Part shown: piece after piece, positions 1-64,000 of the stretch
Numbering within the stretch: the stretch's first letter is position 1
Layout: every line of letters begins with the position of its first letter
Assembly (NCBI RefSeq): GCF_040938485.1
Contig: NW_027272213.1
Coordinates: 248,001-312,000, forward strand
DNA length: 64,000 bases
Direction of reading: 5' to 3'
Origin: Diadema antillarum
Taxonomy: Eukaryota
Program-made: the position numbers and the translations under genes
The notes under the pieces: generated by a model
Databases searched by the model: none
What the model saw: only the letters and a program-made list of their open reading frames with translations
What the model was told of the DNA's origin: nothing

Positions 1-499
1 TGAATATAACGGGCCAGAAAAAGAATTTTGGGACAAGAATTAGGGGATACCTGAATAGGAAAACTTGAGAGAAGAGGAAAAAAGCGATAGCATATAGGCC
101 TACCGTTTTCAGGAGTTGGGAGCTTTATACACTAAAACAAGCCCTGCTAATGTTTACTTAAACACTTACTTTTTAAGAATGAGACTTTACAGCGAATCAA
201 TGATATTAGTTGGGGCGGGGGTAAACTGATCAATTAGCATAATTTCTCGTTCGAGTGATACGTTGTAAGTTGTTGTTTTTTTAATAAGAATGATTGAAAA
301 CATGGTAGAGAAGAACTGCGGCTAAGATCGTCAGTCAATGAGTTCCATACATTCTCCATCAACCCAAGAAGATAATCATTTTTTTTCTTATTTTCACAAA
401 GACTAACGGGTGGGGAAAGGGGTCAGGAGATAAGAATGGCTTTATTTCAATCAATTTCAGTATGGTTGACTATCGTGCTCGCAGTGGCTGAATACTCAC

Positions 500-3400
500 C
501 TCAATAAGCCATGTGCAGTCTTCGTGGTTGCCGTAGTTACTTGGATAGCTTGGTGATGTGATTTCACCATCTTCATCCGTCAGCATATAGACGCACCCTT
601 GGGGAGGTGGTGGTCCGGTAGGACCGTCCTCACACAGGATTCCGGTGTGTCCTGGAGGACACACGCAGTCACAGTCGGGACCCTGGTAGCCGCCATTTTG
701 GCAGGCCAGATTATTGCTACAGCCGTCGTTGCAGTTGTAGATGAGATTGGCAAGTTTGATATCAGCAAAGCTGAGGCCCTCTCGGTTTCCAAGTTGATTC
801 ATCAGCAGAGGGTCGATGGTGGTGATGGTTGGTTGACCGTTGGAGGAGAATGCCTATACAACAAACAATCAAAATAAAGAACAAAATATTAATCATTTTA
901 CAAAACCATCAAGGAATTTGCTGCAGAGATTATTGTTTCGAGGTCATTGAATTTTGAAAACCTTACAGCACTGACATGTTGGAGACATAAAACTGCCTGT
1001 GTCCGGTTTAAATTACTTAATCTGTTGAAAATAATTTCTTTATTCCAGACATTATTTACAGAAGTTTACGATATTGAGAACACAAGGCAACTTAAATCTT
1101 GTAAAAATATGTTGGTATTCAGATTCAAGACTCACATACAAACTTATTCTCTCAAAACAAAATTATGTGCAGTTGATACAAACAATGAAAAAAGAAATAT
1201 GGGCCAATAGTATAATGATTGTTGAGAAAAAGACGCATATGCGTCGCCAATCCACAGCAATGTGGTTTCTGACACTTGATAAATATTAATATCAGATGCC
1301 CTTTGTCAAATGAATAGTGATAAATAATGATAATAATTTTTTTATAGACTTTTATGTTACTAAATTCAGAGAAAGCGGAGAATAAACAGATGTAGATAGC
1401 ATTGCTTTTGCATATTTGCTATAATATTTGTGTCACACACGCAAGCACACACACACACACACACACATACACACAAGTAACGATGTACACCTCTCTTCGT
1501 GTCACTTTTTTCTCAATCCCTCACTCCATCTCTCTCATCATGCGCAATGTTTGCAAACTTACTGTGTTTATTCATAATTATATATCAAATAATTTGGATG
1601 AAGACATATACGTTCTAATAATTATGTGTTTATGGGTTTCAACATATCTCTCTATATACATTTTAACAAATAAAGACAGAATAAACTGACCAGAAAGAAT
1701 ATAAATTATTAGTGGAAAAGTGAGCAAAGAAAATGGGATTCCATCGGGAATCCCGATGGAATCCCATTTTCTTTGCTCACTTTTCCACTAATAATTTATA
1801 TACATTTTAATATGATATGCTTGTATATTTGGATGGAGTAGGACATATTACTTTTTGCGCATAAAAAAATCAAAAGAAACCAAGTCTGACTTACACCAGA
1901 ACTGTAGTGCATAACTGATCCAACGTCGTACGGAACATTTTCCGTGGTTACATCGTTCCAACTATATTTCTGAAAGTTGCCTTCGAATCCCGACTGGATG
2001 TTTTCGAAATGGACCGTGACGTAATCGTCCCTATCTGGTCGAGACTGCTCGTGATGGAAACCCATGGCGTGGCCGATCTCGTGGGCGACGATGCCGAGCT
2101 ATTTGTTAACATAATACAAAGAAGAGATATTAAGCCTTCTCATTTCACACTGGATCAGCTGTAAATAAACAAATTGATTAAAAGCGTCCTTCAAATTGGG
2201 TGCGCGCCAATTCTCAAAGATGCCCCCTCATTTTTCTTATAGAAAAAAAAACACGGTAAATGAAGTATGACATTCTTAATGAGACGTGTCAAACGAAAGT
2301 TTATAAATGCCAAATTCACCTTAGTGAACATGTGAATCTAATAATTGCAGCAATGTCAGTATAACACATCGGTGAAGGTTTAGATCCAACTATCCATTCA
2401 AAAGTTATGGATTTTGAAAGTTTCACTCACGTGGTCTACTAATATCAAGTATTTTTTTCTCTCTGAAGAACGCAAATCATGGGTACTTACGTATGCACAC
2501 CCATTACCGATGGACACATCTTGGGAAGACGAAAATACTCTTCCAACGTAAGACCAGCATCCACCGCCCTTGATAAAGTTCAGGTAGGTTCCATGACCCA
2601 GTTGGTTGGCGTGCTGTGAGGTTCTTGGTTCGAATCTCAAACAGGTGTGCTGTTCCCAGTGGTCCATTGCAGAGCGGATCACATTGGTGTCACCGCCTGA
2701 AACAAAATCAGTTGATGTCCCAAGCTCGTAATTCTAAAATGCCTCTTTGCATATCACTGTTTTCTAAATAAAAAAATTAAAGCGATTATAAGCCAGTTTG
2801 TAATTAGCTCATGTGCACGTTGGTACAAATGACCTTTCTATTTTCTTGGTTGGTTAGGCACTTCACTCATATTCAAAGCAACATAATGCGTACCGGTAAG
2901 TTTGCCTGGCGTAACAATTTATGGAATTCGTGTTCAACAAAAAATGATCATGCATAGCGAGACCAGGGCCTTGTTGCATAAAACCCTTACCGCTGGACTT
3001 ACCGCTCCTTTCTAGCGGTAAGTCTTCAAATTAGCGGTAAATTTTACAATCCTTGATGCTGATTGGCTGTGACGCTTAATTTTGATGGTAGTTACCATTG
3101 AAATTCAACGGTAAGTTTTATGCAACGGGCCACAGGTGACCAGAATGGTCCGTCAAACAACCCTGGGGGAAGCATCCATTTCTTTGTTTTGTATTGAAAT
3201 CAATGCATTGAAACATGTTTATATTCGTATTGCCAAATACCAGGTTTGCAGTCAGGTGGATGCAACGGCAAGTATCATGTACAAGGATTGCATAAATAAT
3301 CACTATATGACACATGCTTATCTCCGTGAATTTAAAAACCATCATGCGTTTTGGTACCTATAACCTTTTACTGCTCATGCGCAAAGTAGAACTACGAACT

Positions 3401-6400
3401 GGCTTATTGTGAGGGATCTCTGAATATGTATAATGTCGATTCAATCTCAATCGCCTTTATGTGAGACACCTCAAAGTGGCATCATTTGCTCTCATAGAAC
3501 ATAATATGCAGTTCTTATTTAAATGGTGTTCAGTGAAAAACTTCACCAAAGTTCTGGTCAGCTTTGATGGAAGCAAATTAAAGACCGGGTGAAATGAATT
3601 TCAAGTGTTTTTAATTTCGCGGAATCCAGGACATTAACAGCGGGAACAACCCTCGAAGCAGGCAGGGCAGTAGAATACATGGAAAGCGATGACGTGATTA
3701 CCTCTTCTAATTCTAAAGTTATTCATTTTATCCGAGTTTGATGAAACATATTCTGCTATGATTCTTCATTAGCGTCAGCTTGATATAGGTTTGTGTTTCA
3801 TTATCTGCTTTGAATCATAATTATGCGACTTCTGATGAAAAAAAAAGTGGGTAGTGATGCAGTCATAACCCATACGTCTGTACGTGCCGTCTTGATACAC
3901 GAACAGTTATGTTTCTTGGTAGAAATACAATGCCGATTTCAATGTTGGAGTGCATTATTGTGGACAAAGAAAAAAATGTTCTTTCACCAATCTTATAATA
4001 CTTTGTAAAATGGCGTATTTTCGCCCGAGGATTTTTTTTTCTGCGCGCGGCCGGGTAAGATGTATTTCGCGTGTTTCTAATTGTGCAGAATCCAGTAACC
4101 ACGGGAACAAAATAAAGATAGCATGCAAAATTTTATCGTGCTTTTATTTTCGCGCTAGCTTCCATGGTTGCGCGAAAGGCGCGAAAGTTTCCACACCTCG
4201 AAAAAATCCACTTTTACAGAGGGTAACAATATTTCGATAGAGATAGGTTAAAGGCCTTCATGCCGAATTAAATTATACACTTATTTGATCCTGACGAAAT
4301 TACATTTACCGACCTGCAGGTGACGAATCCTACAGAGATATCTTAAAGGGGATGGCTAGTAACTGATACAGTGGGAATCAGTGGTAATGCTGGGGGATGA
4401 TTGTTCCAATTTTTGTGGGATTCATTTAAGAGTACATTATGTATCTATTGTTGTGCGAAAATTATTTGCTTCAGAATGGTCTCATATTCAAGTTATGTGC
4501 AGTTTAATGTTTCCAGGTTAGCATGCCTGCACAGTGACGGGGCGATTGAAGTGCACATTATTTGAATATGAGACAATTCTTAAGCAAATAATTTTCACAC
4601 AACAATAAATATATAATGTACTCTAAAATGAATCCCACAAGGATTGGAACAATCATCCCCCAGCATTCCCATTGATAAGTTACTAGCCAATCTCCTTTAA
4701 AGAGGGTCCGGAGTCTAAATTGCCCACGTTTTCTCTTCATTGTTGATATCGTACAGGTGTCAGAACTTACTAGATGAAGATGAGATGACGTAAGGCACGA
4801 TGTTCTGAGTCCAGCGGGTCAGCGTATTCGATACTGCCTTCCTTTTCTCTCGGCCATACTTCTCCGTGAAGATAGCCTCTTCGATTTCTTGAGCCTGTTC
4901 TGGCGTTAGTATCATGTCTCCTTCGAACGAGCCAGGAGTGTTGTCTTCGTCCTTCGGTTCCTCATGCTGTTCAACCGGCTTCTCGAAGGATACGCTAAGA
5001 GACTTCTCAGAGGAAAAGCGTGACAGAGGGAGAGGGAGATATATAGAGATAAAAAGTTGGGGGAGAGAAAGGAGACAGGGCGATAGAGGGAGAGATAGAG
5101 GGGAGAGAGNNNNNNNNNNNNNNNNNNNNNNNNNNNNNNNNNNNNNNNNNNNNNNNNNNNNNNNNNNNNNNNNNNNNNNNNNNNNNNNNNNNNNNNNNNN
5201 NNNNNNNNNNNNNNNNNNNNNNNNNNNNNNNNNNNNNNNNNNNNNNNNNNNNNNNNNNNNNCAGGTAAAAGGGAAGTGAAAATGTAGCCCAGAAAAAAAA
5301 AATCTGGATGCGCGGGATAAAATTTATCAGAGCACCATGTGCACTCATGTTTGTTTTTTTTTTTAAGGTGGAACATAATTTGGAGCTATAGCAGCTTCCA
5401 CACTCGCGACTTGTTTGAGCTATTAACTAGTCCTCACTATAGTACGTGTGTTTTAATTAATACACGATGAACGTTGTTGACTTGTATGCCATAGTGAATC
5501 CATTTACAACATTTAGATGTTTGTCAATTCACATCACAATGCATTCTTCATTGAAATGATCTATATGGAGTATGTATATTGCATTGATAATTTATCTGGT
5601 GATTCTTCTACAAGAGAACATATCCGAAGAGGTATATAGGTCAAGTAGCTGTAAGCACACAAGTAAAAGAGCCAACAACGAAACACACATGTTTATGTAC
5701 ATAAAATTTCTCATACTACAACATAACACCAACTATAAACAATAGCAACGATATGACAGGGAATGAACAATATATGGAAGTCAGATTCAAGCAAATTGAA
5801 CTATTTCTACTTGTTGATAACACCAATAGAAATTGGAGAGCATGTAAACAACGCCGTTGATTCAATTTTTAAGGCGTAGGGGATTCCACGGCTTTTAAGA
5901 CACTTAACAGGTTGAGAGAGAAAATTAAGAAATGATTAGGGGTGTCTGACAAGTTTAATTTCATCTTATCATTCCAGAGGGATAAAATCAATTTAAGGGC
6001 TTGTAGTTACGTGTGGTGAAAGTCCCTTCAGCATATTACAAAAAAAAAAACAAGTGGGAGAGAAAATGCAAAAATATGCACATACACACACAAACAAAAT
6101 GTATGACACGTATAGTGAAAATTGCTATTTTCCTTTTTTGTTTGTTTGTTGAAATCGATCTGTAGAAATCATTAAAACATTTTACAGGCATTTGAAACGC
6201 TACTAGAGTCTTCAGTGTGAAGTGTCTCTTGGCGTTGGTCATAGTGGCGTTGCATGTGACGTAAATTTTCGTCCATGTGCAGTCACTGATAATTAGGACT
6301 TTGACAGTCTCTAATGCTGCCGATTATTGCTTTCTTTCAAATGTACGTTTTCTGGTCTTGGACATTACCTTTGCCAACTTTCTAGTGTCAACACGAAGGG

Positions 6401-6980
6401 TTTCATAAAACTCAACGGAAATTGTAATTTTCTACTCTGGGAATGCTTGAAGATAATTATGTGTCGTTTTGATGATATTTCTGCATGATTGCAGACTAAT
6501 TTTCGGAATCATATATGATACAATATCATACTCACAGGTAAAGCAAACATTCAAAACCAAAGCATGCGGAAATAAAGACAGCCGTGCTAATCAGGTCGGA
6601 GGGAGATGGAGGGTAATATCAATAAAAGCAAAACAACGAAATAAAACTCGAGCAAATAGTGTGACAGTTTTTTTTTAATAACAGTGTATTGTTAGTATTA
6701 ATGATGATGATAATAAAAACAACAAGAAAAATATTATTATTACAACTATCATAGTATTATTATTATCATTATTATTAGCATTATTACTATAATTATTATT
6801 ATCATTATTATTATCATAGTTATAGTTATTACATTGGCACAGCGTACATACCACTGGTTTGTCTTCAAGGAGCTTCAAGTCGCGGGCAATCTTGTCCAGT
6901 AAGTCGTTAGCAGCAGGTGCACAAAGTAGGCCGGGAACGAACAGGGCTAGCAACAACGATGACACCACTGAAACCGTCAT
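500..6980 (-). CDS. Astacin metalloprotease, BP10/SpAN-like (gene A), 3'-partial: exons 1-5 in window
   Basis: Exons 6980-6852, 5005-4771, 2696-2491, 2098-1895, 853-500; GT-AG and phase-compatible (376 codons). Signal peptide [20 protein letters not shown]; pro-motif FEGDM; REKR/K maturation site; [11 protein letters not shown] zinc motif; SVMHY Met-turn; EGF ([18 protein letters not shown]); start of CUB. Exon-2 acceptor (ctctgag) is weak and next to a gap, so it is the least certain boundary. Exons 6-7 should lie left of position 1. Confidence 0.92.
1699..1801. repeat. Perfect palindrome (51-bp arms, 1-nt centre) in intron 4 of gene A
   Basis: 1699-1749 is the exact reverse complement of 1751-1801. 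Confidence 0.95.
2967..3131. mobile_element. Short MITE, possibly Harbinger-type
   Basis: Imperfect TIRs GGCCTTGTTGCATAAAACCCTTACCG ... CGGTAAGTTTTATGCAACGGGCC; TSD not resolved. Confidence 0.6.
4001..4219. mobile_element. Degenerate Tc1/mariner-type MITE, same family as 51472-51674
   Basis: Shares TGCTTTTATTTTCGCGCTAG...TGGTTGCGCGAAA...CCACT(T/C)TTACAG with the 51.5-kb copy; left end eroded. Confidence 0.6.
4347..4696. mobile_element. TTAA-flanked MITE (Kolobok/T2-like) in intron 2 of gene A
   Basis: TTAA|AGGGGATGGCTAGTAAC ... GTTACTAGCCAATCTCCT|TTAA, long imperfect TIRs; second copy at 22917-23288. Confidence 0.85.
5025..5261. other. (GA)-rich microsatellite running into a 152-N assembly gap (5110-5261)
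   Basis: Seen directly. Confidence 0.95.
6690..6835. repeat. Imperfect (ATT/AAT)n low-complexity tract, intron 1 of gene A
   Basis: Seen directly. Confidence 0.85.
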
Positions 6981-7094
6981 GCTGCTGATAGTACTTTAAA
7001 CACTTGCGAGTTTTTGGAGTTTTTCCGTTGGTGAAGAATACCTCTTGATGATGTCTACTGACTTTGAAGTTAACGTAGCCGTCTTCGATGGCGA

Positions 7095-7135
7095 GTCTGA
7101 AGCTACGTTGTACAAACTGCCATATTTATATCTTC
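7095..7135 (-). promoter_or_regulatory. Core promoter of gene A: TATA (7130-7123) and Inr-like TCAGAC (A at 7098)
   Basis: GAAGATATAAATATGGC; same motif and 32-nt TATA-to-Inr spacing as B, C, D. Confidence 0.75.
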
Positions 7136-9674
7136 GAGCCAGCAAGGAGAAACCATAAAAGCAACCTTAACCCGACCAAGTTAAGATGAAGAACACAATT
7201 GACAATCTTCTTTTAATAATCTTCTCTTCTTTTTGTTGGTTAGTTTGGTTGTTTGTTGTTTTAGTCATGTTGAATCCAAGTGGATAAGCGTTTAAGACCT
7301 GCTCGTAGTTTAATCCAATGAGAACAGCTCTTGGGTATTAGACAAGAAATCTTCGGGGTTGACAATGTAAGAATAAAAGAAGTGAAAAATCACTTCATCA
7401 GACTTTATCTCTCTTACAAGAAAGGCTCCACCCTTTCAAACGGTATATGATTCGAGGAAAGTAGGTAATTGTTGGTAAGTTGTTAAGCACCTTACGAGTA
7501 ACCTTTGTTTCTTCTGGTCTGAGCGGAGACATTTACGTGGCTAGTTAATTACAGTTCTATATAGAACGTACAAGGTTAGGTCATTTGTGAAGCGTTCGAG
7601 CGTCAAGAATCACTGCCCTATAATACAAAAGAAAGACACTCTTAACCATGTCTTACTACCTACGCCTTGTATTCAGAAATTCAATATGAGGTGCTTTCTC
7701 TACGTGAGATTTTGACGCTATTATCGCCTCAGACATTAAAGACTGAAAGGGTTCGTTTCTTCTCACAAGAAGAGTATTTCCCAACCTGAAACTAATTAGA
7801 TTACTGATTGATATTTTTTTCGCCCACTAGTACTCAATCTCGGATGCACGAATCTGTATGAGCGTCTGGGAGTAGACTGCTCATTTAGATTTGCTTGAGC
7901 ACTATACTTGTAAATAAATAATAACGATATAATAAATCAGTATTGTTCAGCGAAGAATCTATGTGTCTTAATTGCCCCTTATCTTGCGCTGTAAGAGCTC
8001 CTCAAATGCTATTTTTCCTAGTAATCTATCAATTTGTGAAATATTTTAAATAAACATTAGGTTAATAGAAAAAAATAGACATATAAGTCTATATATTGTG
8101 CTAATTTTCTTCAGCAGAATAAATTGATAAGAAAATAACTACTATAAAAGAAATCCTACAGAATTTTTGATATGGGGAAACAATTTCATTCAGGAGGTGT
8201 TGTGAATAGTCTGACAAACCTAACGGAGAGAGGTTTATTACCAGATATATTCACCAGCAGTTAAAGAATTTGTCTAGAGGGCAATTTCGACTCACAGGGG
8301 CTCCATAGTAGGCCTATATCCATAGGTCTAACCCTTACAAGACCACTTTGCATATCAAATTACAGCAAAATAAATGTATTACTACATTGACATCTGGATT
8401 TTAATCGATCAAAGATACTGTGATAAATCATGATATAATCAAATATACTATTTGCACTATCTCTTTTATTCATTTATTATTTTCAACTATGCAAGACAGG
8501 AAATATGAATAACTCCCTGTTAAAGAAAAAGCTTCGAGTTTTGATCTGATGGCTTCTATAATGACTGAGATTTTCTGATATCCAGTGGTGATCTTACCTA
8601 GAGGCTGCCAAAGAAAAAAAAAGTCACCTGATTTTACTGTGTTTTACGGGGAATCTGCAATACGAAGATAATATAACCATTGGTTCGGGGTTCATTTATT
8701 CCATTATTGTATTAAAAAGGAGTTAAACCACTTAATGTTTTGTAGACTATGAGTCATCAGTATCTTAAATTCAACTCCTTGGCGAATGGGCAACCAGGTT
8801 TTGATTCTCCAGAAGTGGTGTGACATGGCCGAATCTTGGGAGGTTAGAAATAAATCTTGCATATTATGTGTTTTGATCCCGTGGCAACTTCACAATCTGC
8901 GTGTCCGATAATCCAAACAATAAATCATTACACCACTCTAGTTTACGAAACTATGATGCATCCATGAATAACAGTTTTCATATTGTTTTAATCGACACAT
9001 TTACGAATGCGTCTCGGGTTACAGATCTACGATATGCCAAATTGCACTCGTAATTTGTGATTTCATATTCAGGCGAGTATCAACGAACACTCCAAATCAT
9101 TATTTGATGGCATTATCAATGTGACCTACTAATAAAACATTCGATTTAGATTAAGAAATATGATATCAATGACCAACAGGAAGGGTTGTTTTCTTGTCAT
9201 TGAACATCAATTGTTCCGTAACAGACATTTTCAAATGTACTTAACGCATGTACGATGTAATTATGATGGAATTACAAATACAATACTATTTGTCAAAAAT
9301 GTAAGGAGCTCTGTTAGCTTGTGTCTTTGTGAAATTTGAAATACTTTTCAAGTAGGCATATTATTGTGAGGAACAGTTTTGCAGAAAGAAGACGAAAATA
9401 TCGTTTTGGATACAATGCTTAAATAACAAATGAGTGCTGTCATGTCTGACTGTATATCCAAGGATCACATTGTAGTCCCACTTATCGTTAAGTGCAAAAA
9501 AAAAGAAAAAAAATGACAGTGTGTGGTAGTGCTTACGAACGTTTTCACCACCATGCCGCGTCAAAAATATGTAGCTTGAAGGTGAAAGGGCTATAGAATC
9601 TTTTACATCTTCCACATCTTCTACATCTTCCAAAGAGTAGTTTGATTCTGCGGTGCCATATATGGATGGAGAAG

Positions 9675-9945
9675 CCGATGTTTGTTATTTCAAAGGTTCG
9701 TTAAGCTGAAAATGAAAAAGGATTCATTAATCCGAAAGTTTGAGGCGTTATTCGGATCAGAGTTCGTTATTCCAAAGGTTCGTTAATCCGACAATGAAAT
9801 ATGATAGGGTTTCGTTCGAAAATAAAAATAAGATGCGTATATACTAACGAACCCTTCGGAATAACGAACCTTTCTTTTATTTTAGATTAGCGAACCTTCG
9901 GGACAACGATTCTTCGCAAATATATAGTACACAACATCCGGCAGA
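9675..9945. repeat. Fold-back/MITE-like repeat built from GTTCGTTATTCC-type units
   Basis: Several AAGGTTCGTTA units on the left mirrored by TAACGAACC units on the right; ends approximate. Confidence 0.55.
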
Positions 9946-10129
9946 AACTTTTCAAAAGGTAAAATACTAAATAAATCTAAATGAAATAGAGAAAATCAGT
10001 CAGGAAACGGAGCGATCGTATAATACAAATGTGATGAGTGAAACATAATCATGATGCAATGAAACATCTTCCGTCAGTGTATCTACGTGTGATTATCTAC
10101 GTAACGCTTCAAATGACATGGACAGAGTT

Positions 10130-11790
10130 ATCGATCTTTCAATCTTGTTCCACATTATATAGTGACTCCATTCTGCGTACCTACTACGATTGCAGTGATT
10201 TATAATTGGATTTGGGTTTAGCTTCAGCTGATAATAGCCAGATCATGTATAGTAACTTGTGTCAGGAGGAATAAAGAGTTCACTGATCCACGGAAGACCA
10301 GTAGTCTGCCTGTCAGCTCGGAAAGGAGAATGAGTTAATTGTTTGGACCTGCGAACATTTAACAATAAGGGTGTAGAGTGTCCACAGGTCGTTTGTAGAG
10401 AACATAGAATTAACCTGGAAAACATTTCTTACAGAACAATTTTGGATAAAAAGCAATATATCACAGTAATGCTTTCCTGTTTTCCCCCAGACTATGTTAC
10501 AATCATCAAAATGAGACTGTATTATAGATTTATGTAATAACAACAAAGCACGGAAATCAAACATATCATGTCTCTCTCTACAAAAGATATTGACGCCTTT
10601 CATTTCATTTCATTTCATTTATTTCATTTCATTTCATTTCATTTATTTCATTTCATTTCATTTCATTTTGTTTATTTCCATTTTCATAATTGGTTTAAAA
10701 TTTTTTGCATAAAAAAAATAAAAACTGTGTGTGAATAAGAAGAAACGTGAACTTATATTTCTTGATATAAACACCATCTCGTCCGAAGAAACTTGAACTA
10801 AATACCAAATACCAGGATTATGTAAGTAATCAAAGTAAGCGTTCCATTGCAGATTCTCATCTATCACTGCATGCTCCCAGATATTTACATGCTACTCTCT
10901 GAATTACATAATTGTCAATAAGTACGTTCACAATCCTGGTATTTGGTTCAACTTTCTTCAGACGAGATATGGTGTTTATACCGATACATATAAGTTCACA
11001 TTTCTTCTTATTCACAAACATCCGATAACCAGTGCGATACCGAAGCAAAGTCTTCCTTTAACCGTTTAACAATGTTACAGGGTTTCTTTGCAGAACAAAA
11101 TAAACATGTGTCATCTGCGTAAAATGACAAGACACTATGTTTAGCAACAGAATGCAATTCATTCACATATAGAGAAAAGATTGCAGGTCAAATCAAGGAT
11201 CCCTGTCGTACACCAACATCTCATACTTTGCTTATCTGAAACAAAACCACTCACACATGTACATCGTGTCCGGGTCGAAAGGTTATTTCAAAATCGTACA
11301 GTATTTTCATTAGAATCATATATTTTTAGCTTTTGAGTCAATATACAGTGATTTACAGCGTCAAAAGCCTTTTTAAAATCAATCATTACTACCTCAACAA
11401 TATTTCCAGAGGCAATACCATCAGACCAGTACTCTGTTACATTAGCAATGCATCTTTGGAGGTGGAGTGCTTCGGATGAAAGCCAAACTGTTTATCTGTC
11501 TGTCTGTAAGATTGTGGTTTTCAATCAGAGAAGTCTGTAGTTGGTCATAAGCAACTTTCTCTACGGTCTTAGCAAAAAACAGGGTAACAGAAATAGGTCT
11601 ATGATTGCAGATATCATCTCTGCTGCCTCCCTTGTAAGCAGGTGTAACACGAGCCTCCTTCCATTCATCAGGTATTGTGCCCTTGTGTATTGATTGTTTT
11701 ATTAAGTTGGCGGGGCTGCAGCTGTCAAGGATGCAACTAGTTCAGAAGTTTGACGGGTATGTTGACCCGTGGCTAGATCATAGGTAGTCA
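10130..11790 (-). mobile_element. Decayed non-LTR retrotransposon (CR1/L2-clade RT fragment)
   Basis: Minus-strand motifs NHRPISVT, VMIDFKKAFDAV, GVRQGSLI*PAIFSLYVNEL, FYADDT (11121-11110 = YADD), IDENLQW, SHFDDCNIVWG; stops, frameshifts and a (TTTCA)n expansion near 10597-10667. Confidence 0.88.
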
Positions 11791-12298
11791 CTTTAACAAA
11801 TCGCACACGTTCTTGTATAGCTTTAAATGTTTTGAGGGGGAATGTGGTCATGGTGGTGTAGCCTTTGCTGTAAAAAAAAATGCATTTATTTCATTGATTA
11901 AACGCTCAATTTTCACTCTCAATTTTCCCCTATGTCAACCAAATAGCGATTAAACAAATCAGCTAAATATCTACCACTAACACTTTTGTCATTAACATTG
12001 ATTGAAGTGATTTGTGAGTCTGTTTTCTCTCCCGGTATCACATACCTCAAAGATTGCCAAATTTCTCTTGTACAATTTCCACCTGTTTCAATCTTAAGCG
12101 AGATTAACTAACTTGGCGTATTCTGAAAGTGACATTATTTCTAACCTTGTGATGTTCCACATCCGAAGACAGGTTCGCTCTTTTCAACTATCTTGTGAGC
12201 TTGTCCCTATTTTTATATCACAAATAATATAGCTCGAATGGCACTTGCCATCCACCGAGATCGTTGTTTATTCTCTCTCTCTCTCTGTTTAAATATAA

Positions 12299-12350
<52 letters not shown>

Positions 12351-12415
12351 TACTATATAAATAATAAAGTCACAATAGAGGAATGTATCAAATGTCAATT
12401 GCCTTGATTTTATTT

Positions 12416-12450
12416 TCCGAATTTTCGGGGGCCTCCCCCTTCGTCAGGGA
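12416..12450 (-). ncRNA. Minimal type-I hammerhead ribozyme motif (Penelope-like element pLTR remnant)
   Basis: UCC-CUGACGA-A-GGGGG(AGG)CCCCC-GAA-AAUU-C-GGA: stem I UCC/GGA, intact core, 5-bp stem II, palindromic AAUU stem III; AATAAA immediately downstream, then a (TA)n tract. Confidence 0.75.
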
Positions 12451-12789
12451 TGAGAGTGCGAATGAATGTTCACAGTGATATTAATGATATATACATATAT
12501 CATTCTGATTTCTTTATCAGTAATATCGAAATTCCTTTCTCCATCTTTTGTTCCTTAACTGTACATTTACTGTTGAAAATTTGTAACAAAATGCCCCCCA
12601 CACACAAACACCCACATTGCAAGCGACAAATTTTCTACTGCGCAAGACAGAGCGATAATAACTCAGTACACATATCATGAATTATGGTAACATTCATGTA
12701 AAAAGACTTTAATTCATTTCAACTCGTTCCGTCACAGACGGACAATTTATCATGCACATCTTTGTCTTTGCTTACATAATATTGATATT

Positions 12790-13020
12790 CATTAATACAT
12801 TACTGAAACTGATGCAGCTTTTCATCGTGTGGTCTCCTGCGTCTGATATTTGTGCTCTTCAGTCTCCGAAATTCTTTCTTCTATTCGAAGTCTACGCTGT
12901 CTCCTCTTGAACAATGTCAATTGACTTCGTCGTGTCTCCCTTCTAGATTGATGTATCACAATTTGCTCTTGAAGAGTGATCTGAAGAAAACTGTTCAACC
13001 TAGCCATTTTCATACCTCAT
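12790..13020 (-). pseudogene. 5'-end relic of a fifth astacin paralog (eroded TATA, 5' UTR, first codons)
   Basis: Aligns to B/D 5' UTR (CAGTTTTCTTCAGATCACTCTTCAAGAGCAAA...CATCAATCTAGAAGGGAGA); ATG at 12825 reads ATGAAAAGCTGCATCAGT vs B ATGAAAGCTGCATTAGT (+1 A); similarity ends about 25 nt into the CDS. Confidence 0.8.
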
Positions 13021-27002: not shown

Positions 27003-30000
27003 ATGAAAGGCGCGCTTCTTTTAGCGATTGTTGCCCTGCTGGTCCCGGGCTTTCTCGCCGTACCGGTCGGCAGCGGGGTTCTCGACAGAGTCGCTCGAGA
27101 CGCACATCTTCAGAAGGATGAGCCAGTGGTAAGCACAGTAATCAAAATTGATCTCTATTCTAACTATTGTTTCATTCCTCTCTTGATTGCTCGTTTTCTT
27201 TTCAGTTTCATATAGTTGATACATTTGTTACACTATAATAACAACGTTTTGTTACAGTATATGCAAACAACAAACAATATTATTTCCATCTTTGCGTTTT
27301 TTCTTGTTGTTCTTCAGGAAACCCCTCCCCCTAAGAAAGAAGTGGATCTCTCCGTCTCCGAAGAGAAACCCGTGGCATCCCACCAGGAGCCCAAAGATGA
27401 AGAAAATACTCCAGGAACTTTTCAGGGAGACATGATGTTGACCGATGAACAACTGAGGGAAGTCATGGAGGCCATCGATGAAGAGAAAGCTGGTCGCAAG
27501 AAGAGGAAGGCTGTATCGAACACTTTGACCCGCTGGAATCAGAACATCGTGCCTTATGAAATCTCCGGTTCATCGAGTAAGTTTATAACATTTACCTAAA
27601 GTCAATTCAGTTTGAATTTCAGTTTGAAGTTGAATTTTCAGTGACGTATAATAATGTATCAAACATAATTCACCAACGATACATCTTTCTTGATATTCGG
27701 CCTTTTATGATAAATATTATGGTCATATTTAATATGGTCACATTTGATTATGATTATAATATGTCTGCTTCGGCAAACAAATCGCGAATTTTATACAAAA
27801 TGTAGTCCTTATCATTGATTGGGATTTTTCCCTGTTGTGAACGATCTTGGAAAGCTAATTGTTGTCATCTTGTTGATTGTATTTTAGGTAATGATGTTGA
27901 TGTGATCGGGGCTGCCATGGACCACTGGGAACAGCACACCTGTTTGAGATTCGAACCTCGAACCTCACAGCACTCCAGTCAATTGGGACACGGAACCTAT
28001 CTGAACTTTATCAAGGGTGGTGGATGCTGGTCCTACGTTGGAAGGTTCTCCTCATCAAGCAACACGCCCAGAGCTCAGGAAATTTCCATCGGATCTGGAT
28101 GCGAATACGTGAGTTTACTGTTATTCTTGAGTCGCTGTGTTCATTTTAATAAATTTCCAAATACATAATCCCAGTGATTAAAATTTGGTTTGCCTTTCCA
28201 GTGTTTACAGGTACAATCTTTTATCTGCGTTTATGTACAGTGCAGTGGTTGCAAAAGATGCGGTAAATTATCACTAGGAAGACTGGAAAAAGTGTGCCAG
28301 TAGTTATAGATTCAAAATCTGTATTTTGTCGGTGATGTATTATGATCTTTAATTCCTATCTTTGATTCCCTGTGGTTCTCATTTTTCTTTATTCCCCTTT
28401 CAACAACAGCTTGGCATCGTCGCCCATGAGATCGGCCACGCCATCGGTTTCCATCACGAGCAGTCTCGCCCTGACAGGGACGATTACGTCACGGTCCATT
28501 TCGAAAACATCCAGTCGGGATTCGAAGGCAACTTTGAGAAATATTCCTGGAACCAAATAACAACCAGCAACGTTGAATACGACATCGGATCGGTGATGCA
28601 CTACGGATCTCATGTAAGTTTCAAATTTGAAATTGAGTCTGTGGTTAGAAGATTATAATGACCCTAATGCCTAATACTAATGATGAAAGCAGAACGGTGA
28701 ATTCGGTGAGGCTCTAGGATGTCCTAATATATGCCTTTTCTTGTATTTTTCTGTATCTTCATTACCCTTTATAATTCTTCTCATTGCAGAAAAGTAATGT
28801 CTCACGTTAATTTCTATGTTAAGTCTCATCTTAAGTATGTATATTTATCCTTGTACGCAGGGTTTCTCCTCCAACGGCCAACCAACCATCACCACAAACG
28901 ACCCTCTGCAGATGCATCGCCTTGGAAACCGAGAGGGCCTCAGCTTTGCTGACATCAAACTTGCCAATCTCATCTACAACTGCAACGACGGCTGTACTAG
29001 CACACTGTCCTGCCAAAATGGCGGCTACCAGGGTCCCAACTGTGACTGCGTGTGTCCTCCAGGATTCAGCGGAGACCTGTGTGAGAACGGTGACGGCCCA
29101 ACGGAGCCCGAAGGATGTGTCTACAGACTGACCGATCCCGAAGGAGAGATCATGTCACCAAACTACCCGAATAACTATGACAACAACCAGAATTGCCTGT
29201 ACATGATTGAGGTGAGATATTTTGATTACCCCACCAAATTTGTATTTGCACCTAGCGTAATTACATACCACTTTTTGAATAGGTAATTTTACTTTTTCCC
29301 TATAGATAACATCTTTGTACATTTTAAATGTTGCTCGTTGATTGTTACCACTTCTTAATTAGTCTTAAGTGGATTGGGTAATAAATATCATGAAAATATT
29401 CACACTATTTTCATTCCTCCATTGACCTTTCTAGGGAGCTCCAGGTGCTACGATCACACTCACCTTCGTCGACATGGACATCGAGTCCCACACTACCTGC
29501 GCCTACGACTCTGTTGAGGTCCGCACTGGAGATGTTAGCTCGCCGGGACTGAAGTTTTGCGGCACCGCCCTACCTGGGGAGCAGGTGTCGACCGGAAACC
29601 AGCTACTGGTGGCCTTCACATCAGACTACAGCGTGACAAGGCGTGGCTTCAAGGCTACCTATGTCATCAATAATCCTGAACCTCCAACTACACTCCCGAG
29701 TACGACCAACGGTCTTGGAGAATTCGTCGGTACTTGTGGAGGAGATTTCTTGGGGAACAGTGGGACGATGGCCTCTCCAAACTACCCAGACAACTACGAC
29801 AACGGCTTGCAGTGCGTCTACACCATCGAGGTTGATTCTGGTCGTCGAGTCGAACTCAGCTTCCACGATTTGCTGATTGAGGATCAAAGGAGGTGCAGCT
29901 GGGACTACCTTGAGGTGGACCTCGGAGAAGGAGTCAAGGTGCCAATGAAGTAAGCATTGCTATCATGTCATTAATCACATCCACACACTTTAACTGAGCG

Positions 30001-30387
30001 TCATCATTCATTCACTCTTCTCTGATTTAGGTACATAATGGAGTGTTTGATAGCATGGACCTATGATATTGAAAATTTGGTATGGTGGAGAATTCGAGAA
30101 TTCCTTATCAGTTAAGAAAGTTAATCACTATAATCATCATGATTTTTCACTTAATAAGTAGATTGAATTAGGCAAAGTTAACGGTTGCCATTTCACAATA
30201 TCGCCCGATATCAAAAATACTAACCGACTGTTTCGCTATTTTATATTACTTTCTCAGGTTGTGTGGGTCCGACTATCCGATTGGTTCTCTGGTTTCTATT
30301 GGTAACAAAATGGAGCTGATTCTAAGGACTGACGGAAGCGTGACAGATAGGGGCTTTGCTGCAATCTACCGTGCAATCGACCTGTAA
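27003..30387 (+). CDS. Astacin metalloprotease, BP10/SpAN-like (gene C), complete, 601 aa, short linker
   Basis: Exons 27003-27128, 27318-27576, 27888-28108, 28410-28613, 28861-29211, 29435-29949, 30258-30387 (1806 nt, open). [19 protein letters not shown], 2 CUB. Confidence 0.95.
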
Positions 30388-31398
30388 GAAGCATCACCGA
30401 AGACACCTCGAATTCCATAAACTCGAAATAACCTTTCCGATTGTAGTCTACGAAAACGTAGTGCTTACAAATTACATAGAAAGAAAGAAATAGTATGAGT
30501 CAGAAAATTATCTTATTCCCTTCTGCGTTTGCTAGTTTGTTTGTATGTTTGTCTTTTATTTTGCAAAGGCCGTTGTTATGAATTTACAGTAAGATTAATT
30601 TGATCTGTTTACTCTTTGAGCATTCGAGATTAGTGAAAAAATAAATGAACCTGATTGACGGAAAGGGAATATTTCTTCTAGAAGCCTTAAATTGTTTTAA
30701 AGGAGAGATCTAACCAATGTTGCTTGAAATGACGATAAAGACAGGATTTTGTGTGCATTCTGCAGAGCTGAACCTTAGCCATAGACTATTATTGTTCGTG
30801 CTATAGAAATACTGAAATGTCAAAAGCCAAGATTATTGTCCAAAAAATCTTGCATGTATATTCGAACTGTGTCTTGACATCCGTCTGGTACGGCTGGAAA
30901 CTTATTTCGCTGAAAGAATTATATTCCAGGTATCTCATCTATGCATTGATTGTATTTATGATACTTTGTGTGTTGGAATTTGTGATTGTATTTATGGAAC
31001 ATTGTGTAATGAAATTTACGATTGCACATTAATCTATGTATTTATAACTTAACCGTCTGGGACGGCTGGTAGCGAGTCAAAATATGATATTAAAATGTTT
31101 TGATAATTATGAATATAACGCGTCATCGTAATGATCATTGATTTGTTGAACTCATGTCATGTACGATGAATGGAAATGTGTGGAACATGAAAGTGTGTGA
31201 CTGTTTGTGTGTTTCCTGTGCATGTTTGGAGGGTATACAACAGACATGTCAATGTCAGTGATCGTGAAGATGTTTCTTTCTATTTGAAAAGTCTTCAAGT
31301 CAGTTTTTTCGTAACACAATCCTGAAGACCTTCCCAATTTGTCTCTGCAAAACTCTCTGATCCTTTGTCATCCATATTCATTGATCTTTCTCTCCCTT

Positions 31399-31449
<51 letters not shown>

Positions 31450-31588
31450 CTAGCCTGTATGTATATTCTGCATTATGTTCATAAAATTTGTGAACATAAT
31501 GTTTGAGTAAGTATCCTCAATCATATGCTCATTTGTTTTATCCCTCCCCTCCCCCCTTAGTAATACTCATGCAGGCAGAAAAACAGTA

Positions 31589-31633
<45 letters not shown>

Positions 31634-31858
31634 GTATGTATATAGATATATATATATACATATCTTTCTTGTGGCGCGGGGATGGAGCCCCAAGATTATT
31701 AGTTTTATGAGCATCATGGCAATGAACACAATATAACACACAAACTTAACAATATAGAAACACATGCAACAGTCTACAGTATGAATTTGTAATTGATAGA
31801 TGTTAGTATATAGCACATAAAATATTAGGGGAAATAGAATATGAGAAAATATGTAACA

Positions 31859-31994
31859 NNNNNNNNNNNNNNNNNNNNNNNNNNNNNNNNNNNNNNNNNN
31901 NNNNNNNNNNNNNNNNNNNNNNNNNNNNNNNNNNNNNNNNNNNNNNNNNNNNNNNNNNNNNNNNNNNNNNNNNNNNNNNNNNNNNNNNNNNNNN
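31859..31994. other. Assembly gap (136 N)
   Basis: Seen directly; flanks match paralogous sequence at about 41041-41230. Confidence 0.97.
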
Positions 31995-34535
31995 AGTGAG
32001 GGAAAAGTTGAGATTACTGACCAGGTCTTGATGCAATTTGTTAATTTTTTCCTGGTACTGTTTCAAAAACCATTTTATTCCAATAACACAAAAAGTAGAC
32101 TCATTGTTCAATCTCATTTTTTCTCACAAAAAAAAAATCATTTTATAGCAATTTCATTCAATATAAGATCCATTCTCTCCACCATCTCATCATATCTCAG
32201 ATTTTCATATTATTCTGTGCGTAAGACAAGACAAACTGGCAGTACAATGTATCATGCACCACGCAGTGTTTGCTGCCACCAGGCTATCGTGATCTGTCAG
32301 ATATAATCAGAATCTTGGATATACATTGTATGCAATGATGTATTTGACTTCACATACATCAGAGATGACCTGAGAGAGTATATTGACAATCACCACTACA
32401 ACATAAAGAGCTTCATTTCTAGAAATAGAAACTGTTGAACTCTTCCAACTTTCACCCATACAATTGCGGAAAAATGAAAAAACTCATTGTACACTGCATT
32501 ACCACTTCGGTAGTATTTAAGTGTGGTTTTTTCTTTTGATACCCTGTTTTCACAGACAATACAAATATTAAAACTATGTTATCTTTGAAATTTATCAAGT
32601 ATTTTAAGGCATTGCCTCCGGAGATTTTCCCCTTTATTATGCACATAATTTTATGCAAAGAAAGGGCAATATAGATTTATGTCAAGTTAAGAAGCAGAAG
32701 GGCAAACAAGAAGAGGCTACATATCCTCTATTAGATCAAAATATGAAATGGGTGGTATACACCAGTGCAAAAAGAGTATAGAAACTGGGCATTATGTAAA
32801 TATGAAGTATGAACAATTCCATTTCATCACTCAGCAGAGTTAAAGTGATTGCATTTCACCTTCATTTTAACCTTCTTTTATTTCTGCTTGTGAAGCTGCC
32901 TAACTTGACATTTCTAAGACAACAGAATTGCTACATAATGTCTTTATAGTAAATATGTCAAGTATATATGCATCAGACCCCCGGTGCGTTCATATGCACG
33001 CAACACACACGAATTTCCGACGCTTACCATAGATACTCAGTCCCAGATGATCGACATTTCAATTGACAGAGTACGTCTGCTTGTCCATGTTTACTGTTAT
33101 ATGAACAATTTTATATAAGGAAACATGTCATTTCGATAATTTTCGCCGTAGGATCCTTATGGAACTCTTTTCATTTTGTAGGGTATTTGCTCGATAGATA
33201 AAAAACAAACAAACTAAATGTAACATCATTCGTAGCTATCTCGCCGCTCGCATGACACATGAAAACAGATATGTAGTGATATGCTCACTCTACTTACTGT
33301 ACCTGTACATGTATTATCATTCATCATTTAATGCAAAAATACGATTGTATTATAAGCAGAGATGGAGATAAACTTCAGCCTTCAAGTATCAAGCTTGTCG
33401 TTTATTTACAGTTTTCTCTTTCAAACAAAGACATTCAGAAGTATGTTGTGGGTTCTTAGAAAGTTTTCCCTTTAAAATAGCACACTGTCTACACAGGAAA
33501 ACACTCGATTGATGGTAGACAAAAGCAACATCCACTCTTTCTTAGTTCTCAAGATTGTTAGAACCATTCCTTTTCAGGTCGTATAACGAATATGTAATCA
33601 CAATAACAAGAGAGACACATTCAAAATACTATATATACACACTGAAATGAGTTTTGGTACCCAATACCAAACGCCAAATTTAAGAGTATACCCGTTTCCT
33701 ACCGGAACCTAGTAGCCCGTGTATTATTCTTAGGGGATTTTAGAATTCATTATGGAACGGGGTTATTCTCACACTTACTAGTATATTAACAGAGATTATT
33801 GGGATTATCAACCATAAAAAGCCGGATCCAGCCGTATTATAGCAAGGTGATACACCATGAGTAACCTTCAAATTTCCAAAACCCAGAATAAATTTGGATA
33901 TTTCGCCACCATAGGTCATGCGAAACAACTCGTTATGGTGATTGGTCCCAGATCTTATTTTCGTATAAAGCAGCATTCTATAAAAGTGGTACAACTAAAC
34001 GACGGACGTAAATCTTTGTGAGATATCCTCTTCCCGCACAAAACTTCGGAAGGTATTGCTACCAATAATTTAGTCATATTTTTGTTCTTTTGCGATTGTT
34101 TGGATTGACTGTGCTGTTTGACCGGATATCCCTTGCTTTTGAAATGCATCCAGTAGTTGCGGTGGTGTTCCTCCATTCTAACAGATAAACTGATTAAGTG
34201 ATAACCGTTTGTGTTTTATTTCATAAAAAGGTGCATATGATAACATCATCGAATTATAGTGCTGATACAAAGACATCCCATTTCCGCAATAGTAATAATC
34301 AATCATTATCTTCCTATGTTGAAGGATAGATAATACAGTTAGGTCCACTTAAATTAACAATACTGTATTTTTGTCATTAGTAATAATTGTCAAATGTCAA
34401 AAAAAAATACTTCGCAGTGGGAAACTTTACTTGTGCTTCTCCCTATAGGAACCTACTCTTAGTAAACCATTTCAAGTTTCATATGCTCCCGGCACAAAAA
34501 AGAAAAGAAAAGAAACACACACACACACACACACA

Positions 34536-34581
<46 letters not shown>

Positions 34582-34673
34582 CCGCCGGTAGCAGACAAGG
34601 CACTTTATGCTTTACAGCATTGAGCACTTTTCAATCCTCAACAAACTACATATTCCCGACGGATGTATACCAA

Positions 34674-34721
<48 letters not shown>

Positions 34722-35510
34722 TTGTATCACAAATGTTCCACCTCCCATCATTATATCGTCTTGAAAGTGACGTACCACCAGGCTCTGCTCATTGAGGCGA
34801 CTGTATTCGCTTATAATTAGACTCTGTGTTAGGAAATTGTTTGTCTTACTTGTTTTAACTGCACAGTCATGTGTTATTTATCAACTTGAATGTAATCAGT
34901 TTGTGTCACGTGTTATCCGGTAAAAGTGGAAATAAATGTGAATTTGATTGGTGTTTTTGAAATCGAAAGATTAAACAAAATGCGCAATGGCAAAAACAAC
35001 AGTGACATGAAACATGATATCATAGCTATAAATTCATGACGTGACTGCGACGAGCTTGCGCGTTCGTGCGTTGCGCTGTTTACGAGTCCCCATTAAGTAT
35101 CAGAGTCAAGTGCAAACACAGGGGGCCCCTTATAGCTATTACCACAGGCGGATGCTGATACGGTAAACTGGTTCAAGACAATGTGGACTGCGAACGGAAA
35201 TATCATCTATATATTACTTAAAGAGAACAGCAGAGTCATGTTGATTTATTCTTTGAAAGAAATGATGACTTCAAACAGTTGCCTTAAGGTCGCAATAAAA
35301 ATTACTTTAGCGAAGCGGTAGCTCCCCGCCCCCTTGACGTCGGAATCATTAAGATCACTAATCAAGCGTGCTTGAAAAAGATTGGCATTGTCAGTGACAT
35401 TTGAAAAAGAAAACAGAAGAGGGGTAGTGACGACATTCACTTAGTTGAGCAACATGCAAACAGTAGCCATTTGTCAGCAGTATTTGTCGTGGTACATCGA
35501 CCGTGTGGGG

Positions 35511-35553
35511 GAAGATATAAATATGGCTGGACTGACCAGTTTTCTTCAGATCG
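35511..35553 (+). promoter_or_regulatory. Core promoter of gene D: TATA (35516-35523), Inr-like TCAGAT (A at 35548)
   Basis: GAAGATATAAATATGGCTGG; 32-nt spacing conserved. Confidence 0.78.
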
Positions 35554-35697
35554 CTCATCAAGAACAAAGTGCGACACATCAATCTAGAAGGGAGAAACGA
35601 CGAAGTCAACTGTCAGCGTTAAAGAGAAGACAGCAGAGATTTTGAATCTAAGAAATCATTAGAGACTGAAAAGCGCAAGTTAGTATTAGATCTCAAG

Positions 35698-38600
35698 ATG
35701 AAAGCTGCACTAGTAGTAGTGGTGGTTGCTCTACTCGCCCCAGGTCTTCTCGCCGGACCGGTCGGCAGCGGCGTCCTCGACAGACTCGCTCGAGACGTGC
35801 GTCCTCAGAAGGATGAGCCGGTGGTAAGCACAGTTAGATATTCACGAGTTCAAGTTTAGTTTCGTCTTGTTTCTTTTGCTCAGATTCTAAAACACCACCA
35901 ATATTGCAGCACTTTTGATAAAAAATGGTTTGCTAAACTCCGTTCATTAACATCCCAGTTCACCTCCATTCTTGTTGTTTTTCAGGAAACCCCTCCCCCT
36001 AAGAAAGAAGTGGATCTCTCCATCTCCGAAGAGAAGCCCGTGGCATCCCACCAGGAGCCCAAAGATGAAGAAAATACTCCAGGGACTTTTCAGGGAGACA
36101 TGAAGATGACTGATGAACAGTTGAGGGAAGTCATGGAGGCCATCGATGAAGAGAAAGCTGGTCGCAAGAAGAGGAAGGCTGTATCGAACACTTTGACCCG
36201 CTGGAATCAGAACATCGTGCCTTACGTCATCTCATCTTCATCTAGTAAGTTCTGGAACCTGTATGATATCAACAATGAAGAGAGGACGTGGGCAATTTAG
36301 ACTTTGGGCTCTCTTTAAGATATCATCTGTAGGTTTCGTCACCTGTAGGCCGGTAAATCTACTGTATTTCAAGTCTTAGAGACAGGACTTTGAAGATATA
36401 GATTCTACACAAATATAACTGGTATTCGTTGATAACACTTTATATAATGATATTTTCATTCTTGAGGCTCAGTATCTTCATCTTGTTGGCTGTGTTTCAG
36501 GCAGTGATATCAACGTGATCCACGACCATTTGATCATACTTAATAATGATCATTTATGCCTTCTTCGGCAAACAAAAACACAAATTCTGTACCAAATGTA
36601 GTCAGAATCATTGATTGTGATTTTTTTCGTGGTGTAAAGTTCTTGGTAGGCTCATTATCATGTTGTCATCTTGTTGATTGTATTTCAGGTGATGATGTTG
36701 ATGCGATCCGGGCTGCCATGGATCACTGGGAGCAGCACACCTGTTTGAGATTCGAACCAAGAACCTCACAGCACGCCAGTCAGCTGGGACACGGAACCTA
36801 TCTGAACTTTATCAAGGACGATGGATGCTGGTCCTACGTTGGAAGGTTCTCTTCATCCAGCGATTCGCCCACAGCTCAGGATATTTCCATCGGATCTGGA
36901 TGTGAAGACGTGAGTTTGCTGCTATAGCTGATTTTGTAACACGCGTAATATTCTTTTGATTTGATACCAAATCATTACACATCATTCGATTTCAAATCAA
37001 TTATTTCCTAATCCGTAGTTCCAGGAAGGTACATTTTTTTTAATGTAAGTGTTATGCAAATAATATACAAAAGTTGTTATGGTTTGGGTTCGCCCCCCCC
37101 CCCTTCATTAGTGCGGATATACAATGTGATGAATACAATGAGATCTTATTGCGGCAATATAACACCAGTGAAGCATGTCACAATCAGGCAATAGTAGCCC
37201 GTAGATGTGAATTCAGATTTGGTATTTTGGAAGAGATGAATTTCGTTTATGAATCCTTTTTCTTCATTTCCAATCAATAACTCCTTTCTTTTAATTCTAC
37301 CAACAACAGCTCGGCGTCGTTGCCCACGAGATTGGCCACGCCATCGGTTTCCATCACGAGCAGTCTAGACCTGACAGGGACGATTACGTCACAGTCCATT
37401 TTGAAAACATCCAGTCTGGATTCGAAGGCAACTTTGAGAAATATTCCTGGAACCAAATAACAACCAGCAACGTTGAATACGACATCGGATCCCTCATGCA
37501 CTACGGATCTCGTGTAAGTTTTCATGATTTGAAATCTATTAGGATATAACTGACATGTTCATTTTCTTCCCTTTCTACCCTGAACTGTAAATCATGGGAA
37601 GCTATAAATCAGGTATGATAAACAATGTGGACCGGAAACGTAGGCCATCTTTTACTGGCAAGTTCGAATAGGCTAACTTTGTTTGAAAGCGTTGATATTA
37701 TTATAATACCTCCTCTTTTTTCTTTCATACCACGCAGGGTTTCTCCTCCAACGGCCAACCAACCATCACCACAAACGACCCTCTGCAGATGCATCGCCTT
37801 GGAAACCGAGAGGGCCTCAGCTTTGCTGACATCAAACTTGCCAATCTCATCTACAACTGCAACGACGCCTGTACTAGCCCACTGTCCTGCCAAAATGGCG
37901 GCTACCAGGGTCCCAACTGTGACTGCGTGTGTCCTCCAGGATTCAGCGGAGACCTGTGTGAGAACGGTGACGGTCCGACGGAACCCGAAGGATGTGTCTA
38001 TAGACTGACCGATCCCGAAGGAGAGATCATGTCACCAAACTACCCGAATAACTATGACAACAACCAGAATTGCCTGTACATGATTGAGGTGAGATATTTT
38101 GATTACCCCACCAAATTTGTATTTGCACCTAGCGTAATTACATACCACTTTTTGAATAGGTAATTTTACTTTTTCCCTATAGATAACATCTTTGGACATT
38201 TTAAATGTTGCTCGTTGATTGTTACCACTTCTTAATTAGTCTTAAGTGGATTGGGTAATAAATATCATGAAAATATTCACACTATTTTCATTCATCCATT
38301 GACCTTTCTAGGGAGCTCCAGGTGCTACGATCACACTCACCTTCGTCGACATGGACATCGAGTCCCACACTACCTGCGCCTACGACTCTGTTGAGGTCCG
38401 CACTGGAAATGTTAGCTCGCCGGGACTGAAGTTTTGCGGCACCGCTCTACCTGGGGAGCAGGTGTCGACCGGAAACCAGCTACTGGTGGCCTTCACATCA
38501 GACTACAGCGTGACAAGGCGTGGCTTCAAGGCTACCTATGTCATCAATAATCCTGAACCTCCAACTACACTCCCGAGTACGACCAACGGTCTTGGAGAAT

Positions 38601-39270
38601 TCGTCGGTACTTGTGGAGGAGATTTCTTGGGGAACAGTGGGACGATGGCCTCTCCAAACTACCCAGACAACTACGACAACGGCTTGCAGTGCGTCTACAC
38701 CATCGAGGTTGATTCTGGTCGTCGAGTCGAACTCAGCTTCCACGATTTGCTGATTGAGGATCAAAGGAGGTGCAGCTGGGACTACCTTGAGGTGGACCTC
38801 GGAGAAGGAGTCAAGGTGCCAATGAAGTAAGCATTGCTATCATGTCATTAATCATATCCACACACTTTAACTGAACGTCATAATTCATCCACTCTTCTCT
38901 GATTTAGGCACATAATGGAGTGTTTGATAGCATGGACCTATGATATTGAAAATTTGGTATGGTGGAGAATTCGAGAATTCCTTATCAGTTAAGAAAGTTG
39001 ATCACTATAGTTATCATGATTTTTCAGTTAATAAGTAGACTGAATTAGACAAAGTTAAGAGTTGCCATTTCACAATATTGCCCGTTATTAAAAAGTACGA
39101 TACTAACCGACTGTTTCGCTATTTTATATTACTTTCTCAGGTTGTGTGGGTCCGACTATCCGATTGATTCTCTGGTTTCTATTGGTAACAAAATGGAGCT
39201 GATTCTAAGGACCGACGGAAGCGTGACAGATAGGGGCTTTGCTGCAATCTACCGTGCAATCGACCTGTAA
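35698..39270 (+). CDS. Astacin metalloprotease, BP10/SpAN-like (gene D), complete, 601 aa; B-like 5' half, C-like 3' half
   Basis: Exons 35698-35823, 35986-36244, 36689-36909, 37310-37513, 37738-38088, 38312-38826, 39141-39270 (1806 nt, open). [19 protein letters not shown], 2 CUB. Confidence 0.95.
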
Positions 39271-40333
39271 GAAGCATCACCGAAGACACCTCGAATTCCA
39301 TAAACTCGAAATAAGCCTTCCGTTGAAGTCCGCGAAAACGTATTGCTTACACGTAGAAAGAAAGAAATATTATGAGTCAGGAAATTATCACATTTCCTTC
39401 TTATTTTGCTTGTTTGTTTGTATGTTTGTCTTTTATTTTGGAAATTTCGTTATTATGATTTTACAGCAAGATTAATTGTTTCTGTCCACTCCTGAGCATT
39501 CGAGATAATAGTGGAAAAAAATGAACCCGAGTATAACGGAAATGGAATATTTCTTTTAGAAGCCTTAAATTGCTTTAAGAAGAAATCTAACCAATTTTGT
39601 CGAAGTGATGATAAGAATAGGATTTTGTGTTCATTCTGCAGGGCTGAACCTTTGCCATAGACTATTACTGTTAGTGCTATAGAAATACTGAAATGTGAAA
39701 AGCCAAGAGTATTGTTCTAAAAATTTGCATGTATATTCGAACTGTGTCTTGATATCCGTCTGGTACGGCTGGCTAACTTGTTTCGTTTAAAGAATTATAT
39801 TCCAGGTATCTCATCTATGCATTGATTGTATTTATAATACTTTGTATGTTGGAATTTGTGATTGTATTTATGAAACATTGTGTAATGAAATTTACGATTG
39901 CACATTAATTTATATATTTATAACTTAACCGTCTGGGACGGCTGTTATAGTGAGTCAAAATATATTAAAATGTTTGGATAATTATAAAACATAACAGGCA
40001 ATCGTAATATGATCATTGATGTGTTGAACTCATGTCATGTATGATGAATGGGTATGTGTGGAACATGGAAGTGTGTGACTGTGTTTGTGAGTTTCTTGTG
40101 CATGTTTGGAGGGTATACGACATAGACATGTCAATGTCAGCGATTGTGAAGGTATTTTTATCTATTTGAGCAGTCTTCAAGTTAGTTTTTCGTAACACAA
40201 TCCTAAAGGCTTTCACAATTCATCTCTGCAAAACTCTCTGATCCTTTGTCATTCATATATATATATATTCATATATAAGATGAAGAAGTAGAGTGGTAAT
40301 GCATTTTGACAGTCCAACAGTGCTATTTATTCA

Positions 40334-40373
40334 GACCAAATTTTCGACGAATACATTCGTCTTCCTCAGGGTC
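40334..40373 (-). ncRNA. Minimal type-I hammerhead ribozyme motif (left arm)
   Basis: GACC-CUGAGGA-A-GACGAA(UGUA)UUCGUC-GAA-AAUU-U-GGUC. Confidence 0.75.
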
Positions 40374-40488
40374 GACAATGACAATTCTGAAAGTAAACAA
40401 GGTGACTCTATTCTCTATCTAATAATACAAGATAATACACTCTTGAGAGAATAGAGTCACCTTGTTTACTTTCAGAATTGTCATTGTC

Positions 40489-40525
40489 GACCCTGAGGAA
40501 GACGAATGTCGTCGAAAATTTGGTG
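40489..40525 (+). ncRNA. Minimal type-I hammerhead ribozyme motif (right arm, slightly degraded)
   Basis: GACC-CUGAGGA-A-GACGA(AUG)UCGUC-GAA-AAUU-U-GGUG; stem I reduced to 3 bp. Confidence 0.65.
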
Positions 40526-40801
40526 TGAATAAATAGCACTGTTGGACTGTCAAAATGCATTACCACTCTACTTCTTCCGAAAGCTTCCACCAGCCGGCAT
40601 CTTCTGTCATCATTACATTGTCTCGATTATAATCTTCCTAAGATGACAGAGGCGAACGGTACGAGTACCAGCATCATCCCACTATATGTATCATAATTAT
40701 ATATACTAGTATGCATGTATATTGGGCATTTGTTGTTTGATTCCCCCCCCCCCTCTTATTAATACTCATGCAGGCAGAAAAGTAATACGTGTAAATATAT
40801 G

Positions 40802-40858
<57 letters not shown>

Positions 40859-41104
40859 GTGTGTGGGGGGGGGGTGGAGCCCCATGATTATCAGTTTTAT
40901 GAGCATCATGGCAATGAACACAATATAACACACAAACTTAACAATATAGAAACACATGCAACAGTCTACAGTATGAATTTGTAATTGATAGATGGGAGTA
41001 TACCACGTAAAATATTTGGGGAAATAGAATATGATAAAACATGTAACACGTCGGCAGAAATTCAGCAAAAAAAAAAAAGAGGAAACACACAAAAATTACT
41101 GTGT

Positions 41105-41185
<81 letters not shown>

Positions 41186-41498
41186 GATGAAGGGAGAGAG
41201 GGAGCAGTTGAGATTACTGACCAGGTCTTGGTGCAATTTGTTGATATTTTTTCCCGGTACCATTTCAAAAGTCATCTTTATTCCAATGTCACAGAAAGCA
41301 GTCACATTGTTTAATCTCACTTTCTTTTTAACGAAAAAAAAAACACATTTTATAGCAATTTCATTCAATATAGAATACATTCTCTTCACCATCTCATTAT
41401 CTCTCAGATTTTCATGAAATTCTATGCGTAAGACAAGACAGACTAGCAATACAATGTATCAAGTGTTTGCTGCCACCAGGCTATCATATCTGTCAGAT

Positions 41499-42236
41499 CA
41501 AGGAGGTTTTTATACATGGAGTTCCAACTGGCTGTAATTTATTCAAACAGTTGTCTGATTTCTATTGATGTACAAAAGAATTCCACAGGTGCACTTTTGC
41601 CTTTGATGATCGATGTTCCAAGCCGCCGTCTTGCTGAGCAATCTGAAGATTCATTTTGAACGTTATCATAATGTTGGCCATAATTTGCTTACCTATTCAT
41701 TAAATGAAATGAAATTTCACTTAATAATAAAGCATGTAAAACAAAAGTCAATCCGTTCAAAAATTTGCGCAAAAGTGTAATTCAGAGCTGTATTATGTGA
41801 AAATGTTTAAAACTGTACCATCCTGGAAAGCTGGTTTTATCACTTTTCGACTTAATTTCCCCAAATGAAACTAACATGTTAATGATCTTCAAGTATGATA
41901 CTTTATTGATAGATATATCAGATTAGTGCCCGCGTATGCCCAGTCGAGTAATTTTCATTTTCATTTCAGCACTTTTTCCTCAATTTCTGTTCTCGCATCC
42001 TGGTGTCTGTACCACCTAGCTTTTATAAGAAGGGATAGCGAAAAGTAATTACCATCACAAAGACATATCTTCCTTTGAAAGTGGCTGGTGATTATGTAAT
42101 GAGGCACGAGTCAATTGTCTTCGTATCAGCGCGGATCTAATTGTTTGGCACATGATTCAAATATTTTTGAGCGGCGGCATCGAACATAGATCAAAGGGAA
42201 TAACTCTGTTGTTACTCCATCTCTTCAACCTCCTTG
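41499..42236. mobile_element. 738-bp non-autonomous DNA transposon, 10-bp TIR, 7-bp TSD (P-superfamily-like)
   Basis: GTCAGAT|CAAGGAGGTT ... AACCTCCTTG|GTCAGAT; single GTCAGAT at the empty paralogous site near 32296. Confidence 0.88.
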
Positions 42237-42437
42237 GTCAGATATAACCAGAATCTTGGATACATACAATGATGTATTTGACTTCACATACGTTACAGAG
42301 AACCTGAGGGAGGACATTGTCAAACACCACTAGTACACTGACAGTCAGAGCTTTTCTAGAAACTGTTGAACTCTTCCAATTTTCACCTGCAAAATTGACG
42401 AGAAATGTAAAACAGCTAGTACACCGCATCAACATTA

Positions 42438-42894
42438 GGCGTTTTCACATCAGCCCGATAAAAATCCAAGCTCGAGATATTTTTTTATTAGGCGTTTTCA
42501 CATCAGAACGATAAAAATCCAAGCTCGAGATATTTTTTAATGTCCCAAGTCAGAAAAATAGCGCGCTATTTCGAAACATCGGGCTGATGTGTAAACGCCT
42601 ATTTTGGCAGTTTTAAGTGTTTGTTTTGTTTTTTTTTATTGTTGTTTTCTTTAAATAGCCAGCTTGCATTGACAATATAAATGTTAAACCTAAATGTTTT
42701 CTTTTGAAAGCAATGAAGTGTTTTGAGGTGTTGACTCAGAAGATTCGCTCCTAAATTATGCACATTATGTATAGAAAGAGCAATAGGCGTTTTCACATCA
42801 GCCCGATAAAAATCCAGGCTCGAGATATTTTCCAATTTCCCAAGTCAGAAAAATAGCGCGCTATTTCGAAACATCGGGCTGATGTGAAAACGCC
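42438..42894. mobile_element. Two complete 109-bp micro-MITEs (42491-42599, 42786-42894) plus a half copy (42438-42488)
   Basis: TA|GGCGTTTTCACATCAGCCCGAT ... ATCGGGCTGATGTGAAAACGCC|TA; internal palindrome AAATAGCGCGCTATTT. Confidence 0.88.
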
Positions 42895-43175
42895 TAATGT
42901 GTCAAGTTAAGAAGTGGAAGGGGGTACAAGAGGAGGTTACATACCCTCCATTATTGATCAAAATATAAAACCAGCACAAAGAGAGCGCTAAAACTGGGTA
43001 TTACGTAAATATGAAGCATTAACAATTCCATTACATCACTCAGCAAAGCAAAGACCATGTTAAAAAGTGACTGCATTTCACCTTCATTTATATGTGTTCA
43101 GTTACCTCATTCTGTGTTCAACTATGTTGGCAATTGAAACCAGAGGCATTTCAACCTTCTTTTAATTTCTCCTTG

Positions 43176-43230
43176 TGAAGCTGCCTTACTTGAAATTTCT
43201 CCTTGTGAAGCTGCCTTACTTGAAATTTCT
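43176..43230. repeat. About 30-bp direct duplication (TTTCTCCTTGTGAAGCTGCCTTACTTGAAA x2)
   Basis: Single copy at the paralogous site near 32881. Confidence 0.75.
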
Positions 43231-44731
43231 AAGACAATGGAATTGCTATACTATGTCTTTGTAGTAAATAGGTCAAGTAAAATTTGTGTTCTGATCGGTT
43301 AGACAGCACCATGTGACCATGTGAAAATTTCAGTGTATAGTGCTCAACCATGCCCTATACCTAAACACTAGCACCTGTATACTTCACGCCAACGCTTTTT
43401 ATTGTCTGTGCAGCGATATGCAAGGGGAGGGAGACGAAATTTGGGCAAGGCCTTCTTTAGTTCTTTCAGCTTTATACGTACAGCACAGGATGCAGAAAAG
43501 TATGAAGATATGGTAATTCACAAGTCTGCTCAGCACTACGTGGCTGTACAATCCCGTAGTCCATGGGCCAGGCCAGATGTTGGTACCACCTCACCTGAGG
43601 TGGCAAAACCTTTTTGGTGTCATTTTGTTTGTCGGACATAGATATGCTTATCAAGCTATGATAGCATTTCCAAATGAGTAGCTTAGTCATAATAAATGAA
43701 TTTTTAACCAATTTGGTCTGTTTTTATATCCCTATACTTCTGAATCGAAACTAACCGCTACACAAAGAAGAGCACTGTCTTCTGTGGCGTAAATCGGGGG
43801 GGGGGGATGGGGATATATCCCCCCTGAAATGGAGGAGGGGGGGGGGGTGGCCTGTACAATCATCCCCCCCCTGAATTTTGAGGGAAAAAATGGAGGAAGC
43901 AGAAATGTCATTGTAACAATTTTGACATAATTATTGCATGACGCTTGTACGCCGGCCTTCAGACAGGTAACATAGCTGAACAGTATTCTAAATCTTGTAG
44001 GAAAATGCATAATATTCTCAAGCGCTCGCTCGCTTCACTCGCTCGCGAAGAAAGTAACATCGACATACAGTCACTGTAAGGTATGGCTCAGACGTTGACA
44101 ACGTCAAATAGTATAGGCCTACATGTAAACATGCTATGACGCGAGTAACTGGGGACCATCTGCAAAATATGTACGAAAACAAACAAACAAACAAACAAAC
44201 AAACAATAACAAAAACTATGTCGTCATATTTGAACCCCCTCCATTTCCTGAATCATTCCTGAGAAACGACAGTGACTGATTACTCAGTCAGGATATATCT
44301 ATGGGCATTCCCAGGGAAGATTAGGGGCGTCGAATATATTGTGACTATTTCATTTTCTTATTTTTCTTTTAAGAAAAGAAAAGAAAATTTTCACCAAAAG
44401 TGTGCACCGGATCGCTGAATTTCAGGTCTGAAAATGCAAAATCTTCCTCGTGTGGGAGAGGGATACCCCCCTACACCACCCCCCCCCCCCCCGTTCGGTC
44501 GCTCCGCTCCCTCTCACAGATATTTAAAAAACAAAACAAAAATGTCTTCATACTTTTAAGGTCTGATTTTCCGCCGAAAGTCATCTGACAAGCAAAAAAA
44601 AAAAATCAACAACAAAAAATCTTCACATTTTTGCTGCCACTTTCCTCCCACTTTATATATTTCATGCAAAAGAGTGGGACATCCGATCCCTGTAAAGTGT
44701 GCTGGGGGGGGGGGGGGGGCACCAAGCTTCT

Positions 44732-44765
<34 letters not shown>

Positions 44766-45101
44766 ACTCCTCAGTACGGATTTACGCCGTTGCTTCTGTA
44801 TGTCCACAGGTGTTCTGTTGTAAACACGGTGCACTTAGTCTATTCTCCCTGGTACCAATAACCCATTTTTCGGGTCTTGGCCCATGGACTAATAAACAAG
44901 ATTTCACTTTATACTCTACACACACAAAATCAGTACCGGTAGTAGATCTTGTAGGGCCTAGACCTACAGAAAATACATGTAGATCTAGGGGTTTTTTACT
45001 ATAGCAATTAGTCCATGTTTTATTGATGCATCAGGACTTGCTGGGCCCTGTTTTATCAAGATAAAGTTGATTGTGAAATCAACGCTAACTTTATCCAACT
45101 T

Positions 45102-45226
45102 GGGCCCCGTCTTATAAAGCCTTGAAATCAATCACAAGTCCCCAAATCAATCGCAATTTGCATTGCAGCACACATAACAAGAAACTTGTGATTAATTTCT
45201 ATCACAAGTCTTTATAAGACAGGCCC
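45102..45226. mobile_element. Short MITE, possibly Harbinger-type
   Basis: GGGCCCCGTCTTATAAAG ... CTTTATAAGACAGGCCC imperfect TIRs. Confidence 0.55.
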
Positions 45227-46714
45227 GCTCTAACTTTAAATCTACTGTACTGTAAGTTTCCGTTTTACGAAGAGACTATTATAGTTATTATAGTTATTGC
45301 TGATCACCATGGCCATGACTTATATTATCTTAATCGATATAACAATTTGTGGACGAGCCTTGCGCCTCCTCATTATCCGAAATTGCGCAATTTTCACTAC
45401 TGAGTATTTTATGTTCACATGTCGTCTGCGCGGAGAGGAGAGGAAATTTTGGTAACCAACGCAACAGAACGTGAGTATAGAATATGCGTTAAATGCGTCA
45501 TATGGTTACGACCAAAGTTTTCAGAGTTGAACACAAATGTTAATTTTATGGATTACATGTGCGTTTAGGCTCCGATGGTGTGTAGACTAAAATTACTTTC
45601 AACGTTTGCGCGTACCGCGTCATCGCATCGCGTTGTCAGCCGTAGTCCCACATTACTATGTACGTGTAATGCCGTTCATGCGGGTTAATTAAGGTTACTT
45701 TCATATGGAATGCTGCACACAGAGACATTGAAGCTGGGAAGTTTAACGTTACATTCGTTGACAAATGTATTAGACATGATGCAATTTAGAAGCCACTGTC
45801 TAATAATACAGAATATATATATACATGGATTCCCCGGAAATCCTGGGTTTTAGGGAGCTACATTTCTTACTCGATCCTCGATTTTTTTACTTAGCCTGAC
45901 CGGGCGGGACCGTTGAGCGACGATGTGCGAGCTAGCTAGTAGAGTCTATAACGTTAGACTAACGAAAGGCCAAGGCCTACTCGGGTACTCGGCTGTGTCT
46001 GTACAGTGCTGTAGGACCTATAAATTTATAGCTTTGTTTTTACTTTCCGACGGTAGGCACCTAATTACTAGATTAGTTAGAGTATACAGGCCCATATGAC
46101 TGGTACAGCGCCATAATATTGGTACACCCAGCACAGGGAGTGGGAGGTGACCTCCCTGGTGCAAAATAAAACCTAACGTTATAATTCTTTTACACACTGA
46201 AGCTGACATAGGCCTTTAGCCAAGTGCTAGTCTAGATTAGATAATTCATAACCTTGTGTGTAATTTGTATCATGTTTGAAAGATGCAGCCTGTTACCTCT
46301 TAAAATTTCACAGGCCTAAATTTAAACAAGGCGCCAGCAGAGGCCATGAAAAAGCTTCACCAAAAGTTCTTGTTCTTTGTGACCTTCCCGAACTAGAATT
46401 TCAAACTAGAAATTTGCAGGCAAGTTAAGATGCGGTCCTCGTCATTTATTTGTAGACCACTGTTTCCCAGTTATGCAGTTGTTGGGCACGGAATGGTGAA
46501 TAGTCATTTGCGCAAGTGAAGTGTGTTTTTTCAGTCAGACTTATCAAGTGACAATTTGATGCAATTTCAATAGTCGCACTCTATCCACATGTAGTGCTCC
46601 TCTACAAGTTAGCGTGGATGTGTCTTCCTGGACATTTTGCTGACTAAACCATACAGATAGTCAACAGCAGTCAGATTACAATTGACTAGTGAGCTCACAA
46701 AAATGTTTACTTAA

Positions 46715-47270
46715 AGGACAAGTTCACCTTCATAAACATAAGGGTTGAGAAAATGTAGCAATAATAGTGGAACAATCATTGAAAGTTTGAGGAAAATTGA
46801 ACAATCCGTTCAAAAGTTATGAATTTTTGAAGTTTTTGTGCAGCAGCTGCTGGATGAGAAGACTACTGCAGTTTACGATGTCACATGCGTACAACAATAC
46901 AAGGAAAATATAAAGAAAATTTCACAAAATTTCATCTTCTGAAAAAAGTACACATTCCCTTGACTAGTTACCGACATATGTTGTAGGTAATATTATTCCC
47001 CCTGCCTTTAGAAAGAGGCAAGTCAAATGCTCTTTTATTATGCGAAAAAAGTGAAAATATGTTGAATTTTCTTTACATTTTCTTTATACTGTTGTACTCA
47101 TGACATCACAAGCTGTAGTAGTCTCCTTGTCCAGCAGTTCCAACACACAAATTTTAAAAATTCATAACTTTTGCATCGATTGTCCAATTTTCCTCAAACT
47201 TTCACTGATGTGTTCTACTAATATTGTTGCATTCCCTTAACCCTTATGTTTATGAAGGTGAACTTGTCCT
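46715..47270. mobile_element. Kolobok/T2-like non-autonomous element with long TIRs
   Basis: TTAA|AGGACAAGTTCACCTTCATAAACATAAGGGTT ... AACCCTTATGTTTATGAAGGTGAACTTGTCCT|TTGA. Confidence 0.85.
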
Positions 47271-47588
47271 TTGATAAAATCAGCCTTTCCTCCAGACAGA
47301 CTGTGACATGATTGGAACAGCTCCATGAATTTTTAGTGGTGACAGCGTGTTTGAAGCTTGCAAATTAATGAAGTTTTAATATCAGTGCATACAAATTGAA
47401 AGTGTGTACGAGTCATGGACAGGCTTAACTATGATACACAGCCCTGTCGCTGTACACAAGTGTAAAGTCGCAACAGGGCTGTACCGTGTGGACACTACGT
47501 AATATTATAATTCTTTGGCGCCAACTCTTGTTTTGAATTTACTGCACCACATTTGTTACAAAGACTACATAAGATGAAAACTTTACTA

Positions 47589-47774
47589 CAGTGAACTCCC
47601 ATTACAACGAAGTCCTCGGGACCGGCAGTTTTCTTTCGTTATATCGAAATTTCGTTATAAGGGAGCAAATCAACAATAAAAATACATAGAGTGGATAATG
47701 TTGCGGCCTGAATTTTTTCTTCGTTGTAACCGGAATTTCGTTATAACCGTGTTCGTTATAACGGGAGTGCACTG
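47589..47774. mobile_element. Tc1/mariner (pogo-type) MITE
   Basis: TA|CAGTGAACTCCCATTACAACGAA ... TTCGTTATAACGGGAGTGCACTG|TA. Confidence 0.85.
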
Positions 47775-47863
47775 TATTTAGCTACCGTTTTCAGCTGTTG
47801 ATATTGACATAGATATTTAAAACTTAACAAAGATGACACATCTTTTAATCCTGTACGCCGCAG

Positions 47864-50800
47864 AAATCGTAGAAGTGAGTCGAAATGTCGGCGCAGCACT
47901 TGGCAAAGGGGGCATTGTCGACCGCGTGGGCGTACAAACTCTAGCAGCACAATTTGCATCTTTCAAAGCTGGTAAAGATTTATTTTGAATCGCCCAGCGA
48001 AGATCACAGCATTCCGGGTTAAGATTATACTTTTTGCTCAGTGTATGTTGCGTGAAGGCTTTCTATGGACTGAAATACCATGCTCGTAGTCTAAGCATCT
48101 CAATTCATATGAGTGATTCGTAAAATTAGTGATAAGAATGTATAAATTTTCAACAGTTTTGTTAGTGTGTGGCCGTGTTCGAGAGGTTTAGTAGATATGT
48201 GTACCACACACCGTCAGACGCCGTGCGCTAGCACGACTTCTGGTCGGGCTAGGACAGGCTGTACCAAACTTGTCACTAAAGAAGTCAACATAAAAAACTA
48301 TTTTTTTGGGGGGCAAAATTTCTTCGCGTTGATGAAATAAATTGTATGCATTTATACTGTCGTTATAATGCCACACAGTTTTCCAAACATACACTCAAGA
48401 CTTAATCTATTTCGAAACTATAGCACAAAAACCCTAAAGTGTACCAATCTTGGGCATGTTAATCTATGTGTCTATACCCATAAACTAGGGTTTAATACAT
48501 CTCCACTATTCTAGTGGAGCTGTTTGTTTGTTTTTGTTGGCCCAATCCAATGTCCTAAGATTGGGCCCCATTTCATCAAAAGATGAAATTAATGTAAAAA
48601 CCAGGAAATCATTATTTTTGTTTTTGTTATGAAATAACTGCATCAAGTACATATGGCTTTTTTTTTAATTCAAAGGCTTACAGACATGCCGAAATCAAAG
48701 AATACAGGATGTGGATTGACTGATGATGCCAAGGTAAGCAGTTTTAAGGATCTTTCATCCCAAATAGATAAGCAATTTTTTTTTCAATAAACAATCTACT
48801 TTAAGTACTTATGTGTTTCATATTCATTTTTCTCAAATCTTCTCTTAATACAATGACTTTTTTTTTGTTAAGTTTATCCAAATGATGGAAAGCTTTTATT
48901 GAAGCTAAAATAAGTAGTTGGCCAGTTAAACATCACTTGTGTTCTCTTGAAACTGTTTACTTACAGTGAGCTGATGGCACTTTTTCAAGGAATACAACAG
49001 ATGGATCATATCAAGGAAGACTGTCCACCTCAATAGTGATGTGCTGGCCTCTGGGATGATAGGAAAAATGCCATGACCTCTTGAAATAATAGGCCTACTT
49101 AGTTTTGTGATATGTAGGTTATTGATATGTGCAAGAAGTTTTTATTGATGTGACTTTGGCAATTCTGGAGCAACTATACTGTAGTTTGTCCAATCTAATT
49201 TTTGCCAGCATGGGTCATGGTTGTGAATATAAACTGTCCGTCCGTCATCAATTCTTTTCCTACTAATTGAATGTATACCATTTTATGAACAGGTAAATCG
49301 TATATTTGCTTTCCATGTTGCCTTTGCATACAAGTGAGATGATTGAATACTGCGTCTGGTCTGGCTATATTGCCTTGTGCATTTTCAAACAATTCTTGTG
49401 TGTAAATATGCTCTTTAAGCCACATTTCTTGTCGGATTTATTCAAACTTGCTATGTAGGTTTTTGGGGAGTTAATCTAGGAATCAAAAGCTTTCATTGCC
49501 AGCGCTCTCATTGTTCAACCTTTTATAGGATGACATGTCATATCCCTTGTATGTTATTATATACATACATTTCTTGCCGGATTTTATTGTATCCTGTGAC
49601 AGTTAACATATTTTACAGCATTCTTGCCTAAAAAGTAAGATTGGGTATAGGAGACAGGTTAGGGGGGTACATGTACATGTGCTCAATTGCGAGTGCTCTA
49701 GGTTTTTTAGTGTGTCAAAAACAGAAGAAATGTGAATGATAAAGAAATATTTATTGCATTAACTACTCTACACTATAGTAACTTGTAGAGGGGACAAGTG
49801 GATCACGAATTACAATTAACACCAATTAGGATAGTGTGGGGTAGTGGAGGGGGGAGGGGGCTGTGGAATCTGCCCTCTCCCCCCTCCCCCCCCCCCCTGC
49901 ATTTCTTGTAATAACTTGGCAACGCAGGAAGACCTCATCCCCCACCTTCTTTACCTCTTTCTTTCAACACATTTTGAGACCAAATTGTAATGTCTCTGTA
50001 TACTGTGATGAACTCACATAGATTTTTATAACGGCATGTTATCCCAAAACATTCACAAGTTGGTGATTTTGTTTACATTCTTGTGAGAAACAGTGTGTGT
50101 GTGTGTGTTTGGGGGGAGGGGGACTGAAGTCAGCCAAATCTAGCATCACCAAAAAAATTCCAGCCTGTTAACGGTTAAAAAAGCTTAACTTCATAACAAT
50201 GTTAAGGCCTATTCCAGTGATATGCCGTTAATATCTTTTTATTTGTCTTTCATTCAGGCAACTAACAGTGCAGAGCTGATGGATCAACTTGTTTCAGTTA
50301 TCCCAACAATAGCAGTGCCTGTACTAGATGAATGTGAGTGCCAGACCTGCTTGTCTTTCATTTGCACATAATTAAAAAAACAACAACAATTATTAGCATG
50401 GAAAATTTTGTTATTTCAAAGGAACATTTTCTTGAAATTCGACAAAATGTAAACATACTTTTGTGAGTATGATAATTGATAGAATATTTATTTCAGTTCT
50501 CTGCAATTACAAAAATATTGTTCATATTAATTTTTTTCCCTGTCCCATTGAATACCTCAGATGTCACAAGAAATATTAAAGAAAAAACCTTTACCATGCG
50601 AACTTAATAAGATAAAATTATGCATTCAGCCACTAGTTTAATGTCAACAACTTCAACCAATGAATTCTGTGTGTTTGACTGTTTTTATGACGCTCATTAT
50701 CATTAAAGTGGATACCTTTCTATACTGAAGTCAGAAACTTTAATGACCATATCAATTACGCTGATGTCAAGGAACCAATTTGATGCAAATATTTTTTTTT

Positions 50801-52374
50801 TTTAAGTTACCTAGTGCAATGGACCAAAATTACGCACTGTATAGTGAAATATAGGACACACAACTCAAGTCAGCTGGAGCTCCGTAAAGAGATTTTATAT
50901 CTTTGGCTGAGATGAGGAATCTGCCGTTAACTTATTGCAAGATGCTTAGAAAACACTGTGATGTGTTAAAAAGTCTACAGGTCGTAAAGAGGAATTTAAT
51001 CTTTGATTAATGAAGATCGCTTCTCAAATTACTTAGATATCCAAAAACAAAGTGCAACAAAAGCATGCTAATGGGGGTTTTGACCCACTTTTCATTAGCA
51101 TTAATTTGTTTTGGATAATTTTTGACATTTCGTAGCAAGTTGTTATCAAAAACAATTTGTATTGCTTAAAATGCTCTTTATTCTCAGAGTTTCAATACTC
51201 TATTACATCTCGTAAAAGGTTCATCCAAATAGTTGAAAACAAGTAGACCCATTTAAACCGTTCCATTAAATTGGACACCTCTTTTGATTACATTTTTTAA
51301 TAAAAAGATCTCTTTCCATCACATTAGCATTCATTCATTGTTAGTGTTTTATCTTAAGCTTTAAAGGGTGTGTACAGTTCTGGTTGAAGTGAGGATTTAG
51401 CTTTTAACGTTTTGCGAGATATTCAGACAACACTCTATGAGATGTCAAAGAGCATGCAATTCTTAGGTGTGCTGTAAAAGTGGATATTTTCGCGCGACTA
51501 ATTTTTCGCGCTTGGCTGGGTAAGAAGAGTTTCGCATGTTTATAATTCCGCGGAATAAAGACATCACGCACAGGAACATATTACGGCAAGCAAAAATATT
51601 TGCGTGCTTTTATTTTCGCGCTAGTTTCTGGTTGCGCGAAAATTTCAACACCACGAAAATTTCCACTCTTACAGTATCAAAAGTTTATTTGATGAAAATC
51701 GGTTTTGAAATGGCTGAGATATCCAAAAGGTGAAACGAAGAGATCCTGATAAAGTTGTGGCCTGTAGTCTTTTATCATTACACCTGTATCACTTTTTTGG
51801 ATATCTCAGCCATTTGAAAACCAATTTTCATCAAATAAACGTTGAATCCTTAAGATTACACGCTCTTTCATATTTCATAAGAGGTTTCTCATTTTCTCAC
51901 TTAATTAAGAATGTTAAAAACATGAATCCCCACCTCAGCCAGTACTGTACAGTCCCTTTAATGTGAAATATAATTGGGATGCAATATGTGTGTAATATTT
52001 TCATAAATGACACTCCCTGACTTGAATCATTCGTATTCTCTTTCTGCAAAGTTGAGGCAACTCCACCGGTGCATCCTAAACCATGCCAGGCAACATCATC
52101 ATGTCAGCAGCAAGTTCTGTCATCACAACCTTTGCAGTCATCAACAACAACACCAACACAACCAACACCAACACATAAACCACCAACATCAATGACGTCA
52201 ACCAGGAAATCACCATCAGAACCAACCCTACATGAAATTCAAGTTGAGCTCCTGAACACCAAACGTGAGCTGCTCTCTGTTGAGAAGCAGGATTTGGAGG
52301 TTAGGAGGGAGGAACTTAACATTTTGAAAGACATTCGTACCTTGCTTAACAATCTTGTTTCTCAGGAGGATTGA
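47864..52374 (+). CDS. Putative spliced gene, 5'-incomplete; probable Harbinger-type Myb/SANT-like accessory protein with C-terminal coiled coil
   Basis: Four phase-compatible GT-AG exons 47864-47971, 48684-48733, 50258-50333, 52052-52374 give ...IVEVSRNVGAALGKGGIVDRVGVQTLAAQFASFKA-DMPKSKNTGCGLTDDAK-ATNSAELMDQLVSVIPT...-S/T/P-rich-LHEIQVELLNTKRELLSVEKQDLEVRREELNILKDIRTLL. First exon not identified; the Myb call rests on layout and a neighbouring transposase. Confidence 0.5.
51365..51957. mobile_element. Kolobok/T2-like element carrying a nested MITE
   Basis: TTAA|AGGGTGTGTACAGTTCTGG ... CCAGTACTGTACAGTCCCT|TTAA. Confidence 0.82.
51472..51674. mobile_element. Tc1/mariner-type MITE nested in 51365-51957
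   Basis: CTGTAAAAGTGGATATTTTCG ... CGAAAATTTCCACTCTTACAG|TA. Confidence 0.75.
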
Positions 52375-52949
52375 ATCAGATGTGCTCCTCTTTTGGCAGT
52401 ATTAATAAGCCATTTTAGTTCTTGTAAACATTGGTACAAATGACCTTTCCTTTTATCTCATTTAGTTAGGCTCTTCACTTGTTTTCAAAGCAGTATAATG
52501 CATAAGCTTGCCCGATTTAACAATATATGGAATTCATGTTGAAACAAATAATGCAATTGCATTGAGAACATGTGATCAGATTACTCCAGTAGTTTTCAAT
52601 TTCACCGGCATCCATGTCATTGTTTTTATAGAATGTAATAACAGCATATTTCCTGTTATATTGCAAAATACTATTTTTTCTGTTAAATGGATGTGCTGGC
52701 AAGAACCATTTAGATAAGAATCACATGAATAGTCATCGCATCACAGATGAGTACCTCAACGAATTTACAAACCATACAGATTGTTGGTACAAATAACCTT
52801 TTCCATCTCTTGCGAAAATTGGATTTACAATTTAGTCTATTCATGTGATCAACATCAAGTACAAACAAAACTACCAATACCACGAGTTCTTCATTTTCTA
52901 AAGACAGCTTTTCAGCTGTTTGCCATTTTATTTAAAGAAACATTAAGCT

Positions 52950-54500
52950 GAAATGATGTTGTTAGTCTCTCATTACTAGTCAACATTTCAGTAAACTATG
53001 TTAAGCAAGAGGTGATTGAAAACGTCTATTTCAATAGCATACCCTTCAGATGAAAATTGTGAATGGGATCGACCCTTCATTCTTTATAAGTCAGCAGGTT
53101 AGTACAGAGTAAATGCAACAACATTTAATGAAGGTGTATCATAGCATGTAAAAGTCAAGTTTAAGTCCACCAAAGCAGTTGCCTTCCTGCATGAATGGAA
53201 AAGAGTTTCCTCAGTAAGCAGATATAGAGACTGTGTCCCATCATGAAGTGATTGAAGTTATAATGTAGGTATCATACCTTTCCTGAAATGGTTGCACATT
53301 TTACTACTCAAAATCTCTTACTTTGTTCACATAAACATATCAAGTGTGTGGCAAATATCCCTGAAGATGCATTGGCAGTGATGAGATAATAATTCATAAG
53401 GAGCATTGAGTTAACTGCTCAACAATGTGTGGTTGTGAAGAAGAATGAGATAGTTCCCACAAGCAAGATTTCGCGCTCAGCTGAGTAGGATGGATTTGGC
53501 ATATTTTCAATTTTGAGGAACCAGGGCGTAAATTACTGGAACATTTGGCATGCAAGAATATTTGGTTGCTTTCATTTTTGCACTAGGGTCTGATTGTGAA
53601 AAGTGTGCTGAAATTTCCACTTTTACAGTACTTCCATGAGTGTCTTGCATTGTTAACAATATAACCAAGTGATGTCTTCTATTGTACATGTAGTGATTAT
53701 CACAAACAGTGCATGACGCAGCTCCAATATAAACACCTTAGCAAGAAGTTTTGTAAAATAATGATTACAGTAAATATTTGAAGAACACCTTTTTACACTG
53801 GATACAAAATAATGCCCCTTCCAAAATAAATATTTTTTTTTTTCTTCACACTTGCCAAACGCATCTATCAATTTGGTAATCAGTTTTATACCACCAATGT
53901 GGATAAAGTTGGTCTGGTGAACTGGTCATGTGCTATACTGATACAAATGTACAATCAAATGACATGACGGTATATGCAAAGAAGTTGTTATATGCAGTTG
54001 AAATATGACCCAAATCATATATAAGTTGATGTCCACGTTGTGATGTAGATGAATTCAGTGGTCCAGTCCACATCCAATCTTGCTTTGTTTCCATAAGTTG
54101 TTAGTGGCTGAAGAGAATTTGACAGAAATAGAGAAATTACTATTGATTAGATCATTATTCAGACATGATGATTACCCTTCAATATAAAACCAACACAATT
54201 TATGAAGACATTGACCTCTAGTTAAGACAACATTTTGAAAAGAGCTGACTCTGAGCTTTAAGATGATGTATACAGTAATTCAAATGGACTCTTCCAACCT
54301 ACTTAATTTTTGGAAATATCGAACCTACTGTGGAATAGTCAACTGAGAAAAGAGGCTCTGAAATACAGCATCCATTCAAGTGCTTAATTTACACGAAGCT
54401 GTGCTATCTATTTAATGAATGGAACAAAAACAGGATGTATACCACCAGGGCAGTAACATTGAAGAGTTTTTCTGATTAAGCTGAAATTGATCATACTCAA
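52950..54500 (-). pseudogene. Possible heavily decayed LRR-GPCR (GRL101/LGR-like) pseudogene
   Basis: Scattered minus-strand peptides: LRR-like FKMLS*LE...ILKGN; ECL1/TM3-like WKGHYFVSSVKRCSSNIYC...ALFVIITTCTIE; TM6-like AEREILLVGTISFFFTTTHC*. Many stops; pattern recognition only. Confidence 0.25.
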
Positions 54501-55079
54501 TTAACACATTATTTCCATAGTTATTGGCAACCTTTAAAGGTAATATCATTATTCTTTCAAATATTGTTAAAGTTCAAAGTGAAGAGTGTGCTAAGGATTT
54601 CAAAAAATAAAAAGGGACCTCTAAGATGTACCTCATCACACTGCTGTACAAAAAAAGGAGATTTAAAAAAAAGAATTGCTGATAACAAACTTTTCAGTTT
54701 ATTTCATGATCGAAAGCTTAGGACTCATAGGAAAAAGCTCTTTGAGAAAATATGAAAAACTCAAGATTGACTTTGTTGTTCAATTTCACCTTTTCTGAGT
54801 CATGTAAGATCAAGGGGGTGCAATTTTCTATTGATATTGCCAGCTGGTTATTGTAATGCATGTTCACTTACATGCAAATAACCTGTAACCTTACAAAAGT
54901 AACTTCACATTGGATGGTTGGACGATTTCAGTATAAAGATATGGTTCACGTTTATGGTAAGGGATAAATATTTACGCCCAACCAAAAAGTGTCAATGGAG
55001 GTGTTTGATTTGATTGTTGTCTGTCTGTTTGCCTTTCTGTCCATCCTTTTAAAAGGAATTGACTTCATGTACAGCATAA

Positions 55080-55828
55080 GGGCAATTCTGCTGTTAGGTG
55101 AACATGACGTGGATAAAAAAAATGTGCCTCTTTATCTTACTCTTTAATTTAGGTATCAATTAATGCCGTGGATGTTCACCAATCACTAAGGTCTTTCAAA
55201 TTCAGGTTTTATTTTTCGTATTTATTGATTTTGCGAGATCTAAAACCATCATTTAAAATGTACATGTGGGACTGGGGAGCTGAAATTCACTTAAATGCCA
55301 ATTACAGTGGGTTGCTTTGAAATTTTTTCCTTAAATTTTTGCTAAAAGGTAAAAGATGAATACATTGAAGTACTCCAGAAGTCATGCAACATTTTGTCAA
55401 TTATAAAAGGGTGAAATGACCTGCGGAATTACTCAGGACAAATGTAACGTTACTAACCGTAACATTACTAACCATGCATTTAGGGGTCTAGCTAATAAAT
55501 TATCGGTCGAACTGCTAAAAATATTTGCATGAACATTTGTCATGATGCAATAATTGAAATCAATGCAACACTTTGTATGAACTTTTTGTTACAAGACATT
55601 GATTTTTTGGTCATGTCTTTTTTCGTAACGTTACTAACCAGCCCTTCTAGTTGCCGTAGCAATTCTAATATTTATTGGATTGTACTCATTCTTTTCTATA
55701 TCATAGACCTGGGAAGGATGAACATGTCTTAACATGATTTTGACTTGAAATGAATAAATGGTGATTTAGGAATAAAAATACATTTCTAAATTTCTTTAAA
55801 TGTAACGTTACTAACCGCGGCATTGCCC
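55080..55828. mobile_element. 749-bp non-autonomous DNA element, imperfect TIRs, 4-bp ATAA TSD
   Basis: ATAA|GGGCAATTCTGC ... GCGGCATTGCCC|ATAA; four GTAAC(G/A)TTACTAACC motifs in the right half. Confidence 0.55.
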
Positions 55829-56560
55829 ATAAGTGTTTCAGATGCCCTTTTCAAATGTGGCTTATGTATGTAATTATGTATTGGTGGAAGAAATTGTGCC
55901 TTTCAACTGTTGGATATACCTGCTGAAGTTATTAGGTTCAAGGTCACGTTTTGAATATGCCAGAAATTACCCCATATCTCTGAAATACATTTATTTCAGA
56001 AAATAAAGTGTGTGCATGTATTACCATGTTAAAAAAACTGGAGGGAAAGTTTTGAGTCATTGGGTAAAACTGATTCTGATTCTGATTGTAATTTCTTGAG
56101 TCATTGGGTTCATAAGTAAAAAAAAAAGAAATTCCTAAGGTGAAAATGTCAAAATTTGTCATTCAATCCTCACATTTCCCATTATGACTTCTTTTTTTTT
56201 TGCCATAAATTTTTACCCTGTTATATCTCTTTTTATCTGTTATATCTCTTTTTAAAAAATCTGTTATATCCCATTCACGTACAATTTCTTTTACGCGATT
56301 GGGCGAGGCACATTATGGCACTAGCCTTGTCTTGTATAAATAGCATCAATGTGTGTTAAAGATACATAATGAAATGCCAGATAGTTGCAATTACTCTATA
56401 TCGAATGTTATTATTTGTATCTTAATTGTTATATTATTTTTATTAATATAATTGTTTTTAATATCTTCAATGATGTTCTCTACACCTTTAAATTATTTAG
56501 TGCAAAATAATAAATGTATATTTATATCCTGTATATTATATATCTATTCCTGTATCTTAA

Positions 56561-57324
56561 CCCTAATCAGGCTGGGGGGGGGGGGCGGAATCCGCCCCCC
56601 CTCGACGTTTCGCGCAATATCTTCGCAGCGCGATAAGCTCCCGCCGCGATGTTTCATGACTTTTTTCTTTCAAGTATCGCGCAACTTTTGAGACCAAAAT
56701 TGTTGCGCCCGCGTGTACCGTTTTGACGCGACGCCCGTTCGAAAAAAATTTGTCAACCCCAAAATTGCTCCAAAACGTGATTTTGTGTACAAATCCAATG
56801 CAAATTGTGTTTTTTCAATTAATTCACATAAAAATTCATATCTTGACTTAGAATGGACAAAATTAATTTATTTTAGCATAATAAAGCTTCGAAAAATGTC
56901 TGTGACAAATTTTGGCCTAAAAAACAAACAAAAACAAAAGGTCGAAAAACAAGGAAATACATAAGAAATTCAAAAAAACAATCAAATACATAAGAAATTA
57001 ATTTCGATACAGATTTTTTTTTATCCTATGTCTCTGGAGAATGATACAAGAAACATTTTTAAAAAGAAATTAGCTTAATTAGAGCATTAATAAGTGATTT
57101 AGTGCCCAGAACTGATTTAATGCATAAATTACAATAATTGATTAATATAAAATATAAGAAAAATTTTTCAGAGAAAGCAACCATACATTTTGATAGTATA
57201 TGTCGCGGGCGTTGCATGTGCCGATTTTCGGCGCGATCATGCGTTCCATAGGCAAGATCTGAAGGGGGGGCGGAATCCGCCCCCCCAGATATAGCATAGC
57301 CAAAACAGCCCAGCCTGATTAGGT
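56561..57324. mobile_element. piggyBac-like non-autonomous element
   Basis: TTAA|CCCTAATCAGGCTGGG ... CCCAGCCTGATTAGGT|TTAA; subterminal palindrome GGGGGCGGAATCCGCCCCC at both ends. Confidence 0.85.
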
Positions 57325-58271
57325 TTAAAAGTATAGTTGCAGAAAGTCTGTTATAAATATTGGAAATTATCAGTAAAGCGATCTTGTGAAAGAAGATGTG
57401 GGCAAGAGGTAATTGTCAAGTGAAAATGATCAAATCCTCTAATACAAGCCCTCTGCAACAAATGAGTCATCAGAATGAAATCTGTAGTATTTCAAGAATG
57501 TTTGAGCACGTCATACATTTGAGGTTGTGGTAACAATTTTTCAAGTCTCTCATTTTGAAGACCAGACAAATTGGAAAATATGTAATATTGCAGAGTTATA
57601 CTAGTCACAACGGCAGCATTTGTATTTATGTGTTAAAACCCATAGAAGAAAACCTGATTGCATTGTTGTTTAACTTAATCAGTTCTTTCAATAAAATATA
57701 TTGTGTTTAACCAAACCTCTAGCCAGATATCTCTCTGCAAATGGAAAAAATAGAAAAGCACATGCCTCCACCAAGCCAGGAACTCATTTCCACCCTTACA
57801 CGCATGCAATTTCCAGAAATGCTATTACTAGTAAAAGCCTTTTGCTTGTCATTTTACGCTGCATTTAAGGGCAGACCTTACTGTGTTGATGTTCAGATAA
57901 ATTTACATTTTTTGTCAAAAGATTAACAATTCTTCAAAAATGCACATAAAGTGTCAGGTCTTTACCAAAATTGAATGAGGAGTCCGTTGTATCAGTATTG
58001 ACTTTCTATGCAAGTTTCATGTTTGTCCTTTCAAACCTTATACCAATTTTGCAAACAGACAAACCAACGCTGATGAACACTTAACCTCCTACTTTGTAGC
58101 CGGAGGCAATGAAGAAAATAAAGGCAAAAATATGGCTAATTTAGTCTTTGTTTCACTGTCAAGGATGTCATGAGATTTTAGTGAAATGAATAGAAATGTA
58201 GCAAGTGAAAATGTATGATTTCATTTGGTGATTACACTACATCGAGTATGTGTTAAATTGAGGAACTTGTT

Positions 58272-58433
58272 AAATATGTTACTGTCAGTTTTTGCATTGG
58301 AATTAAATATGTTACTGTCAGTTTTTGCATTGGAATTAAATATGTTACTGTCAGTTTTTGCATTGGAATTAAATGTTACTGTCATTTTTGCATTGGAATT
58401 AAATATGTTACTGTCAGTTTTTGCATTGGAATT
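58272..58433. repeat. 33-bp minisatellite, 5 units (one 30 bp)
   Basis: AAATATGTTACTGTCAGTTTTTGCATTGGAATT repeated head-to-tail. Confidence 0.95.
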
Positions 58434-58593
58434 ACCCCTCTCATTACTGATGTACATATGGAGTAATAAATTTTAATGTATATAATATGAATGAATTAGT
58501 CTATCAGTCATATTGATTTCTACACTAACATTGGATTTGGTGGTTCAACTCTTAACAGATAGGTCATATTCATAAGCTGCTTAGGGTAACTTC

Positions 58594-59314
58594 TCACTTG
58601 TGTGCAGCAAGATATCGAACATATTCTGCACTGGCAGCAACACCAGACAGGTCACGCTCTGGGATGGCATCCTGTGGAATGGCATCATGTTGCAGCTCTG
58701 CCATCAACATGTCATCCATGACTTCATCAGGTCCACCACAGTCCTTGCTCAACTTGAACAGGATGCAGCGTGCCATTATCACCTAATGGGATAATAAAAT
58801 TGTAGCACATTTATGTTTATGGATGAATCAAATATGGATATATGATCTTTGGAGGAATGATGTTACCATACAGAAACATGATGTAGAAGTTAAGAAAGAT
58901 TGTAAATAATCTGTGAAGAAGTCACAAGTTTAACATGTATTTGGATGATGCCATTGCTTGACGAGGCTAAAGATTGCTAGTATAATACAACTTTACATTA
59001 GTTGGCATAGACAAATATATACATGAATGAGATTTTTTTTTTTCATGTTCACCGAAAAAAATGCAAGGGTGATGATCGTCGAAGAATTAATTGGAAAAAA
59101 GATATCAATACAGTGTATTACTCATGTTTTTGCATTGTATCATTTGAACTTCTTTTTGCAGGGGACAGTGAATATATGTTACCATTATTAGTAATTTATT
59201 ATTACCTTGCAGGCTTTTTCTGGCCTCTGCATTCCGTGTCCAAGAAGACATCTGAATTTCTGTTTCAGTTGCGCATTCACCTGCTCAATCAGGACCCTTG
59301 TTTAGATTTGAGCA
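58594..59314 (-). pseudogene. PIF/Harbinger (HARBI1-like) DDE transposase, last two exons, with a nonsense codon
   Basis: Exons 59314-59206 and 58782-58594 splice in phase 0: AQI*TRVLIEQVNAQLKQKFRCLLGHGMQRPEKACK|VIMARCILFKLSKD...; matches the Harbinger TRxxIExxxGxLKxRFRCL ... PxKxxxIIxxCCxLHN pattern; TAA at 59304-59302. Confidence 0.8.
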
Positions 59315-59825
59315 CTGTTTGATGAAATATACATATTAAAGATTATTATACAAACAAGCCACTTTTTCGATACAATACAATATTCCTGCAAGGGGTTTGC
59401 TTAATGACATACAATATTGTTAGCATAATACCTGTCCTATGCATTTTACCGTACCCGTATCAATGGAGAAAAAGAGTACAATATTGTTTCCAATATTGTA
59501 CTCTGCTGTCAATATCGCACTCAAATGTTTCTTTATACGCGCATGCGTGCGCAGTATTGCGCGATGAGGTTGAGAAATGCGCGATGAGGTTGAGAAATGC
59601 CATAGGAGTACACGTACATCGTCTGTGCTGTCTGCAGCAGTCGCTCGCTGATATGCATGTACTGTACTGTACTGTGCGTAGATACACGTCCGTATACAAG
59701 TTGAAAAGTTAGATTTTGTAAACAATAGTATAATGGTGAGTGAAACCCTTTTTCATTTTTTTTTTTTTTAGGGGGGAATTGAATGTGGTGTTGTCGTGGA
59801 AAGTGGTTTGTATGTATAATAATAA

Positions 59826-60384
59826 TGTAACGTAACCGTGAGTATCTTCTAGTTTCTCTCTCTCTGAACAGTCAGTAGACAGTATCTTATATACGATGTA
59901 TTCTATGTAGGCTCTACGGTCACGGCCTTTACGTTAAAAATCACGCCAACACACCACGCCACATCATATTCGCAGAATTGATCACACTAAATCACGCGAA
60001 TCATAACGAGTTCATGAAGATAAAGAACTTTATTACCGTATAATGACGATCCAGTCGACACAAAGTGGGTGTGAAGCCGACGCCTAGCACCTAACACCTA
60101 CACACGTAACCCTATGGTAACTCGTAGGTGACGATTAGTCTGCCGGAGAGAATTCAGACAGCACGTCCGTCCGCTGTAGTGAACGCTCAGCAACTCTTCC
60201 CAACTACGCGGACGCGCTCGCAGATATACCCATAGCATAGCATACTACGAGCGCTAAGCGCGTCCGCCCTTTACACATGTACTATAATTAGTTGCCGAGC
60301 GCGCACGCCCTTCCAATACACGTACACGTAAGCTATATACACAACATACTTGTACGCAATCTACTTAATCGTCATTTCATTACA
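59826..60384 (-). repeat. 3' LTR (559 bp)
   Basis: TGTAATG ... CGTTACA termini; minus-strand TATA-like near 60335 and AATAAA at 60034-60029; the other LTR is outside the window. Confidence 0.82.
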
Positions 60385-60397
60385 TTGCCCCTCCCTT
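60385..60397 (-). other. Polypurine tract
   Basis: AAGGGAGGGGCAA directly 5' of the LTR TG. Confidence 0.85.
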
Positions 60398-61208
60398 AGA
60401 ATAGTCAGTCCCTTGACTATCTATCCTATGGCTTGTTTGAATAATAAAACGACCAACTCCGGACATCAAATTTTTTTTCTTTTCTTCCAGGCAATTAGCC
60501 TAGCAGCCTCTTCACTTATATTCTTGTAATCATGCCAGACAATTAAGTACATATGAATATGTTACAAAAACAAATTCTCTCCTTCAAGGAATTACTGAAT
60601 ACACGTATTTACACAAACTAGTGTTTCAACATTTCAAACGTTATATGAACTCCTCTGCTAACAAGGCACTTGCTACCAGCATGTATCGGATTTCAGCCCC
60701 TCAAAAAGCAAAATTGATGAGGTATTAAAATGTTTCACTGTTCCGTATCACTAGTCCTCCGAATACGCATCATTGTTAGAACGCTATAGTGCAACAGTTC
60801 AACAATAAAATCTTTTTGTCACCTTGACAACTGTGGAAGACAATCAAAAAATCTAAAACATTAAAGACTTCATAACCTCACACTTCGTACAACATCATGA
60901 AATGTCTTTTGACTCCATAGAACACCTTGTAAACATGTCATTCTCCGTGTTAATTACATCTCCATGCCACGTGACTACCACCGCCCTCTATAGGCCGGAA
61001 ACGTTTCTCAACTTCAACTTTTAATTACTTACGAAATGTTCGGATACAAGTTCTCGCAGGAACTTTCAAGGTAAGAATGTTTACCTGAAACTGATAAAAT
61101 TTGATGTGTATAAATTGTTACACAACAAGAAAGAAAACCAACAGTCTTTGCAACAAAAAAGCTGAGTACAGCGTCCCTTAAAGTTCACATGTCCTTCTTT
61201 AATGCCAA

Positions 61209-62255
61209 TTAACAAGCTCCAAGGAATCCTGCGTCCAGACTAACGTCATACACGGTGGTCATGTCCTCCTGGAAGACGAGATTTCCGTCATTGTAGGTCT
61301 GGCGTTTCGCTGTCTCTTTGATGCGGTAGACTCGGCCGACGCATGCCTCTTCAAGTTGGGAGGTGCTCATTGGAGATCCGACCTCTCCCCGTGTCAGCTT
61401 GCGGACCTTCGTGGGAGGAGACGACGCATGTACCGTAGCCCGTCGCAGCACTATCACTTGGTAGCGCCGTTCCTTATGCTCCTCAAACACCTTATCGTCA
61501 CCACTGTAGCTTGTACTGGAGGTTTGCTCACTGACGTTGAGCAATTGACCGGGAGTCAGCTTGTGGACGCTTAGCTCCTGCAGTGGACGGCCAACCTGAG
61601 TCGCTCTCAAAATTGGCGCATTTCCGTTCCCAATCCCATCACCCTCAGCCTCTTCCGTTTCCTCTTCCTCAGATGAGTCTGTGAATGCTGCTCCATCCTG
61701 AATGAGAGCCATCATTCCCCTCGGCTTTCCACTCAAAGGGGGACGAACAATTACGGAAGATGGACGAGCTGGCTGTACCTGGGCCTGATGCAGCTCAGCC
61801 TCTTCACCAACAGGCTCGGTTTCATCCAGATGAACTGCACGTTCCTCGCCATCAGAAATCTCTGCCGGGCCGTTCGCTGCCTCCTTCGATGGCAGCGCTT
61901 CCGACGGCTCTTCATCGACAGCCTTCCTAGTTGATGGCGACACAAGAATTTCAATACCCGATTCTTCCTTCCTGCTCGCCACAGGCTCAGCCCGTCCCTG
62001 TCTAGCTGACGGGCGCTCTGGAAACATGCCGCCCTGACTCCTGCTTCCTTCCCCACGACGATCCCTTCCCTGGTGACGGTGCCTAATGTGGGCCTGAAGA
62101 TTGTCCCTTCGATTGAATGCACACTCACACTGGTCGCATTGATAGGACATTGGCCTGCGGTGCTCCACATCTATATGCCGCATTAAACTTCGTCGATGAC
62201 GAAAGAAGCGTCGACAAGTGTAGCACTTCAAGGTGGCGCTCTCGTACCGAACCAT
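61209..62255 (-). CDS. Additional retroelement ORF: 348-aa protein with two N-terminal C2H2 zinc fingers
   Basis: Uninterrupted frame; ATG at 62255 (the track start at 62273 is TTG). CYTCRRFFRHRRSLMRHIDVEH and YQCDQCECAFNRRDNLQAHIRHRH; acidic/disordered middle; duplicated C-terminal motif. Confidence 0.85.
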   Translation of the reverse strand: MVRYESATLKCYTCRRFFRHRRSLMRHIDVEHRRPMSYQCDQCECAFNRRDNLQAHIRHRHQGRDRRGEGSRSQGGMFPERPSARQGRAEPVASRKEESGIEILVSPSTRKAVDEEPSEALPSKEAANGPAEISDGEERAVHLDETEPVGEEAELHQAQVQPARPSSVIVRPPLSGKPRGMMALIQDGAAFTDSSEEEETEEAEGDGIGNGNAPILRATQVGRPLQELSVHKLTPGQLLNVSEQTSSTSYSGDDKVFEEHKERRYQVIVLRRATVHASSPPTKVRKLTRGEVGSPMSTSQLEEACVGRVYRIKETAKRQTYNDGNLVFQEDMTTVYDVSLDAGFLGAC

Positions 62256-62415
62256 AGTGAAATACCTGTACAATTAAGAACAAAAACAAACAAACAGGAC
62301 ACATCTTTACTGTCCTGAAGACCTGTGGTCAAGTCAAGTGTAATTCAATATAAACAGCAAATTACCACAGATGCTTCACATCGGCTTAGTGGCTCAGTAT
62401 ACAAATGACTGAGCA

Positions 62416-63999
62416 TTATATTTCTTGAATCAACCGCTTTGGTTCTCTTCTCTGTCTCTGTGGATTCCTACGAGCTGCTGATGCAGGAGTCTGACGCTCA
62501 ATAGGTGATTGATTATGGTATTCCTGTTGGTGGTCCACAGCAGTGTTTACATCCATGGTGCTTATACCAGGAACTTCTGACTCGATAAGTGGTGCTGCTG
62601 TTGGAATTACTAGTTCGCCCTCTGACGAATCGACGTCTTGTTGCTTTGGTATTGTGCCTGGTTCTTGGTTCCACGTTTCTAACTCCTCGCCCTGATACGG
62701 TTTCAGGCGATCTGCATGGACAACCATCATCTTCCCCTGGGGTTTTGCTTGAAGTCTGTAAGTGACATCTGATAACCTGTGGATGATAAGGTAAGGTCCT
62801 TGCCATTTCCTCTGGAGTTTTGGTGACAAGCCCTTAGTTTTGGCTGCGTTAAAACACCAGACGAATGTCCCCACCTTTAGGTCTCTCTTACCAGCAGTCT
62901 TATCGTAAGTCATCTTTTGGTGTCTAGCGCTCTTTTGCAGATTCTTCCTTGCCCTTGCATGAGCTAAGCCCATGCGTCTTCGAAGATTTTCCGCATAGTC
63001 CGTCTGCAGTTCGTCCTCGGTCTGCTCGTCTTGAAGTACCTCTGTCGTGAGGTCTATCGGCAGACGTGTCTCACGCCCAAGCATCAGCATGTTAGGCGTC
63101 TCGCCTGTAGAGTCCTGAGGGGCAGACCTGTAAGCAAGAAGAGCTAATGGCAATTTTTCATCCCAGTCACGCTGCCTCTGAAGTGGATTGATCATCAACG
63201 ATACCATGGTTATTAGAGTTCGATTGAATCTCTCAATCAAGCCGTCAGACTTCGGATTGTAAGGTGTCGTACGGGTCTTTTCGATGCCTAGAATCCGACA
63301 CATCTCCTTGAACACTCGGGACTCAAAATTTCGGCCCTGATCAGAGTGTAACGTCAAGGGAACTCCAAATCGGCACACAAACTCTTGCACGAACTTGTTT
63401 GCTACCGTCTCTGCTGATTGGTCTGCTAATGGGTAAGCCTCCATCCACTTACTAAAGTAATCCCCAACGACAAGGATGTATCTATTCCCCCGTTCCGTCT
63501 GCGGGAGAGGTCCGACTATGTCCAGAGCAACTCTTTCCATTGGCATTCCTACTGGCCTTTGTTGTAGCGGTGCTTTCTTGTGAGCATTGGGAGCTTTCTT
63601 GCTGGCACACATGTTGCATGTTCTAACCACTGACCTGATGTCCGCATCCATACTGGGCCAGTAGAATCTCATGCGCACCTTTGCGATGGTTTTATTCATA
63701 CCGAGATGGCCTCCTGTGGCACCACCATGCAGTTCTCTGACAACTGCTTTGCGGTGACTTTCCGGTAGGACTCTGTGCCATCTCACCTCGCCTCCATCGT
63801 CTGATTCCCATCTTCTGCACAATACATCACTCTTCAACTCCAGCTGATCCCATATTCGCCAATATGTCTTCTCAGTTCCAGGTTTGCCTATCATCTCTGA
63901 CCAGTCTGGTCTTGGGTCAGATTTCTCCTTACGTTCTATGATCCACTTCATGGATGAGTCTTCCAACTGTGCAGCTTTTATGTCTGCGGTGGTAACATT
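62416..63999 (-). CDS. pol: Gypsy pol, C-terminal part (integrase), open to the window edge
   Basis: H2C2 (LHGGATGGHLG...CNMC), catalytic VALDIVGP / HSDQGRNF / GLIERFN, GPY motif (WQGPY), terminal RRNPQRQRREPKRL. Confidence 0.95.
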   Translation of the reverse strand, partial: NVTTADIKAAQLEDSSMKWIIERKEKSDPRPDWSEMIGKPGTEKTYWRIWDQLELKSDVLCRRWESDDGGEVRWHRVLPESHRKAVVRELHGGATGGHLGMNKTIAKVRMRFYWPSMDADIRSVVRTCNMCASKKAPNAHKKAPLQQRPVGMPMERVALDIVGPLPQTERGNRYILVVGDYFSKWMEAYPLADQSAETVANKFVQEFVCRFGVPLTLHSDQGRNFESRVFKEMCRILGIEKTRTTPYNPKSDGLIERFNRTLITMVSLMINPLQRQRDWDEKLPLALLAYRSAPQDSTGETPNMLMLGRETRLPIDLTTEVLQDEQTEDELQTDYAENLRRRMGLAHARARKNLQKSARHQKMTYDKTAGKRDLKVGTFVWCFNAAKTKGLSPKLQRKWQGPYLIIHRLSDVTYRLQAKPQGKMMVVHADRLKPYQGEELETWNQEPGTIPKQQDVDSSEGELVIPTAAPLIESEVPGISTMDVNTAVDHQQEYHNQSPIERQTPASAARRNPQRQRREPKRLIQEI

Positions 64000-64000
64000 C

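What the first reader, a model, noticed from the sequence alone, without database searches (positions are those of the whole stretch)
61209..62255. Gypsy retrotransposon encodes its own C2H2 zinc-finger protein in the env position
Seen: an intact 348-aa ORF, same strand as pol, inside the element (between the integrase stop and PPT/LTR), with two canonical C2H2 fingers, an acidic disordered region, and no signal peptide or TM segment. Known: this slot normally holds env or nothing, and Gypsy zinc knuckles are CCHC (Gag) or HHCC (IN), not tandem C2H2. Inference: a captured or element-evolved DNA-binding accessory protein such as an LTR trans-activator, anti-silencing factor or targeting factor. 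Best candidate for an undescribed system here; I cannot exclude that related Repbase entries exist.
Basis: partly seen in the sequence, partly recalled or inferred. Interest (0 to 1): 0.82.

Follow-up and report, generated by a model that had tools for sequence, protein, structure and literature searches.

The report
Gypsy retrotransposon's own zinc-finger gene
A lineage of virus-like jumping genes in sea urchins and sea stars carries a conserved third gene for a two-zinc-finger, probably DNA-binding protein in the slot where relatives have an envelope gene or nothing, and sea stars seem to have kept one copy as a gene of their own.

Summary
On the minus strand, an intact 348-codon ORF (62255 to 61209) lies between the integrase stop (62416) and the polypurine tract and 559-bp 3' LTR of a Ty3/Gypsy element that runs off the window end.

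The protein has two classical C2H2 fingers, a basic then acidic disordered linker, and a previously unnoticed conserved all-beta C-terminal domain. It has no signal peptide and no membrane segment.

It is not a one-off passenger. A profile of the C-terminal domain finds 27 relatives, and all those with a species name are echinoderm. In every case where DNA context was readable, the gene follows a Gypsy integrase. In four sea-urchin copies it lies inside LTR pairs of 99-100% identity; two of these copies have intact gag and pol.

Substitutions are mainly synonymous (dN/dS about 0.1 or lower). The base-contacting finger residues are nearly invariant. All eight lineages have a T-rich tract plus CAG 7-25 nt before the ATG, which suggests a spliced subgenomic mRNA.

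Two sea stars carry a syntenic, intron-containing host version.

Function is inferred, not shown: most likely an element-encoded nuclear regulator. I found no published description. I rate it a new variant of a known kind (retrotransposon accessory ORFs).

The parts
62416..64000 (-). 3' part of pol (integrase), open to the window end. Domains: Integrase_H2C2 63592-63765, rve core 63253-63543, Integrase_p58_C/SH3 62698-62799. Stop codon at 62418-62416. No stop or frameshift in the visible part.
   Evidence: 58-64% identical to the integrases of related elements L004, L012, L013.
62256..62415 (-). Spacer between the pol stop and the ORF3 start.
   Evidence: Poorly conserved except for its 3' end.
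62266..62300 (-). Candidate 3' splice site: a T-rich tract ending in CAG (62268-62266), 10 nt before the ATG.
   Evidence: The same signal lies 7-25 nt before the ATG in 8 of 8 lineages. Background frequency is 7.6% per position. No RNA data; donor not identified.
61209..62255 (-). ORF3: 348-aa zinc-finger accessory protein, stop codon included.
62160..62225 (-). C2H2 finger 1 (C11-H32).
   Evidence: Pfam; AF2 pLDDT about 90. Ligands and helix positions -1, 2, 3, 6 are identical in 15/15 to 16/16 family members.
62073..62138 (-). C2H2 finger 2 (C40-H61), joined to finger 1 by a linker of canonical 7-residue length.
   Evidence: Foldseek matches the Tramtrack two-finger peptide and CTCF-DNA complexes.
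61545..62069 (-). Disordered linker: basic, Arg/Ser-containing part (aa 63-100), then acidic part (aa 101-237). It holds two short conserved motifs (around P107 and G176-K177) and a copy-specific insertion of about 50 aa.
61230..61544 (-). Conserved C-terminal all-beta domain (aa 238-342): three long beta-hairpins and one short helix. No known family or fold match.
   Evidence: AF2 pLDDT 82-97 with the 28-sequence alignment. Profile search gave 27 true relatives. No Pfam, PDB or Foldseek match.
60398..61208 (-). Non-coding stretch between ORF3 and the PPT (G+C 0.37). It has small conserved islands, including the box AGGGACTGAC at 60413-60404.
   Evidence: No Rfam match.
60388..60397 (-). Polypurine tract.
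   Evidence: The same GGGAGGGG core sits directly before the 3' LTR in L001, L004, L005, L006, L013.
59826..60384 (-). 3' LTR, 559 bp, TG...CA with 5-nt inverted ends. AATAAA at 60034-60029.
   Evidence: The start and end motifs match the paired LTRs of L004, L006 and L013. The pair itself is not in the window.

Best explanation
ORF3 is a genuine, anciently retained third gene of a non-chromoviral Ty3/Gypsy lineage of echinoderms. It is neither an envelope gene nor a host passenger.

Shown:
- It sits between pol and the PPT/3' LTR in every lineage whose DNA could be read.
- It has stayed intact under purifying selection while diverging about twice as fast as integrase.
- It encodes two classical C2H2 fingers, a disordered basic-then-acidic linker and a novel all-beta C-terminal domain.

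Inferred, fairly strongly: it is translated from a singly spliced subgenomic mRNA whose acceptor is the conserved T-rich tract plus CAG a few bases before the ATG, as env mRNAs are.

Inferred, weakly: the protein is nuclear and binds one fixed short nucleic-acid motif through its fingers, most likely double-stranded DNA of the element or its chromatin. The acidic linker and the beta domain would recruit or oligomerise partners. It would thus act as an element-encoded regulator of the element's own expression (activator or anti-silencing factor).

Sea stars have kept a spliced, syntenic host version, most simply explained as a domesticated copy.
For: Position and linkage:
- The gene lies inside LTR pairs of 99-100% identity in L003, L004, L005 and L013. 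In L004 and L013 gag and pol are intact. 4-bp target duplications could be read in L003 and L004.
- An integrase lies directly upstream in L012, L010/L011 and L014.

Selection:
- Window versus L001: dN 0.27-0.34, dS saturated, ratio about 0.11 in the C-terminal domain. Codon-position differences are 93/73/186.
- Other pairs behave likewise.
- Among four lineages, integrase is 58-64% identical and ORF3 27-37%.

Family:
- 27 true relatives; every one with a species name is from a sea urchin or sea star.

Fingers:
- Zinc ligands and helix positions -1, 2, 3 and 6 are nearly invariant in both fingers.
- PDB profile and Foldseek hits are DNA-bound tandem fingers.

Splicing signal:
- Present in 8 of 8 lineages against a 7.6% background.

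Host version:
- P0019 and P0025 lie in the same gene neighbourhood in two sea stars, have 4 coding exons, dN/dS 0.21, and no LTR or integrase nearby.
Against: - There are no expression data of any kind, no donor site was established, and no binding data exist.
- Two fingers specify only about six bases, so no target could be predicted or tested.
- Invariant contact residues sit oddly with fast-diverging LTRs. The only conserved non-coding boxes found are next to the PPT and in the 3' non-coding stretch.
- The Arg/Ser-rich linker would also fit an RNA-processing role.
- Relatives were found through predicted proteins, so intact ORFs are over-sampled. ORF retention across all copies was not measured.
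- The direction of transfer between host gene and element is not resolved (bootstrap 41).
Confidence: 0.6

Rival explanations
1. RNA-handling factor. The protein binds the element's own RNA and controls the balance between unspliced genomic RNA and spliced mRNA, or the export of the unspliced RNA. This would be functionally like CERV of Cer1 or Rev-type proteins of complex retroviruses.
For: - An element that splices needs a way to export its intron-containing genomic RNA (PMC10309623).
- The linker after the fingers is Arg/Ser-rich in many members.
- There are small conserved islands in the 3' non-coding stretch.
- CERV also occupies the env slot, comes from a spliced mRNA and may hold a zinc finger.
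Against: - The fingers look like classical DNA-reading tandem fingers, with a canonical linker length and near-invariant residues at the base-contacting helix positions; that these residue types are typical of DNA-reading fingers is my own knowledge, not a test. The best structural matches are DNA complexes.
- No similarity to CERV or any RNA-binding family was returned.
- No Rfam or obvious structured RNA element was found.
Confidence: 0.2
2. Integration-targeting factor. The fingers read a target DNA motif and the C-terminal domain holds the integrase or capsid, steering insertions. This would replace the chromodomain that this lineage lacks.
For: - The integrase has no chromodomain.
- Invariant finger contact residues suggest a constant target that does not co-evolve with the LTR.
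- Zinc fingers direct target choice in some non-LTR elements (my own knowledge, not tested here).
Against: - The readable insertion sites share only AT-rich 4-bp duplications (ATAC, ATAT, ATAT). They lie in unrelated places: introns of a cation-ATPase gene and an MT-A70 gene, and near a UDP-glycosyltransferase gene.
- No common flanking motif was seen, but the sample is only four or five sites.
Confidence: 0.12
3. Host gene or neutral passenger. Either an ordinary host zinc-finger gene that happens to lie next to the element (as the NCBI names 'ZNF646-like', 'PRDM16-like' and 'bowel-like' imply), or a recently captured fragment of no use to the element.
For: - NCBI pipelines annotate these ORFs as host genes.
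- A real host version exists in sea stars.
Against: - The ORF lies inside LTR pairs of 99-100% identity in four sea-urchin copies; target duplications were read in two of them.
- Identical proteins occur at several loci in Diadema.
- It is present in lineages whose integrases differ by about 40%.
- It is under purifying selection.
- No KRAB, BTB or PR/SET domain is present.
Confidence: 0.03
4. Particle or transmission protein. A non-enzymatic structural component that replaces env for cell-to-cell spread or particle assembly.
For: - It occupies the env slot.
- The beta-rich C-terminal domain could oligomerise.
- Env-less Gypsy elements with other small ORFs for cell-to-cell spread have been reported in flies (PMC11952523, abstract only).
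Against: - No signal peptide, no hydrophobic segment.
- No similarity to any fusion or attachment protein.
- The presence of DNA-type fingers does not fit this role.
Confidence: 0.05

Closest known systems
CERV of the C. elegans Ty3/Gypsy element Cer1 (PMC10309623)
   Same: A non-envelope protein encoded in the env position of a Gypsy element. It is made from a spliced mRNA, is nuclear, is lineage-specific, and may contain a zinc-binding loop. It is the best functional analogue with experimental support.
   Different: No sequence or fold similarity was returned by any search. CERV is a 5-exon product that shares its N-terminus with gag and has a C4-type loop. Here a single exon seems to hold the whole protein, with two classical C2H2 fingers and a different C-terminal domain.
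Diverse non-env ORF3s of bdelloid rotifer LTR retrotransposons (GDSL esterase, DEDDy exonuclease, coiled-coil, TM; PMC5408684)
   Same: Family-specific third ORFs downstream of pol, which that paper says are typically expressed from spliced messages. They show that the env slot is a capture site for accessory genes.
   Different: Those ORF3s are enzymes or membrane proteins. None is a zinc-finger protein ('zinc' and 'C2H2' do not occur in that paper). They come from a different host phylum.
Errantivirus-type env of insect and other metazoan Ty3/Gypsy elements (PMC13524379)
   Same: Same slot, same strand, and probably the same expression logic (acceptor just before the ORF).
   Different: Env proteins are membrane glycoproteins with a signal peptide and an anchor, which ORF3 lacks. 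That survey found no env-carrying Gypsy elements in Echinodermata.
DNA-binding transactivators of complex retroviruses (for example foamy-virus Tas; my own knowledge, not tested here)
   Same: A regulator encoded 3' of pol, made from spliced mRNA, and acting on the element's own promoter. This is the role proposed here.
   Different: No homology. No C2H2 fingers in those proteins. No evidence here of promoter binding.
Classical tandem C2H2 finger transcription factors (Tramtrack, CTCF, ZBTB7A)
   Same: Finger sequence and fold, with a 7-residue inter-finger linker.
   Different: Only two fingers, no KRAB/BTB/SCAN/PR-SET partner domain, and it is attached to a novel beta domain. The gene sits inside a retrotransposon.

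Membership tests
Ty3/Gypsy (Metaviridae) LTR retrotransposon | pol domain order protease - RT - RNase H - integrase, with gag carrying a CCHC knuckle | tested here: met
   The window shows only the integrase. The complete relative L004 has a gag ORF with a weak, sub-threshold zf-CCHC match (19.1 bits, cut-off 20.8) and a pol with Asp protease, RVT_1, RT_RNaseH and integrase in that order.
Ty3/Gypsy (Metaviridae) LTR retrotransposon | LTRs ending TG...CA, PPT directly before the 3' LTR, PBS after the 5' LTR, 4-6 bp target duplication | tested here: met
   In the window, the PPT and a 559-bp TG...CA LTR are present. In relatives: LTR pairs of 96-100% identity, a shared PBS starting TGG, and 4-bp duplications.
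Ty3/Gypsy (Metaviridae) LTR retrotransposon | 5' LTR, PBS, gag and RT of this very copy | not testable with these tools
   They lie beyond base 64000 of the window.
Chromovirus branch of Ty3/Gypsy | Chromodomain at the integrase C-terminus | tested here: not met
   No chromo match in the window integrase or in the L004 pol.
Envelope-carrying Gypsy (errantivirus-like) | ORF3 is a membrane glycoprotein: signal peptide, transmembrane anchor, fusion-protein fold | tested here: not met
   Maximum hydropathy 0.55, with no hydrophobic N-terminus. No Pfam, PDB or BFVD match to any env or fusion protein.
Classical C2H2 zinc finger (PF00096) | C-x2-C-x12-H-x3-5-H ligand pattern and beta-beta-alpha fold, in tandem | tested here: met
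   Pfam 30.2 bits against a cut-off of 25.2, two stretches. AF2 pLDDT 85-94. Foldseek probability 1.0 to Tramtrack and CTCF fingers. Ligands are kept in 13/14 to 15/15 members.
Classical C2H2 zinc finger (PF00096) | Sequence-specific DNA binding | not testable with these tools
   Only inferred, from the near-invariant contact positions and the DNA-bound structural matches.
Host zinc-finger regulator families implied by the NCBI names (PRDM, ZNF646, Bowel/Odd-skipped) | PR/SET domain, long finger arrays or the family's own flanking domains | tested here: not met
   Pfam finds only the two fingers in P0005, P0016, P0019 and P0025. The names are automatic.
CERV-like retrotransposon RNA-export factor | Homology to CERV | tested here: not met
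   The profile search of 1.84 billion proteins returned no hit named as nematode; all named hits are echinoderm. No Pfam family matched.
CERV-like retrotransposon RNA-export factor | Product of a spliced element mRNA | tested here: inconclusive
   An acceptor-like signal is conserved in 8 of 8 lineages. No donor was established and there are no RNA data.

The most novel reading that the evidence does not exclude
An echinoderm Gypsy lineage is a 'complex' retrotransposon. It has carried, probably since before sea urchins and sea stars split, its own sequence-specific C2H2 regulator joined to a fold not seen elsewhere, made from a spliced subgenomic mRNA and acting on a fixed motif. Sea stars later domesticated a copy as a single-copy nuclear gene, possibly to control the same elements.
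Probability: 0.35. Interest if true: 0.8.

Novelty: new variant of a known kind. Interest (0 to 1): 0.64.

Why it matters
Accessory genes in the env slot of LTR retrotransposons are known, but few have a recognisable biochemical identity. Only CERV has a demonstrated role.

Here the slot holds a classical nucleic-acid-reading module that has been conserved across echinoderm classes. Its reading residues are invariant, it is joined to an unknown beta domain, and it has a host-gene counterpart.

This gives a concrete and testable case of a retrotransposon that brings its own sequence-specific regulator. It also gives a likely example of such a gene being domesticated.

It further corrects database names: these ORFs are annotated as 'ZNF646-like', 'PRDM16-like' and 'bowel-like' host genes. 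Finally, it shows that echinoderm Gypsy elements, reported to lack env, are not all two-gene elements.

Tried and rejected
- Word-index protein searches. The whole protein found only one relative, P0001. The C-terminal profile found four proteins. The finger region alone found only P0001 again. The index is too coarse for this family; the full HMMER scan was needed.
- Metagenome DNA scan. It returned one contig, L002, matching only the fingers. This is an unrelated C2H2 gene fragment of unknown, possibly vertebrate, origin. I set it aside and did not pursue it.
- AF2 with a 2-sequence alignment. Only the fingers were confident, so I repeated it with 28 sequences.
- Fold and sequence searches for the C-terminal domain. 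Nothing significant: CapZ and gasdermin sheets at E > 0.01 and TM < 0.2, which I reject as matches.
- Rfam on the element's 3' end: nothing.
- Splice donor search in the leaders. There is one 8/9 consensus match shortly after the PBS in the Diadema copies and none in L003 or L013, so no donor is claimed. I built no joined leader-ORF3 transcript model.
- The idea that the L006 derivative is a reverse-transcribed spliced mRNA. I rejected it: the leader copy starts inside the PBS, and the junction shows 2-nt microhomology rather than a GT donor.
- Shared k-mers in the 3' non-coding stretch and the LTR. Only short boxes were found; no testable finger target emerged.
- Troyka membership. Rejected: those elements end CG...CG with 3-bp duplications, whereas this one ends TG...CA with 4-bp duplications.
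- Gypsy clade assignment. I fetched no comparator elements, so this was not done.

Full report
**What is in the window**

The ORF is real but lies on the minus strand: ATG at 62255, stop at 61211-61209, 348 codons. The plus-strand reading is full of stops.

On the same strand, 160 nt upstream, a reading frame open to the window end (63999 to 62416, 528 codons, no stop) encodes Integrase_H2C2, the rve core and the Integrase_p58_C/SH3 domain of a Ty3/Gypsy pol. It has no chromodomain.

Downstream of the ORF come, in order:
- about 810 nt of AT-rich non-coding DNA;
- a purine tract (60397-60388);
- a 559-bp stretch (60384 to 59826) that starts TG, ends CA, has 5-nt inverted ends and carries an AATAAA.

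G+C falls from 0.46-0.55 inside the element to 0.35 beyond 59826. The rest of the element (RT, gag, 5' LTR) is outside the window, and no second copy is inside it. The LTR is therefore supported only by its ends and by relatives.

The three N runs of the window are far away. The host is an animal: tandem astacin/CUB exons lie at about 22000-38800.

**The protein**

- Pfam finds two classical C2H2 fingers above threshold.
- aa 63-100 are basic and aa 101-237 are acidic. No 19-residue window exceeds a hydropathy of 0.55, so there is no signal peptide or membrane anchor.
- With a 28-sequence alignment, AlphaFold models the fingers at pLDDT 85-94.
- It also models a C-terminal domain (aa 238-342) of three long beta-hairpins plus a short helix at pLDDT 82-97. 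The rest is disordered.
- The fingers match DNA-bound Tramtrack, CTCF, ZBTB7A and ZNF568 fingers.
- The C-terminal domain matches nothing in Pfam, in PDB sequences, in PDB folds or in BFVD.

**Relatives**

The word-index search found one relative. This is P0001, at 45% identity over the full length, from a Tara Oceans contig.

A profile of the C-terminal domain was run against 1.84 billion representatives because the claim depends on relatives. It gave 28 hits, one of which (P0026) is spurious.

Most full-length hits share one architecture:
- two fingers;
- an Arg/Ser-rich and then acidic linker, with two short conserved motifs;
- the beta domain.

Named members come only from echinoderms: the sea urchins Lytechinus variegatus, L. 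pictus and Diadema antillarum, and the sea stars Acanthaster planci and Patiria miniata. They carry automatic names such as 'ZNF646-like', 'PRDM16-like' and 'bowel-like'.

A neighbour-joining tree places the window protein in the sea-urchin-type clade, with P0001 (bootstrap 99). The sea-star-type element proteins form the other half.

**Linkage to the element**

| Locus | Species | Structure |
|---|---|---|
| L004 | Diadema | LTRs 100% identical (479 bp); intact gag (476 aa), pol (1269 aa; protease, RT, RNase H, integrase) and ORF3 (311 aa); 4-bp target duplication; lies in the span of a cation-ATPase gene |
| L005 | Diadema | Same family at another locus |
| L013 | L. pictus | LTRs 100% identical; intact gag, pol and ORF3 |
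| L003 | L. variegatus | LTRs 99% identical; ORF3 intact; gag-pol split into nine ORF pieces, so at least eight breaks (frameshifts and probably stops; not resolved further) |
| L006 | L. pictus | 4.9-kb LTR-bounded derivative; has lost nearly all of pol by deletion but keeps ORF3 |
| L012, L010/L011, L014 | metagenome or run-assembly contigs | Integrase end directly upstream of ORF3 |
| L007 | Acanthaster | Decayed copy; a gene model (P0015) strings RT, integrase and ORF3 pieces together; no LTR pair found |

Among the window, L004, L012 and L013, integrases are 58-64% identical and ORF3 proteins 27-37%. These are old, separate lineages that have all kept the gene.

**Selection**

- Window versus L001: dN is 0.27-0.34, dS is saturated, and the ratio is about 0.11 in the C-terminal domain. 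Differences by codon position are 93/73/186.
- Other pairs give the same picture.
- The zinc ligands and helix positions -1, 2, 3 and 6 of both fingers are identical to the window's in 15/15 to 18/18 members, except position 6 of finger 2 (10/18). Neighbouring positions vary freely.
- This points to one constant nucleic-acid target.

**Expression signal**

In all eight lineages, a CAG preceded by a T-rich tract (9-11 pyrimidines of 15) lies 7-25 nt before the ORF3 ATG. The surrounding spacer is not alignable.

The same configuration occurs at 7.6% of positions inside two complete elements. That gives about 1e-9 for eight independent lineages and about 2e-7 for six. This is the layout of a 3' splice site for a subgenomic mRNA.

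No donor could be fixed and no RNA data were available.

**Other cis features**

- The PBS starts with the same 18 nt in L003, L004 and L006, and with one difference in L013.
- The PPT core and the LTR start and end motifs are shared.
- Target duplications are 4 bp and AT-rich.
- A 10-nt box a few bases before the PPT is shared by the window, L004 and the sea-star-type L010, and its 9-nt core also by L003. A short island in the 3' non-coding stretch recurs in four lineages.
- Rfam finds nothing.

**Host version**

P0019 (Acanthaster) and P0025 (Patiria) lie in the same neighbourhood in both species: a UCH gene on one side, and Methyltransf_16 and VTT-domain genes on the other.

- Each has three small coding exons and one large exon that holds the fingers, a Ser-rich linker and the beta domain.
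- There is no integrase or LTR within 10 kb.
- dN/dS is 0.21.
- They group beside the sea-star-type element proteins with weak support (bootstrap 41).

The element proteins lack the three 5' exons, and the element gene is found in both classes while the host gene was seen only in sea stars. I therefore favour domestication over capture, at roughly two to one, but this is not settled.

**How it most likely works**

- Shown: a conserved third gene of the element that is not env.
- Inferred: translation from a spliced mRNA.
- More weakly inferred: a nuclear protein whose fingers read a fixed short motif and whose acidic linker and beta domain engage partners, regulating the element's own expression.

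Rivals are an RNA export or splicing-balance factor (Arg/Ser-rich linker; CERV analogy, PMC10309623), an integration-targeting factor (no support from the few insertion sites seen), a particle protein, and a host passenger (contradicted).

**Comparison with what is known**

- Third ORFs in the env slot are known: env in errantiviruses, GDSL/DEDDy and others in rotifers (PMC5408684), and CERV in Cer1.
- A recent survey found no env-carrying Gypsy elements in echinoderms and did not mention this gene (PMC13524379).
- Four full-text searches found no description of a C2H2 ORF3.
- Repbase and Dfam could not be consulted, so a database-only record cannot be excluded.
- It is not Troyka.

- Relatives were found through predicted proteins, which favours intact ORFs.
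- Copy census, donor site, expression and binding are all open.
- The Gypsy clade was not assigned because I fetched no comparator elements.
- My scripts printed tblastn segment bounds with reading frames for decayed copies (L003, L006, L007), which brackets where frames change. The ORF listing does the same for L003.
- I used these only to judge presence and intactness. I mended, joined or saved nothing, and I do not repeat the positions here.
Profiles were built only inside the search tools.
- L002 is an unrelated finger-gene fragment of unknown, possibly vertebrate, origin, and I left it alone.

Noticed in passing
window 22002-38830 (+): Repeated exons encoding the end of an astacin protease domain, an EGF-like module and CUB domains. 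They look like tandemly duplicated astacin/CUB metalloprotease genes and show that the host is an animal.
   Followed up: partly
L008 10001-13788 and L009 10001-13363: The sea stars Acanthaster planci and Patiria miniata have a syntenic, four-coding-exon host gene (P0019, P0025) with the same fingers and beta domain as the element protein. It is under purifying selection (dN/dS 0.21). It is either a domesticated copy or the source gene.
   Followed up: partly
L006 7075-11965: A short LTR-bounded derivative in Lytechinus pictus has lost almost all of pol but keeps ORF3 intact. An exact 166-bp copy of the post-LTR leader, starting inside the PBS, sits directly before the ORF3 ATG. The junction shows microhomology rather than a splice donor. 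Its origin is unexplained.
   Followed up: partly
window 60404-60413; also L003, L004, L010: A 10-nt box (AGGGACTGAC) a few bases upstream of the polypurine tract is shared between sea-urchin-type and sea-star-type elements, although the rest of the non-coding DNA is unalignable. A second island (AAAGACAT) recurs in the 3' non-coding stretch of four lineages. These are candidate cis elements or binding sites.
   Followed up: no
L001 1572-2299; L006 7586-8555; L013 3695-4555: The Tara contig runs from the LTR straight into a PBS-like sequence and a 33-bp tandem array, so the assembler passed through a collapsed LTR into the 5' leader. The leaders of the L. pictus elements also hold tandem arrays of about 100 bp.
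   Followed up: no
P0007 (273 aa, source not looked up): A predicted protein joins the N-terminal part of a retroviral-type aspartic protease to the linker motifs and beta domain of the ORF3 family, without the fingers. It is probably an internally deleted element copy.
   Followed up: no
window 58270-58434: A 33-bp tandem repeat (5 copies, 95% matches) lies in host DNA about 1.4 kb beyond the element's end. It caused the only weak second tblastn hit of ORF3 in the window (E 0.17), which is chance.
   Followed up: no
L002 (metagenome contig MDSQ01146119.1): An unrelated, G+C-rich C2H2 gene fragment picked up by the finger pattern alone. Its origin is unknown, possibly vertebrate. I did not pursue it.
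   Followed up: no
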